A program made the position numbers and the translations under genes. DNA of 64,000 nucleotides from an uncultured bacterium (lineage in GTDB: Bacteria > Zhuqueibacterota > QNDG01 > DTFT01): positions 1 through 64,000 of the forward strand of contig CAVTNR010000001.1 in assembly GCA_963736115.1 (NCBI GenBank), given 5' to 3'. The notes beneath the pieces are model-generated. The model worked only from the letters and a program-made list of their open reading frames with translations, ran no database searches and was not told the DNA's origin. Positions 1 through 64,000 of the stretch are shown piece after piece. How positions within the stretch are numbered: position 1 is the stretch's first letter; every line of letters starts with the position of its first letter.

Positions 1-383
1 TATGCCGGTTGAGCGACATCAACAGCCGGATGAAGGATTTCTATGATATTCTTTTTCTAATGGAAACGCGACCATTCGACGGTTTGGCACTGAGCGAAGC
101 GATCCGACTTACCTTCGAAAACCGAAGGACCGATGTCGGGTCCGCGGACAAAGTGTTCGATGCGGCCTTTCGAGAGGATGCGGACCGGAGTCGCATGTGG
201 AACGCATTTCTCGGGAAAAACGCCGATTTGAAACCGTTTATCTTTGGACATACCGTTCAGTCCCTCGAACTTTTTTTGCGGCCCATATGCGAATCGTTGC
301 TTCAGGCGCGGCCTTTTGACAGCAATTGGAATCCCGAGCGACATGACTGGACACCCTCGGCAGTGGAGGATCAGGGCGAATGA
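1..383 (+). CDS. AbiEii/AbiGii-family nucleotidyltransferase toxin, 5'-truncated by window edge
   Basis: Frame is open from the window start; contains the NSRMKDFYDI motif typical of AbiEii-like proteins; stop overlaps the next ATG (ATGA 380-383). Confidence 0.8.
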   Translation, partial: CRLSDINSRMKDFYDILFLMETRPFDGLALSEAIRLTFENRRTDVGSADKVFDAAFREDADRSRMWNAFLGKNADLKPFIFGHTVQSLELFLRPICESLLQARPFDSNWNPERHDWTPSAVEDQGE

Positions 384-3300
384 ATATATTTGAATTTCGG
401 AAAGACATTGTTAAAAATTATACTCATTTCGTCGAAAGCTTTCTCAATATCCGGGACGAAAGGATACGAAAATTCGTTCATGATGAGCTGGGGAAGGGCG
501 CATTCTGGCCGGACCCACTCATCCAGTTGAACCCGGTCTTCCACATGGGCCATACGGTATCCGATCTCGCGGACGAAGGCCTTCTGCATCCCCTTTGCCG
601 GGACATATTCCGGACCGCCAAAGGCGGATCCATCAGCCTTTATGCTCATCAGGAAAAAGCGATTCGTATTGCCCAGAAAAAAGAACCCTATGTTCTGACC
701 ACGGGAACCGGCTCCGGGAAAAGTCTCGCCTATATCATCCCCATTGTCGACCATATTCTGAAAAACGACCCGGATGCAGAGCAGGTCCGCGCAATCGTCG
801 TGTACCCGATGAATGCCTTGATCAATTCTCAGACCATGGAATTCGGCAAACTGCTTGATAACCTCGGCGCAAACCGGAATAAAATTCGGGTTGAGAAGTA
901 CACGGGTCAGGAGGATCCGGAAGAACGAGACCGGATACAGAAGCATCCTCCGCATGTAATTCTGACCAACTACGTCATGCTCGAACTCATGATGTCGCGG
1001 CCCAGAGAAAGAATTTTTGTCGAGCAGAGCCTTGCGAACCTCGATTTCCTCGTCCTGGACGAATTGCACACCTATACCGGGAGGCAGGGCTCGGACGTGG
1101 CAATGCTGGTCCGGAGGGTGCGCCAGCGTTGCGGCAATCTCCAAATCCTGTGCATCGGAACCAGCGCAACCATGAGTTCGGGTGTATCCCCCGAAGAGGA
1201 CCGCAAGGCTGTGGCTTCCGCCGCCTCGCGCCTGTTTGGTGCGGCCATTTCAACGGAACATGTCATAGACGAAACTTTGGATAGATCCATACCGATCGGG
1301 AAGACGCCATCTGTACAGGAACTGAAGGCATCCATACAGCATGAAATACCCCCGCAAACGGGTTCATTCATCCAAAATCCTCTTGCCGGCTGGCTGGAAG
1401 AATCATTCGGCCTGGATACAAGTCATGAAACCCTCAGGCGGAGGAAACCCATTTCTATTTCAGAAGGCGCCCGAAAACTGGCAGAGACCACTGGAGAGGA
1501 TTCCGAAACCTGCAGAAGCACCGTCCAAACCTGGCTCCATCAGGGAAGCGTGCTCAAACACACCGATGGAAGACCCGTGTTCGCGGTCCGTCTCCATCAA
1601 TTCTTCTCCCAGGGAGACGCCGTTTACGCGACGCTCGAATCACCGCACCATAGGGAATTCACGCTCGATGCCCAATACTACGCCGCGGACAAGAATGGGT
1701 TGAAACGATACTGGGTGCCGATTGCCTTCTGCCGCGAATGCGGGCAGGAATATTATCAGGTCTATTTCAACGAAAAAACGTCCACCTGGGAACCCAGACC
1801 ATGGGAAGAACGGGGCGAGTTTTCCGATGATTCTAAAATCGGTTTTTATTTCGCCATAGATCATCCGGAACAATCATTGTGGTCCGATGAGCGTATTGAT
1901 GAACTCCCCGACAACTGGTTCCGATACCGGGGCGACAATAAAACCCTTGATTCGAAGAAAAGACCATTCCTTCCTTTTATTAAACATGCCGGATCGGATG
2001 GAAACGTCACGGATCAGCCCTCCGGCCAATCCATCCCGGTATGGGCCATTCGAAAGCCCCTGCTGATATGCCCCCGATGCAGTACGATTTACGATAAACG
2101 GACAAGCGAGTTCAGAAAACTGACCCGGCTGTCCAGCGAAGGCCGCAGCACGGCGACCACGTTGCTGGGCCTGACCATCGTTGATCGGCTGATTCACGAG
2201 AAGGACGTGGACGTAAAGGCACAAAAACTGCTCAGTTTCACCGATAATAGACAGGACGCATCCCTTCAGGCCGGGCATTTCAACGATTTCATTCAAACCG
2301 GGTCTCCTGAGAAACGCCATATACCGCGCTCTCCCGGAAAAGGGGAGTCTCAACCACAGTCAAATAGCCGGAAAGGTTTTCGAATCCCTGAAACTGCCCG
2401 CCTCCCTTTATGCACAGAATCCCGGAGAGCTGGGGCTCCAACCGGTCCGGAATCGTGAAGCCATGACCGCTTTTCTGGAATACGCTGTGTACAGGGACTT
2501 GAAAAGGGGATGGCGTATCGTCCAGCCCAATCTGGAGCAATGCGGACTGCTTTCGATCGCATACGAGGGTCTCCGGGAGTTCTGCTCTGACCCATCCGCC
2601 TGGCAGATTCATCCCATACTAGAACAGGCCGGGCCCGAAAGCCGATTCACCGTCGTTCAGGCCTTTCTGGACCATATTCGGCAGTCACTGGCTTTGAATG
2701 CGGACTGCTTGAAGGGTGAACGGCAGGAGCAGTTGAAGAAAACCGTCAACGCCACCTTGAAGGATCCATGGACCTTTGAAGCGGACGAAAGACTGATTGA
2801 ATCGACCTGGTTCGGTTGGGGGAAAAATTACGAGGATGCCTTCAAGCTGACCCCCATCAGCGTGATCGGCCGGTATCTTCGATCCACTCAGGCTTGGCCA
2901 TTTCTGTCAAGAAAAGTAGAAACTGATGAATATCGTATTCTGCTTGAGGCGCTAGTTGACTTATTGCATCGCGCCGGTTATCTGGAATTGGAAAGAAGGG
3001 ACGAGGATTTCCGCCTGCGATTGCGGATTGACACCCTTCAGTGGATCCAGGGCGACGGGAGCATGCCTTTCGAGGACAGGATACGCATGATGCGCATGCG
3101 TTCGGAAAATACGCCGGTCATTAAAAAGGAAACGAATCCTTTCTTTACTGAATTCTATAAGGAAAAAGCCGGAATCCTGTATAAACTCCATGGCAGTGAG
3201 CATACCGGCCAGACCAAGAAGGAGGACCGCGAGGAGCGTGAGGAGAAATTCAGAGCAGGCACGCTTTCCTGTCTTTTTTGCTCCCCGACCATGGAATTGG

Positions 3301-5499
3301 GCATCGATATCAGCGATCTGGCGAGCGTGCACATGCGAAACGTGCCTCCGACGCCCGCCAATTACGCCCAGAGGAGCGGCCGCGCCGGCCGCGCAGGTCA
3401 GCCGGCATTCATTTCGACGTATTGTTCATTCGGAAACGGGCATGATCAGTATTTTTACCGCAGGCCCTCGGACATGGTTTCCGGAATTGTCGTGCCTCCC
3501 CGGTTCGACCTTTCCAATGAGGATTTGATCCGCTCCCATATCCATTCGGTGTGGATTTCATTCGTCGGTCTGGATCTCGGCAATTCCATCGCGGAGATTC
3601 TGAACCTGTCGGATTCGGCGCTTCCGTTGAAGGATGAAATTGCCCATCATATTCAGCTCTCGGATGACCGAAAAAAAGAATGCGTGCGGATCTGCCGCGA
3701 GGTGATTCGTCAATGCGAATCGGAGCTTCGAGACGCCGACTGGTTCGATGAAGAGTGGGTGATGAAAACCATCAACAGCACGCCGATGGCATTCAACGAA
3801 GCGTTCAATCGATGGCGTGAATTGTATCAGGTCGCGCACGATCAACTGGAGGAATCCCAGAAGAAACTTCGAGAAATCCACCAGAAGGGATTGAATCAGA
3901 AGGATCAGAACCGGGCCCGTGCGATGGAATCCGAGGCCCTTGAACAAAAAAGCATCTTGTGCAACACCATGCAAGGGCAGGACCATTGCGGATTTTTATC
4001 CATACCGGTATCTGGCAAGCGAAGGCTTTCTACCGGGATACAATTTCCCGAGAATCCCCGTGAGGGCGTATATATCCGATAAAAAGAAAGGGGTATACCT
4101 CTCGAGGCCCCGGTTCCTCGCATTGTCGGAATTCGGACCGAGAAACGTTATTTACCACGAAGGCCAGAAATACAGAGTTTACAAAAGCCTGATCCCCATT
4201 CAGAGGCAGGAAAATCCGTTTATTCGGGCAAAACTGTGTAAACGCTGCGGTGCTTTCCACATGTTAGACGTGGAGAATGCGGACACCTGCGAACATTGCG
4301 GAATGCAACTGGACGCGGAAAACAGCGAATTCATGCAGAAGCTCTTCGAGATCACGCCTGTGGACACGCAGAAATGGGAACGGATCAACTCCAATGAAGA
4401 GGAGCGCCTGCGCAAGGGATTCCAGATTACCACGCATTTCCGGTTTTCACGGAAAGAAGGTAAGGAAAACGTCATCCCCGCGCAAAGCGAAAACCGGAAC
4501 GGCACTACTTTACTGGAAATGCGTTACGGGCCTGCCGCCGACCTGTGGCGCATCAACAGAAAGTGGAAGAGGAAAAAGGAAGTAGGATTCACGTTGAATC
4601 TGAATATGGGCCTTTGGGGTAAAGATCCAGAAGAAGCGGAAGACACGGCCCTGAATACGGGAAATCAGGGGAACCAATGGCCTGTTTTCCCCTTTGCGAG
4701 GGATGTCCGGAACATACTCCTGATCCGCTCCGGACAATCAAACCCACTGGACGAAGCCCGTTTGACCAACCTTCAACACGCCCTGCACAAGGCGATGTGC
4801 GCTGTTTTTCAGGTGAATGAATCTGAAATTCATTCCGAACGGCTGGGCGAGGATTCAGAACGGAGTATTCTTCTGTGGGAAGCCGCCGAAGGCGGTGTCG
4901 GGGTACTGCGAGAAAATCGTGGAGGATCCCGGCATCTTGGGTCGAATCGCCAAAAATGCCCTGGAAATATGCCATTTCAATCCGGAAACGGGGAAGATCT
5001 CCTCCCTGAAGATCAATGCGCAAAGGCCTGTTATTACTGCCTGATGGCCTACCGGAACCAGGGCGATCATGCGTCGCTGGACAGGCATCAGATCAGAGAT
5101 CTTCTTATGGAATTATCCCAAAGCCGTACATTGAAAGGCCAACAGCAATATACCTACGATGAACAATATGCCCATCTGCGACGATGTACGGACGCGCGCT
5201 CCAAGCTTGAAAAGGATTTTCTCGATTGTCTTTACCGTGAAAGACGAAGACTGCCGGATGAGGCGCAGAAACAGCTTTCGGATTACTTCAGCGTGCCGGA
5301 TTTCTTCTATGAGAAAGGGTATGTGTGCGTCTTCTGCGACGGCAGTGTGCATGACGATCCCATCCAGAAGGAGAAGGATGCGCAGATCCGGCCCAAGCTT
5401 GAAGACGGCGGGTTCGGCGTCATCGTGACACGGTACGACCGCCCCCTTGAGGAGCAAATACTGGAAAACCAGGATGTTTTCGGGAAGACAGGAGAATGA
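380..5499 (+). CDS. Large DEAD/DEAH-box helicase with DUF1998 (MrfA/YprA-like Zn domain) and C-terminal Vsr/DUF559-like nuclease; frameshifted
   Basis: Walker A TGTGSGKS, VYPMNALIN, DELH, SAT, FTDNRQDASLQAGH, TMELGIDI, YAQRSGRAGR, CAKACYYCL, and C-terminal PDFFY..FCDGSVHD. Split over ORFs 380-2458, 2463-4082 and 3919-5499 by 1-nt indels near 2300, 2440, 3980 and 4900-4990. Confidence 0.88.
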
Positions 5500-8336
5500 G
5501 TACGCCCTCCATCGGATCACTCGTACGGTTTCGAGGCAGAGAATGGATTATCATCCCTTCCAATCAGAAGGATACTCTTCTTCTGCGGCCGCTTCGGGGG
5601 AGTGAATCGGATACAACAGGCGTTTTTCTGCCCCTCGAAGGCGACAGCCTGGAATCGGTATCCTTTCGGCTGCCAGATACGAGCGATCTAGGGGATTACG
5701 AGTCCGTGCGTCTGTTCGGGGATGCAGGCCGCCTGATGCTCAGGAACGGCGCAGGTCCTTTCAGATCGATTGGCCACCTTTCTTTTCGTCCCCGGCCGTA
5801 TCAATTGGTACCACTGCTGATGGCTTTGCGTCTGGATCCGGTGCGTATGCTACTGGCAGACGATGTGGGAGTCGGCAAGACCATAGAAGCCGGACTGATA
5901 GCCAGAGAATTGTTGGACAGGGGGGATGCGCGGCGGCTCGCCGTTCTCTGCCCGCCCCATCTCTGCGATCAGTGGCAAAAGGAGTTATCGCAGAAATTTC
6001 ACAGCGATGCAAAGATTGTCGGCACCCATACTCTGGCCCGGCTGGAAAGAAATCTGCCGAAACAGAACCTTAGCATATTTGAATACTACCCGCATTTGAT
6101 TGTCAGTATTGATTTTGTGAAGTCGCAGAGAAGAAGGGACGCATTTCTTCTGCATTGCCCCGATCTGGTCATCATTGATGAAGCTCACGGCTGCGCAAAA
6201 CCCGCTGGGCAATCACTATCACAGCAGCAAAGGCATGAATTTGTGCACCTCATTGCCCAGAAAAAAGATCAGAACCTCATCCTTGTCACAGCAACCCCGC
6301 ACAGCGGGATCGAAGAATCCTTCCTGTCTTTGCTCGGATTCATTCATCCGGATTTTTCCTGTCTGGATTTGTCCACACTCGATAAAGAAAGTCGATCGAA
6401 TCTCTCTAGGCATTTTGTACAACGTGCCCGGGGCGATATCCGGCATTGGATGGATACAAGCAAAATTTCCGCAACGGGAATCAATTGAAGTGTCCTATTC
6501 TTTGAGTAATCCAGAAAAATAAAAAACTGTCAAGGATGTTTTTAAATTTGCGCGTGAGATAGTGCGGTCGATTCCACAAAAAATCAGTCGCGAATCAGAG
6601 TCAGGCATTGGGCGGCTCTTGCATTGCTTCGGTGTGTCATGTCGAGTCCCGCAGCCGCGCAAGCGGCTCTAACGCCAGGTTGGAACGGCTGCGAAAGGAA
6701 GAATCCGAGAGTGAGCCTGATTTTTCATCGGATGTATACGATCCCACAGATGTTGAAAACATTACGGACGTGGTTCCGTCACACGTCATTCGCGAAGAGA
6801 AAATCGAATATACCGAACAGGAATTGCGGAAATTACTGACGTTTTACAAGGCCGCTGAAAACATCAAGGAATCTGATGACACGAAAATAATTAAAACGAT
6901 TGATATTATCAGGAAATTGCTGAAGGCTGGGTATAAGCCAATCATTTTCTGCAGTTTTATCGCGACAGCCGATTATGTGGCGAAAGAAATCGAATCTAGG
7001 TTGAAAAAGGAGTTTAAAAATATCCATGTGGGTTCAGTCACAGGTTCCCTGTCGGATGAGGAACGCGAGATCAAGATCGAGGAACTCGGTCAATCGGCTG
7101 TCCGCGTCCTGGTGGCGACCGATTGCATGAGTGAGGGGATCAACCTCCAACAGCATTTCAATGCCGTACTGCACTATGATTTGCCGTGGAATCCCAACCG
7201 CCTGGAACAGCGGGAGGGACGAATTGATCGGTTCGGACAGACTTCCGAAGTCGTCAAAGCATATATCCTTTATGGCGCTGATAATCCGATCGATGGTGCC
7301 GTTTTAGAGGTGTTGCTCAGAAAAGCCCAGAAGATACACAAGACTCTTGGAATCTCAGTGCCGATACCCGTCGAAAGCGAAAGCGTCATGGATTCGGTCT
7401 TTCACGCTTTATTCCTGCGTACGGGCGACAGTCCTCAATTGGGAATGTTCGACGATCTGCCTCCGGTGGTGGATGTTCAGCGAAAATGGGACAGAGCCGT
7501 GGAACGTGAACGGCAAAGCAGGAGTGTATTCGCCCAGCATGCCATACGACAAGAAGAAGTGGCTTCGGAATTCCAGCAAACGGACACCATACTGGGAATC
7601 CCGAGACTGTCCGGCGATTTGTGTCGACGGCCATGCAGAGATTAAATTGTCCGTTGAAGAAATCGAATGAGTGTTGGAAAATCGATATCGATCATCTGCC
7701 GGCTCTTTTACGTGAAAAGCTAAAAAATAACCCATTAAAGACCATTGTTTTTGATCGCAACCATCTGATGAAGATGCCATTCCTATATCACGGAATCACA
7801 TGTTGACAAGTACATTGTCGGAGTACTTTTTTGATATTGCTTTGAATCCGAACGGAGACAGAAAAATATCCGCGCGCGCTAGTGTCATCCGATCTTCAGA
7901 GGTAAAAAAAGCAACCACGATATTAATTCTTCGATCCAGGTACCTTATAAAAAGAGGGCAGAATCAAACAGTATCATTAGCCGAAGAATGCATCACAACT
8001 GGATTTAAAGGGCTGCCTGGAAATGCGGAATGGATGGATTCATTACAGGCGGAAAAATTTTTCTATACGATCAAGCCGACAGCCAATGTGACGGATAACG
8101 ATAAAAAACATTGGATTACAAGGATTATGTCGGAATTTAAGCCTATTGCGGCCTATATCCATCAAATGGCAAACGAAAAAACAAAGAGCTTTTCGATTCC
8201 TATACTAAATTTCGGAAGGCGACAAAGGGGCAAGAGGGTCACGATAGAACCGATTCACCCCATGGACGTGCTGGCGTTACTGGTGGAGTGCTCTGCCGGA
8301 GCCGAAGGTTTGATTTTATCGGCTGGGATGCATTAG
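5496..8336 (+). CDS. SNF2-family helicase (DrmD-like); frameshifted, 3' end approximate
   Basis: GSLVRFRGREW N-terminus, LLADDVGVGKTIEAG, DEAH, TATPH, ATDCMSEGINLQ, YDLPWNPNRLEQREGRIDRFGQ. Pieces 5496-6488, 6608-7645, 7621-7806, 7800-8336; ATGA overlap with the upstream helicase. Confidence 0.85.
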
Positions 8337-8370
8337 AGATTAAACGATTAAACGTGAAGGGACGACAGAT

Positions 8371-10175
8371 ATGAATATTACGCCAAAAAATTAACGATAG
8401 CCCAATTATTTGCTACTCCTAATGAACAATTTATTGTGCCACCATATCAAAGGCGATATGCCTGGGGTCATAGTCAATATATGGCTCTATATGAAGATAT
8501 AAATATGCTAAAAGAAAATGATGCTCATTTGTTTGGAATGATGATACTTCATACAGGCATACATACTGGTGGTATTAATAGGCCGGAGATAGTTGACGGT
8601 CAACAACGATTGACTACACTAATAATTTTATTGAAAGCATTCGAGATTGTATATATAGAAAAAAATAAAGATAAAAAGGCTGAAGATATTCGTAAAATGA
8701 TATTTTGTAAAGATTTAAATGACCTTGAACAGCCTAAAATAGTATTGGGAGATTTAGATAGTAGTGATATCAAGGTACTATTGAACGACGAAAATTTAGA
8801 TGCTTTGACAAATATCAACATTAAAACTGCATTCATGGAGTATAAAAATAAACTTTCAGAATTAAATATTGAGAATATGAATAAGTTATTTTACAAGTTA
8901 ACAAATATCGCTGTTATTATTAGGCTTGATGTAGGAATGGCCAAGGATGCTTATAAGCTGTTCGAGACAATTAATAATCGCGGATTACGCCTTACGCCTA
9001 CAGATATTATTAAAAACTTTTTACTTGGGCATGCGGCAAAGATTGACACAGATCAAACACTGAATAGCGTGAAAACTTTATGGTCGAAAATTATTTGCAA
9101 TATGGATTCTTTAGATTCGGATGATTTTTTAAGACAATATATGTGTTCGGCAATACATAGAAAAATGCCAATGTCAAAATTGGTATTTGAGTTTAAAAAG
9201 TATTACATGAAATAGTCGAAAAAACAGAATTACTAGCAGAATATGAATATTATCAAGCCCCTGAATTTTCAACAATATATGATGATGACGAAGAAGGTTC
9301 GGACAGCGATGATTTTAATGGTAATTCAATTCAAGAAGAAAATGGAATGAAAAAAATCAGCATCATTGAATTTCTCCGAGGATTGGAAGAATTGTCTGAT
9401 ATTTACAGAAAAATATCCTTTGAAGATTTTAAATCAAGCAAGATAAATAGAAGCCTTAAAGGTTTAAATCAAATACTTTCTAAGCCAGCATATATCTTTT
9501 TAATGCATTTTATGATAAAAAACAAATATGATGGAAAAGTGAAGGAAAGAGTATTGAAGTACATCGAAACATTAATGCTTCGAAGACATGTTTGTGAAAA
9601 AAAGACAAGCGAAAATGATGACATTTTCTCTAAAATGGTTCCACTTCTTGAAAAAGAGAATATTGTTGATGAAATTATTATTTTCATAAATGAAAATGGC
9701 TATATTCCTGACGACAACTGAATTTAAAGAAATGTTGCCTAAACATCAATTTAAGGGAAAACTGATAGACAGAGCAAAGTACGTTCTAGAGTGTATTGAA
9801 TATTACAAAAGAGGTAACACAGATGAATTAATTGTATCGTCAAATGATGAAGTTCATCTGGAACATATTATACCTCAGTCAATTAGCACAAATAAATCAA
9901 AAGAAGAATTCGGTGATTGGGAAAAATATCTTGGAGATAGAAGCTTGATAAAACATAAAAAATATGTAAACTATATTGGTAATATGACGCTTTTAGGAGA
10001 AGCATTAAACATACAAGCATACAATAATCCATTTGCTAAGAAAAAAAACAGCTACCGGAAATCAAGTTTTATTATTTCTAAAGATCTGGCAAAACAAAAT
10101 GATTTTAAGTTCCAAAATGTTGAGAAAAGAGGAGAGCAGCTTACTCAAAATGCATTAAAAATTTGGAAAATATAG
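8371..10175 (+). CDS. DUF262 + DUF1524 (GmrSD-like type IV restriction endonuclease); frameshifted, AT-rich
   Basis: VPPYQRRYAW, IVDGQQRLTTL, FETINNRGLRL (DUF262); LEHIIPQ and IGNMTLL..N (HNH-like DUF1524). ATG at 8371 is followed by an indel in an A-run; pieces 8436-9215, 9347-9721, 9690-10175. Confidence 0.88.
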
Positions 10176-10209
10176 AAATATGAAATCTCTTACAAAGAAC
10201 TTCCCAGCC

Positions 10210-11114
10210 ATGAATCTGAACCGCATCCAAAATTTCCTCAACCAGCCCTATCCCTACGAATACAATCTCCGGAACCATATTCGGGGAATCGGCGGGCATC
10301 GGGCTGTTCATTTTTCTGTTCCTGACCCTGTTCAAACCATTCGAAGCGGGTAAGTATTCAGACGATCCCCTGGTCAGCATAGCCGATCAATCTGGGCTTC
10401 GGGCTGATCAGCTTCGTTGTCGGGTTCGCCTATGACGTGGCCGTGCCGAAGCTCTTTCCGTCGCTGTTCCTGTCGGACCGGCTGAAAAACAGGCACATCA
10501 TCTGGTATATCCTCGGATTGCTGTTTCTCATCGGTCTGGCGAACGCGTTCTATTTCCACGCCGTGCATCACGGCGGCACCCTGCTGCAGGATATCCTGGG
10601 TTTTCAATTCTACACGGTCGCGATCGGGTTCATTCCGGTCGTGTTCGTGCTCCTCTTGCAGAATTACTGGCACCTTCAGGAGCACATCCGCAAGGCCGAA
10701 TCCATCAACCGGGAGCTCGACGGCCCGAAGCCGGGTGCGGACGCCTTCCATCCGGAACAGCCCCTGACTTTGACCTCGGACAATGAGAAAGAAACGATAC
10801 GCGTGCCTTCCTCCAGACTGCTCTTCGTCAAATCAGCGGGCAATTACGTGGAAGTGTTCACGGAAGAGAACGGCGTTGTTCGGAAGCACCTTCTGCGGAA
10901 CACCATCAAGGCTGTCAGCGGCAGTCTCGCGGACAACGGGCTGATTCTGCAGTGCCACCGCGCCTATCTGGTCAATGTGCTGAACATCGGGAACGTGACC
11001 GGAGACTCACAGGGATTCAGGGTCACGATACGGAACACCGACCACCAGGTGCCTGTGTCCAGGGGGTATCTGAAGCAATTCAAGCAGCATATAGACCGTA
11101 TTTCCTCAAATTAA
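10210..11114 (+). CDS. Membrane-anchored LytTR-family transcriptional regulator; frameshifted 5' part
   Basis: N-terminal FLNQPYP plus transmembrane segments; C-terminal LFVKSAGNYVEV, QCHRAYLVN, VPVSRGY (LytTR domain). Confidence 0.85.
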
Positions 11115-11116
11115 GC

Positions 11117-11151
11117 CTGCCATTCGTCCCAAAACTCTGCAATTCATCCCA
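11117..11151 (+). promoter_or_regulatory. Probable LytTR-binding direct repeat
   Basis: CTGCCATTCGTCCCA (11117-11131) and CTGCAATTCATCCCA (11137-11151), 20-bp period, between the LytTR gene and the TonB receptor gene. Confidence 0.6.
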
Positions 11152-11249
11152 GACCGCTTTGAAACGGACCGGTTGAGTTCGTTACATTTTCACGATCAAA
11201 AAACGATCGTGTCACATGACCACATTCACTCAATCGGGAGAAAACGGAA

Positions 11250-13627
11250 ATGGGCAAACGGATCACGCTTCTTTTCATGGTTTTAACGGGCCTGTACGGC
11301 CGCTTTCAGCCAGACAGGGTCCATACGCGGAACCGTGCTGGACGGGGAAAGCCGCAGGCCTGTGCCTGGAGCGAGCGTACTTCTCAAGGACACGCCCCTG
11401 GGCGCGGCCGCGGATACTGCAGGGAACTACTTCATCCCGTCCGTGCCGGTCGGCTCGTACCGGGTCGAGTTCGTGTGCGTCGGGTACGAGAAGCGGACTG
11501 TGACGGACGTCATCGTCAAGTCCAACCGGACGGCTTTTGTGAACGCGGACATGACAATCAAGGCAGTGCAGGGCCAGGCGGTCAACGTGTCCGCCGGGTA
11601 TTTCAAAACGTCCGCCGCTGAGCCGGTCAGCGTTCATTCCCTGAATTACGAGGAAATCCGCAGGGCGCCAGGGGCGCGCGAGGACGTCAGCCGCATGCTC
11701 CAGAACCTGCCGGGCGTGAACCCGACCTCGGACGACCGGAACGACCTGGTGATCCGCGGGGGCAGTCCGACCGAGGTGCTCTTTCTGATGGACCGGATCG
11801 AGATTCCCAATCCCAATCACTTCGGCACGCAGGGCGCCACAGGCGGTCCGATCAGCATGATCAACACGGAATTCGTGGAAAACATGACCTTCATGTCCGG
11901 CGGTTTCACTTCGGAGTACGGCGGAAGGGTTTCGGGCGCCATGGACATCCGGCTCCGCGAAGGCAACCGCTTCGCTTATAACGGGAAGGCGGACCTGAGT
12001 TTCGGGGGCGCGGGCGGGTACCTGGAGGGCCCGCTGGGAAAGGGGAAGGGGTCGTTTCTCGTGGGGGTGCACCGGAGTTTTCTGGATGCGCTTGACGGAT
12101 GTGCTGAATTACGGCGGCACGCCGATCTATTCAAACACCCAGGGTAAGATCGTGTACGACCTGAACAGCAGGAACCGGGTGTCCTTTCAATGGCTCGGCG
12201 GGGACGACAGGATCAACATCGGGTACGAGGTCGAAAAGAACGATTTTGCCGCTGGCCGGCCGGACACGGCGGATTACCAGAAAGTCGATTTCAGGTCGCG
12301 CCAGCTCACTGCAGGCGTGAACTGGCGGTCGTTCTGGGCGGGTGATTTTTACACGCAGTTCACCCTGTCGCATTCCTACAACCGGTTCTACACGGACGTC
12401 AATGGGGTGGGCATCGCGGCGGAGAACGCGGACGGAAAACTGATCAATCGTTCCCGTGTGTTCGAAACCGGAGTGTATGACAATACGTCTACTGAAAACA
12501 TCTCCATCGCCAGGCTGGACGCGGACTGGCGGATCGGCCCAAGGGCCTCGCTCTCGTTCGGCGGCCACGTGAAACTGAACCGGTTCGACCATGACATCGC
12601 CTATGTTCCCCTGTACCCGGACGACCCGGACGCTTTCGGGCAGAAGCCGCTTCCGCTCGGAATCAAGTTCCGCCAGGAGACGACGCCGAAATCAGGAGCC
12701 TACGTCAATCTCAAGACCAGGCCGTTCACCCGGCTGACCTGCAACATCGGCGGCCGCGTCGATCAGTTCAGCCTGCTCGGAGAAACCAGTTACAGCCCGA
12801 GGTTCAACGCGTCATACGACGCGAGCGAAAGAGTCGAGTTTCACGGGGGAGTCGGCCGTTTTTATCAGAACCCGGAGTTCATCTTCATCACAAGCTCCCC
12901 CTCGAACCGGAAGAGCCTCAAGGACATTCAATGCGACCACTTCATCGCTGGCATGAACGTTCTGCTGGCGCCGAGCACTCGCCTGACGCTCGAGGTTTTC
13001 AGGAAGAACTACGACCGATACCCGGTGTCCGCGGACAGCGGGTACGAGATGATCTCAACGGCAAACACCGGGTCAGAATACGGGAGCAACGGCTATTCCG
13101 GCAAACTGGCGAGTCTTGGGCAGGGCAAGGCGGCGGGCGTGGAACTGCTGGTTCAGAAGAAAATGTCTGACCGGGTGTACGGACTCGCGTCGTATTCCCA
13201 TTCGGTGGTGCGGCACAAGGCCCTGGACAATGTGTTTCGCGACGGCGCATTCGATAACCGGAACGTGTTCAGCCTTGTGTTCGGGTGGCGTAAGAGCAGG
13301 AGCTGGGAGTTCAGCGCCAAATGGCGCTATGCGGGCGGAACGCCGTACACGCCGTACGACCGGCAGGCTTCGATCGCCGCGAACGAGGGCAGGCTCGACC
13401 TCTCCCGCGTGAACGAGAGCCGGTATCCCGATTACCACAGGCTCGACCTGCGCGTGGACCACAGGGAATACTACAGAAAGGGCTCGCTGGTCGAGTATTT
13501 CTCGATCGAGAACGTGTACGGCAGGCAGAACGTGCTGAACGGCTTTTGGAGCAACAGAAAGCAGGGGATGGATTTCAATTATCAGACCGGGTTTTTCATT
13601 ATCGGGGGGGTCAGTTACGAGTTTTGA
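11250..13627 (+). CDS. TonB-dependent receptor with carboxypeptidase-regulatory-like N-domain; two frameshifts
   Basis: Signal peptide, GSIRGTVLD, plug LQNLPGV..RGG, GGFTSEYGGRVSG, beta-barrel ending in YEF. ORFs 11335-12147 and 12086-13627. Confidence 0.9.
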
Positions 13628-13642
13628 ACGTGATTGGTCCGG

Positions 13643-13680
13643 AAACGTGCGACGCGCCTTGAAGCGTGCGTCGCACGTTT
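13643..13680. repeat. REP-like palindrome family C (GTGCGACGCACCTT-N-AAGGTGCGTCGCAC)
   Basis: AAACGTGCGACGCGCCTTGAAGCGTGCGTCGCACGTTT; relatives at 58281-58309 and 62525-62553. Confidence 0.75.
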
Positions 13681-13695
13681 TATTTGAAAACCGGC

Positions 13696-13807
13696 GGAAC
13701 CGGCTTGCTTTTTCGGCTTTTTATGCCTAATTTTGTTACAGATTCACGTGCGGAAATAGAAATCACCGTACCCATCGACTCCTTCGAATCGCATCTCTGG
13801 TTAATCA
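13696..13807 (+). repeat. ~113-bp duplicated promoter/leader, copy 1 (TTGCTT-N17-TAATTT)
   Basis: Near-identical to 14547-14659 (a handful of substitutions and one indel); lies upstream of the ORF6N gene. Confidence 0.9.
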
Positions 13808-13836
13808 ATTTATCCAAATTCATGAGTTCAGATGTA

Positions 13837-13869
13837 TTTGAACTGTTGCAATTTGTGCAACAGTTCAAA
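13837..13869. promoter_or_regulatory. Intergenic palindrome matching the palindrome inside the RhuM coding sequence
   Basis: TTTGAACTGTTGCA-ATTTG-TGCAACAGTTCAAA (perfect 14-bp arms); compare 15027-15063. Confidence 0.7.
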
Positions 13870-13914
13870 ATGAAATCCTGACAAACGGGAGGGTTTCTGA
13901 AAGACGTGACGGTT

Positions 13915-14502
13915 ATGGATGAACGGAACGATATCCGGCAGTGCATTTTTACGGTGCGCGGTAGAAGGTGATTCTCGATTCGGATCTCGCGCGACTCTAT
14001 AGGTGTCAAGACCAAGGCGTTAAACCAGGCAGTCATCCGAAATAAGGAACGTTTTCCGTTGGATTTTGTCTTCAGGATCACAGCCGAGGAATGGCTTTAT
14101 TTGAGGTCACAAATTGTGACCTCAAACGGGAAGAATGACGGTCCGGGCGTAGCGGTCGGTTCTGGAAGCGGCGGAAGACGGTTTCTTCCCTATGTTTTCA
14201 CGGAACATGGCTCGATCATGGCGGCCTCGGTCTTAAACAGCAACGAGGCTGTGAAAATGAGCGTAATCGTCGTCCGGGCTTTTATCCGAATTGAAGTTGA
14301 TGAATACGGAGAATCATGAGCTGGCACAAAAACTGGCCGAATCGGAAAAGATGATTACCGCCCGCCTGATTCACATGAAAGGGCCATGGTTCATGTACTT
14401 GAACAGATATTACGATTGATCAATCCTCCTCCCTTGCCTGAACCGCCGAAGAAGAAAATCGGCTTTCATGTTAAGGAAAAGAAAATGACTTATCATTTTT
14501 GA
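13915..14502 (+). CDS. ORF6N-domain DNA-binding protein; frameshifted
   Basis: [74 protein letters not shown], C-terminal PPKKKIGF; several 1-nt indels. Confidence 0.85.
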
Positions 14503-14546
14503 GATAATATTCATGGATAACCTTCCGCGGTCCGGGGGGGATTGCT

Positions 14547-14659
14547 GGAACCGGCTTGCTTTTTCGGCTTTTTATGCCTAATTTTGTTACAGATCCACGT
14601 GCGGAACTAGAAATCACCGTACCCATCGACTTCCTCGAATCGCATCTCCGGTTTAATCA
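14547..14659 (+). repeat. ~113-bp duplicated promoter/leader, copy 2
   Basis: Near-identical to 13696-13807; lies upstream of the RhuM-Fic gene. Confidence 0.9.
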
Positions 14660-14761
14660 TTATGCATAATCGTCGATCTGCGGTCTTTTCGATCGCAGGT
14701 GCGGGTTTTTTCAACGATATCCATCTGTCGAGTTACGGGAAATCCAATGAACGTTTCCAGA

Positions 14762-15938
14762 ATGGGGAAGAAGACGGTTCCGGGAAAAAGCAGAACCGGA
14801 AAGTCCGTGAAGCGGATCGTAGCCGAGGCAGGCGCGGTTTATGGCCGGCCCGGCGGAGAGGTGGTGCTGTACCGCGCGAAGGACGGCGCGGTGACACTCG
14901 ATGTCCGGCTCGTGCAGGAGACGATCTGGCTCAAATTAAAACAGATAGCCACTCTGTTTGACCGCGATAATTCCGTAATCTCGCGTCACATCAATAATAT
15001 TTTTAAATCTAAAGAATTGGACCGAATTTCAACTGTTGCATTATTTGCAACAGTTCAAAATGAGGAAGATCGTTCAGATCACGGCGGTTGAATATTATAA
15101 TCTTGATGCCATTATTTCGGTCGGTTACCGGGTCAACTCGAAACGCGGCACCCAGTTCCGCATCTGGGCAACGGCTGTACTGCGGGACCATATCCTGAAA
15201 GGCTATTCAGTCAATGTCCGTCGTCTGGAGGAATTGCAGAAAACAGTCCGTTTGATTGCGCGGGTTGCCGGCCGTCCGGATCTATCCAATGATGAGACAT
15301 CCGCGCTGCTCAGGGTCATACGAGACTACAGCGTCGCGCTGGATCTTCTGGACGATTACGATCATGGCCGATTGCCGGCTTTGGACGGAATCCGGAGAAC
15401 AGCCCATCCCCTGGAATATGAAGAGGCGAGGCGTCTGATCGATCGATTGCGGAGCCATTTTTCCGCCGGCGAACTCTTCGGACTCGAGAAAGACGAAGGG
15501 TTGAAGGGCGCTCTGGCCGCGGTCATGCAGACCGTGGACGGACAGGATGCCTATCCGGGTCTGGAGGATAAGGCGGCGCACCTCCTGTATTTCGTGACGA
15601 AGGATCACGCGTTCGTGGACGGGAACAAGCGGATCGCCGCTTCGCTGTTCCTCTGGTTTCTGGAGAAAAACGGCGTTCTGTATCTTTCCGAAGGGGAAAG
15701 GCGGATTTCGGAAGCGGGCCTGGTCGCATTGACCCTGATGATCGCAGAAAGCCGGCCCGCGGACAAGGAGATCATTATCCGCATTGTCATCCGTCTGCTT
15801 CAGGGTCGTGCGGATCCGGAGGAGCAGGAAAGAACCTCCCGCGGGTTGGCACAAATCCGCTGGCAGGCTGAACCAGCGCCCAGTCCGGCCGCGGAGCGCC
15901 TGAAACGGCGTTTCCACGCGGAGCGTGGGAACGAGTAA
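14762..15938 (+). CDS. RhuM-family N-domain fused to Fic/Doc domain; one frameshift near 15065
   Basis: [47 protein letters not shown] (RhuM) and [11 protein letters not shown] (Fic). Start codon uncertain (14747 or 14762). Confidence 0.88.
15891..15935. repeat. REP-like family D (GCGGAGCGCCTGAA..GTTCCCACGCGGAGCGTGGGAACGAG)
   Basis: Overlaps the 3' end of the Fic ORF; relatives at 26571, 27736-27843, 28282, 28986. Confidence 0.7.
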
Positions 15939-15988
15939 CGCGAAGTCATGAGCCGAATAGTCACAATTATTCGATAAAGGAGAACCTG

Positions 15989-16933
15989 ATGTCCCATCTT
16001 TCTGAACGATTCCGGCCTTGCCTGTTGCTCGCTTCGATACTCCTGTCGGGTTCCTTGACGGCTCAGCAGGAAGCGGATACGTTGTTCAAGCCCAATGTGG
16101 GAGCGCCTGCGTTCAAAACGGGTGAAGGGCCAGTCGTATTGATCGACGAGGGACACAATAACTTCCACACCATGAACGGCCGGTACCTGGCCTTCAGCCG
16201 CCTGCTGAAACGGGACGGGTATGTCGTGGAACCGCAGGTCCGGACGGTTTTTACGGGCCGACCTCGATCGGGCAGGGATTCTGGTTATTTCCAACGCGCT
16301 GGCGAAGGAGAACGAGGACCGAATGGAATCTTCCGACGCCATCGGCCTTTGATTCCGCGGAAATCGTAATCGTCCGGGACTGGGTGAAGGACGGGGGATC
16401 ACTCTGGCTCATCGCGGACCACATGCCCTTTCCCGGCGCGGCTGGAGACGCTGGCCGCTGAGTTCGGAATTCGCATGGGGAATGGCTTCGCGCTCGACTC
16501 TGTTGATGGGGCCGGCCGGATGCGCTTTTCCCGCTCAGACGGCTCGCTGGCGGATCATCCGGTCACGGGAGGAAGGAACACCGCGGAGCGCGTCGACTCG
16601 GTGATCGCGTTCACGGGCCAGGCATTCCGGCTCGAAGGGCAGGGAGACCCCTTGATGACATTGCCGGGCGGCACCGTCCTGCTCATGCCGGAAGCCGCGT
16701 GGCAGTTTTCGAAGGAGACGCCGCGCCTGGACGCGTCCGGAATGCTGCAGGGCGCGCTGGTCCGTTTCGGCAAAGGGCGTGTCGCAGTGTTCGGTGAAGC
16801 GGCCATGTTTTCCGCGCAGGTGTCCGGTCCGGAACGCAGGCCCGCGGGAATGAACGATCCGACCGCTCCGCAGAACGCCCAGTTTCTGCTGAACGTACTG
16901 CATTGGCTGAGCGGTTTGTTGCAGGGGGGGTAA
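15989..16933 (+). CDS. Secreted DUF4350/GATase-like hypothetical protein; frameshifted
   Basis: Signal peptide, [58 protein letters not shown] across ORFs 15989-16369 and 16475-16933. Confidence 0.7.
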
Positions 16934-17583
16934 TGGAAAAACCGGATCGTGATCGCGTGGGCATATGGACTCTATCCGAACAATCCAGCTGAACCGGTGT
17001 GACGCGACTCCCGACCTGATCGGGGGCCGAGGCACACAGGATAAAAGCGATTGGATAACATGTCTGTGACTGGGGCACCCGGGCGTTTATCAAATCAGTC
17101 CGGTCACCGACAGGGAAGGAGTCCGCATCATGAAGGCCGAAAAAATCGTTTCCGGATGGTTTGGCCGGCGGTTGCTGACCGCCGGTTTCTCAAGGGCCGG
17201 GAAAATGGTGCTCCTGCGATAGGACAACGGTCAGCCGGTTTTTGTCTGCGTTTCCCCTGGGAATCGGGCTTCAGGCCGAGGCGGATCAGTCGTTCTCGAA
17301 GCGCAGGTTCTTTGTTTTCAAACCTGGAATCAAAATTGCATTCAATACGCGGGGTAACTGAAGGCGTGATGGATTTGAGGGCAGGAAAAGCATCTATCAG
17401 ATTGTTATTTAGGGCCTTATATTGACTGCCTTCCTGCTGCCGTCGATTTGAATTCAGGGAACAATTTACCGCTGATGCAGTACAATCGTTACGCTTAAGG
17501 GAGATCAGATATCCAGGTTGTACTGTCTATGCGAAACCGGGACCCATCTCCACTCGATCGGAACCGTTTGAATCAGGCCCGTC

Positions 17584-17937
17584 ATGAAGAAGAAAACCAC
17601 TGAATTTGCGGTCAGGAGTGTTTTTGCCCTCCTTTCTCTGATTTTTTTGTCTCCGTACGAAGCGATCTCATTCAGCGTATCCTTCGGTGAGATGTCCGAA
17701 ACCCACCAATCCGAAGGAAGATCAGAAAGAGGCCGCGATGAACATGGGGTGCGTTTTTCCGCCCCCTGTCAGATTGCATCGTCATACCGAGCCGGAAGGC
17801 TCAAATCACCGGGACGCATCCATTCCGGCGATTCGGCCGATTCCGATCGTCCGCATCCGAAGCGTTTTCATTCTTCCTTCAATTTACTTTCCCCGGACAA
17901 TCCCCGTCTGTTTGCCGATTTGACTCTTCGCATTTGA
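17584..17937 (+). CDS. Hypothetical protein with N-terminal hydrophobic segment
   Basis: ATG start, MKKK plus hydrophobic helix, ends LTLRI; no recognised domain. Confidence 0.35.
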   Translation: MKKKTTEFAVRSVFALLSLIFLSPYEAISFSVSFGEMSETHQSEGRSERGRDEHGVRFSAPCQIASSYRAGRLKSPGRIHSGDSADSDRPHPKRFHSSFNLLSPDNPRLFADLTLRI

Positions 17938-18347
17938 TCTGATCCTCCTCTATTCCCGTTTGTTCAGCGGATTCCGTCCCTGATGTTCGAACGGACGAAT
18001 TCTTTGTGGCGCAAATGAACCGCGCCACCCAGGTGAATCTGTCAGCGAGCGCATTCCCCGGTCCCGCGATGCGGGATCAATCTGCAGAGGATGGCTATTG
18101 AAGACTTCGCTGGACCGGGTAATCTGATTTTCCATGATTGAAGGCCGGCTTCGCCGGACCAAGCGGCAGGATTTATCAAATTGAAGGCCCGCCGCTTGCC
18201 TTCAATAAAAGGCCTATCATCGCTTGGTCCCGCACAGCAGGACGGCGGGGAGCTTCAATTGCGTCATGCGGAACGATCGATCCGTTCGGAAGGGCATCGA
18301 TCGGGGACCCGGAGAACCGGAGGGGGTCGAATCATCAGGAGAAACGA

Positions 18348-18995
18348 ATGCTAGCCGAAACATTTCAGCCCATGGTCGACTGGTACATGGCCAACATCAG
18401 CTATGGCTCCATCATCGCCCTGATGGCCGTTGAAAGTTCATTTATTCCATTCCCATCCGAAATCGTCGTTCCGCCCGCGGCCTGGAAGGCGGCCAAAGGC
18501 GAATTGAGCATGGGAGGGGTGCTTCTGTCGTCGACCCTGGGCGCGGTCCTGGGGGCGGTATTCAATTATTATATTGCAATGCTTCTCGGAAGAAAACTGA
18601 TTTATCGATTTGCCGCGACCCGGACGGCGAACATGATCCTGATCAATGCGGCGGGAGTGCAAAAATCCGAAAAATATTTCAGAAAACACGGCCGGCTGTC
18701 CACTTTCATCGGAAGACTGATCCCCGCCATCCGGCAGTTGATTTCCCTGCCGGCCGGTCTTGCGAAGATGGACATGCATTCGTTTGTTCTGTTCACGGCA
18801 GCCGGTGCCGGAATCTGGAATCTCATACTCGCGCTTCTCGGATATTTCCTGTATTCACAGAAAGAAATTCTTGAGAAGTATTATGGGATACTCTCGGTAT
18901 CGTTCGTTGTCATTGGCGCGGGTTTGATAACAGTGATCCTGTGGAAAAGCCTGTCCGGCGGGAAAAAGGAAAATATGAAACCCATATCGGAATGA
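18348..18995 (+). CDS. dedA: DedA-family membrane protein
   Basis: ESSFIPFPSEIV, FRKHG..FIGRLIPAIRQLISLPAG; AGGAG RBS before ATG 18348. Confidence 0.92.
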   Translation: MLAETFQPMVDWYMANISYGSIIALMAVESSFIPFPSEIVVPPAAWKAAKGELSMGGVLLSSTLGAVLGAVFNYYIAMLLGRKLIYRFAATRTANMILINAAGVQKSEKYFRKHGRLSTFIGRLIPAIRQLISLPAGLAKMDMHSFVLFTAAGAGIWNLILALLGYFLYSQKEILEKYYGILSVSFVVIGAGLITVILWKSLSGGKKENMKPISE

Positions 18996-19035
18996 GTTCC
19001 CTCTCCTCACAATCTTTCAACCAGCGAACCCAGCC

Positions 19036-20680
19036 ATGCAGCTGATACTGTCCATCGCATTTGAGTTGGTGGTGTTGATGTCGTTTCTTGATATCCGATC
19101 AGGCTTCCTGCGGAATCAAGAGCTGGTCCGGGTCGAGGAAGGATTGCTGCAGGGGTCGACCGAAAACGGGTTGACCGTTTACCGTGGCGTTCCTTACGCC
19201 GCGCCGCCGGTCGGAAACCTGCGCTGGCGTTCGCCCCGGCCCGCCGCAAAATGGGAAGGCATCCGGCGTGCGGATCGATTCGCTCCGGGCCCGGTTCAGG
19301 GGCATCGTACGCTTTCCGGAAGGATCGAGGACTGCCTGTATCTCAATATCTGGGCGCCTGCCCGACCCGGGAGCGGCCCCCTGCCCGTGCTCGTCTGGCT
19401 ACACGGCGGCGGATTCCGCGCAGGGTCCACTTGCGAGCCGAATTACGACGGAGCGAGCCTGGCCAGGAGGGGAGTCGTGCTGGTCAGTATCGCCTATCGC
19501 CTCGGTCCGCTCGGTTTTCTGGCGCATCCGGAACTGAGCGCCGAGAGTGGGAACGGGGTTTCGGGAAATTACGGGCTTCTCGACATGATTGCGGGACTTC
19601 GATGGGTTCAGAGAAACATAGCCGCATTCGGAGGCGATCCCCGCAAAGTCACGATTTTCGGTCAATCCGCCGGCGGCGTCGCGGTCAGCATGCTGTGCGC
19701 GTCACCGCTGGCGGCAGGACTGTTCCACGGGGCCATCTCCCAGAGCGGGGGCTCGTTCGGACCTCCGCGGCCCACATCGTATCCCGGAGAGAACTTGAAG
19801 CGGCTGTCCGACGCGGAACGGTCCGGGCGATTGTACGTCGAGATGACAAATTACTCCTCCATCGCGGAACTGCGGGAGGTCGACGCCGACAGCCTCGCTT
19901 GTGCCCGCGGGATCGGGGGAGTCTGGCCGGTCATCGATGGATGGGTGATTCCGGATGATCAGGTCAGACTGTATGAAGCGGGCCGGTTCAACGACACGCC
20001 CATACTCGTGGGATACAATTCGGACGAAGGCGCGATTTATTCGCCGTCCAGCCCGGAACATTACGTCACGGGTGTCCGTGAGCGATACGGCCGGTTCGCG
20101 GAAGACCTGATCAACGCCTACCCGGTCGATTCGGCCCGGGTGCCGAAGAGCGCGCGTGACCTGGCCCGCGATGCTGCGTTCGGATGGCACACCTGGACCT
20201 GGGCCCGGCTGCAGTCCGGCAAGGGGAAATCCAGAGCCTATTATTACTATTTCGACCGGGTCCCGGACGGCCCGGCGGATTCATCCCCGGCCGAATACGG
20301 GTCGCCGCATGGCCAGGATGTTCCATTCGTTTTCCAGCGTCTCAGCGCGAGGAATCCGAATACAACGCGGACAGATCTGGAAATTTCGAACGCCATGGCG
20401 ACCTATTGGACGAACTTCGCCAAATTCGGGGATCCGAACGGAAAAGGCCTTCCTGAATGGCCGGCCTTCAGCGAATTCGACCCCGTGGTGATGGTCTTCG
20501 GCCGTACACCGCGGACCGGGACCCGTTCCGAGCGGAGAATCGCTGAAGGTCCTGGACGCCTATTTCGAATGGCGGCGCACTCCGGAGGGGGAAGCGTGGG
20601 CGGAGGAATCGGCGCGGGATTCCACTGGCCGGCGGAATGAAAATGCGGTCATTCCCGTCATTCGGCGGACGGGCGAATGA
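19036..20680 (+). CDS. Type-B carboxylesterase (para-nitrobenzyl esterase-like); C-terminal frameshift
   Basis: GVPYAAPPVGNLRW, EDCLYLNIW, HGGG oxyanion hole, GQSAGG nucleophile, YWTNFAKFGDPNG. Annotated ORF ends at 20640; the shifted frame (..WRRTPEGEAW..) ends at 20680. Confidence 0.9.
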
Positions 20681-20685
20681 CGGGA
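20653..20685. repeat. GTCATT-type palindrome
   Basis: TCCCGTCATTCG-N9-CGAATGACGGGA. Confidence 0.55.
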
Positions 20686-20943
20686 CAGGGGCGGCATCCA
20701 CCGGCGGTTCCTATCCCGGGAAACGGCCTCTTCGAACGCTGCGCCGACCGTCCTGAAGGAGCGGATTTTGGGTGGATATTTGTCCTGAAAATGTCAATAT
20801 AAAAAGTGCATCGGCCCTTTTCCGGCGGGTCGGCGCGCTTCAGCTGCGTCATGGATGGCAGGATGAAGTCGATCGATCCCGGTGCCTGAAAATCAGTCTC
20901 GCGCAGACCGGCAGTTACCTGAAAGAGAAAGTGAGGATATGGA

Positions 20944-21876
20944 ATGTTCAATCAGATACTCCCCTGGATTTTTTTCAACGTCTTTGTCCTTGGAATGCTG
21001 GCGCTGGATCTGGGCGTTTTTCGCCGGAAAGCGCATCAGATCAAAATCAAGGAGGCGCTGCTCTGGAGTCTGATGTGGATATCCCTGGCGATGATTTTCA
21101 ATCTGGGCATTTATTTCTGGCGCGGGTCCAGGCCTGCGATGGAGTTTTTCACCGGGTATCTGATCGAGAAATCGTTGAGTGTCGACAATCTGTTCGTTTT
21201 CCTGCTGATCTTCAAGTACTTTCAGGTGCCCCAGGCCAGCCAGCACAAGGTCCTTTTCTGGGGAATCGTCGGCGCGCTCGTCATGCGGGCCGCTTTTATC
21301 GCGGCCGGCATCACGCTGATCCAGCAGTTCCACTGGATGATTTATTTTTTCGGGGCGATACTGGTTTTTACGGGGATCAAGCTGGCGTTTCAAAGGGACA
21401 GGACCCTTCAACCCGAAAAGAATCCCGTCATCCGGATTTTCCGGCGATTGATGCCGGTCTCTCCGGAATACGACGAAAAGAACCGGTTCTTCAAGAGAAA
21501 ATCCGGTCGTCTTTATGCGACCCCTTTGTTTATCTCGCTGCTGATCATCGAGACCACCGATATCGTTTTTGCGGTCGATTCGATCCCGGCCGTGCTTGCG
21601 GTCACACAGGACCCGTTTATCGTCTACACGTCCAATGTGTTCGCCATATTGGGTTTGCGCGCGCTCTTCTTCGCGCTGGCCGGGGTCATGCAGCTGTTTC
21701 ATTATCTCAATTACGGGCTTTCCGCGATTCTTGTTTTCGTGGGCGTGAAGATGCTCATTTCGGAATTTTACAAGTTACCGGCCGTCCTCGCCTTGACCGT
21801 GATCACGTTGATTCTGATCCTGTCCGTCATCGCCTCCATTCTTTTTCCCAAAAAAGAGGAAACGGTGAAATCGTGA
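20944..21876 (+). CDS. terC: TerC/Alx-family membrane protein
   Basis: EKSLSVDNLFVF, QHKVLFWGIVGALVMRA, DIVFAVDSIPAV, TSNVFAILGLRALFF. Confidence 0.95.
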   Translation: MFNQILPWIFFNVFVLGMLALDLGVFRRKAHQIKIKEALLWSLMWISLAMIFNLGIYFWRGSRPAMEFFTGYLIEKSLSVDNLFVFLLIFKYFQVPQASQHKVLFWGIVGALVMRAAFIAAGITLIQQFHWMIYFFGAILVFTGIKLAFQRDRTLQPEKNPVIRIFRRLMPVSPEYDEKNRFFKRKSGRLYATPLFISLLIIETTDIVFAVDSIPAVLAVTQDPFIVYTSNVFAILGLRALFFALAGVMQLFHYLNYGLSAILVFVGVKMLISEFYKLPAVLALTVITLILILSVIASILFPKKEETVKS

Positions 21877-21988
21877 CCGCGCACGATCGCGGGCGGAACG
21901 ATGTTCGAAAAGCGGGATCCGGGTTCGGCGGAATGACGTGAGATCACGGGAGTGTCCGATCGAACGCATGCCCCGACACGGGGCAAGT

Positions 21989-22025
21989 AAGCCTCCGGCG
22001 TAAGACGTCAGGGGCTTTTTGTTTT
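21989..22025 (+). terminator. Probable intrinsic terminator after terC
   Basis: AAGCCTCCGGCGT-AAG-ACGTCAGGGGCTT hairpin followed by a T-tract. Confidence 0.55.
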
Positions 22026-22092
22026 CTGCAGAGAAGCCTCCCGCAGGTTTGTACACCTTACGGGAGGCTGTCGGAATACGATCTCCGGACCG

Positions 22093-22346
22093 GTCATCCC
22101 GGGAAGGCCCGCCTGCGGGGCAGGGGGTGCCGGAAGAGGAACTTGTCGCCCGAAGGGCGATTCGCCCATGAAGGTTCTGCCGGCTCAGTGAATGTCATCC
22201 TGAGAAGACCCTCCTGCGGGGCAGGAGGTGCTGGGTGAGGGGCTTGTCGCCCGAAGGGCGATTTGCCCCTGAAGGATCTCCGGGCGGTGAAAGTCATCCT
22301 GAGAAAACCCCCTTGCTTCACCCATGAAGGATCTCCAGGCGGTGAG
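22093..22346 (+). repeat. Tandem array of three structured units (101, 99, 54 bp) starting GTCATCC
   Basis: Units start at 22093, 22194 and 22293; they share GTCATCC(T/C)G and CCC(A/C)TGAAGG(A/T)TCT, with internal hairpins in units 1-2. Confidence 0.8.
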
Positions 22347-22484
22347 TTTTTTTTCGGAAAACCCCACAAAAACAATTTGGAATAATGTCTTTTACGTGTA
22401 TATTTACATGATATTGTGCCCAATCCGAATCATCCAGGAAACCCACCCAGGAGGCGTCATCCCATGCGGCAAGGAGGAGGAAAC

Positions 22485-23762
22485 GTGAGAGGGAGAATCA
22501 TCATCGGTCTGATCATGCTGACCGCCCTGTTCCAGACGCAAAAGGCTTTCTGCGACGGAAAGATCGTCAAAGTTATTCCCGGTTACGTTCTGATCGACAC
22601 GGACCGGAATATCGGCGCGATCGGCGATGTCATCCGGGTATACCGATCCACGGCCGACGGGCAACGCAGCATCGGTTCCGTGCGGATCGTGCGGTTCAAG
22701 AGCGGCCGCACGGCGGCGAAAATCGTGAAGCAGGGCGCGGGATTCACCATCAAGGCCGGCGATTTTCTCGAAGGATTCGGGCCCGCGGACGATTCGATAG
22801 ACAGCCTGTTCGACGATTCCGAGCCGGTCGCGTCCAAGTCCGCGGCAAAAAGAACCGCGAAAAGACAATCCGCCTCGGCCGGTATCATCCTGGGCCCCAT
22901 ACCCGGAGCCACGGTTCTGCCGGCCAAGGGAAGGTCCGCGGCCATTGTGCAGGCATCCTTTCTGGGTGCGAAATCGGAGTATGACTTAAAAGGGAAATTG
23001 ATCGATTACAACGAGGGTTACGAGGATTTTGTCGACCCCAAAATGACCGTCAGCACCCTGAGCGTCGATCTCATGCACGCGTTCACGGACAGACACGCGC
23101 TGGGCGTCACCGTGCCCATGATTCTGGGGCGTAAACTGCAGTACAATGTTAAGCCCGAATTCGAGGATGTGCTCGATTTGCCGGACGAAGACGGCTTGAC
23201 CGGAATCGGCGACATCACGCTCTGGGGCCGCATGCTGGTCAGCCAGACCCCGGAAACGCGCGTCGCCCTGGACGCGGGCCTCCAGCTGGCAACCGGGTCC
23301 ACGTTCGAGGATATGAAGGATGATAATCTGGCGTCAACCGGAACCGGGAACACGGGACTTCATCTGGGAATCAACGGCGACCGGTTCATGGGCAATACCC
23401 TGACCTCTTTCGCCATATCGTATGTCATTTACAGCGAGGGCGAATTCGAAACAGAAGGCGTCAACTTTAAAATGAAACACGGCAATGAATTGAACGCTTC
23501 CGCAAGAATGAGCCTGAAGATGTCGCCCAAGATGTCCATTGGAGTGGAGGCGGATTACTATAAATCAGCCGAATACGAGGTGGAAGGGAAGAAGGTGGAT
23601 GACTCCGAATCCAGCGGCTTCGTGCTCGCGCCCCTGGCCGGCTTTCAACTCGGCTCTCCAAGGAATCCGATTCATGTCTTCGGCGGGTACGCGTTCACGC
23701 TGTCGGGCGTGAATTTCATGAAAGTGAGCGGGATCACGGTCGGGGCTGCGGTGTATCTGTAA
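22485..23762 (+). CDS. Secreted/outer-membrane beta-barrel 'transporter' (MetA-pathway-like) with N-terminal small beta domain
   Basis: GGAGGAGG RBS plus GTG; signal peptide; GIGDITL..GLQLATG motif; terminal aromatic beta strand. Confidence 0.6.
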   Translation: MRGRIIIGLIMLTALFQTQKAFCDGKIVKVIPGYVLIDTDRNIGAIGDVIRVYRSTADGQRSIGSVRIVRFKSGRTAAKIVKQGAGFTIKAGDFLEGFGPADDSIDSLFDDSEPVASKSAAKRTAKRQSASAGIILGPIPGATVLPAKGRSAAIVQASFLGAKSEYDLKGKLIDYNEGYEDFVDPKMTVSTLSVDLMHAFTDRHALGVTVPMILGRKLQYNVKPEFEDVLDLPDEDGLTGIGDITLWGRMLVSQTPETRVALDAGLQLATGSTFEDMKDDNLASTGTGNTGLHLGINGDRFMGNTLTSFAISYVIYSEGEFETEGVNFKMKHGNELNASARMSLKMSPKMSIGVEADYYKSAEYEVEGKKVDDSESSGFVLAPLAGFQLGSPRNPIHVFGGYAFTLSGVNFMKVSGITVGAAVYL

Positions 23763-23792
23763 GATACGGGACGCGGCACGCGGAGGATCGGC

Positions 23793-25148
23793 ATGGAACC
23801 AGGCTCCGGAATCTTCAACCAAGAATCCCTTTATAACGCGGTTCTGAACACGGTCAGCGATGCCATCACGGTGATCTGACAGGGACCTGAACATCGTGTT
23901 CCAGAACGAGGCGGTCATCCGTGCATACGGGCCCCGAAAAGGGGAAAAATGCTATGCGGCCTATCGGAAACGGCCTGAGCCCTGTGAGAACTGCATCATT
24001 CTGGATGTCATCCGGACCGGTGAGCCCAGAAACGCCCTGCGGGACGTCCACCTTCCTGACGGCGACGTGCTCTGGATGGAGGTGTTTTCCGGGCCCTATC
24101 GGGACGAACAGGGCGCGATCATCGGGGCCGTTGAAATCGTCCGCGACGTGACGGAGCGGATCCGTCTCAACGAGACCTGCGTCACGCTCCGGCGGGAGAT
24201 GGAGCGGCAGGCTCAGTTCCACAACATCGTCACCCAGTCCAGGCGGATGAAGACCGTTTTCAGGACAGTCGAGAGAGTGGCTTCCACGATGAGCTCGGTC
24301 CTGATCACGGGAGAGTCAGGCACCGGTAAGGAACTCATCGCGCGGGCCCTTGTTTTCAATTCGGACCGCAGGGACAAATCCTTCGTGACCGTCAATTGCG
24401 GGGCCATACCGGAGAACCTGATCGAATCGGAGCTTTTCGGCCACGTGAGGGGCGCGTTCACCGGAGCCGTGCGGGATCACAAGGGACTGATCGAAGAGGC
24501 GGACGGCGGCACCCTGTTCCTCGATGAGATCGGCGATATCCCCAGGCGGTCCAGGTCAAGCTTCTCCGTTTCCTCCAGGAAGGCGAGGTCCGGCGGGTCG
24601 GCGACACCCGCACGCGGAAATTCGATGTCCGGATCATCGCCGCGACGAACCGGAACCTCGAGGAGGCGGTGCGCGACGGCCTGTTCCGAGAGGATCTCTT
24701 CTTCCGCCTCAATGTGATCCCCATTCTTCTCCCGCCCCTGCGAGAGAGGAAGGAGGATATCCCCCCCCTGGCCGCGCACCTTCTCCAGCGGCTCTGCGAT
24801 TCCCATTCGCGGCACGTGACCGGCATTTCATCCGATGCCCTCAGGGCGTTCATGAATTACAGATGGCCGGGCAACGTGCGGGAGATGGAAAATGTGATCG
24901 AGTACGGCCTGCACCTCACAGACGAGGGCAATCCCATCAGGCCCGAACAGCTTCCGCCGAAACTTTTTGAAAAAAAGGACGCTTCGTGGAGCCCCCGCGA
25001 TTTCGTGTCCATCGAGGAATACACGAAACAGTCCATATCCCTCCTGCAAACCGATCATTCCGAGGAGCAGATCGCAGAAATCCTTGGGATCAGCAGGAAA
25101 AACCTCTGGGAGAAACGGAAACGGTGGAATCTCCAGAAACCGGGATGA
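23793..25148 (+). CDS. PAS-domain sigma54-dependent activator (bEBP, Fis-type HTH); two frameshifts
   Basis: PAS with GEKCY..PCENC, GESGTGKE, ESELFGHVRGAFTGA, FLDEIGD, FREDLFFRLNV, WPGNVRE, AEILGISRKNLWEK. Confidence 0.92.
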
Positions 25149-25241
25149 CCGGAGCGACTGAAGCGCGTTCATCCTGATTCCACTGTCCTTTGCAAACGAA
25201 GTCCCGGTTCCGTCTTCCTCCGCATCGCCACCTTTCCGCAT

Positions 25242-25413
25242 GTTACCTTCGGTAATCTTTCAAGGTCCCGGCCGTTACCTGCGGTAATCCGCGGTCTGCC
25301 TCCAGGCTGAACCCCCTCCGCCGGCAATTATCCACAACCTACTGATTTTCAATTGTTTGCAGTATCCCCTCTGCGACGGATTTCCACGCTCGTTTCCATG
25401 GCATGTTTGATGC
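25242..25413 (+). promoter_or_regulatory. sigma54 promoter with two enhancer palindromes and an IHF-like site
   Basis: GTTACCTTCGGTAATC (25242) and GTTACCTGCGGTAATC (25274); CAACCTACTGATT (25335, IHF-like); TGGCATGTTTGATGC (25399-25413, GG-N10-GC). Confidence 0.8.
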
Positions 25414-25449
25414 CTGACTCCAGTGTGAACCACACAGGAGGAAAACGTC

Positions 25450-25830
25450 ATGGAAAACAGAACACTGTATCACCAAGAGGTCAGCACCTGCCTCGAAGAC
25501 CCGGATTTTGCGCAGGCGATCCGGCGGGAACGGCATCAGGCCGAATGCGGCGTGCCGGAAAACGGGGTGTCGGATGAAAAGAACGGATTGCAGGAGGCGG
25601 AAAAATCCGTTCCTCCGGGCCGCGGAATCGTTGGATGCGTGACGCGACTGCATCCTTGCTCCGGGTGCATGATTCGTCGTCTGGGCGAGGAAAAGCCAGG
25701 CTCTCTTTTCTCCGCCCTCCATCGCTGGCACAAAACCTGGTGGCCGGGCTGGAAAATCCACCTGTACGAAAATCGTGTACGCGCCGGCAAGAGAGCGTCC
25801 GTTTCGACGCAGAGGGAAGGGGGAAAGTGA
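25450..25830 (+). CDS. Small hypothetical protein with CxxC and WHxxWWPGWK motif
   Basis: AGGAGG RBS; first gene after the sigma54 promoter; PCSGC..PGSLFSALHRWHKTWWPGWK. Confidence 0.65.
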   Translation: MENRTLYHQEVSTCLEDPDFAQAIRRERHQAECGVPENGVSDEKNGLQEAEKSVPPGRGIVGCVTRLHPCSGCMIRRLGEEKPGSLFSALHRWHKTWWPGWKIHLYENRVRAGKRASVSTQREGGK

Positions 25831-25831
25831 A

Positions 25832-26479
25832 ATGAAACATCTCTGGATCGCCCTTCTGTGGGCCGCCTACTGCTGGCTTCACAGTTACCTCATCAGCATC
25901 CGGTTTACGGAACGGATGTCCCGTCTGCTGAGAAAGTATTACGCGTTTTACCGGCTTTTCTACGTGATCGTTTCGATCGTATTGTTCATACCCCTGCTGC
26001 ATGCGGCAGATGCACTCCACGATCCGGTCATTGTCCACTATCCGAATGCCCTGAATATGGTCCGGACCGGGCTGTCGGCCGGATGCCTGCTCATGTTTTT
26101 CTGGGCGTTTTTCATCGATTACGACGCGCTTTCCTTTTTCGGGTTCCGCCAGATATCCGGACTGTTCATCCGAAAGAAACAGGAGGGACCCGGCGGCCTG
26201 AAGAAAAGCGGCCTTCTTGGAATCACCCGGCACCCGATGTATTTCGCGTTGATCGTTTATCTGTGGTGCCAGACGTTCAGGGTGATCGATATTGTCGTCA
26301 ATTCGGTGTTCACGGCTTATATCGTCATCGGGACGATACTCGAGGAGAGAAAACTCGTGCGCGAATTCGGCGAAGTCTACGTCGAGTATCAGAGGGAAGT
26401 GCCCATGCTCATCCCATTCGTCCGGTTCCGAGTCAGACCGTCTCTGGCCGCTGAAGAGATGCCGGTTGTGAAGGCCTGA
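25832..26479 (+). CDS. Isoprenylcysteine-carboxyl-methyltransferase/NnrU/MddA-like membrane methyltransferase
   Basis: Multi-TM; HSYL, YRLFY, ITRHPMY, EERKLVREFGEVYVEYQREVPM (ICMT/PEMT-like signature). Confidence 0.8.
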   Translation: MKHLWIALLWAAYCWLHSYLISIRFTERMSRLLRKYYAFYRLFYVIVSIVLFIPLLHAADALHDPVIVHYPNALNMVRTGLSAGCLLMFFWAFFIDYDALSFFGFRQISGLFIRKKQEGPGGLKKSGLLGITRHPMYFALIVYLWCQTFRVIDIVVNSVFTAYIVIGTILEERKLVREFGEVYVEYQREVPMLIPFVRFRVRPSLAAEEMPVVKA

Positions 26480-26528
26480 GCCGCTTCCGGCGGTAGGCGC
26501 TGGACCCGGTTATGGCACCGTTGAAATG

Positions 26529-26595
26529 AACCTCCCGCGGATTTTTACCGATCCGCGGGAGGTTTTTTCTGGTTCCCACGCTCCGCGTGGGAGCC
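26529..26595. repeat. Family B palindrome (terminator-like) followed by family D palindrome
   Basis: AACCTCCCGCGGAT-N8-ATCCGCGGGAGGTT plus TTTT; GGTTCCCACGCTCCGCGTGGGAGCC. Confidence 0.75.
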
Positions 26596-26634
26596 AGAGG
26601 AAAAGGGAATAGTTTCTGAGAGATTGAAAAAGAC

Positions 26635-26687
26635 TTGACAACTAAGCCAAAATGCATTAAATTATAAACGTATATTTATATGTTTAT
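26635..26687 (+). promoter_or_regulatory. sigma70 promoter with adjacent ArsR-type operator
   Basis: TTGACA (26635)-N17-TAAATT (26658); inverted repeat ATAAACGTATA-TT-TATATGTTTAT (26664-26687). Confidence 0.7.
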
Positions 26688-26695
26688 GGGATCAT

Positions 26696-27031
26696 ATGAA
26701 TGACATGCGAAAACTGGCCTTTCTATTCCAGACTCTCTCGGACGCAAACCGGCTGAGTCTCCTGAAAACCATCGGTACCCGTTCCCTCTCGGTGTCCCAG
26801 CTGGTCGAAGCCACCGGCATGTCCCAGCCGCTGGTATCGCATCATCTCAAAGTGCTCCGGGAGAGGGAAATTCTGAAAACCGACAGGAAGGGGCCGTTCG
26901 TCTACTATAGCCTGAAGGACAGCCGTCTTTTGGACATTCTGGGCATTTTTTCCGAAATTGCTGTTTCCGCCACCCGAATCGAACCGAACCAGAGGGCATT
27001 CCGCTGCCCGGACTGGTTCAGAAAACGCTGA
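26696..27031 (+). CDS. ArsR/SmtB-family transcriptional regulator
   Basis: FQTLSDANRLSLL, SVSQLVEATGMSQPLVSHHLKVLRE, RKGPFVYYSL. Confidence 0.93.
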   Translation: MNDMRKLAFLFQTLSDANRLSLLKTIGTRSLSVSQLVEATGMSQPLVSHHLKVLREREILKTDRKGPFVYYSLKDSRLLDILGIFSEIAVSATRIEPNQRAFRCPDWFRKR

Positions 27032-27068
27032 CCGGGCTCGATTCTGCGAGCCCCTCCCGGAGGATCCG

Positions 27069-27689
27069 ATGGAACTGAAAGAGAAACTGGCCGGATTTAT
27101 GATGGGGAAGATGGATCCGGAGGAAAAACGAAAGATGATGGGCGCCATGATGGATCGGTTTTTCTCCGACCTGACAGCCGAAGACAGGCAGAAAATGATG
27201 GACGGAATGATGGACAAGTTCATGGCCTCCATGAGCCCTGAGGAGAAACAATCGATGATGCGCAATATGATGCCGAAAATGATGGGAGCCATGTCGGGCG
27301 GCGGAGGGATGATGGGAAACATGATGTCCATGATGATGGGGATGAAAACCGCATCCAACGCCGCCGGGAAAGAGTCGCCGGCAGGCGGCGCGGAAGGCCC
27401 GAAGGACGGTGGTGAGCCACAGATGGACATGTGCCGCAAGATGATGTCCAGGATGATGGGCAGCATGGACCTTGGGGCTAACGCGGATCAGACGGATGAG
27501 ATGAGGCCGCTTTTCGAGGAATGGATGGGCCAGATCGAAGAAGAGGTCCTTGCACAGGCGCGGGGATCCGCGGCGATCGATATCCCGGCGATTGCGAAGA
27601 ATCTCAAACTTTCAGAGTCGAGTGTCGCCACTGTTCTGACGAGACTGGCCCGAAAAGGAAAAATCGAATTCCATCCGAAAAACGGCTGA
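27069..27689 (+). CDS. Methionine-rich repeat protein with C-terminal winged-HTH-like segment
   Basis: GGAGG RBS; about 38 Met in 206 aa; three 20-aa repeats; IAKNLKLSESSVATVLTRLARKGKI. Confidence 0.8.
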   Translation: MELKEKLAGFMMGKMDPEEKRKMMGAMMDRFFSDLTAEDRQKMMDGMMDKFMASMSPEEKQSMMRNMMPKMMGAMSGGGGMMGNMMSMMMGMKTASNAAGKESPAGGAEGPKDGGEPQMDMCRKMMSRMMGSMDLGANADQTDEMRPLFEEWMGQIEEEVLAQARGSAAIDIPAIAKNLKLSESSVATVLTRLARKGKIEFHPKNG

Positions 27690-27735
27690 TGCAGCGCGAG
27701 ACGAACCGCGTTCAGATGATGCCCTGTAGTTATCC

Positions 27736-27843
27736 GGTTCCCATGGTCTCTGTGGAAACCCGCTTTTTAGACGCTCCGCGTCCTTCATGAAAAAGCGCGG
27801 AGCGCCTGAAGAATTGCGTTCCCACGCGAAGCGCGGGAACGAG
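27736..27843. repeat. Family D REP doublet (REPIN-like)
   Basis: GGTTCCCATGGTCTCTGTGGAAACC..GACGCTCCGCG..CGCGGAGCGCC..GTTCCCACGCGAAGCGCGGGAACGAG. Confidence 0.7.
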
Positions 27844-27879
27844 ATACATGAAACCCTAATAGAAAGAGCGGGAGTCACC

Positions 27880-28191
27880 ATGATTTATTCGATCGTCACC
27901 ATGATCATCAAGAAGGGAAAAATGGACGAATTTCTCAAGGAATGCGGGAAAATCCGTCCGAAGGTTTTAGCCGAGGCGGGATGTCTGATGTACGATTACA
28001 CCCGCGAGATCGAAACCGGATCCGACCGGCAGGAGCCGCTCCATCCGGATCGCATCACGCTGTACGAGAAATGGGCGTCCAGCGAAGCGCTTGACGTTCA
28101 CAACGGGATGTCCTACATGGATGAATTCGGCGCGAGAGTCGCGCCCTTGCGGGAAAGCGTCACAATCAGGACCGGAGTTGAAGCCATTTGA
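27880..28191 (+). CDS. Antibiotic-biosynthesis monooxygenase (ABM/YgiN-like) domain protein
   Basis: IKKGKMDEF, VLAEAGCLMY, LYEKWASSEALDVH. Confidence 0.85.
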   Translation: MIYSIVTMIIKKGKMDEFLKECGKIRPKVLAEAGCLMYDYTREIETGSDRQEPLHPDRITLYEKWASSEALDVHNGMSYMDEFGARVAPLRESVTIRTGVEAI

Positions 28192-28281
28192 ATGGAAACG
28201 CGGAAGCGCATCGGAGGTCTTCTGTCTCTACCGATCTCATTTAAACCGGTAGCCTTGGCGTTCCGCGCCGGCTGTGAAGTG

Positions 28282-28329
28282 GCGCAGAGCGCCTGAAAAC
28301 AAAGTACCCACGCGGAGCGTGGGAACGAG
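28282..28329. repeat. Family D REP-like copy
   Basis: GCGCAGAGCGCCTGAAAACAAAGTACCCACGCGGAGCGTGGGAACGAG; a degenerate copy is at 28986-29033. Confidence 0.7.
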
Positions 28330-28372
28330 AGGGAAAAACGGGAAAGAACACCATCACCTGAAGGAGTCTGTG

Positions 28373-28930
28373 ATGAAGAGTGAAAGAAATCGATGTCGTC
28401 GAATGGCCGGACTTTACATGCACGTTTTGTTCTTCCTATGCTTATTCGCGTTGAGCGCGTCCGGTCTGGTCGCGGCGGATGCACTCAAACCGATCAAGGC
28501 CAACGGCCTCATCACCCCGGCCGAGGCTACGGCGATCATCGGCGGACCGGTCAGTCCTCCCGAAGAGAAGTTCCGTGAATTCAGATCGCAGAAAAGCTGG
28601 ATGTCCACCTGCACCTGGTTTAGCGAATCAAAAGGCATCAGCGTCGCGGTCACGCTTACGCCCATCCGATCGGATCTGACATGTGAAAAAGCCTATGCCC
28701 AATACGTCGCCGGGATGGAAAAATCACTCGGCATGAAATACACACTGGCGCCGATCGCTGGAGTCGGGGAGAAAGCAGGCTGGGACAGTGACATGAAGCA
28801 GTTGATCGTTTTCAAAAAGCCGGTCCAGATGGTGCTAACCGTTTCCGGATCGCGAATCGGGAAAGAAGCGGCCTTGGATATGGGTAAAAAGATCGCTGTA
28901 AAAATGATGAGCCGGGTGACTGAAAAATGA
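28373..28930 (+). CDS. Secreted hypothetical protein (DUF3558-like)
   Basis: GAAGGAG RBS, signal peptide, LITPAEATAIIG, IAGVGEKAGW. Confidence 0.6.
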   Translation: MKSERNRCRRMAGLYMHVLFFLCLFALSASGLVAADALKPIKANGLITPAEATAIIGGPVSPPEEKFREFRSQKSWMSTCTWFSESKGISVAVTLTPIRSDLTCEKAYAQYVAGMEKSLGMKYTLAPIAGVGEKAGWDSDMKQLIVFKKPVQMVLTVSGSRIGKEAALDMGKKIAVKMMSRVTEK

Positions 28931-29260
28931 ACAACATGAAATCACTCGATGCCGGAGTTTGAGCCTTAAAATCGGAACCATCCAGGCGCAGAGCGCCTGA
29001 AAACAACGTTCCCTCGCAGAGCGTGAAAACGAGAACGAAACGAGAACGAAAACAAATGTTTATGTAAAAAATCCAGTGGTTGCATTTTTTAAAATTAAGT
29101 GTCATTTAAGAAAGCAATACAGGGAACTCATTCGTTACATCTTATTTTGAATATCTGCAGTCATTTAGCGGTTTTTTTGCTTAAACTCACCTGAAAATTA
29201 CCCTTGTATTTTTAAATGGTTTCCTTTAAATTACCCTTGTATATTTAAAGGGGTCATTTA

Positions 29261-30577
29261 ATGAATCGTTCTATCACTCAAAAGTTACTCTCCTGGAAAA
29301 ATCAGCCCAACCGCAAACCGCTCATTCTGCGCGGCGCCAGGCAGGTCGGAAAGACCTGGTCAGTCCTGGATTTCGGTGAAAAGCATTTCGAAGGTTCGGT
29401 TCATCTCGTCGACCTTGAGAAACACCCGGATTGGCACGGCATTTTCGACCAGAATCTCGTCGCCTCCCGCATCCTGTCGGAATTGGAACTGCTTCTGGAC
29501 CGTTCGATCCGGCCCGGCCGGGACCTTCTCTTCTTTGATGAAATCCAGAGCTGCCCGAGGGCGATCTCAGCCCTGCGTTATTTCTTCGAGGAGATTCCGG
29601 ACCTTCATATCATTGCCGCGGGTTCGCTCCTGGAGTTCGCCATGGGAGAAGTCTCCGTTCCCGTGGGCCGGATTCAGACACTGAACATGCATCCGATGTC
29701 TTTTGCTGAATTTCTTCAGGCGACTGGAAGGTCGAAGCTGGCGGAGGCGCTTGGGGAGACGCCGCGGAGACTCTCCGACCCGGTGCATGAACAGATTCTG
29801 GAAATTCTGAGGGTTTATTTTTTCGTGGGCGGCATGCCCGAGGCCGTGAGCCGGTATATCGAAACCGGAAGCATCCGGGACGCTTTCGAAGTGCAATCGG
29901 AACTTCTGAACGCCTTCCGCCAGGATTTTCTGAAATATGCGCCCTCTGCGGACAAGCAATGCATGAACTCGGTGCTCGGTTCGGTCGCCCAGGCAGTGGG
30001 ACGGCAGATCAAGTATTCAAAACTCGCCGATGGTTTCTCGAACCCGACTCTCAAGAAGGCCTTCACGCTTCTTTCTCAGGCCCGGCTTTTTCACAGAGTC
30101 CTTTGCGTGAAAACGCCGGTCATCCCGTTCGGCGCGTCCGCTTCGGACCTGCGGTTCAAGGCTGTATTTCTGGATGTCGGCCTGATGCAGAGGCTGGCCG
30201 GGATCCCGATGGATGTGGAATTTCAGAAACAGGACCTGCTGGCCGTTTACGAAGGCGGCCTCGCGGAACAGTTCGTCGGGCAGGAACTGCTTGCCGCGGG
30301 GGAGGAAGCGCTTTTTTACTGGGCCAGGGACGCTAAAAGCAGTTCCGCGGAAGTGGATTATCTGCTGGCCGCCGGAAGCCGGGTGATTCCAGTGGAGGTG
30401 AAAAGCGGATCCGCGGGCAGGCTCAGGAGCATGCATCAGTTTTTGAAAATCGCCTCCGCGGAAACAACAGGCGTCGTGCTGTCGTGCTCGCCGTTCTCCG
30501 CACTGCCCGATCAGAGACTCGACTTCCTTCCGCTGTATTACGCGGCATCGCTCGTATCGGGCCGGGATGGGAAATAG
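29261..30577 (+). CDS. AAA_14 ATPase with DUF4143 and C-terminal PD-(D/E)xK-like domain
   Basis: RGARQVGKT, FFDEIQ, AAGSLL, VGGMPEAV, AEVDYL..PVEVKSG. Confidence 0.92.
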   Translation: MNRSITQKLLSWKNQPNRKPLILRGARQVGKTWSVLDFGEKHFEGSVHLVDLEKHPDWHGIFDQNLVASRILSELELLLDRSIRPGRDLLFFDEIQSCPRAISALRYFFEEIPDLHIIAAGSLLEFAMGEVSVPVGRIQTLNMHPMSFAEFLQATGRSKLAEALGETPRRLSDPVHEQILEILRVYFFVGGMPEAVSRYIETGSIRDAFEVQSELLNAFRQDFLKYAPSADKQCMNSVLGSVAQAVGRQIKYSKLADGFSNPTLKKAFTLLSQARLFHRVLCVKTPVIPFGASASDLRFKAVFLDVGLMQRLAGIPMDVEFQKQDLLAVYEGGLAEQFVGQELLAAGEEALFYWARDAKSSSAEVDYLLAAGSRVIPVEVKSGSAGRLRSMHQFLKIASAETTGVVLSCSPFSALPDQRLDFLPLYYAASLVSGRDGK

Positions 30578-30606
30578 ACAAATTCGTCTTAACACTCGGA
30601 GTGTTC

Positions 30607-30831
30607 ATGACGTTTCCGGATCAAATACGGCACCGAATCGGAACTGTCATCCGTTCCCGGGGAATCGCGTATTCTCAGGCGGGCAGAGTGCTGGAACTCA
30701 AAGGCGGACCCTATCACGCGGAAGATGCTGAAGATCAATTGACAGGTTCCCGGCGCGGAGTGTGGACGAAAGGAGCACGGAAAGGACCGGAAACGAAGAG
30801 CGGTCCCGGAACCGCAAGGGAGAAGAGATGA
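30607..30831 (+). pseudogene. Probable 5' stub of a larger gene (SWIM/SNF2-type N-terminus)
   Basis: IRSRGIAYSQAGRVLEL resembles N-termini of SWIM-SNF2 proteins (recollection, not searched); reads into low-complexity sequence and stops at the next ATG. Confidence 0.35.
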
Positions 30832-32998
30832 AAAAGCATTGGCTGTTCGTGTTCGCGGCCTGCAGTCTTCTTCTGGCCGCCTGTTCGGACAAGGGATCGA
30901 CCTCCCCCTCGAAAGGGGACGGCAAGGCCGTCAAGACCGAAACCATCGGCTCCGACGGAGGCGTGCTCGACACGGAAAATATCAGCATCGAGATCCCGGC
31001 CGGGGCCTTTGATGGGGAACAGGAACTGACCGTTTCCACCACCTCCGCAGCGAAACCCTTCGGTGAAAACTGCATTACGACCCTGTACCGCCTGGACGGG
31101 CTTCCGGAGACTTTCTCGAAGCCGCTGACAGTCCGTCTCCGGTACCAGGGAAATCTGTCCGAGGCAAGCTGGGTCGCCGTGGGCATGCCCATGATTTCAA
31201 CCACGCAGTATGAGGAAGCGACCGGGTATCTCCTGAACGCAGCCCGGGATTCATCGGGCTTTCTGGTCTGCGAATTCGAGCCGCCGCCGGACGGCGCGCC
31301 GAAAACGGGAATCGCGCAGTACGACCGGCACGCCGATGGCCCGGGTTCATTCTACTTCGGCGGCGTCACCGGGCCGAGCCCGCATACCACGGAGCACTTC
31401 GAGATCATCGCGCCTTCCGGAAAAGCCGACGCGAACCGCTCTCGCCCGGACGGGCGAGTATCTGGAGAACGCATACGATGTGATCGGCGAATTCTTCGGA
31501 TTCAGTTACGACCGAAGGAGTTCATGGCCCATCCAGGTGACCCTGGGTGACCTGAGTCCCAATCTGACCCTGGTGGGGGCATGCTTCATTTCCGGCTGGG
31601 GCCCCAATTTCTGCTTCCTGAAGTTCGAAGACGATTACGCCATTCATCCCCAGCACGACAAGGAACTGCGGACGACGACCGGGCACGAGTTCTTTCATCT
31701 GGTCCAGTTCTTGTACAGCCCGGCCAACAATTGGATCCCCGGAAACTGGCAGAAGTATACTGGCTGTGGGAGTCCGCTTCCACATGGGGGAGGAACACTT
31801 CGCCGTGGTCCAACAATACGTGTCCGGCACCTTTCTCCAACGGGAAATGGAAGCGTTCAACGGCATGCAGCCAGACGAGAAACGAGGATGCCGGCGTTCA
31901 CGGTTACGGGATGGCCGTGATGATGAAATACCTGGAATTGAAGCACGGGACGGATATTGTGCGGAAGATCTTCGAGACCGTGCGTGACGAAGGGGAACAC
32001 CCCGTGGACGCCGTTCTCCGCAACACGGATACGCCGGCTCTCTGGCTCGAGGATTTTTTCGCGGAATTCGTGACCGGGAAGATTTACACGATGGACCCTG
32101 AGTTTTTCATGAACGCGTTCAACGGGACTCTTTTCGAGTTGAAGGCGGGAGGGCCGACGACGTTCCAGTTCAGACGGGCGTACCGGGACCTGTCCGCGTG
32201 GGTTTACCCCATCAAGCTGGAGGATCCGGCCGTCCCGTCCGGAACGGCCATCCGCTTAGAGGCAGTCGGCGGTGATCCGACCGGGACCGAGATTACCGTG
32301 TTCGAGTTCAACGGCGGCCAGCGATCGACACGGAAAATCGCCTACGGCGTGGGCCGTGTCACGGTCGGCAGGCATCCGCGAGATGACGAACCGAGGCTCG
32401 CACCTGCTGGCCATGGTCACGAACACCCGTCACAGCGAGCCCTACACGGGCACCGTGGACATCACGCTTTCTGGCGAAATTGTCACGGCCTCGCAAAACC
32501 TCACCTTCAACCGAGCCTGGGTCAGCCTGGGTGACATCCCGGTTCACTATGACCGGGAATACACGGATTCCGGAGGAGGGGCCAAGGTTTCCGAGAATAT
32601 CCTTTTTTACAGCTCCCAGTCCTCGTCCGGATCCTGCGCGGGAGGCGAATACAGGGGCACATGGGACATCACCAATTCGAACGGGCACTGGCAGGGCGAA
32701 ATCAGCGCGCTGTTTGTCGGCGATCCGCCCCAGTCCATTGCGGAGCTCAACTGCACGGAGACCATCGAATGGACCGGCCAAACGAACACTTACACGATCA
32801 GGGCCGTGGACATTCCGCTGGATGTGTCGCGCGACGGGTTGGGCCTCCTTCGAAGCGCGGGGTCAGGACGCCATCAGCAAGATCGTACGACTGGAGCACA
32901 CCATCACGCTGACCGGGTGGCAGGATACGATCCGGGACTGGTACTACGACTCGTACTGGCCGTCCGACATCAAAGCCTATTTTTGGACGGAGCAGTAG
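30828..32998 (+). CDS. Lipoprotein with ZU5-like domain and HExxH metallopeptidase motif; multiply frameshifted
   Basis: Lipobox LLAAC; TIGSDGGVL..IEIPAGAF..FSKPLTVRL (ZU5-like); TTGHEFFHLVQ..WLWESASTW; pieces 30762-31550, 31336-31920, 31581-32534, 32272-, 32480-32998. Confidence 0.7.
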
Positions 32999-33035
32999 GC
33001 GGGGTGATTATGACGACCCCGGGGTTTGAGGACCG

Positions 33036-33065
33036 TTTACGGACACAAATGGTGACCTCAAACGG
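33036..33065. repeat. Degenerate copy of the ORF6N internal palindrome
   Basis: TTTACGGACACAAATGGTGACCTCAAACGG versus 14100-14129 TTTGAGGTCACAAATTGTGACCTCAAACGG (26/30 identical). Confidence 0.65.
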
Positions 33066-33090
33066 TTGGCAACAATTAAGGAGACATATC

Positions 33091-35028
33091 ATGAAAATTG
33101 CGGTACTTGCCATCCCGTTCCTGCTGGCCGGCATCTCCGGAATCCGGGCGCAGGAGGTCCTTGTTCCCGGCGACAACCTGGTGCTGGACGGAATTCCCGC
33201 GATCCCGGCCTCGCTCGCGGAGGACGTGGGCCGGTACACGGAATTCCGTTCCGCCGGATTCTCGGGCTGGCATCCGGTGCGGCGGGAGATGCTCATCTCG
33301 ACCCGTTTCGGAGACGTGAACCAGATCCACCTGGTGAAATTTCCCGGAGGCGCCAGGACACAGATCACATTCTCCAAAGACGCGGTATCCGGCGCGACCT
33401 TCGACCGCGGGAACGGTGATTTTATCGTATTCAATATGGACCGCGGCGGTGACGAGCAGTATCAGAAATACCGCTACGATTTCGCGACCGGAAAAACCGC
33501 GCTTCTCACGGACGGGGCATCCAGGAACACGGGAGGCGCATGGTCCAACGCGGCGGACAGAATCGCCTACATGTCCACAAGGCGGAACGGCAAGGACACG
33601 GATCTCTACACCATGCGCCCCGGAGATCCGAAAACGGACTGTCTGCTGACCCTGCTGGAAGGCGGCGGGTGGTCTTCCCTGGACTGGTCCCCGGATGACT
33701 CGCAAATACTGCTGATGGAGTACATCTCCATCAATGAAAGCTACCTGTGGATCGTGGACGTGAAAACAGGGGAGAAAAAGCTTCTCACGCCCAAGGGCGG
33801 AAAGAAGATGGTGTCGTACAAGGACGCGGCCTTTGACCGGGAGGGCAGGGGGATATACGTGTGCACGGACCGGTTGTCCGAGTTCTCCCAATTCGGCCTG
33901 ATGGATCCGTCCAATCTCAAAATAAAGGTTCTGACAGAATCGATCCCCTGGGACGTGGACGGGTTCTCGCTCTCAAAGGACCGCAACAAGGTTGCATTCG
34001 TGGTCAATGAGAACGGGGCAGGAGTTCTGCATGTTATGGATTTGATGACAGGAGCGGAAATCCCGGTTCCCAAAATGCCGGCCGGTATTGTCGGAGGGTT
34101 CCAGTGGCATCAAAACGGCAGGGAAATCGGATTCAGCTTCTCGTCAGGCCGTTCTCCGAGCGATGTTTACTCGCTCAATATCGAAACCGGAGTCATGGAT
34201 CGGTGGACTTTCAGCGAAACCGCGGGTCTGAACACGGAATCGTTCTCTGAAGCGGAACTGGTGGAGTGGAAATCGTTCGACGGCAGAATGATTTCAGGCT
34301 TCCTGTACAACCCGGGTCCGGCTTTCACCGGGAAACGGCCGGTGATTGTCGAAATTCACGGCGGCCCGGAGGGCCAGGCGAGGCCCGGGTTCCAGGCCAG
34401 GAAAAACTACTGGGTCAATGAGATGGGCATCGCCATACTCCAGCCCAATATCCGCGGGTCTTCGGGATACGGCAAGACTTTTCTGAAACTGGATAACGGT
34501 TTTCTGCGGGAGGATTCATACAAAGACATCGAAGCCCTGCTCGACTGGATACGCGCCAGGCCCGACCTGGACGCGGACCGCATCCTCGTCACCGGCGGAA
34601 GCTACGGCGGGCACATGACTCTGGCCGTGGCCTCGCTGTACAGCGACCGGATCCGTTGTTCGGTGTCGGTGGTCGGCATTTCCAATCTGGTGACCTTTCT
34701 GGAGAACACATCCGGATACAGGCAGGACCTGCGCCGCGTGGAGTACGGGGACGAGCGCGACCCCAAAATGCGCGCGTTCCTCGAGAAAATAGCACCGCTG
34801 AATCGCGCGGACAATATCGCCAAGCCCCTGTTCATCATTCAGGGCGCGAACGACCCGCGCGTGCCTGCCAGCGAAGCGGCGCAGATGATGTCCACACTGA
34901 AGAAAAAGGGCGTGCCCGCCTGGTACCTGCTGGCCAAAGACGAGGGCCACGGCTTCGCGAAGAAAAAGAATCAGGATTTCCAGTTCTTTTCGACGATCCT
35001 GTTCATGCGGGAGTTTCTGCTGAAGTGA
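33091..35028 (+). CDS. S9-family (prolyl oligopeptidase/acylaminoacyl) peptidase, secreted
   Basis: AAGGAG RBS, signal peptide, beta-propeller, IHGGPE, GGSYGG, QGANDPRV, DEGHGF. Confidence 0.93.
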   Translation: MKIAVLAIPFLLAGISGIRAQEVLVPGDNLVLDGIPAIPASLAEDVGRYTEFRSAGFSGWHPVRREMLISTRFGDVNQIHLVKFPGGARTQITFSKDAVSGATFDRGNGDFIVFNMDRGGDEQYQKYRYDFATGKTALLTDGASRNTGGAWSNAADRIAYMSTRRNGKDTDLYTMRPGDPKTDCLLTLLEGGGWSSLDWSPDDSQILLMEYISINESYLWIVDVKTGEKKLLTPKGGKKMVSYKDAAFDREGRGIYVCTDRLSEFSQFGLMDPSNLKIKVLTESIPWDVDGFSLSKDRNKVAFVVNENGAGVLHVMDLMTGAEIPVPKMPAGIVGGFQWHQNGREIGFSFSSGRSPSDVYSLNIETGVMDRWTFSETAGLNTESFSEAELVEWKSFDGRMISGFLYNPGPAFTGKRPVIVEIHGGPEGQARPGFQARKNYWVNEMGIAILQPNIRGSSGYGKTFLKLDNGFLREDSYKDIEALLDWIRARPDLDADRILVTGGSYGGHMTLAVASLYSDRIRCSVSVVGISNLVTFLENTSGYRQDLRRVEYGDERDPKMRAFLEKIAPLNRADNIAKPLFIIQGANDPRVPASEAAQMMSTLKKKGVPAWYLLAKDEGHGFAKKKNQDFQFFSTILFMREFLLK

Positions 35029-35070
35029 ATTTCGTAAGGTTTGCCGGCGTTCCACGCCGTGAGAGTCAAC

Positions 35071-35231
35071 CCTGGGGGTGACCAAAAGGTCCATTTTACC
35101 CGCGCCCTGAGCGAAGTCGAAGGGCGCAAAGTGACGGATTTACAGCTCGCCTCGACGGAGTTTATCCTGAGCGAAGCGAAGGGCTCGGCGAGCGTATTGT
35201 CGCTAATACAGACTTTTTGGACACCCCCAGG
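35071..35231. mobile_element. MITE-like element: 21-bp terminal inverted repeats with nested CCTGAGCGAAG(T)CGAAGGG hairpins
   Basis: CCTGGGGGTGACCAAAAGGTC (35071-35091) versus GACTTTTTGGACACCCCCAGG (35211-35231), 19/21 complementary; internal repeats at 35102-35127 and 35166-35183. Confidence 0.55.
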
Positions 35232-35276
35232 TTCTGTCATAAACGCAGCTCAGGATATAAGCGCCGGACTGAAGGC

Positions 35277-35630
35277 ATGAGACAGGAAAAGGAGACGGAA
35301 AAGAACGGCGCGTCCTGCCACCACAACGTCTACGTCGTCGAGCTTGACCCGTCCGTGCGCAGGAACCGCAGATTCATGGAAGCGAATCCGGACTGCTCCG
35401 AGGACAAACCCTGCGTGTACGTCGGCATGACCGGGCTCACACCCGAGGAACGCTTCGCCAGGCACAAGTCCGGAATCCAATGTTCCTGGTTCGTGAAGAA
35501 ATACGGCATCCGCCTCCTGCCTGAGCTGTACGCATACCTGAACCCCATGCCCTATGAGGCCGCGGCCGAAATGGAGTTTGACTTGGCCGAAGATCTCCGC
35601 GCCGCGGGCTACGGGGTGTGGCAGCATTAA
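35277..35630 (+). CDS. GIY-YIG-like nuclease superfamily protein
   Basis: NVYVVEL..CVYVGMTGLTPEERFARHKSG..AAEME. Confidence 0.75.
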   Translation: MRQEKETEKNGASCHHNVYVVELDPSVRRNRRFMEANPDCSEDKPCVYVGMTGLTPEERFARHKSGIQCSWFVKKYGIRLLPELYAYLNPMPYEAAAEMEFDLAEDLRAAGYGVWQH

Positions 35631-35819
35631 AGGCAAAACAACACCCGCATTTTCCGTTCTGATTAATATTATCCTTATGTTTTTAAAAAAAATACATTAA
35701 ATTACCAATGTGATTCTGAATCCTATAATGCGTGAAAAAGATTGGTATTGAATCTCTGCGTCCGGGGCATCAAATCCTGGATGATCACAAAGGTAACGGT
35801 AACGGAAAGGAGACACCCC

Positions 35820-35933
35820 ATGGGAGATAAAGGCGGGAAAAAGGACAAGAGCAAGGGTCAGAAACAGAAGGCCGTTCAAAAACAGCAAAAGGACCAGAAG
35901 GCGCGGGATAAGCAACCGAAAAGTTCCGGGTGA
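35820..35933 (+). CDS. Small basic protein (37 aa, MGDKGGKKDK...)
   Basis: GAAAGGAGA RBS; Lys/Gln-rich; AT-rich promoter-like region upstream. Confidence 0.65.
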   Translation: MGDKGGKKDKSKGQKQKAVQKQQKDQKARDKQPKSSG

Positions 35934-36077
35934 CATTCATTTAGATTGGAGCATCCCGGGGTTTTAGTTTTCGATTTCGTCTGAACCAGGATGGCCGATC
36001 GACAGAACCTTCGCATGGCCTATCGGCCAGGCGCTGCGGAGCCGCTTTCATACGGCACAAGAGGAAGCCCCGAATCC

Positions 36078-37829
36078 ATGAACGCAATAAAAGTCATGAT
36101 GGCCGCGTCGGTTGTGGTGATATTCGGAATCGGGTGCGCACCTGGTATCCGAAAGGGAGACCGGGATCCCGCAACAACCGGCAGACCTGTTCCGCCCGCG
36201 GCGAAAGCCGTTCCCGCCTTTATGCGATCCCCTGACCTGCTGGTCGCGGAGCAGATCCGAATCCGCATCGAGGATGCCGGTGTCGTCGCGGAGCTCAAGG
36301 CGGCCGGCGAACCGGTCTACGCGAGCGAGGCGCTCCCCGGCTTCTACGAGCAGCGGCTCTACATTCCGGCGTGGAGCGACAAGCGCGGACCCACCCGGCG
36401 GGTCGATGAACTGATCGGCGCGCTCCGCGGAGCGGATCTTGAGGGGCTGCGGACGGCGGACTACCACTTTGCCGCCATCGAGAGCCTGCTCGTCGCGGTG
36501 CGCGCCGACGTCAAGAGCGCGGGCGTGATCATTCCCGACCGGTGGGCGGAGCTTGATCTCCTGCTCACGGACGCCTTTCTGGTTTACGGGTCGCATCTTC
36601 TGGCCGGCCGGGTGAACCCCGAAACCCTCAGACCGGAGTGGGTGGCGAACCGGCGCGGCGCCGATCTCGCCGTCGTGCTGGAGAAAGCCCTGAAGTCGGG
36701 CGACGTCGCGGGCACGCTGACTGATCTGGCGCCCCCTCAGAGGGGTTTCAGCCGTCTGCGCGAGGCGCTGGCCTACCACCGCTCGGTGGCTGAGCGGGGA
36801 GGATGGTCCGAAATTCCGGGCGGTCCGGGACTGAAGCGGGGCGACCACGGCCCGGCAGTGGCCGCGCTTCGCGAGCGGTTGCGCCTCGGGGGAGACTTCG
36901 GGGACCTGGAGTGGGATGACATCGAGCTGTTTGATGAGGAACTCGAGAGGATCTTGAAGGGGTTCCAGAAGCGATACGGTCTGACGGCGACCGGCGTCAT
37001 GGACGCCGCGACCCTCGCGGAGCTCAATGTCAGCGTGGAAAATCGCATCAACCAGCTGGAGCTGAACCTCGAGCGCTGGCGCTGGCTGCCGCAGGACCTG
37101 GGAAAACGCCATATCATCGTGAACATCGCGGCCTTCGAACTGAAAGTCGAGGAAAAGGAGGAGACCGTTCTGGCCATGCGGGTCGTGGTCGGACGGCCCT
37201 ATCACTCCACGCCGGTGTTCAGCGACACGATGCGGTACCTTGTCATCAATCCCTACTGGAACGTGCCCCGGAACATCGCCGTACGGGAAGTGATCCCGCA
37301 CATCCTGCGAGACTCGGCCTATCTGACGAAGGAGAAAACAAAGGTGTTCAAGGGCTGGGGACCGGAAGCGCTTGAAATTGATCCCGCGACGGTGGATTGG
37401 ACGACCGTCGACACGACCTACTTCCCCTACCGGCTGCGGCAGGATTCCGGGCCGATCAATGCGCTGGGGCGGATCAAGTTCATGTTTCTGAATAAATATA
37501 ACGTCTATCTGCACGACACTCCGGCCCGCCGGCTGTTCGACAGAGACCGGCGCGATTTCAGCCACGGATGCATCCGGATCCAGCAACCGTTCGAACTCGC
37601 CCTGTATCTGCTCCAAAAAAATTCTCGTTGGAATCGTGAAACGCTTCTGCGTGAAATGGGCGCGGAGGAAGAACGAAGCGTGCCGCTGCCAGAACCGATA
37701 CCGGTGCACCTGCTTTACTGGACCGCATGGGCTGACGCGGACGGAACGATTCAGTTCCGCAGGGATATCTATAATAGGGATAGTCCTCTTCTGAAGGCCC
37801 TGAGAACGCCTCCGTCCGCCAAAGGATAA
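36078..37829 (+). CDS. L,D-transpeptidase (YcbB/LdtD-like) with PG-binding domain, probable lipoprotein
   Basis: NLERWRWLP, IVNIAAF, VVVGR, NPYWNVPRNI, NALGRIKF, YLHDTP, FSHGCIR. Confidence 0.93.
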   Translation: MNAIKVMMAASVVVIFGIGCAPGIRKGDRDPATTGRPVPPAAKAVPAFMRSPDLLVAEQIRIRIEDAGVVAELKAAGEPVYASEALPGFYEQRLYIPAWSDKRGPTRRVDELIGALRGADLEGLRTADYHFAAIESLLVAVRADVKSAGVIIPDRWAELDLLLTDAFLVYGSHLLAGRVNPETLRPEWVANRRGADLAVVLEKALKSGDVAGTLTDLAPPQRGFSRLREALAYHRSVAERGGWSEIPGGPGLKRGDHGPAVAALRERLRLGGDFGDLEWDDIELFDEELERILKGFQKRYGLTATGVMDAATLAELNVSVENRINQLELNLERWRWLPQDLGKRHIIVNIAAFELKVEEKEETVLAMRVVVGRPYHSTPVFSDTMRYLVINPYWNVPRNIAVREVIPHILRDSAYLTKEKTKVFKGWGPEALEIDPATVDWTTVDTTYFPYRLRQDSGPINALGRIKFMFLNKYNVYLHDTPARRLFDRDRRDFSHGCIRIQQPFELALYLLQKNSRWNRETLLREMGAEEERSVPLPEPIPVHLLYWTAWADADGTIQFRRDIYNRDSPLLKALRTPPSAKG

Positions 37830-37998
37830 CCGGCCAGGGGAACTTTTTACCCATTCCAGCGTGAAAATATTTGTTATGATATAAATTAATGCGGAACCCT
37901 TCTCAACCGGTGGAAGCTTCATCGTCCGGACCCATCCGTTTCCAATTTATAACTTCATAAGGAATAGCGATGCTTCTCGACGATCCATCAGGTCTTTC

Positions 37999-38949
37999 AT
38001 GAAGCGCCTGGCAGCGATCGGTTTGGTGATCAGTGTACTCCCCGCGATCACCACGGCCAGACCCGCCGATCGCACCGAGACGGCGGGGAATCGGGTTGCC
38101 GTCCGCTACCGAGACGCGGTTTCTCCCAACCGGGTGAGGACGTTGACGGTGCTCCCTGGAGAGGCCGTGACTTTCGATGTGGTGGACCCTGAACTGGGAT
38201 CCGGCTACGCGGCGCAATCGGCGGGCGGCCAGCTCGTGCCGCAGGGCACGGGGAGCTGGAAATGGACTCCGCCGTCCGCGCCGGGCCTTTATCCCATCGA
38301 TGTGAAGGCTCCGGACGGAAACGAAGTTGTCCGGCTGCAGGCGTTTGTCGTTGTTCCCTACGAACGGCTCCAGGGTGAATTTCTGCACGGCTATCGAATC
38401 GGCTGTTATCCCGAGAAACCGCTGGCCGGGCGCGCCTGCTACCGGCCGCCTGCGGGATTCGTCGAGGTCAACCGGGAAAATGAAAACGTTCTGGTTTCCC
38501 CGCACTTCCGGCTCGGGCAATTCCTGTGCAAACAGCCGTCCGGCTCCCCGAAGTATGTCGTGCTGAATGAGCGGCTTCTGCTCGCCCTCGAGTATGTTCT
38601 TGAACGGGTGAACGACGCCGGCTATCAGGCGAGCACGTTCCACGTCATGAGCGGGTACCGCACCCCGGCATACAACCGGTCGCTCGGCAATGTCAACTAC
38701 AGCCTTCATCAGTGGGGCGCGGCCGCGGACATCTTCATCGACGAGAACGGGGACGGCATGATGGATGATCTCAACGGCGACGGACGGAGTGATATCCGCG
38801 ACGCGGAAGTGCTCTACCGGCTGATCAATGAAGCCGCGGCCCGTCCGGAGGCGCAAGGGCTGATCGGCGGGCTTGGCAAATATCCCAAGACAGCCGCGCA
38901 TGGTCCCTTCGTCCATGTGGATGTCCGGGAAAACAGGGCGCGGTGGTGA
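37999..38949 (+). CDS. Peptidase M15A (D-Ala-D-Ala carboxypeptidase/YcbK-like), secreted
   Basis: SPHFRLGQF, MSGYRTPAYN, SLHQWGAAADI, FVHVDVR. Confidence 0.88.
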   Translation: MKRLAAIGLVISVLPAITTARPADRTETAGNRVAVRYRDAVSPNRVRTLTVLPGEAVTFDVVDPELGSGYAAQSAGGQLVPQGTGSWKWTPPSAPGLYPIDVKAPDGNEVVRLQAFVVVPYERLQGEFLHGYRIGCYPEKPLAGRACYRPPAGFVEVNRENENVLVSPHFRLGQFLCKQPSGSPKYVVLNERLLLALEYVLERVNDAGYQASTFHVMSGYRTPAYNRSLGNVNYSLHQWGAAADIFIDENGDGMMDDLNGDGRSDIRDAEVLYRLINEAAARPEAQGLIGGLGKYPKTAAHGPFVHVDVRENRARW

Positions 38950-38994
38950 GGATTTTCAGTGACGTTTACCGGATTCGAAATTCTCCAGACTCTC

Positions 38995-39019
38995 AGGTGC
39001 GCTTGACGCACCTTTTTTT
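38995..39019 (+). terminator. Intrinsic terminator
   Basis: AGGTGCG-CTTGA-CGCACCT followed by TTTTTT. Confidence 0.65.
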
Positions 39020-39161
39020 ATGAAGGGTTCGTTTCTCGAGACGCCGGGCGCCGAAACGTCAAATTCCGCCATTTCCGTTTTCCGATCCATTTAAATCTTC
39101 TATTTTAATATAAATATGCTAAATTGCATGGGTGATCATGGAACCCTCACAGGAGGCCTTC

Positions 39162-40172
39162 ATGCCGGAACACCGATTCAGTCACATCACGAAAACCGGA
39201 GAACTCGTGCCGGTTGCGACCCTATCCAAGGCCATTTCCCTGGCGAGAAGGAGCGGATACGCCTGGCTGGATTTTTCGAGCCCGACACTGGAGGAACTCA
39301 CCCACCTCGTCCTTCCGTTGGGGCTTAATTTTCTCTCCATCGAGGACTGCCTGGACGAGAACCAGATCCCCAAAATCGATTTTTACCCCAAGAACACCTT
39401 CATCCTGTTCAATTCCTTCGCCGTCAGCAAGGGAAAACTGACGATCCATGAAGCGGACCTGTTCATCGGATCGAATTTTCTGGTCACGGTCAATTGTCAT
39501 CGCGCCGGGGACAGCCGGGTGAGGCAGAACATCGAGCAGATCGCGGAACTCGATCCCGAAGGCATCCGCCGGGGTCCGGCCTACCTGCTGCACGTCATTC
39601 TCGACCAGCTCGTGGACCGGAAATCCGATGCGATCGAATCACTCGAGGAAAAGCTGGAGGCCGCGGAGGAGTCCATTCTGTCCGATCCGGCGCGTTTCAA
39701 GCCGGAGATGCTCCTGCACCTGCGGCGACATCTGATCGGGGTTCGAAAAAGCCTGTTTCACGAGCGCGAAATACTCGTGAAAATATGCAGGGGCGACTGC
39801 CCGTACATTCCGGAAAAGGCGCTTGCCCTCTTCCGGGACGTCAACGACCACCTGACCCAGTTCCTCGAATTGACTGAAACCCTGCGCGAAACGGTGAACA
39901 ATCTCATGGAAATGCACGTGTCCATGCTGAACAACCGCATGGCGGCCAGCGCCAACGAGACGAACGCAACGGTTCGGCGGTTGACCTTCATCACCACTAT
40001 TTTTATGCCGCTGACGCTCCTGGCCGGAATCGGGGGTATGTCGGAGTGGAGCATGATAACCGGTCCGCATAACTGGAGGATCGCCTACCCGGCTTTTCTG
40101 CTGGGGACGGCCGTCATGGGAGTCGGTAACTATTTTCTGCTGAAGCACCTGGAAAAGAAGGACGCGGGCTGA
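39162..40172 (+). CDS. corA: CorA-family divalent cation transporter
   Basis: AGGAGG RBS; IEDCLDENQIPKID, FIGSNFLVT, NATVRRLTFITTIFMPLTLLAGIGGMSE, two C-terminal TM helices. Confidence 0.9.
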   Translation: MPEHRFSHITKTGELVPVATLSKAISLARRSGYAWLDFSSPTLEELTHLVLPLGLNFLSIEDCLDENQIPKIDFYPKNTFILFNSFAVSKGKLTIHEADLFIGSNFLVTVNCHRAGDSRVRQNIEQIAELDPEGIRRGPAYLLHVILDQLVDRKSDAIESLEEKLEAAEESILSDPARFKPEMLLHLRRHLIGVRKSLFHEREILVKICRGDCPYIPEKALALFRDVNDHLTQFLELTETLRETVNNLMEMHVSMLNNRMAASANETNATVRRLTFITTIFMPLTLLAGIGGMSEWSMITGPHNWRIAYPAFLLGTAVMGVGNYFLLKHLEKKDAG

Positions 40173-40568
40173 GACGGACCACGGACCGCTTCTGCCGCCC
40201 CATCGAACGGGGCGACCGGCTCGTCCGGTTCCCGAAAATCCATTCTGTCGCCGCGATTGCGACTACCTACCGGCCCGCGTGGGCTCTGGAACGGATCGGC
40301 CGGAAGGGGATGGTATCGAGGAGGCGGGTGTTTAAAAAGCAGGATTGATCCGATCGCCGCGGTTTCCGCGGGAACGAGAGAGAGACAGCCGCCCAGGAGG
40401 AATGACCGTAAACCGTCCATCTGAGTGCACGGGCCGCCGGTCGGCCCGGGTGTCCCGGATGCATACCGCGGCGTCCGGTCCCAAAAAAGAATGGAACGCT
40501 TCCCTGTAGGTTTCGTTACACCATATCCCTTCCAGTAGGATCCACAAACCTCGGAAAGGAGGGTGGAC

Positions 40569-40817
40569 ATGAAAACCCGCAGACGATTGACCGCTCTCAT
40601 CGCGTTCGCGGTTTTCGGAACAGCCGGAACCGCATGCGCCAATAAAGCGACCCTGCAGTTCAACGGAATGGCCCCCTACATAGGCGAAGCCCTGTCCGTG
40701 CGGGTCGTTGACAAAGCCACCGGGGACGAAGTGGGCCGCGATCACTTCATGATTGCAGCGGCCTTCTTCACTCTTCCCCCGGGCGGACCTGTCCAAAACA
40801 GAGGGAGACGCTCATGA
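40569..40817 (+). pseudogene. Probable truncated secreted protein (5' stub)
   Basis: Strong RBS, signal peptide, then LQFNGMAPYIGEALSVRVVDKATGDEVGR; ends after about 80 aa overlapping the next ATG. Confidence 0.45.
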
Positions 40818-42481
40818 CCACGGTCGCCGATTATCTCGTGAAACGGCTGGAACAGGCCGGCGTCAGCCACGTATTCGGGGTTCCGGGCGATTATGTCCTG
40901 GATTTCATGGACCGGATCGTCGACAGTCCGTTGAAGTTGGTCAACACGGCCAATGAACTCAACGCGGGATACGCCGCGGACGGTTACGCCCGTGTCCGCG
41001 GCATTTCCGCGATCGTGGTCACCTATGGCGTGGGCGGACTCAGCGCGCTCAATGCCGTGGCCGGCGCGTACGCCGAGCGCGTGCCCATGATCGTCATCAG
41101 CGGCGCGCCGCATTCGAGACTCAGGCACGGACGCGTGCTCATGCACCACCTGGTAGAGAATTACGAGACCCAGATCAACGCCTACCGGCAGGTGACCACC
41201 TCCGCCCAGATGCTGACCGACGCCGCCAGGGCGCCCGAGCAGATCGACCGCGCGGTGAAAACCTGCCTGCGGACTAAGCGGCCGGTGTACATCGAAATTC
41301 CAGTCGATCTGGTCGGCGAGCCGTGCGAGGAACCCTCCGGCGGCCTCGAAGAGGGCTGTCTTCATTGCGACCCGGATGCGATTCGGGAGGCGGTGGCCGA
41401 ATCCTCGGCCATGCTGGCCGGCGCGAAGCGGCCGGCCGTTCTCATCGGAATGGAGGTCAGGCGCTTCGGGCTCGTGCGGCAGATTACCGCGCTTCTCGAG
41501 AAGGGCGGGTACCCGGTTGCCACGACCATCGGCGGTAAAACCGCCATCGCCGAAACGCATCCTCATTATATAGGTGTCTACCAGGGCGGTTTCGGAGAAG
41601 GACTCGCGCACGACATCATCGAGCAGGCGGATGTTCTGCTCTGCCTCGGCGCCTGGATGACCGACATGACGACTGGTGGATTCACGGCCCATCTCGACCC
41701 TGACCGCATGATCAACGCGAACGCGGACCGCGTGCAGATACGCCGTCATTTTTTCGAACAGGTGCGCCTCGCGGATTTCGTGGAAGGTCTCACCGAGGCC
41801 ATCCCGTCCGCGGCCGAGCCCGCGCACCCGCACACGCCGCCTCCCTACCTGGCCGACGGCATCGCGAAGCCGGTGCCCGAAAGGCCGCTGACCGTGGCCC
41901 GGTTCTTCGAGCGTCTGGGCGCCTTCATGGACAACAACATGGTCGTGGTGAGCGACACAGGAGATGTGATGTTCGGATCGACCGGGTTCCACCGGGCGGA
42001 GCCGGAGAGCTACTTCGCACAGGATTACTACCTGTCGATCGGGTACAGCCTGCCCGCGGGCCTGGGTATCGGGCTGGCTGCGAAGGACAAAAGACCGGTT
42101 GTGCTCATCGGCGACGGCGCCTTTCAGATGACCGCGCAGGAATTCTCGTCGTACCGCAGGAACGGGGTGAACGCCGTGGTATTCGTTCTGAACAACCACG
42201 GGTACGTCATCGAACGCCTCATCCACGATGGGCCGTACAATGAAATCCATCCATGGGCCTATCACAAGATTCCGGAGGCGCTCGGCTGTCCGGCCGGCTT
42301 GCTGGCAAGGACCGAGGGCGAACTGGAGAAAGCTCTCGAGGAGGTTTCGCGCCGAAAAGATGAGCCCGTGCTCGTGGAGATCGTGGTCGACCGCATGGAT
42401 GCGTCGAAAACCCTCACCCGGGTCGGGCAGCAGGTGCGAAAGCTTTCCAGTCACGCGGCCGGCGGGCCGCATGAGGCGTGA
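40814..42481 (+). CDS. TPP-dependent alpha-keto-acid decarboxylase (indolepyruvate/pyruvate decarboxylase family)
   Basis: VFGVPGDY, NELNAGYAADGYAR, TYGVGGLSALNAVAGAYAE, GDGAFQMT..NNHGYVIER. Confidence 0.95.
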   Translation: MTTVADYLVKRLEQAGVSHVFGVPGDYVLDFMDRIVDSPLKLVNTANELNAGYAADGYARVRGISAIVVTYGVGGLSALNAVAGAYAERVPMIVISGAPHSRLRHGRVLMHHLVENYETQINAYRQVTTSAQMLTDAARAPEQIDRAVKTCLRTKRPVYIEIPVDLVGEPCEEPSGGLEEGCLHCDPDAIREAVAESSAMLAGAKRPAVLIGMEVRRFGLVRQITALLEKGGYPVATTIGGKTAIAETHPHYIGVYQGGFGEGLAHDIIEQADVLLCLGAWMTDMTTGGFTAHLDPDRMINANADRVQIRRHFFEQVRLADFVEGLTEAIPSAAEPAHPHTPPPYLADGIAKPVPERPLTVARFFERLGAFMDNNMVVVSDTGDVMFGSTGFHRAEPESYFAQDYYLSIGYSLPAGLGIGLAAKDKRPVVLIGDGAFQMTAQEFSSYRRNGVNAVVFVLNNHGYVIERLIHDGPYNEIHPWAYHKIPEALGCPAGLLARTEGELEKALEEVSRRKDEPVLVEIVVDRMDASKTLTRVGQQVRKLSSHAAGGPHEA

Positions 42482-42844
42482 CGGCCGGAAGAGAGATCGC
42501 TTAAACCGGCGTGGCAGCCTGATTACCGTGGTGCGGTTCGATCAGCGGCCGTGGCTCTGCCGGAGACCAGAGCCCGGCCTGCGATCCCTCGTTGAATGAC
42601 TTGCTTTTTCAGATAATATTAGCTACTTTTCCCCTCATGATCGTCCGAGACCGCTGATCGCGGATTCTATCGAGTCCCACTTTAATCCTCGGACCACTTT
42701 TATGGCCGGAAATCTTGACTGAAGCCTCCCGCGGCTCAGTCCCGCGTTGCGGGACCTACCGATGCATTCCTTTTTTTGAAAATTGCACGGGACCAGGTAT
42801 TGTTCGCATTGACGATTGGAATCAACTTCAGGAAGGAAAGATGC

Positions 42845-43525
42845 ATGAGCAAGGTGCTTTTAATCGATTTCGAGAACGTGCAGGGCGTCAATCTCGCACA
42901 GGTTGATAAAATGGACTGCAAGGTGGCTGTGTTCACGGGCAACATGCAGAGCAAGGTGCCCATTGACCTGGTGACCTCGGCCCAGCGCCTGGGCGGCCGG
43001 CTGGAGTGGATACGCATCGACGGGACCGGGCCCAATGCCCTGGATTTTCACATCGCCTACGTTCTGGGTTTGATGATTTCCGAAAATCCCGGAGATGAAT
43101 ATTATATCCTCTCACGGGACCGCGGCTTCGATCCCCTGATCCGTCACATCCTGAAGGGAAAGACCTTCTGCAAGCGGATCGCCAGCGTGTCCGAGATCGG
43201 GCCAGTCAAGAAAACAAGGGACACGAAGGAGGTAAGAGAACCGCGGGAAATCAGGGAAACCAGAGAATCCAAGGAGACCAGGGAACCCAAGGCGGAGTCC
43301 GGCCGGAAGAACAGGGACACGGATGATCATTACACCAAGGTGCTGGCCAATCTGAAGAAAATCGACAAAAGCCGCAGGCCCAGGAACCGTAAAACCCTGA
43401 AACAGCATATAAAGTCCATGTTCGGTAAGCCGGTATCCGAAGAGAAGCTGGACCGGATCATCGACCAGCTGTTCGGGGCGAGGATGATATCCGAGGAAAA
43501 CGGGAGGATTGTGTATAAGGTTTAA
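42845..43525 (+). CDS. PIN/NYN-like domain protein
   Basis: LLIDFENVQ, GPNALDFHIAYVLG, LSRDRGFDPL; charged linker; RPRNRKTL C-terminal domain. Confidence 0.85.
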   Translation: MSKVLLIDFENVQGVNLAQVDKMDCKVAVFTGNMQSKVPIDLVTSAQRLGGRLEWIRIDGTGPNALDFHIAYVLGLMISENPGDEYYILSRDRGFDPLIRHILKGKTFCKRIASVSEIGPVKKTRDTKEVREPREIRETRESKETREPKAESGRKNRDTDDHYTKVLANLKKIDKSRRPRNRKTLKQHIKSMFGKPVSEEKLDRIIDQLFGARMISEENGRIVYKV

Positions 43526-43675
43526 ACCCCGGGGTCTCTTTTGGAATAGATGCTTCATTTTCCGTTGGGTTCATGACAGCCGGTTGTGCACCCCGGGGTC
43601 ATGGTTTCCATGGGAGGATTGTGGTTAAGATGTGATGCTGTGCGTCGCAAATCCCGCAAGATCGGACCTGAACAC

Positions 43676-45136
43676 ATGAGACTCTCCGCCACAGACATCT
43701 ACACACTGTACAGTCCGTCCTTTTGCGAGCTGCGGGTTTACCTGAACGCGCATGGAAAGCCCGGTAAAGGTCCCGGTGAGTTCGAAAAACTCCTGTTCGA
43801 ACTCGGCCGGCGGCATGAGAAGCAGTACCTCGAAACGTTTCCGAAGCATGTCAATCTTGCCGGCGTGGACATGGACCGAAGGGCGGTCCGGACCCTGGAG
43901 GCGGTCCGAAAAGGGGAGCCGGTCCTGTACCAGGGCGTGCTGAAATCGCTCCTGGACGGGTCGCGTGCCGAGGTCACCGGTATACCGGACCTGATGATAC
44001 GGGACAACGGATCTTATGTCATCATGGACTGCAAACTCAGCCGTCACGCGGATTTCAAGAGTCATCCTGAAATTTTTCTTCAGCTCCAGGTATACGGATG
44101 GCTGTTCGAGAAAAATTTCGGGATGCGGCCCGCGGGACTGAAGGTCTTTCGAGGGGACAGGACGTTGGAGGAGCTCCCGTACAACGGCGGGGAGGACGCG
44201 CTCCGGGCCCTGAATCTCATCCGCATGAACGCCTGCCTCCCAAAAGAGCCGTATTCCCCGGTCGGCTGGTCCAAATGCGGCGGATGCGCCTTCAACGAAG
44301 GGTGTTGGAAAATCGCCATCGACACGACCGACCCCGCGATCATACCTGATCTCGATCAGTCCGCTGCTAAGACGCTCCGGGAAATGGGCGTCAGAACCCT
44401 TGATGACCTGCTGAACCGTTTCACCGAGGAGTCGCTGTCCGAATTGGAGCGGCCTTGGGGGCACAAAATGCGGCGGATCGGCGCCTCGGCCGCGGGAATT
44501 TTGAAGCACGCCCAAGCCCTGACGCGGAACGAGTGCAATCTCATCCGCGCTCCGGAACTGCCCGAATCTAAGAACTGGGTCATGTTCGATCTGGAGGGCC
44601 TGCCGCCCTGGTTCGATGAATTGGACAAGATCTATCTGTGGGGGACGCAGGTTTTCGGGGAACAGAAGGGGGATTACCAGGCGGCCATGGCCGGATTCGG
44701 GGAGGACGGGGACCGGGAGGGCTGGTTCCGCTTTCTGGAGAACAGCGCGGCCATTTTTAAGTCCCTCGGCGACATCCCATTTATCCACTGGCACCATTAC
44801 GAGAGGGTCAAGGTCGAGACGTACATCGAACGGTACGGGGACCGGAAGGGGATTGCGGAGCGGGTTCTGAAGAACTGCACCGATCTGCTCCCGATCACGA
44901 AAAAATCCGTTGTACTTCCGGTGCACAGCTACAGCCTGAAAGTCATCGAGAAGCTGGCCGGGTTCAGACGTTCCATGGAGGAATTCGGGGGCGACTGGTC
45001 CATTGCGCAGTACATTCGCGCGGTCGAGACCGGGGACGACAGGCTCAGGCAGGAAATCGTATCCGAGATTCAGAAATACAACCGCGAAGACCTGGAGGCG
45101 ACCTGGGCGGTTCTGCAGTGGTTGAAGCGATTCTGA
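43676..45136 (+). CDS. TM0106-family RecB/Cas4-like nuclease with RNase H-like domain
   Basis: GIPDLM..IMDCKLS, QLQVYG, CGGCAFNEGC, FDLEG, HWHHYE, SYSLKVIE, YNREDLEAT. Confidence 0.88.
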   Translation: MRLSATDIYTLYSPSFCELRVYLNAHGKPGKGPGEFEKLLFELGRRHEKQYLETFPKHVNLAGVDMDRRAVRTLEAVRKGEPVLYQGVLKSLLDGSRAEVTGIPDLMIRDNGSYVIMDCKLSRHADFKSHPEIFLQLQVYGWLFEKNFGMRPAGLKVFRGDRTLEELPYNGGEDALRALNLIRMNACLPKEPYSPVGWSKCGGCAFNEGCWKIAIDTTDPAIIPDLDQSAAKTLREMGVRTLDDLLNRFTEESLSELERPWGHKMRRIGASAAGILKHAQALTRNECNLIRAPELPESKNWVMFDLEGLPPWFDELDKIYLWGTQVFGEQKGDYQAAMAGFGEDGDREGWFRFLENSAAIFKSLGDIPFIHWHHYERVKVETYIERYGDRKGIAERVLKNCTDLLPITKKSVVLPVHSYSLKVIEKLAGFRRSMEEFGGDWSIAQYIRAVETGDDRLRQEIVSEIQKYNREDLEATWAVLQWLKRF

Positions 45137-45193
45137 GCGGCAACTGCGATACACCTTTAATGCGCATCGCAGGGTTTTCAGGGAGGGAGAAAA

Positions 45194-45556
45194 ATGAACC
45201 GGATACTGGTCGTGGGAGACACGATCGGAGACATTATTGCGCGGTTTCTGCGCCAGGACGGCTGGCCGGTCACGGTGTTGCGCGAAACCGCGAATATCCA
45301 GGCCGTTTACGAAGCGTTGAGTCGCACGCCGTTCGCCGCGGTCCTGATCACCGACGACACCATGGGTATCAGCCACATCAGCACCATGGTCCCGATCATC
45401 CATAATTACTTTCCGGGCGTCCGGATCATGGTGCTGTCCGGTTACTATGATGACGAACTGGTCCGGAGCTGGAAGCTTTCAGGCGCGGCCGGCTTCATGC
45501 CCATGCCCTTCGACGGGCTGGGCCTGGCCCAATGCGTGAGGCGGATGATGGAATGA
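45194..45556 (+). CDS. Stand-alone atypical response-regulator receiver
   Basis: RILVVGD, LITDD, VLSGY, GAAGFMPMPF (receiver fold; KP replaced by MP). Confidence 0.75.
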   Translation: MNRILVVGDTIGDIIARFLRQDGWPVTVLRETANIQAVYEALSRTPFAAVLITDDTMGISHISTMVPIIHNYFPGVRIMVLSGYYDDELVRSWKLSGAAGFMPMPFDGLGLAQCVRRMME

Positions 45557-45696
45557 CGGAACTCCCCAATGCGACGCACGTGAGACGCACGTCACGTGTC
45601 GCGGACGGTCAGTTGGAGGGCATCAGGAGGCGCACGGCTGTCCCGCCCTCCGGAAAAGTGGACAACACTGGAACCCCGCAAAGGAGGGATGCGATC

Positions 45697-48600
45697 ATGA
45701 AAAACCGGATCACCCGTTGGGGGCTGGCTCTTTCGCTCATGGCCTTCCGGACCGCTGCGGCCGCCGATTATCTCGCCGATTTCAGCCAATTCCCGGCCTA
45801 CGCCTACAACACAGTCGCCTACCTGCAGGGGGGCGCCTATGTGGGATGCGGCCCCACGACCGGGGCGATGATGTTTGCCTATTTCCAGGCGCGCCATTCT
45901 CTGACCGGTCTTCTGACCAATCCCGGTACGGGCGCGGACGCGGGTTTGAACACAGCCTGGGCCCTGCACGGCCAGTCGTACATGAAAACGCAGAACAACG
46001 GTTTCGGGGATGTGCAGTACATCCAGTCCGGACTGGAGCAGTACGCGGCCGACCGGGGTTTTTCCCTGAAAGTCACGATTCATGCCAGTACCTGGTATTC
46101 CGACCCGGCTTCGCCGGATGCCGCGTGGCTGAACGCGTACGGCCCGTACGGGGACGCCTGGATGAACGACGGAGCGTTCTGGATCCGCAATACCAATAGC
46201 ACCTGGACGATCGATCCTGATCTGTTCTGCGATTTTATGTTCATGTGCCTCGGTCAAGGCGTGCCGGTATTCCTCACCATTGACACGAACGCGGACGGCG
46301 GAGGGGACCACTGGGTGGCTCTGGTGGGCTATGACCGGACGTCCAAACAGTACGCATTCTACAACACCTATGATACGGCCCTGCACTGGGCGGACATCTA
46401 TTATATGGGCGACCCCGCAGGAAAACGGGCCAACAGCATCTCCATGGTGCGCACCGTGGAGTTGATGCTGGCGGAGCCGGACATCGCCGTTGACTGGACT
46501 TCATGGAATTTCGGCTCCGTGGAAGTCGGGGGAGACGGCCCGGTCCAGTACCTCACGGTCACGAATACCGGAGGTTCGGATCTCGACGTTGCGGAGATCT
46601 CACTGACGGGCGCGAACGCTTCGGATTTCTCGATTCTCAACGGCGGAGCGTTCACACTCATACCCGGCAACGGCCGTCAGATCGGGGCGCGTTTCAACCC
46701 GGTCTCGGCCGGGGCCGAAAAGCACCCAGCTGGTCCTGACCAGCAACGACCCGGACGAGAATCCGCTGACGATTTCGTTGACGGGGACTGCCACGGACGG
46801 GAGCGGCACGCCGATGAATCTTCTGACGGTGGACCTGGGCCAGGGCGTTGTGAACGACCTTGCCTCGATCGGTACGACCCTCTTCGCCGCGACCGAAACG
46901 GGCGGTGTGCTCCGATCCGACGACCACGGGAACACCTGGAATCCAATGAACACCGGGCTCACGAATATAACGGTCCGGTGTCTGCTCGCAGACGGGACGC
47001 GTTTGTACGCCGGCACGTGGGGCGGCGGAGTTTTTCGCTCGGACAACAGCGGCGGCTTGTGGACGCCCATGTCCTCGGGAATGACCAACCTGCACGTGAC
47101 CTCCCTGGCGATCGATCCGCCCGGCCTTGAGGGAGCCCAGCGCATGCTCGCGGGCACCTGGGGGGGAGTGTTCAGCCTCATCCAGCCTGCCGAGACCTGG
47201 ACCGAGGTCAATGCCGGCCTGACTGAAACGCACGTCCGTTCAGTTCTGCTGGCCGGCACGTTCGCTTTCGCGGGCACCATTGACGGCCTGTTCCGCTCTC
47301 CTGACCTGGGACAGACTTGGTCCACGGTCCACAACGGCCTGACCAACACCGCGGCCATTTCGCTTGAAAGAAGGGGGGGACTCCTGTTCGCGGGGACAGA
47401 CGGCGGGGGCGTCTTCTTCTCGGGGGACAACGGTGACGCGTGGGCCGGATATTTCCTGAACGATCCAGCGGCCGTCGTTCCGGATCTGAAGGCGTTCGAC
47501 ACCGGCCTGTTCGTGGCGACCTGGGGCTCGGGTCCGTTCTTCAAGGATGAGGAATCCGATTTCGGCCTCGGCCTGACCGCAATCACGGAATCGAACATCC
47601 GATCCGTGACCGTGGCCCGCATTGATCCGGACACGGGTGAATTCGCGGTTCTCCTGGGCACGGAGTCGGGGAACGTCTGGTTTTATTATCCCGATACTCA
47701 ATACCCTGTCGTGGTCGACGGCGAAAAGGATCGGTTCTATGAAACCCTGACCGGACCGGATGACGGATATCTTCAGCTCCGCTCCTACGCCTGGAACGAC
47801 GTCGGCGCGCCGGACGGGGACGATGACCTGTCCGCCCGGATCTGGACGGCCTGGGACGGGAAGTGGTTCTACCTGTACGAAGAAGTGAATGACGACGCGA
47901 TCTCCGCGGACGGCCAGAATGCGTGGGAGCAGGACGGTTTGGAGCTTAAATTCGATCCCGTGCCTGCGGATACCACGATTGATTCTGTGTGGGACTGCCG
48001 TCTGACGGCGCTGGACGACGCGTCCCCGGGGGTCATCGTCTGGGACGACCTCACCCAGGCGCCGGAGTACGCTTGGAAACAATGGCGGCGCAAGACGATA
48101 CCGGGCGGCTACGCGCTGGAACTGGCCGTTCAATGGCAGGCGATCACGGCCAACGGCGAAACCATCGCCCCCCAGGAAGGAACCGAGTTCGGTATGGCGA
48201 TCAAGCAGCATGACAACGACGAGGCCGCCGGAATCACGGCCATGGTTCAGTGGTCCGCCGTGCTCCGGGACGCGGTGTGGAACACGCCCAAGTACATGGG
48301 CACGGTGAGACTGCTCCCGGATCACAGGATGCAATTCATCCCATCGAATAAAATGACGGGCGTGGCGAATCCCGTCCCATACGACGGGTCCGAATACACG
48401 CGTTCCGGGATCGCGGACGCGGCCGGGGATCCCGCTGCGTTCGGCCTCATGCAGAATTATCCGAATCCGTTCAATCCGTCCACGACGGTGTCTTTTTCCC
48501 TGCCGCGGGCGTCCACGACGCGAGTTGCGGTTTTCGATGTCCGGGGCCGGGAAGTGGCGGTTTTGGCCGAGGGAAGGCTTCGCGCGGGCGGCCATCGCAT

Positions 48601-48697
48601 CTCCTTCGACGGCACGGGTCTGGCTGCGGGGGTGTATATTGTAAAATTGGAAACGGATTCCGGCGCTGCGGCACGGAAAATGGCGCTGGTGAAATAG
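45697..48697 (+). CDS. T9SS-type cargo: C10/C39-like cysteine peptidase, Ig-like domain, BNR propeller, CBM9-like domain, CTD; frameshift near 46720
   Basis: Signal peptide; GCGPT, DHWVALVGY; FGSVEVG..VTNTGGSDL; SDDHGNTW/SDNSGGLW repeats; VVDGEKD..WDGKWFY..VNDD; NYPNPFNP...KMALVK. Confidence 0.8.
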
Positions 48698-48849
48698 TCA
48701 CCGCGGGTCAAGGGCAGCGTATGATGAAACGCGTCGCAACGGTTGATCCGTCCCCATCCTCCTGATGGACAAAAACACCTTGATTCCATTGAAAAAAATC
48801 GTTTAATTAATAACAGGGAATCATTCGATTTATAGAAGGAGGAAAGGAA

Positions 48850-49599
48850 ATGTCGGATAAGGGAACCAAGAAGAAACTGACCCATGTGGGCGGAGACACG
48901 CCTCAGGCGGGCGGCGGCCGGCCGTTCGTTCCGACCGCGGAGAGCAAGGGCAAGGCCAAGACCCTGCGGCTGTTCGCGATCCTCTCGTTTCTCGTCGCGT
49001 TCGGTTTCGAAATCGCCGCCATTCTCCAGCTCGGAAAGGCGCCGGTCAATACCGCGGTGCTCATCGCCCTGATCGTGGCGGACCTGATTTTCGCGGTCGT
49101 CGGCTCGCTTCTGTGGAAGAAGTCGAACCGGCTCGATCCGGCTTCAGAGAAAGAGTCGTTTAAGTTTTTCGTTCAGAACCAGCTCGGCGCCATTCTAAGT
49201 GTGCTGGCCTTCCTGCCCCTGGTCATCCTCATCTTCACGAACAAGAACCTGAAGGGCAAACAGAAGGGCCTCGTCGGCGCGGTGGCCGTGGTCGCCATGC
49301 TCATCGCGAGCATCATCGGCGTGGATTTCAACCCGCCTTCCGTGGAGCAGTACGCGGAACAGACGGCCCGCGTCGAATCCCTGAACAACGGCCTGAACCA
49401 CGTGTACTGGACGCAGTACGGCGGCAGCTATCACCTGTTCTCCGACTGCGGCTACATCAATTCGGCCAAAACGGACGAGATCTTCCAGGGCACGGTGGCG
49501 CAGGCGCGCGAACTGAAGAACATCACCGACCTCTGCGACCGGTGCGGCGCCCGGGCGGAGAAGGATAAGGCGCTGGGGGCCGGGGCAGCAGTCGAATAG
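48850..49599 (+). CDS. Membrane protein with C-terminal Ada-like metal-binding motif
   Basis: Four TM segments; VYWTQYGGSYHLFSDC...LCDRC. Confidence 0.75.
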   Translation: MSDKGTKKKLTHVGGDTPQAGGGRPFVPTAESKGKAKTLRLFAILSFLVAFGFEIAAILQLGKAPVNTAVLIALIVADLIFAVVGSLLWKKSNRLDPASEKESFKFFVQNQLGAILSVLAFLPLVILIFTNKNLKGKQKGLVGAVAVVAMLIASIIGVDFNPPSVEQYAEQTARVESLNNGLNHVYWTQYGGSYHLFSDCGYINSAKTDEIFQGTVAQARELKNITDLCDRCGARAEKDKALGAGAAVE

Positions 49600-49676
49600 C
49601 CGTCGCTGTCCCGAGCATCGTCAGTCCCGGTAAAGATCCCCGACGAAAGAACTCGGGGATGACAGAAATAAATTAC

Positions 49677-49810
49677 AGCCTCTCGCGGATCAGGAATAAG
49701 CCGAGGGAGGCTTGCTTTAAAGGACAGACCTGAAAGGTCTTCAAGACCTTTCAGGTCTGCGCGTTAAAGCGGAATCCTCCCGGAGCCTCGGAAGAATCCC
49801 GCAAGCCGGA
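49677..49810. repeat. Composite REP cluster (family B, family A, B-like)
   Basis: Family A CAGACCTGAAAGGTCT-TCA-AGACCTTTCAGGTCTG at 49725-49759, flanked by CCTC(C/T)CG hairpins. Confidence 0.8.
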
Positions 49811-49817
49811 GAATGCG

Positions 49818-50318
49818 ATGGACTGGCTCCTCCTCATACTCGGCCTCCTTCTGATGCCGCTCGGCATCGCAGGCTGCATACTGCCGGTTCTGCCCGGCCC
49901 GCCGCTGTGCTTCGCGGGTCTCCTGCTCGTTCACTTCACTCGGTTCGCCGAGTTTTCGGAACCGCTGCTGTTCACGGCCGGCGGCCTGGTCATCGCCATG
50001 CAGATCATCGACTATTACACACCCGCCTGGGGCGCGAAAAAATACGGCGGCTCAAAGCGCGGCGAGGTCGGGAGCATCCTCGGCCTGTTGGCCGGCCTAT
50101 TCTTCCTGCCGCCCCTTGGGCCCTTCGGCCTGGTCACCGTGATCGGCGGGCCTTTCGTGGGCGCCTTTATCGCGGAACTGCTCGGCGGCGCGGACCCCAA
50201 CCGCGCCCTGTCCTCGGCTTTCGGCACTTTCGTCGGGTTTATCGCCGGGACTCTTTTGCGCGTGATTCTGTCCATCGCGATCGCGGTGATGACAGTGATC
50301 GGCATATTCCGGACCTGA
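49818..50318 (+). CDS. DUF456-family membrane protein
   Basis: GCILPVLPGPPL, DYYTPAWGAKKYGGSK, GPFVGAFIAEL. Confidence 0.9.
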   Translation: MDWLLLILGLLLMPLGIAGCILPVLPGPPLCFAGLLLVHFTRFAEFSEPLLFTAGGLVIAMQIIDYYTPAWGAKKYGGSKRGEVGSILGLLAGLFFLPPLGPFGLVTVIGGPFVGAFIAELLGGADPNRALSSAFGTFVGFIAGTLLRVILSIAIAVMTVIGIFRT

Positions 50319-50436
50319 TTGAGATTGCCGAGGCCGCGGAAGCGGGAGCCCCGTGAAACGGGGCCAATTAGTTTATATAATTCAGAGTATTGAAGGCCTC
50401 CGCGGGGAGAAAAGATGGCGGAAACCTCCCGCCGAA

Positions 50437-50520
50437 CAGACCTGAAAGGTCTTGAAGACCTTTCAGGTCTGAGTGTGAAATCCGTACCCTTCCGGAGGTC
50501 CCAGACCTTCGGGAGGCGGT
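50437..50520. repeat. Family A palindrome plus degenerate family B
   Basis: CAGACCTGAAAGGTCTTGAAGACCTTTCAGGTCTG at 50437-50471. Confidence 0.8.
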
Positions 50521-50691
50521 CAATGATGGCCCGCGAATTGCCTGACTTTTGGTTCAGAAGCCCCGGACACCGGATGCGATCCGATCCAATCGCCGCTGAA
50601 TCAATGAGATATCCCTTTCAGGTCGAAACGGGCGGGGCTCAGAAGTCCGAGACCGGCCTCGGAATTCCATTCCGTCATTCGGGAGGGCGTC

Positions 50692-52823
50692 ATGCGTCAG
50701 AAGAAAAGCCGCATCCGCGAGTTCGAATTCCATTACCTGACCGAGCTGACGGCCCGGGGCATCAAGCCCTTGAGCCGGTGGGAAGGGCCGCTTTCGGACC
50801 GGAGCCGCAAACTGCTCCGCGGCAGGAGTCTGTCCGTTGAAACCGTCTCCAGGATGACGGAGTCCGGAAGGCGAGTCGAGGAAACGGTTTCAGCGCGTCT
50901 AGCCGGTACACCAGCTTGTACAGCCGCAGATTCGGGAATACGCTGATCAGTGACCGGGCCGCGGACCGCAGAACGGAAGGATTCCTGTTCGGTTATCCGT
51001 CGTGCTGTGTCTCGGAATTCGTCCGGCGGCCCTACAAACCGAACGGCCTCGACCGGCGCACCCAGTCCATGCTCTTCCACTGGGCCTGTGAAGAATGCAG
51101 GTCCACTGCCGATCTGATCCCCTATTATCGTTCCAGCCATGATTCCGTGTCCGGCCGGATGGGCGGTTTCGACCCACTGAAGGCCTCCGATGCTCCGGTC
51201 CGGAGGTCCCTGAACCTCGCGGTGATCGCGCTCGCGCTGTCGGGCGGCCTCCTGTCCGCGAAAACGCCGGCCGATTCCACCCATTTCATCGCTTTGCCGG
51301 GAGACGTAAATTCAAACGGCCTGTCCTATGCCGAGGAAATCCGGCTTGGCACATTCGACCGCGGATTCGATCTGACGGAATGCCATATCCGGGCGGCTCT
51401 GTTCAAGGCCCGAATCGATTCCCTGCCGGACACCGTGCAGACGGACCGGGCTTATAAAATTGAACACGTCCTGCGCGGCGTGGTGCAATGCGCGAAATGC
51501 GGGACCTGGGTGAATATGGGTTCCGTCACGATCGCGCATCCGATCCGCGGCCTGCAGATGGAACTCCCGTACCTCGCGCTCCACTTCATGGAGAACGGGT
51601 ATTTTTCCTATGGCGGCGACAAGGACTTTCAGCGTGCTGATGTGGACACACTCAAGGCCATCCTGTTTCCGTTCGACGCGGCGCACGGCTTGGCTGTTCC
51701 GGCTGACTCGGACGGAGACGGCCTGACGGACGCGGAAGAGGACAGCCTGTTTTTCGACGGATGGTCGACGATTCCGGACCGGGACGGCGACGGACTGCCG
51801 GACGGACCGGACCTGGCCGAGGACCTGATCCGCCTGTTTCCGAAACTGAAGGAGCAGGCCGACGGACTGCACAGCCATGTGGCGTTCAAGCCGGTCTGGG
51901 GGCAGGAAACCTGCGGTGTCTGCGGCTCCGTGCACAATATGGGAACAATCATCATCACCAATCCGGAAAACGGCCGCGAGTTTGAAATTCCCTATCTTGG
52001 TCTGCACGCCCTGGCTCATGGCCATTTCTCCTATGACGGCTCCATTCACCCGAACGGCCGCGCATCGGCCTTCGACCTGTTCCGGGCGATGAAAACCCAT
52101 CACCTCCATATCGACGGGGACTCGGATAATGACGGGCTGAAGGACGAAGAGGAGGGCCGTTTCGGATTTGACCCGAATGCCGCGGATTCGGACGGCGACG
52201 GTGTGCCCGACGGCATGGACCTGGCGCTGACTTTGGCGGATTCATTGATGGCTCTGCCCGCGGTTCCGGGAACCGCCGGGCCCTACCTGGAAGACGCGGC
52301 CATGTACGGTATTCAGTTCTGCCTGATCTGCGGCGGGCAGATCAACATGGGCGTTTATCGCATCCATAACCCGCTGATCAACACGCCTTCGCCCCTGGAG
52401 GTCAGCCATTACGCCTTCCATTTCCTGGCAAAAGGAAGTTTCGCTTTCGAAGGGGAGGAGAGCGGCAGAATCGATCCGCTCCGGCTCGCGGATTTTCTGA
52501 GTGTGCCGTCCGGCATTCATCCCGTTCCGGCTTCAGCCGGGCCTGCGGTGTTCGATTTGCGCCAGAACCACCCGAATCCGTTCAATTCAAGCACCATGAT
52601 TCCCTACCGGCTGTCCGGCCGATCCGCTGTGTCACTGAAGTTGTTCGACATTCGCGGCCGTTGGATCAGGACTCTGGTCGATGGCGTCGAGGAACCGGGA
52701 GAGAGGACTGCGGCTTGGGACGGCCTGTCAGCGGAAGGTGTTCCCGCGGGATCCGGTTTTTACCTGTACGAGCTGTCGGTGGATGGGGTAAAGCGCTCGG
52801 GAAAGATGCTGATGGTCCGATAA
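50692..52823 (+). CDS. DUF483-like N-domain, internal signal/TM, three CxxC..NMG..H repeats, T9SS/FlgD-type CTD; frameshift near 50890
   Basis: GGAGGG RBS at 50692; EGFLFGYPSCCV; RRSLNLAVIALALSGGLLSA; CAKC/CGVC/CLIC repeats; DSDGDG motifs; NHPNPFNS...KMLMVR. Confidence 0.75.
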
Positions 52824-52842
52824 GAGCCCGCGGGACGCATGA

Positions 52843-52925
52843 AAACCTCAAAGGTCTTACCGACCTTTCAGGTTTATATATTGAGAACAGAACCTCCCGG
52901 AAGCTCGGAGCCTCCGGGAGGTTCT
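52843..52925. repeat. Composite REP (family A + family B)
   Basis: AAACCTCAAAGGTCTTACCGACCTTTCAGGTTT, then AGAACCTCCCGGA-N11-TCCGGGAGGTTCT. Confidence 0.75.
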
Positions 52926-53089
52926 CTGTTTTGTGACGAACTTTTACTTGTTTTTTCCGTATGATATCATAACCTTAGCAGCATTATTCCAACAGCCTGG
53001 AATATCAGGCAGTTAAACACCGTCTGGAATTCCGGCGCAGGCAAATGATCCCGATCTCCTTCCATCATTAATTATCATAAGGAAAGCGA

Positions 53090-55315
53090 ATGCAAAAAAA
53101 TCATGTCTGCCGGGTCATCGGTCTGGCACTCTGCCTGCAGTCCCATGCCTTCGGAGCTGGTTGGGAACGACAGAGCCCGATCCCGCTCGGGAACGAGCTC
53201 AACGACGTCCATGTTTTCAGTACGGGCGGCCTGATCGCGGTCGGAAACGGCGGCGCCTGCATCCGAAGCACGGATCACGGCCTGTCCTGGGACAATCTGA
53301 CTCCCCTGGAAGGTTCGGACAATGACCTGCTTTCGATTTATTTCGCGGATGACTCCACGGGATGGATCGTCGGCGAGATCGGTACGGTTCTGAGGACAGG
53401 CGACTGCGGCGTGACCTGGGCGGCGCTGCCGAATGAAATAGAGGACGATCTGGATGACGTGTTCTTCACGGACACACGGAACGGCTGGGCCGTCGGACGC
53501 TGGGGCAGCATTTACCGCTCCGTCAACGGCGGCGAGGATTGGACGCCTCAGTCCAGCGGCACTGTCCGCAGACTGAAATCCGTGTTTTTCGTGAATCCGG
53601 ATACGGGCTGGGCCGTGGGCCACGGCGGGACCATACTGAAAACCGAAAACCGCGGTTCGGTCTGGACGGCCCAGGACGCAGGGACGGACGGTCACCTGCG
53701 GTCCGTCCATTTCCTGAATCCGGACACCGGATGGGTCGCGGGCGAGGACAGCACCCTTCTGAAAACAACGGACGGCGGCCGAAACTGGGACCGCGTCGAC
53801 GCGGGAACGGGATTCGATTTCGCGACAGTGCGCTTTCTCAACCCGGACACCGGCTTTGCCGCGGGATTCAACGGTTCGCTCGACGAGTGGGGCATTCTTC
53901 AGAAGCGGGGCGGAGGCATGATCGGCACCACGGACGGCGGCGTTTCCTGGTCCACGGTCCATTCCTCGGCAGGCGCGGGTCTGAATGCAATCTCCTTTTC
54001 CGGTTCCGGAACAGGCTGGTCCGTGGGCACGACCGGCTGCCTGCTGGAGACGGAAGACCTCGGCGCGACCTGGGCATCGCGCTCAAAGGGAGCCTCCGGC
54101 GACCTGTCCGCTGTGTTTTTCACCGATCCGGAAAGGGGATGGGCGATCGCATCGGGCACGCTCTACCGGACCGCGGACGGCGGCGGCACATGGACCGCGA
54201 ACCCGGCGCCCGTGCTGGACGATCCCAGGCTCGCGAATTTTTCATTCACCGCACTGCAGTTCGCGGATGCGGACACGGGCCTGCTGACGGGTAGTTACAT
54301 CATACAGTCTTCCACGATGTTCGAAATGGCGAGCGTCGTGCTGAGAACCACGGACGGCGGGGACACCTGGAACACGGCGCGGCGGCAGGAATTCGAGTAT
54401 ATACTCGACCTGCAGATGCTGGACGCGGACACCGGGTTCGCCCTGGCCGCGGTCGTGGATCTCATGACCGGAAGCATCCAGTCGAAGTGCCTGTCCACCA
54501 CGGACGGCGGCCGTGTCTGGACGGCACGGGAAGGCCGGGTTTCCACGTCGGTTCTCTACTCTCTGGACTTCACGGATTCGAAAACCGGATGGGCGGCCGG
54601 GGAAAGCGGCATGATTTACAGAACCCTGGACGGCGGTCTGACCTGGAAAGGATTCCGCACGGGCATGAGTAATGTCTTCTTTCAGGAGGTCGATTTCGCG
54701 GACAGCCGGCGCGGCTGGGCCGCGGGCGCGAACGGACTGATCGTGGCCACGGAAAACGGAGGCGAGAAATGGACCCGGCTTGATTCCGGCACCGGCGAGT
54801 TCCTGACCGCGCTGTTCGCGGTCGACGGCAGGACCGTCTGGGTCGCGGGCACGGGCGGAACGATTCTGAACACACTCGACGGGGGCCTCACCTGGGAGCG
54901 TCAGAATACGGGCTGCTTCGACACCTTCCTGGACGTGTTTTTCCCGACCGTGGCTACGGGATTCGTCGTCGGCGGCAGCGGGAGCATATTCAGGACCACC
55001 GGAGGAACCACGGGGGTCTCCTGTCCGGATGAGGCCGCAACTGCGGCGCCTTCGGGCTTCCGGCTGGAAGCGAATTATCCCAATCCCTTCAACCCGGAAA
55101 CGACCTTCCGGTTCAGCCTTCCGGAAGCGGGCGAGATCACGCTCAGGATATTCGATCTGCTGGGACGCGAGGTCGCGGTCCCGGCCTCCGGCCGTTACGG
55201 CGCCGGCGAACACCGTGTCCGGTTCCATGCGGACGGCCTGGCCAGCGGCGTGTATTTCTGCCGCCTCGAGGCCGGGGACCGCATCCGCACCCGGAAAATC
55301 GTGATTCAAAAGTAA
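53090..55315 (+). CDS. YCF48/BNR beta-propeller protein with T9SS CTD
   Basis: Signal peptide; many F.D..TGWAVG..GTI.KT.DGG.TW repeats; NYPNPFNP...KIVIQK. Confidence 0.9.
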   Translation: MQKNHVCRVIGLALCLQSHAFGAGWERQSPIPLGNELNDVHVFSTGGLIAVGNGGACIRSTDHGLSWDNLTPLEGSDNDLLSIYFADDSTGWIVGEIGTVLRTGDCGVTWAALPNEIEDDLDDVFFTDTRNGWAVGRWGSIYRSVNGGEDWTPQSSGTVRRLKSVFFVNPDTGWAVGHGGTILKTENRGSVWTAQDAGTDGHLRSVHFLNPDTGWVAGEDSTLLKTTDGGRNWDRVDAGTGFDFATVRFLNPDTGFAAGFNGSLDEWGILQKRGGGMIGTTDGGVSWSTVHSSAGAGLNAISFSGSGTGWSVGTTGCLLETEDLGATWASRSKGASGDLSAVFFTDPERGWAIASGTLYRTADGGGTWTANPAPVLDDPRLANFSFTALQFADADTGLLTGSYIIQSSTMFEMASVVLRTTDGGDTWNTARRQEFEYILDLQMLDADTGFALAAVVDLMTGSIQSKCLSTTDGGRVWTAREGRVSTSVLYSLDFTDSKTGWAAGESGMIYRTLDGGLTWKGFRTGMSNVFFQEVDFADSRRGWAAGANGLIVATENGGEKWTRLDSGTGEFLTALFAVDGRTVWVAGTGGTILNTLDGGLTWERQNTGCFDTFLDVFFPTVATGFVVGGSGSIFRTTGGTTGVSCPDEAATAAPSGFRLEANYPNPFNPETTFRFSLPEAGEITLRIFDLLGREVAVPASGRYGAGEHRVRFHADGLASGVYFCRLEAGDRIRTRKIVIQK

Positions 55316-55325
55316 GGAAAATGAC

Positions 55326-58274
55326 ATGACGACCCGCCGTATGATTCCGTTCACTCACGCATTTCCAGCGATCCGCTTTTTCCGCCGGCTGATTCCCGCG
55401 GCCGGTTTCGCGATTGTTTTCGCGTCGGCCGGCACCGCCGCGCCGGCGCCTCCGCGGTTTTCCGCGGAACGCGGTTTTTACAGCGATCCCTTCACCCTGA
55501 CGATCGCGACGGAAGGGAACCGCACTCCCCTCCGATGCACCGTCGACGGTTCGGATCCCCGGACCTCCACGACGGCCCGGCTCTCCGATTCACCGATGAC
55601 GATTTTTGTGGATCCCGAAGACACCGCCGGCCGGGGAACGGCGCCGGGTTTCATCGTGCGCGCGGCTTCGGTTGAATCGGACACGCTGTTCAGCGCGGTT
55701 GTCACGCACACCTATCTGTTCGTCGACCGGGCCGCGTCGCTTTCGCCGGACGGCATGCCGCCCGGGCCCGGATGGCCGGGCGCAGTCGCCAACGGCCAAC
55801 GGATGGATTACGGCCTGGATCCGGACGTGCTGAACGACACCCGGTACCGGGACAAACTGGAAGCGTCCCTGCTTTCCCTGCCGACCGTGTCGCTGACGAC
55901 CGGCCTGGAAAACCTGTTCAGCGGCAAAACCGGCATCTACGTGAACGCGATGGCGCACGGAGAGGAATGGGAGCGGCCCGTATCCGCGGAGTGGATGGAC
56001 CCGGACGGGGAAGAATCGTTCCAGATCGATGCGGGACTCCGCATCCGCGGTGGATACAGCCGCCACGGCCAGTATCCCAAACACGCTTTCCGGCTTTTCT
56101 TTCGCGAAGAATACGGCGCGGCCAAGCTCCAGGTTCCCCTGTTCGGGGAGGAGGGCGTCTCTGAATTCGACAAGATCGACCTGAGAACGCCGATGAATTA
56201 CCACTGGAGCTGTTTCGGCGACCAGGGTGTGTTCAATATCATGGTTCGCGACGTGTATTCGCGCGACCTTCAGCGCGATATGGGCCAGCCCTACACGCGG
56301 AGCCGGTTCTATCATCTCTATATCGACGGAACCTACTGGGGGGTGTACCAGACGCAGGAAAGGTCCGAAGCCCGGTACGCGGCCTCGTATTTCGGCGGAT
56401 CGTCCGGCGATTACGATGTGGTCAAGGTGGCCACGGACATCGGATACGTTATCGAGGCCACGGACGGAACGCTCGACTCCTGGCGAACCGTCTGGGATCT
56501 GTGCGAGGCGGGATTCGAATCCGCTGAAAACTACGCCGCCCTGCTCGGACTCGGGCCGGACGGCGGACGCGATCCGGGCCGCGTCCGCTGGGTCGACGCG
56601 GACAACCTGATCGATTACATGATCATCATCTTCCAGACCGGCGATTTCGACGCGCCGGTCACGAAATTCGGACAGAACAAGAATCCCAATAATTTCTATG
56701 CGGTGTTCAACCGCGCCGATCCCGACGGTTTCAAGTTCTTCGTCCACGACGCGGAACACTCGCTGTTCACGAGCATCTACGCGGATCCGGGCATCGGGCT
56801 GTTCGAGGACCGGGTGAACATCGGGAGCCTGACCGACTGGTACCGGATGGAATGCGCGGGTTTCGACAAGTTCCACCCGCAGTGGCTCCACCACCGGCTC
56901 TGCGCCAATGCGGATTACCGAATCCGTTTCGCGGACCGGGTCTACCGGCATTTCTTCAACCAGGGGGCGGTTACGGTCGAGGCCAATATCCGCCGTTTCA
57001 TGGAGAGGATCCGGGAGATCGACATGGCTATGATCGCCGAGTCAGCCCGCTGGGGAGACGCTCAGATGTCGCAGCCGCGCACCAAGCACGACGACTGGCT
57101 GCCCCAGGTGGACAATGTGGTTGATAATTTCTTCCCGTACCGGAACGGCATCGTTCTGGATCAGCTCAGACAGGCCGGTCTTTGGCCGGAACTGGACCCG
57201 CCGTTCTTCACGGCCGGCGGCATGGCGATCGAGACTCCGTCCATCACGGCGGAAACGGCGCTGCGCCTCTCGATTTCGAATCCGAACGCAGCCGGAACGG
57301 TCTGGTACACAACGGACGGCACGGATCCGCGTCTGCCAGGAGGCGATGCTTCAGGTCGGGCCCTGTCCGGAAACGAACCGTTCGCAGAACTCCATTCCAC
57401 AACGCGGGTGATGGCCAGGGTCCTATCCGGAACCGACTGGAGCGCGCTCCACGAGATCACCGTCCGGATGCGGGACGACCTCAGCGGACTGAAGATCACG
57501 GAAATCCACTACCACCCGCTGGACGCGGACACCGTGGACAGCCGGGAGTTGGAATTCGTCGAACTCAAAAACACGGGAACGGCTTCGCTCAATCTGACGG
57601 ACGCCGTGTTCACCAACGGGATCGATTACACTTTCCCTGCGTCCGCGATTCTGGATCCCGGAAGCTTCATCGTGCTGGCGTCGAACGCGGGCCGGTTCCA
57701 CAGCCGGTACGGTTTTTTCCCCTTCGGAGAATACGCGGGTCAGCTGGACAACGGGGGAGAGCGTATCGTCCTGAAAGCCGCGGCCGGGGACACGGTGATC
57801 CAGATGCGCTACGATGACAGGAGCCCGTGGCCGACGGAACCCGACAGCATGGGATTCTCCCTGGTTTCCCGCGATTTCGATCCCGCGGGCGATCCGGACG
57901 ATCCCGCGTACTGGAGGACTTCGGTTCACGTGCACGGATCGCCGGGCCGGGACGATGATGGAACGTCCGCTGCCGAAGGTCTCGGGACGGAGCCGGAGCA
58001 ATTCGGGCTGTTCCGCAATTATCCCAACCCCTTCAATCCGAGAACCGCTCTGTCGTACGTTCTGACCGGACGCGGAAGAGTCACGCTGACCGTGTATGAC
58101 GCGTCCGGACGCAGGGTCCGCATCCTGGCGGACGGCGTGCAGGAGGCGGGCCTGCATGAAATCACATGGGACGCTTCGGACGACAGGGGAATGGCGGTTC
58201 CGTCCGGCTTGTACATCGGCCGGCTGTCCGGGCCCGCGTTCACCCGGACCGTGAAGATGATACTGATGCGGTGA
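55326..58274 (+). CDS. CotH-kinase-family protein with chitobiase-like Ig domains, lamin-tail domain and CTD
   Basis: PRFSAERGFY, GLRIRGGYSR..PKHAFRL, LYIDGTYWGVY..ER, WYTTDGTDPR, ITEIHYHP..EFVELKN, NYPNPFNP. Confidence 0.88.
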   Translation: MTTRRMIPFTHAFPAIRFFRRLIPAAGFAIVFASAGTAAPAPPRFSAERGFYSDPFTLTIATEGNRTPLRCTVDGSDPRTSTTARLSDSPMTIFVDPEDTAGRGTAPGFIVRAASVESDTLFSAVVTHTYLFVDRAASLSPDGMPPGPGWPGAVANGQRMDYGLDPDVLNDTRYRDKLEASLLSLPTVSLTTGLENLFSGKTGIYVNAMAHGEEWERPVSAEWMDPDGEESFQIDAGLRIRGGYSRHGQYPKHAFRLFFREEYGAAKLQVPLFGEEGVSEFDKIDLRTPMNYHWSCFGDQGVFNIMVRDVYSRDLQRDMGQPYTRSRFYHLYIDGTYWGVYQTQERSEARYAASYFGGSSGDYDVVKVATDIGYVIEATDGTLDSWRTVWDLCEAGFESAENYAALLGLGPDGGRDPGRVRWVDADNLIDYMIIIFQTGDFDAPVTKFGQNKNPNNFYAVFNRADPDGFKFFVHDAEHSLFTSIYADPGIGLFEDRVNIGSLTDWYRMECAGFDKFHPQWLHHRLCANADYRIRFADRVYRHFFNQGAVTVEANIRRFMERIREIDMAMIAESARWGDAQMSQPRTKHDDWLPQVDNVVDNFFPYRNGIVLDQLRQAGLWPELDPPFFTAGGMAIETPSITAETALRLSISNPNAAGTVWYTTDGTDPRLPGGDASGRALSGNEPFAELHSTTRVMARVLSGTDWSALHEITVRMRDDLSGLKITEIHYHPLDADTVDSRELEFVELKNTGTASLNLTDAVFTNGIDYTFPASAILDPGSFIVLASNAGRFHSRYGFFPFGEYAGQLDNGGERIVLKAAAGDTVIQMRYDDRSPWPTEPDSMGFSLVSRDFDPAGDPDDPAYWRTSVHVHGSPGRDDDGTSAAEGLGTEPEQFGLFRNYPNPFNPRTALSYVLTGRGRVTLTVYDASGRRVRILADGVQEAGLHEITWDASDDRGMAVPSGLYIGRLSGPAFTRTVKMILMR

Positions 58275-58280
58275 CAATAC

Positions 58281-58412
58281 GTGCGGCGCGCCTTATAGGC
58301 GCGTTGCGCGCACCGGGCGCCAGACCTGAAAGGCCAAGAAGAAAGACTTTTCAGGTCTGGGTTTTGACGGCCACCCAACCTCCCGCGGGTTTATACCAAC
58401 CCGCGGGAGGTT
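58281..58412. repeat. Composite REP (families C-A-B)
   Basis: C at 58281-58309, A at 58321-58359, B AACCTCCCGCGGGTT-N6-AACCCGCGGGAGGTT at 58377-58412 followed by a T-tract. Confidence 0.8.
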
Positions 58413-58814
58413 TTTTCCGATCCTCCGATACGGTGACACTATTCGGGTGTTACCACCTCCTGCAAAATCACCTTGACTTGCTTCGATTATTTCGTTAATT
58501 ACTGATATCAAGCCGGTAATCCCGGACCATTCGCCTTCCTTCCTCTGTTTATTCCTGAACCTACTTCGAATGCGGCTCCGGCAGTAATTCCGAATCTATC
58601 CCCTTTCTAAACATGGGGATGAGGCATGCATCAGACTTCCCGATTTTCCCGCTGTCAATACCGGTTCCAGTCTCTCTCCGGCGTCCTGTGGTTCCGGATC
58701 TTCGGCGACTCAGGTCCATTTCCCGAATATCCGTTCTTTGGATAATATCGGATGTCTGTTTCGTACGCGTGCAGGCCGCGGCAATAATGGAGTATCATGA
58801 GGAAGGAGAAAGGG

Positions 58815-61800
58815 ATGGCTGGAAAAATCCGTTTTCGAGCAGGGGCCCTGATCTGCCTGGCCGGCTTGATGATCCATGCCCCGGAAGGCAGAGCCCAATC
58901 CGGCACCATTGACTTCAATTCATCGCAGTGGTCCAGCCTCGTCGGACAGGTGCTGTACCACGGCGGACCGGCCAACACCCTGTCGGACGCGCCGAACGGC
59001 GTGGATTTCATCGTCACATACGGCGAGATGAACATCACAGCCGCGTATCCGACCGGCTACATGCTTTTTTTCTCGCCCATCATCCCTTCGCACGGCAATG
59101 ATGAGGCCGGCCAGGTTCAGATCCGTTTCAGCACGCCGAAGAAACGTGTCCGCCTCAAGGTCTCGCACGACGAGCACCCTGTGCACACGCCGTATTACAC
59201 GACCGTGAAATTCTACCGCGATTTCAACGCATCGAACGCGCTGGCCACGGTCGACGTCGAATGGAATTCGGGACGGTTCACGACCGCGGAGCACAGCGAC
59301 CAGGCCGACGGCATCCGCATGGTCGTGGTCACGACGATGTTCGCGGAGAACAACATCGACGACGTCGAATTCGAACAGCTCGATTCTTCCGAGCCCCCGC
59401 TCCAGCAGGCCTTTCCGTTCGACGACGGCACGGTCCAGGGCTGGACATTGACCGGCGCGTTCAACGAAGCCGGCCAGGGCCCGCGGGCGTCCAATTTCAC
59501 CTTCGGGTGGAACGACCCGGTACAGCATCCAGGCGCGCCCGGTCAGGATCCAACCGGCGACGGACGCGGATGCATCCGGATGAACACGGCCGGAGGGCAC
59601 GGCATCACGGACCCGGGACACACATGGTTCATCATGCAGTTCCATTCTCCGGACCTTTCCGCGTCGGCGGTGTGGCAGGCGGCGAATGGATATGCGGTCG
59701 AAATCGCGGACTGCATGACCGGGACCGGCGCCCTGTACGCGAACGCCTATGTCACGGTCTACGACCAGGATCAGGCCAGGGACCGCACGTTCTACAGCGG
59801 AGACGCGGTTCCGCTCCAGCGCGATGTGTACGGAGACGGAACCGCGGTGTGGAACAGGGTCCTCCTCGACTGGTCCGTTTTCTCATCCTTTCCGATGCGG
59901 CGCACGGTCAAGGAGGTTTTCATCAACATCTGGGGCCGGCTGTCCGACACGCATACCGGAAGCCTGTTCATGGACGCCGTGTCCGTGATGCCCGGCGAGA
60001 ACGTGCCCCAGCCCCCGGCCGCGCCGTCGAACGTGCAGGCGGTACAGCTCCCGGGCCAGATTCACGTCACCTGGCTGGATCATTCGGACGATGAAACGGG
60101 ATTCCGGCTGGAGATGAAGGAATTCCCCACGTTTCCCGGCGACTGGCAGGAAATCGCGGTTCTGGGGCCGGATGTGACCTCGCATCAGATCACCGGCGTG
60201 CGGTTCAACCACTCGTACTACTTCCGTGTGCGTTCCTTCAATGACAACGGCGTCTCCGCTTATTCGAACACGGACACGCTGTACTGCGGCTACCAGCTCT
60301 CCTATATCCGCATCCTCAGACCCAATGGCGGCGAGACCTGGAACGCGGGAAGCGTGCAGGCGGTCAACTGGGAGACCTCCACGTACGGCCGGGCCGAGCG
60401 GGTGAACATCCACTACTCCGTGGACGGGGGCAGTCACTGGGTGCATCCGCCGATCGCCTCCGACATCCAGAACCTGGGCACTTTTTCCTGGACCGTGCCG
60501 GCGGAACTCTCAGCGGATTGCATTGTGAAGGTGGAGAACGCGGCCGGCTTGTTCCCGTACGACCTGAGCGATATGGCCTTCCGCATCCTGGAGGGGAGCG
60601 GACCCGTTCTGTCGCTCTCTGCGGACACCCTCGACTTCGGTTCGGGTCTGCAGACGCTCCCGTTCTCGATCGTGAACACGGGAACTGGAGAACTCGCCTG
60701 GAGCGTCACCCAGGACGCGGGCCAGCCCTGGGTCGTGTCCGTGGATCCCGTATCCGGGACCGGGAATGCCGAAGTCACGGTCCGGGTGGACCGTGCCGCG
60801 CTTTCAGGAGAAGCGGCTATCGGCGGCCTGAATGTGAGTTCGAGCGGCGGGGATGAGCATCTCGTCCTCTTGATTGAAAAGGAGGAATCCGGCCCGCCGC
60901 CGGACTGGGATTACACGCCGAACACCGGAAACAACGCGACGATCATCCTGCCTACGGCCGCGGGTCCCAACATCGACGGGTCGGCGCTTGCGGAAGGCGA
61001 CTGGATCGGCGTGTTCTCGGACGCGGGCCTGTGCTGCGGACGGGCGCAATGGGCAGGCGCCAATCTGTCCATCACCGCGTGGGGAGACGATTCCCAGACC
61101 GGCGAAAAAGACGGATTCTCCCCGGGGGAGACCGTGCATTTTCGTGTGTACCGCGCCTCCACATCCACGGAATGGCGCTTCGTGACGACCGGCTATTCCC
61201 TGGGAAGCGGCCTGTACGCGGCGGACGGGTTGATGATCCTCAGCCGTTTCAATGTCACCGGTCTCGGGTCCCTGACGCTCGGACTGAAACAGGGATGGAA
61301 CCTGTTTTCGATCAATCTCACCCCCGTGCAGGCCGGCATGGACGCGGTCATGACGCAGGTGAGCGCCGACCTGGTGATCGTCAAGAACGGGCAGGGGCGA
61401 ACCTATATCCCCGAATTTCAGATCAATGACATCGGCAACATCGACGTCCGTCAGGGGTACAAGGCTTATCTCAGCAGGGCCGCGGACCTGACCGTGCAGG
61501 GGATTCCGGTCGATCGGGTCACGACTCTCGAATTGCCGCCGGGCTGGAGCATGATCGGTTACTGGCCGGATTCGCCGATGCCGGTCGCGGACGCGTTGGC
61601 TGGGATTCTGGATTTCCTGGTCATCGCGAAAAACGGTTCGGGCGACACGTATCTGCCGCAATACGGCATCAACACCATCGGTTCCATGGAACCCGGCCAG
61701 GGCTACCAGGTTTATCTGTCCGCGGCCGCGACACTCGAGTATCCTTCCGGTCCGGAACCCCGCATCGCCCGGTCCGTGGCCGGAAACAGGGGCGCGGCTG

Positions 61801-62510
61801 AGCTGAGGCATTTCCGGTTCGTGTCCAACACGGGCGAGAATGCGACCGTGGTGGTGCCGGCCGAAGCGCATCCCGGGTATTCGGACGGGACCCGTCTGGC
61901 TGTCGGGGATGAGATAGGCGTGTTCACATCGGACGGCCGCTGCTGCGGAGCCGTGGTCTGGGAGGACGTGAACGCGGCGCTCACGGTGTGGGGCGACGAC
62001 GCGCTGACGGACAGCGTGGACGGCTTTCTCGATGGCGACACGCTGAGACTGGCTGTCTGGAAAGCCGGGACGGACAGGCAGATTCCAGCCGTCACCCTTT
62101 TTCGCGAAAGCGATCCTGACGTGTTCGCGCCGGACGGACTTTCAGTCGTGACGTCGCTGATCGCGGATCTGACTTCGGGCCTGCCGGGCGCGGGGCTTTC
62201 AGGTCTTCCCGAAGGTTTCGGGCTGTCCGTGAATTATCCCAATCCCTTCAATTCGGAAACCGTGATCGTCTACCGCATGCCGGTTCCGGGACGGGTGGAA
62301 CTGACGGTTTACGACCTGAACGGCAGACCGGTACGCACGCTCCTCAAAGGGCCGGCACAGGCAGGCAGCCACACCGCGGCCTGGGACGGACGGGACGGAA
62401 ACGGCATCGAAGTTCCTTCGGGCCTGTACACCTGCAGGATCCGGGTCTCGGGGAACACGGACGGCCTTCCCGCTTTTCAGGCGGTTCGCAAGATGACGCT
62501 GATTAGGTGA
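58815..62510 (+). CDS. Large multidomain secreted protein (FN3, Ig/BACON-like, duplicated GVF..CCG..WGDD domains) with CTD
   Basis: Signal peptide; PAAPSN..WLDHSDDETGF (FN3); PNGGETW; LKQGWNLFS repeats; NYPNPFNS...KMTLIR. Confidence 0.85.
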   Translation: MAGKIRFRAGALICLAGLMIHAPEGRAQSGTIDFNSSQWSSLVGQVLYHGGPANTLSDAPNGVDFIVTYGEMNITAAYPTGYMLFFSPIIPSHGNDEAGQVQIRFSTPKKRVRLKVSHDEHPVHTPYYTTVKFYRDFNASNALATVDVEWNSGRFTTAEHSDQADGIRMVVVTTMFAENNIDDVEFEQLDSSEPPLQQAFPFDDGTVQGWTLTGAFNEAGQGPRASNFTFGWNDPVQHPGAPGQDPTGDGRGCIRMNTAGGHGITDPGHTWFIMQFHSPDLSASAVWQAANGYAVEIADCMTGTGALYANAYVTVYDQDQARDRTFYSGDAVPLQRDVYGDGTAVWNRVLLDWSVFSSFPMRRTVKEVFINIWGRLSDTHTGSLFMDAVSVMPGENVPQPPAAPSNVQAVQLPGQIHVTWLDHSDDETGFRLEMKEFPTFPGDWQEIAVLGPDVTSHQITGVRFNHSYYFRVRSFNDNGVSAYSNTDTLYCGYQLSYIRILRPNGGETWNAGSVQAVNWETSTYGRAERVNIHYSVDGGSHWVHPPIASDIQNLGTFSWTVPAELSADCIVKVENAAGLFPYDLSDMAFRILEGSGPVLSLSADTLDFGSGLQTLPFSIVNTGTGELAWSVTQDAGQPWVVSVDPVSGTGNAEVTVRVDRAALSGEAAIGGLNVSSSGGDEHLVLLIEKEESGPPPDWDYTPNTGNNATIILPTAAGPNIDGSALAEGDWIGVFSDAGLCCGRAQWAGANLSITAWGDDSQTGEKDGFSPGETVHFRVYRASTSTEWRFVTTGYSLGSGLYAADGLMILSRFNVTGLGSLTLGLKQGWNLFSINLTPVQAGMDAVMTQVSADLVIVKNGQGRTYIPEFQINDIGNIDVRQGYKAYLSRAADLTVQGIPVDRVTTLELPPGWSMIGYWPDSPMPVADALAGILDFLVIAKNGSGDTYLPQYGINTIGSMEPGQGYQVYLSAAATLEYPSGPEPRIARSVAGNRGAAELRHFRFVSNTGENATVVVPAEAHPGYSDGTRLAVGDEIGVFTSDGRCCGAVVWEDVNAALTVWGDDALTDSVDGFLDGDTLRLAVWKAGTDRQIPAVTLFRESDPDVFAPDGLSVVTSLIADLTSGLPGAGLSGLPEGFGLSVNYPNPFNSETVIVYRMPVPGRVELTVYDLNGRPVRTLLKGPAQAGSHTAAWDGRDGNGIEVPSGLYTCRIRVSGNTDGLPAFQAVRKMTLIR

Positions 62511-62524
62511 CGCCGTAAATCCAT

Positions 62525-62640
62525 GTGCGACGCACCTTCAAGGTGCGTCGCACGCGCCGGGCATCAGACCTGAAAGGTCTTGAAGACCTTTCAGGTCTGT
62601 TTTCGGAAAATCCTCCCGGAGGATCGGAGCCTCCGGGAGG
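62525..62640. repeat. Composite REP (families C-A-B)
   Basis: GTGCGACGCACCTTCAAGGTGCGTCGCAC (62525-62553), family A (62565-62599), CCTCCCGGAGG-N7-CCTCCGGGAGG (62612-62640). Confidence 0.85.
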
Positions 62641-62899
62641 TTCGTTCTCGCGAAAAGCCAGCCTCAAACCGATACCCAAACCAATCGTGCGGCCTTTGGC
62701 CCCGGGGTCGAATAACCCTTGCATCATTGATTTCCGACGAATATTGATTGGTCCTTTTTTTGCACGCCATTTTCCTGCATAAAACATTGCCTTATAAGGG
62801 TTTAATTCATTCTAATCTGAAATAACGGTCTACCGGAGAGCGACAATCTGCATCCATTCTCCGAATACGATCAGTCCGCTGAGATGAAGGGGAAAATCA

Positions 62900-63739
62900 A
62901 TGAAGAAGACGGTAATGACTCGCCTGTTCCTGGCGGTACTGGCTCTATCCATGGCAGCCGGGTGCGGCCGCGGGCCGGTCAGGAACGCGGGGGTCGCGGA
63001 TCCGGCGGTCGTGAAGGGATTTCCGGTTTTCGCGAACACGGTTCTCTCCTCGACGGTGACCATCGTTGAAGAGTCCATCCTCGAGCAGGAAAGGATCATC
63101 AACAGTCTCGCCGGCCTTCCTGAGGTGCAAAGCGCGGACTGGAGCAGGATGAAGGGCCTTGTCAGCCGGTTCCAGGCAAGCCTGAAGGATTCGGGTGTGT
63201 ACTGGTTTGCGCTTCCGGACGGCCGATATTACACGGTCGGGCAGGGGCTCGTCGGCCGGACACTGTCGGACCGGCCGTACTTTGCCTCGGTCATGGCGGG
63301 CCGCGCCGCGGTCGGGGATCTGGTGGTGAGCCGTTCGACGGGCAGGAAATCAGCGGTCGTGGTTCTGCCGGTGCAAGGCGCCGGGGGCCGTGTCGTCGGG
63401 GGCCTGGGCGCGTCGATATTTCTGGACAAGCTGGCCGGCCGGCTCTCCGCTTCGCTCTCCATGCCCGAGGGGTGTTTCTTCTATGCACTGGCGCCGGACG
63501 GCATGACGGCCCTGCACCTGAAACAGGAACTGGTTTTTGACAACCCGCTTTCGAAGGATTCGCCGAGCATGAGGACCGCGGTGGAGAAGATGCTCGCATC
63601 CGATTCCGGAGAAGTCGAATACACGTTCAACGGATTCCACAGGCGCGTCCGGTATCAGGTCTCGCGCCTGACCGGGTGGCGTTTCGCGTTCGGGATCAAT
63701 ACAGCCACTGCGGATTCCGGGCCGAAGACGGGCCGTTGA
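62900..63739 (+). CDS. Stand-alone Cache-domain lipoprotein
   Basis: Lipobox MAAGC; LSDRPYF, VVSRSTG..VVLPV, SGEVEYTFNG, TGWRF; no transmembrane or output domain. Confidence 0.8.
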   Translation: MKKTVMTRLFLAVLALSMAAGCGRGPVRNAGVADPAVVKGFPVFANTVLSSTVTIVEESILEQERIINSLAGLPEVQSADWSRMKGLVSRFQASLKDSGVYWFALPDGRYYTVGQGLVGRTLSDRPYFASVMAGRAAVGDLVVSRSTGRKSAVVVLPVQGAGGRVVGGLGASIFLDKLAGRLSASLSMPEGCFFYALAPDGMTALHLKQELVFDNPLSKDSPSMRTAVEKMLASDSGEVEYTFNGFHRRVRYQVSRLTGWRFAFGINTATADSGPKTGR

Positions 63740-63787
63740 ACCGGAGGCCGCGGAAAGGTCCGGCGGGGTCCAGTCAAGGGAGGGTGC

Positions 63788-64000
63788 ATGAGAGGATTTT
63801 TAAGGAAGCAGACGCGGAATGAACCCGGAGGGGAGGCCATGACCGGTTCCGGAACGAAGCCGGATGGCGTCCGGGCCGAACACCGGACTTTTCTCGAGCG
63901 GTTTTCGGATCTCTCGAAAAAGGTCATACGGCCCGTCATGGAACATGTCATGGAGCTGATCCGGAAGGCGGGCTTCGACTCCGGGATCTCCGAGCGAAAG
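63788..64000 (+). CDS. Hypothetical protein, 3'-truncated by window edge
   Basis: GGGAGGG RBS, ATG at 63788, frame open to the end of the window. Confidence 0.45.
   Translation, partial: MRGFLRKQTRNEPGGEAMTGSGTKPDGVRAEHRTFLERFSDLSKKVIRPVMEHVMELIRKAGFDSGISERK

Follow-up and report, generated by a model that had tools for sequence, protein, structure and literature searches.

We find that a palindrome placed within the coding sequence is a feature of the whole RhuM and ORF6N families, and that its bases, not only the residues which they encode, are under selection. The bases of this site vary in step with residues at the start of a helix in the encoded helix-turn-helix (HTH) domain, and the helix tracks even those site bases that leave the peptide unchanged. 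On the strength of these sequence comparisons, the palindrome in each gene is probably the cognate DNA site of that gene's protein product. Two such genes, one ORF6N and one RhuM-Fic, lie in tandem in the window, i.e., the whole 64,000-nt stretch of DNA analysed here.

The ORF6N gene of the window (13916..14502, forward strand) contains about four frame changes, near positions 13968, 14003, 14290 and 14370, and hence has no uninterrupted reading frame. An 86-aa piece of its product matches Pfam PF10543 (ORF6N) with an E-value of 4e-9 (37.1 bits, gathering cut-off 27.8), the six-frame search of the genome gives 1.8e-18 and 68.2 bits over model positions 22–86, and the piece also matches PADLOC model PDC-S05 (2.2e-17). 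The RhuM-Fic gene (14748..15938, forward strand) encodes an HTH N-domain, a part corresponding to RhuM model positions 19–71 and a Fic domain. The match to PF13310 (Virulence_RhuM; 8.4e-20, 71.6 bits, cut-off 33.7) covers only positions 19–71 of 252, and that to PF02661 (Fic/DOC; 8.5e-12, 46.2 bits, cut-off 24) spans model positions 2–93 of 93. This is a gene of the RhuM-DOC fusion type, in which a Fic domain replaces the rest of RhuM, and not a full RhuM; its C-terminal part matches PADLOC PDC-S23 (1.2e-98). A single frame change occurs near 15062, directly after its palindrome. The orthologue in G001, a genome of the same genus, is intact, 84% identical and matches PDC-S23 with 8.7e-125. The genes flanking the pair are frame-broken in this assembly as well, and the interruptions in the pair represent either assembly error or real decay. 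Stop-to-stop ORF length gave no information on assembly indels in a genome so rich in GC, none of the public sequencing runs searched contains the locus (best share of words 0.13), no RNA run is listed for it, and the public contigs that match it come from relatives and end short of the frame-change sites. With both genes frame-broken in the assembly, the arrangement in the window may be dead.

The inverted repeats reported in both coding sequences by an earlier note on this DNA were found in place. In ORF6N, the palindrome at 14100..14126 consists of two perfect 13-bp arms (13/13 pairs) separated by a single base, is centred on a first codon position and encodes LRSQIVTSN; none of 100 shuffles matched it. 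In RhuM-Fic, the core at 15031–15055 has 10-bp arms and shares the family geometry (12+1+12, centre on the third codon position) with its two innermost pairs mismatched; extended to 15027..15059, it is complementary at 13 of 14 positions. Both palindromes had also been said to recur outside their genes, at 13837 and 33036. This is true of the RhuM-Fic one: a stand-alone palindrome at 13837..13869, between the first upstream element (see below) and the ORF6N start, has perfect 14-bp arms and the half-site spacing of the gene copy, the two surrounding segments (13836–13873 and 15026–15063) are 89% identical, and a contig from another metagenome spans 13751–13875. The supposed ORF6N copy, in intergenic DNA, is partial, with the right arm kept and the left arm decayed (33025..33065, forward strand); positions 33044–33065 match the right half of the palindrome at 21 of 22 bases and can be read in frame as LRTQMVTSNG, so that the segment is a remnant of ORF6N codons. 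Genome-wide, the RhuM site occurs with up to two mismatches only at 13841 and 15031, i.e., in its own gene and 1.2 kb upstream, and the ORF6N site with up to three mismatches only at 14101; a 27-mer identical to the ORF6N palindrome is present in a viral locus (L179). Between the window and G001, ACT..AGT is exchanged for GTT..AAC on both arms of the RhuM palindrome, and divergence is concentrated in about 45 nt directly 3′ of it.

The conservation of these sites was analysed in two sets of homologues. The RhuM set consists of 113 ORF segments. Apart from the window and G001, they were drawn from 28 loci of the window's phylum and from 80 further loci, which belong to a wide range of bacterial phyla and to a single archaeal MAG. 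A palindrome with at least 10 of 12 positions paired lies at the same spot in 95 of the 113 ORFs, the number of Watson-Crick pairs at the best centre being 12 out of 12 for 39 segments, 11 for 38 and 10 for 18, as compared with 0.57% of 1222 control intervals reaching at least 10 pairs in the rest of the RhuM genes. In 98/113 ORFs, the centre coincides with a third codon position and the YYNLD motif follows 15 or 18 codons later. As for ORF6N, 98 ORFs were reduced to 51 distinct sites, 46 of which have at least 10 of 13 pairs; the family geometry, to which the window conforms, is 13+1+13 with a first-codon-position centre over the LRSQxVTS motif. Synonymous resampling lowers the third-position pairs of RhuM from the observed 3.77 to 1.22 out of 4, and the pairs of the whole ORF6N site from 11.33 to 5.52 out of 13. 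The palindrome sequences vary among homologues, both arms changing together, and two or more Watson-Crick pair types are found at 8 of the 12 RhuM positions; the codon-level comparison of the 113 RhuM ORFs and 51 ORF6N sites thus bears out the expectation, voiced in the earlier note, of a peptide that varies under a DNA that stays palindromic. Mismatched positions comprise 25 G.T and 20 A.C in RhuM, and 11 G.T and 25 A.C in ORF6N. Since G.T is not favoured over A.C, the constraint acts on DNA and not on RNA.

The residues that predict the site were sought in 91 distinct RhuM genes. Outside the palindrome peptide, the columns most informative on the site are positions 1, 2, 3, 5 and 6 of a helix (H50–62 in the AF2 model). 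The residue before the conserved His is Glu in 29 of 34 genes with CG sites, Arg or Lys in 17 of 17 with GC sites, and Leu, Gln, Met, Ile or His in 32 of 34 with AA sites. Likewise, the first helix residue is Lys with GT sites (38/42), Val or Ile with AT sites (18/18), and Arg or Pro with TG sites (22/25). The two rules combine freely, 8 of 9 combinations occurring in a tally of the gene listing. The window follows the first of them: its HTH turn and helix-start codons (14960..14989, forward strand) specify Arg before the conserved His, and the core of its site is GC. In an independent-pairs test, for which the tree was computed with the trait columns removed, Glu and CG changed in the same direction in 9.9 of 14 pairs (median p 0.002), Lys and GT in 14.1 of 15 (p 1e-4), the Leu class and AA in 6.9 (p 0.016) and Arg/Lys and GC in 5 (p 0.06), with no pair in the opposite direction in any of the four, as compared with 3.9 vs 4.0, 2.2 vs 3.2 and 2.1 vs 0.9 (p 1) for the crossed controls. 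The helix and the site being about 20 codons apart, swaps of the whole N-terminal module would move both and inflate the tree counts; the position specificity of the pattern and the null result of the crossed controls speak against this.

The tracking extends to synonymous differences. Under the identical peptide TIR..RIV, three DNA variants match three helix variants (3+3+3 genes); among genes with TVK..LTV, those with GTC..TTG have KQN helices (9 genes) and those with GTT..TTA have others (3 genes); and among all Arg-class RhuM sites, Glu accompanies G/C at site position d3 in 29/29 and Tyr accompanies A/T in 4/4. In ORF6N, a single helix residue predicts position d4 in 44 of 45 genes, Gln occurring with A/T (28/28), Glu with G/C (9/10) and Arg or Lys with C/G (7/7). 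This single-residue table was used in place of global mutual information, which is swamped by relatedness, and the tree test offers only 3–4 independent pairs per trait (p 0.125–0.25, not significant). In the window, the ORF6N HTH helix codons (14011..14043, forward strand) include a Gln codon at 14026–14028, paired with A/T at d4 as the family rule predicts.

The site-tracking residues open the HTH helix and precede the first residue of the palindrome peptide by 16–21 residues in RhuM and by about 27 in ORF6N. This peptide corresponds, in RhuM, to the first strand of a beta-hairpin after the helix in an AF2 model that is weak overall (pLDDT 64.8; 58–90 over residues 21–120 in 10-residue blocks). 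Its residues follow the DNA, with Thr accompanying Val, Arg accompanying Arg, Ala accompanying Ala, and Lys accompanying Phe or Leu. The palindrome-encoded peptide is not the reader of the site, and the notion that recognition peptide and target are united in one sequence is not supported, the tracking residues being outside that peptide; the idea of the palindrome as the protein's own operator fits the covariation. Since the site bases fix strand residues too, part of the code might come from packing of the helix against the strand; the synonymous cases, which speak against such packing, are few and possibly related. A sequence search for solved structures returned none, and Foldseek against the PDB gave nothing at E up to 0.001, the best match being DdrC (3e-3, low TM). 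The proposal that the palindromes of the RhuM N-domain and of ORF6N occupy homologous positions of one domain was dropped (hhalign probability 0.2%).

The duplicated element reported upstream of the two genes was confirmed as two 107-nt copies with 95% identity, both on the forward strand, at 13696..13802 before ORF6N (copy A, a putative promoter plus leader) and at 14547..14653 before RhuM-Fic (copy B); by BLAST, these are the only two copies in the 3.34-Mb assembly. Copy A contains TTGC-N19-TAATTTTG, with TTGC-N19-TACTTTTA as its counterpart in the G001 copy (71% identical), a motif that we infer to be a Bacteroidota-like -33/-7 promoter. A sigma-70 promoter and terminator scan gave no score above shuffles, nothing in Rfam matched positions 13000–16500 at E up to 1, and the leader consensus fold, from two sequences only and hence too few data, consists of two small hairpins. 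In a relative's contig, RhuM-Fic starts 90 nt after one such element. The view of the pair as a new two-gene system did not hold up: in G001 the element precedes RhuM-Fic alone, with a 55-nt ORF6N remnant at the syntenic place; another genome (G020) has both gene types in different slots of a type I restriction-modification (R-M) operon, in the order hsdM - ORF6N - hsdS - RhuM - hsdR (G020:C47); and PADLOC lists each as a single-gene candidate. The window genes lie outside any R-M operon. The shared element is an upstream region duplicated locally, and not the mark of a joint machine.

Sites of the RhuM type are found also in viral DNA. An exact 24-base RhuM-class site is present at 20 viral-contig loci, 13 of them in records that contain no RhuM gene anywhere, four of these records having an estimated completeness of 92% or more; the positive controls were recovered. 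The six viral sites viewed closely are located between predicted genes or at their ends, and in three cases (L235, L236/L250 and L247) a second site of another RhuM class adjoins. Neighbours of the stand-alone viral sites include genes for SSB, a methyltransferase and a reverse transcriptase, and two stand-alone intergenic phage copies (L241 and L252) have 18-bp arms, symmetric well past the coding core. For ORF6N, 10 of 12 sites in viral contigs are inside ORF6N genes and 2 stand alone. A shorter pattern with five free central bases gave 29 viral loci, 17 of them without a RhuM match; this class was discarded and not counted, because several lie in unrelated coding sequences (e.g., LLQKLQQL coiled coils). 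The RhuM-less viral sites suggest decoys or targets.

Stems that vary in sequence but keep their pairing through compensatory changes are the textbook sign of structured RNA, and the palindrome could be read as an mRNA hairpin serving stability, translational pausing or the binding of a regulator. However, the mismatches show no preference for G.U over A.C, pairing reaches the single central base (79/93 pairs at position d1), which a hairpin loop could not use, the sequence itself is conserved within classes, the phage intergenic copies remain symmetric far past the coding core and Rfam gave no match; we therefore consider a role as RNA very unlikely. It might also be supposed that the palindrome has no function at all. 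By template switching, one arm can take over a change in the other with no selection involved, so that quasi-palindrome correction would maintain an accidental palindrome, with the helix-site correlation left over from shared ancestry; and stand-alone copies are sometimes the more perfect ones (14/14 at 13837 vs 13/14 at 15027). This explanation has to contend with a position held in bacteria of many phyla and in an archaeal MAG, with the same feature in a second family that lacks detectable homology to the first, with matched tree pairs that all go in one direction when the crossed controls are null, and with exact 24-base sites recurring in viral genomes that lack the gene, and we can give it hardly any credence.

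A further explanation is that the palindromes are fragile or recombinogenic DNA, forming a cruciform or a single-strand hairpin, which act as junctions for cassette exchange, deletion or mobility and are conserved for that role and not for binding their own protein. Several junctions agree with this: the 55-nt ORF6N remnant in G001 (C314) breaks off at the palindrome's right end, the segment 13836–13873 in the window amounts to the palindrome plus 1 and 4 nt, the divergence between the window and G001 clusters right after the palindrome, stand-alone sites are found directly past RhuM stop codons in two loci (L056 and L069), and another (L248) adjoins a putative tRNA gene. The palindrome, at whose edges remnants end, is possibly a rearrangement breakpoint; nothing points to the diversification device that the earlier note had also considered. 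On the other hand, a breakpoint role explains neither why helix residues predict the site bases position by position nor why, within a class, different phyla share the exact sequence and not just the symmetry, and no recombinase or transposase accompanies the genes in the loci read. As the sole reason for conservation, it is unlikely. The two readings are compatible, and one site may be both bound and broken.

We favour the reading in which the palindrome is a site for the gene's own product. The site, a two-fold symmetric stretch of 25–27 bp, would be read by a dimer of the N-terminal HTH domain, and the protein would thus physically bind within its own gene. The codons over it would be doubly constrained, by the beta-strand after the HTH and by the palindrome bases, third positions included. 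Most likely, the protein, a defence factor or toxin, would be restrained by binding to its own DNA, through autorepression carried along with the gene to any new location and/or through neutralisation on the cognate site, by analogy with the action of aba on BstA. In the window, the RhuM-Fic site in the ORF6N leader could allow RhuM-Fic to act on ORF6N too. Besides the window, an extra copy of the gene's own site within 1.5 kb is found in 1 of 91 loci (L143); since such copies are rare, a classical promoter operator is not the general arrangement. The regulatory consequence is a guess. A bolder version is doubtful: the in-gene palindrome would be an antidote or 'self' site for RhuM, RhuM-Fic and ORF6N, on which the protein is inactive or autorepressed, and phages would have captured such sites as decoys. 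If this were true, arrays of different sites would constitute multi-specific anti-defence DNA.

Defence islands and type I R-M operons often contain RhuM, RhuM-Fic and ORF6N genes. If each protein reads a site in its own codons, then every homologue comes with a predicted site and the families with a simple residue-to-base code, the oddness and variability of one short peptide segment are explained, and these genes would represent a clear case in which a DNA signal has had as large a part as the protein in shaping a coding sequence. Together with the phage-borne sites, DNA decoys become possible as an anti-defence strategy.

Binding sites inside the gene of the binder or of a neighbour have precedents in the lambda ori iterons in gene O, parS in parB/spo0J, and auxiliary operators, lac O2 among them. 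The likeness is that a protein's DNA site is embedded in the codons of its own or a neighbouring gene; those are individual systems with a fixed sequence, whereas in RhuM and ORF6N the site would occupy one spot family-wide with a sequence that changes with the helix presumed to read it. Among the candidate single-gene defence systems of PADLOC, the window genes match PDC-S05, which comprises ORF6N and RhuM types, and PDC-S23, of the RhuM-Fic type. A RhuM-domain PDC-S05 gene is reported to protect E. coli B about 1000-fold against T7 and T5, and also to be protective against T4; the accessible part of that report does not mention an in-gene site (bioRxiv 10.1101/2024.09.26.614923). The RhuM-DOC fusion has been described and proposed as a toxin, and RhuM-like and Fic/DOC genes have been noted in type I R-M operons, with no mention of palindromes in the accessible part of the article (Anantharaman et al. 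2013, PMC3710099). A search of the literature on RhuM, ORF6N and PDC-S05 yielded no description of these palindromes. The closest likeness is to BstA, a phage-defence protein with an N-terminal DNA-binding domain which is controlled by a short cognate DNA element in its own locus, aba, partly inside the BstA coding sequence and acting as DNA, with each homologue having its own element (PMC8585504). BstA has a KilA-N-like domain (PMC8585504), whereas the window pieces give no KilA-N match in Pfam at E up to 0.01. The aba element is 63 bp long, with 29 bp upstream and the first 34 bp of the gene, and needs terminal direct CCCGCC repeats with no palindrome (PMC8585504). Unlike aba at the start codon, the RhuM and ORF6N sites are mid-gene palindromes about 60–95 codons in, whose bases covary with HTH residues; if they are what we propose, the BstA-aba idea of a defence protein tied to a cognate element would extend to much larger families.

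The ORF6N gene (13916-14502, + strand; PF10543 match) and the RhuM-Fic fusion gene (14748-15938, + strand; PF13310 model positions 19-71, then PF02661) lie downstream of a TonB-dependent receptor gene and a terminator-like palindrome (13642-13680). Each is preceded by one copy of the duplicated element described in the earlier note, which measures 107 nt (element A, 13696-13802; element B, 14547-14653; 95% identical) and for which a search of the whole 3.34-Mb assembly found no third copy. The inverted repeats placed by that note inside both coding sequences are likewise present, as a perfect 13+1+13 palindrome in ORF6N (14100-14126) and a palindrome in RhuM-Fic (15031-15055) that extends to 15027-15059 with 13 of 14 positions complementary. 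The claim that both recur outside their genes held for RhuM: a second palindrome of the RhuM type (13837-13869), whose 14-bp arms are perfect and whose half-site spacing is unchanged, is located downstream of element A and ahead of the ORF6N start, and at up to two mismatches this and the in-gene copy are the only RhuM sites genome-wide. The supposed ORF6N copy at 33036 is instead an ORF6N codon remnant (LRTQMVTSNG) retaining the right arm only.

In this assembly, ORF6N carries about four frame changes and RhuM-Fic a single one, directly after the palindrome. The flanking genes (11335-13627 and 15989-16933) are frame-split too, the first near 12100 and the second between 16369 and 16475, which suggests either many assembly indels or widespread decay; no public sequencing run has coverage of the sites. 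Other palindromic features are found in the window. The REP-like palindrome GTTTCCACGCGGAGCGTGGGAAC occurs, at up to three mismatches, at 15910-15932, 26572-26594 (- strand), 27818-27840 and 28304-28326 (none in shuffles), and has look-alikes in other genomes of the phylum; its copy at 15910-15932 supplies the final codons of the RhuM-Fic ORF, and this ORF ends about 40 codons beyond its orthologue in the same-genus genome G001. Look-alikes of 13642-13680 (~87-97%) occur in many places in G001, G003, G010, G016 and G027, so that this palindrome looks like a second dispersed repeat family of the lineage. Finally, the RhuM-Fic leader downstream of element B contains a hairpin that resembles a terminator, T run included (14676-14710); it has a stem partly conserved in G001 and could be an attenuator.

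The arrangement of the locus in relatives bears on the proposal that the two genes form a new two-gene system. G001 has an intact RhuM-Fic orthologue (84% identical), whose site reads CAGTTGTTGCA-TTTTT-TGCAACAACTG versus AACTGTTGCA-TTATT-TGCAACAGTT in the window; the outer three bases are altered on both arms, and Thr..Val becomes Val..Thr. At the syntenic place, ORF6N is reduced to a 55-nt remnant ending at the right edge of a perfect palindrome, and G016, a genome of another family, has an ORF6N gene whose site differs by one mismatch. A copy of the element (71% identical) stands ahead of RhuM-Fic in G001, with TTGC-N19-TACTTTTA as the counterpart of TTGC-N19-TAATTTTG in the window; in one relative's contig RhuM-Fic begins 90 nt after a single element, and another has the element ahead of a diverged ORF6N. 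The element is therefore an upstream region common to both gene types in the lineage, with a local duplication in the window. ORF6N and RhuM-type genes are found apart in G001, and in G020 they occupy separate positions within a type I R-M operon (hsdM - ORF6N - hsdS - RhuM - hsdR; L304, G020:C47:1-9000). The gene arrangements of the window, G001, G020 and the relatives' contigs gave no evidence of a two-gene machine. At three other loci (L139, L108 and L055) there are two RhuM genes or fragments whose palindromes belong to different classes; in L108 the two are on opposite strands.

The palindromes are a family trait of both RhuM and ORF6N genes. For RhuM, 28 loci of the phylum (two from unpublished genomes left out), G001, the window and 80 further loci from many bacterial phyla and one archaeal MAG were aligned to the family profile, giving 113 ORF segments, in which the best single-base centre was sought within 22 codons before the YYNLD motif. 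All 12 possible Watson-Crick pairs were formed in 39 segments, 11 in 38, 10 in 18 and fewer in 18, and the centre fell on the third codon position in 98; with the same search, at least 10 pairs were reached in 0.57% of 1222 windows from the remainder of the genes. The 93 distinct sites with a third-position centre contain 1028 Watson-Crick pairs out of 1116. As the earlier note had proposed, the peptides vary widely (TVAKFATV, TIRKFRIV, TCKEFLQV, VVRKFRTT, TVSKMETV) while the DNA stays palindromic, with at least 10 pairs in 95 of the 113 RhuM segments. The compensatory change across the arms that it had asked about is also seen: 8 of the 12 positions use at least two pair types, and third codon positions are paired at 3.77 of 4, versus 1.22 after synonymous resampling. 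RhuM palindrome peptides follow the DNA. With the centre on a third position, mirrored codons are complementary at their first two bases, and the facing residues of the strand are therefore Thr-Val, Ile-Ile, Arg-Arg, Ala-Ala, Lys-Phe/Leu or Cys-Gln. The ORF6N sample (30 loci of the phylum and 80 from viral contigs) yielded 98 ORFs with 51 distinct sites. Ten or more of the 13 pairs are formed in 46 of these sites, and the centre is on a first codon position in 45; pairing averages 11.33 of 13 versus 5.52 after synonymous resampling.

A stem in the sense-strand RNA would tolerate G.U but not A.C. The mismatches are 25 G.T and 20 A.C in RhuM and 11 G.T and 25 A.C in ORF6N, and pairing continues up to the single central base; for these reasons, the constraint acts on double-stranded DNA symmetry, as a dimeric binding protein needs. 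That the palindromes are RNA hairpins is accordingly very improbable, and we give still less credence to functionless, self-correcting repeats.

The residues that might read the site were sought by mutual information between all protein columns and all site positions in 91 distinct RhuM genes. For L063, a typical RhuM, AF2 (pLDDT 64.8 overall, 58-90 over residues 21-120) predicts three strands, two helices (39-46 and 50-62) and a long beta-hairpin (72-81, 84-93), and places the palindrome-encoded residues 71-78 in the first hairpin strand. Outside this strand the top columns were residues 55, 51, 50, 52, 48, 49 and 54, which lie in the turn and within the opening six residues of helix 50-62. 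In HTH motifs, bases are classically contacted from helix positions 1, 2 and 6. The residue before the conserved His tracks site positions d5/d4 (Glu in 29/34 CG sites; Arg/Lys in 17/17 GC sites; Leu, Gln, Met, Ile or His in 32/34 AA sites) and the first helix residue tracks d8/d7 (Lys in 38/42 GT sites; Val/Ile in 18/18 AT sites; Arg/Pro in 22/25 TG sites). The two rules combine freely, 8 of 9 combinations being present by our tally. Independent pairs, taken on a RhuM tree built without the trait columns, agreed for Glu with CG (9.9 same versus 0 opposite, of 14 pairs; median p 0.002), Lys with GT (14.1 versus 0, of 15; p 1e-4), Leu-class with AA (6.9 versus 0; p 0.016) and Arg/Lys with GC (5 versus 0; p 0.06), whereas crossed trait pairs on the same tree gave 3.9 versus 4.0, 2.2 versus 3.2 and 2.1 versus 0.9 (p 1). 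In ORF6N, the Gln of ALNQAVKRN predicts d4 (Gln with A/T 28/28, Glu with G/C 9/10, Arg/Lys with C/G 7/7); the tree test, with 3-4 independent pairs per trait, was not significant. The window genes fit these rules, RhuM-Fic having Arg with a GCA core and ORF6N having Gln with A/T.

Packing of the helix against the strand is a rival explanation of the RhuM code, given that the site bases also fix residues of the strand. However, the helix also follows site bases whose change does not alter the peptide: with a constant TIR..RIV peptide, three DNA variants match three helix variants (3 each); in all Arg-class sites, the synonymous position d3 goes with Glu when G/C (29/29) and with Tyr when A/T (4/4); and in TVK..LTV a synonymous pair at d6 divides KQN helices (9) from others (3). 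Alternatively, the palindromes could be recombination sites or breakpoints, a role that could coexist with binding; gene remnants terminate at palindrome edges and a divergent patch directly follows the site, but the correspondence between helix residues and site bases would be left unexplained, and we hold this to be unlikely. From these sequence correlations, it is rather probable that the palindrome inside each gene is read by the HTH of the protein which that gene encodes. Of the own-operator coupling first proposed, the idea of a site for the gene's own protein fits the covariation of helix residues and site bases, while the encoded peptide as recognition element is not supported.

When 2.9 million viral contigs were searched for exact matches to a common site of the RhuM class, with 24 bases specified, 20 loci were found, 6 inside RhuM genes and 1 beside gene fragments. 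The other 13 had no RhuM match within 450 nt, and none of their records contained a RhuM gene anywhere, although both positive controls were recovered; four of these records are estimated to be at least 92% complete. Matches of 24 bases cannot be due to chance. In six stand-alone loci read further, the sites lie between predicted genes or at gene ends, and genes for SSB, reverse transcriptase, DNA methyltransferase and HNH nuclease are among the neighbours. Of the stand-alone loci, two have arms that extend to 18 bp, and three (L235, L236/L250 and L247) have a second site of another RhuM class adjacent or overlapping. L258 (G176:C1:76400-81400) belongs to a viral record of 144 kb that has terminal repeats; its stand-alone site is flanked by an SSB gene and a small ORF and lies two genes away from a reverse-transcriptase-like gene. 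Such sites may be targets of RhuM in phages or else decoys that phages have captured; that they act as decoys or antidotes seems doubtful to us. The literature searched contained no description of the RhuM or ORF6N palindromes; new here are the two-position RhuM code with its tree controls, the synonymous-variant test and the viral records with sites but without the gene.

As for the role of binding, a second copy of the own site within 1.5 kb was found at only 1 of 91 loci (L143; ~70 nt before the start, 17-bp arms), so a classical promoter operator is not the general arrangement and the window, with its copy in the ORF6N leader, is among the rarer cases. Two other loci have a different-class site directly after the stop codon. 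PADLOC assigns ORF6N and RhuM to PDC-S05 and RhuM-Fic to PDC-S23, both single-gene candidate defence systems. A RhuM-domain PDC-S05 gene is reported to give ~1000-fold protection against T7 and T5 (bioRxiv 10.1101/2024.09.26.614923), and RhuM, which frequently occurs in fusion with DOC, has been suggested to be a toxin domain (PMC3710099). The in-gene site would be a control element travelling with a wandering single-gene cassette, in any recipient operon. The closest precedent is BstA, a defence protein neutralised by its cognate aba DNA element, which overlaps the start of bstA (PMC8585504).
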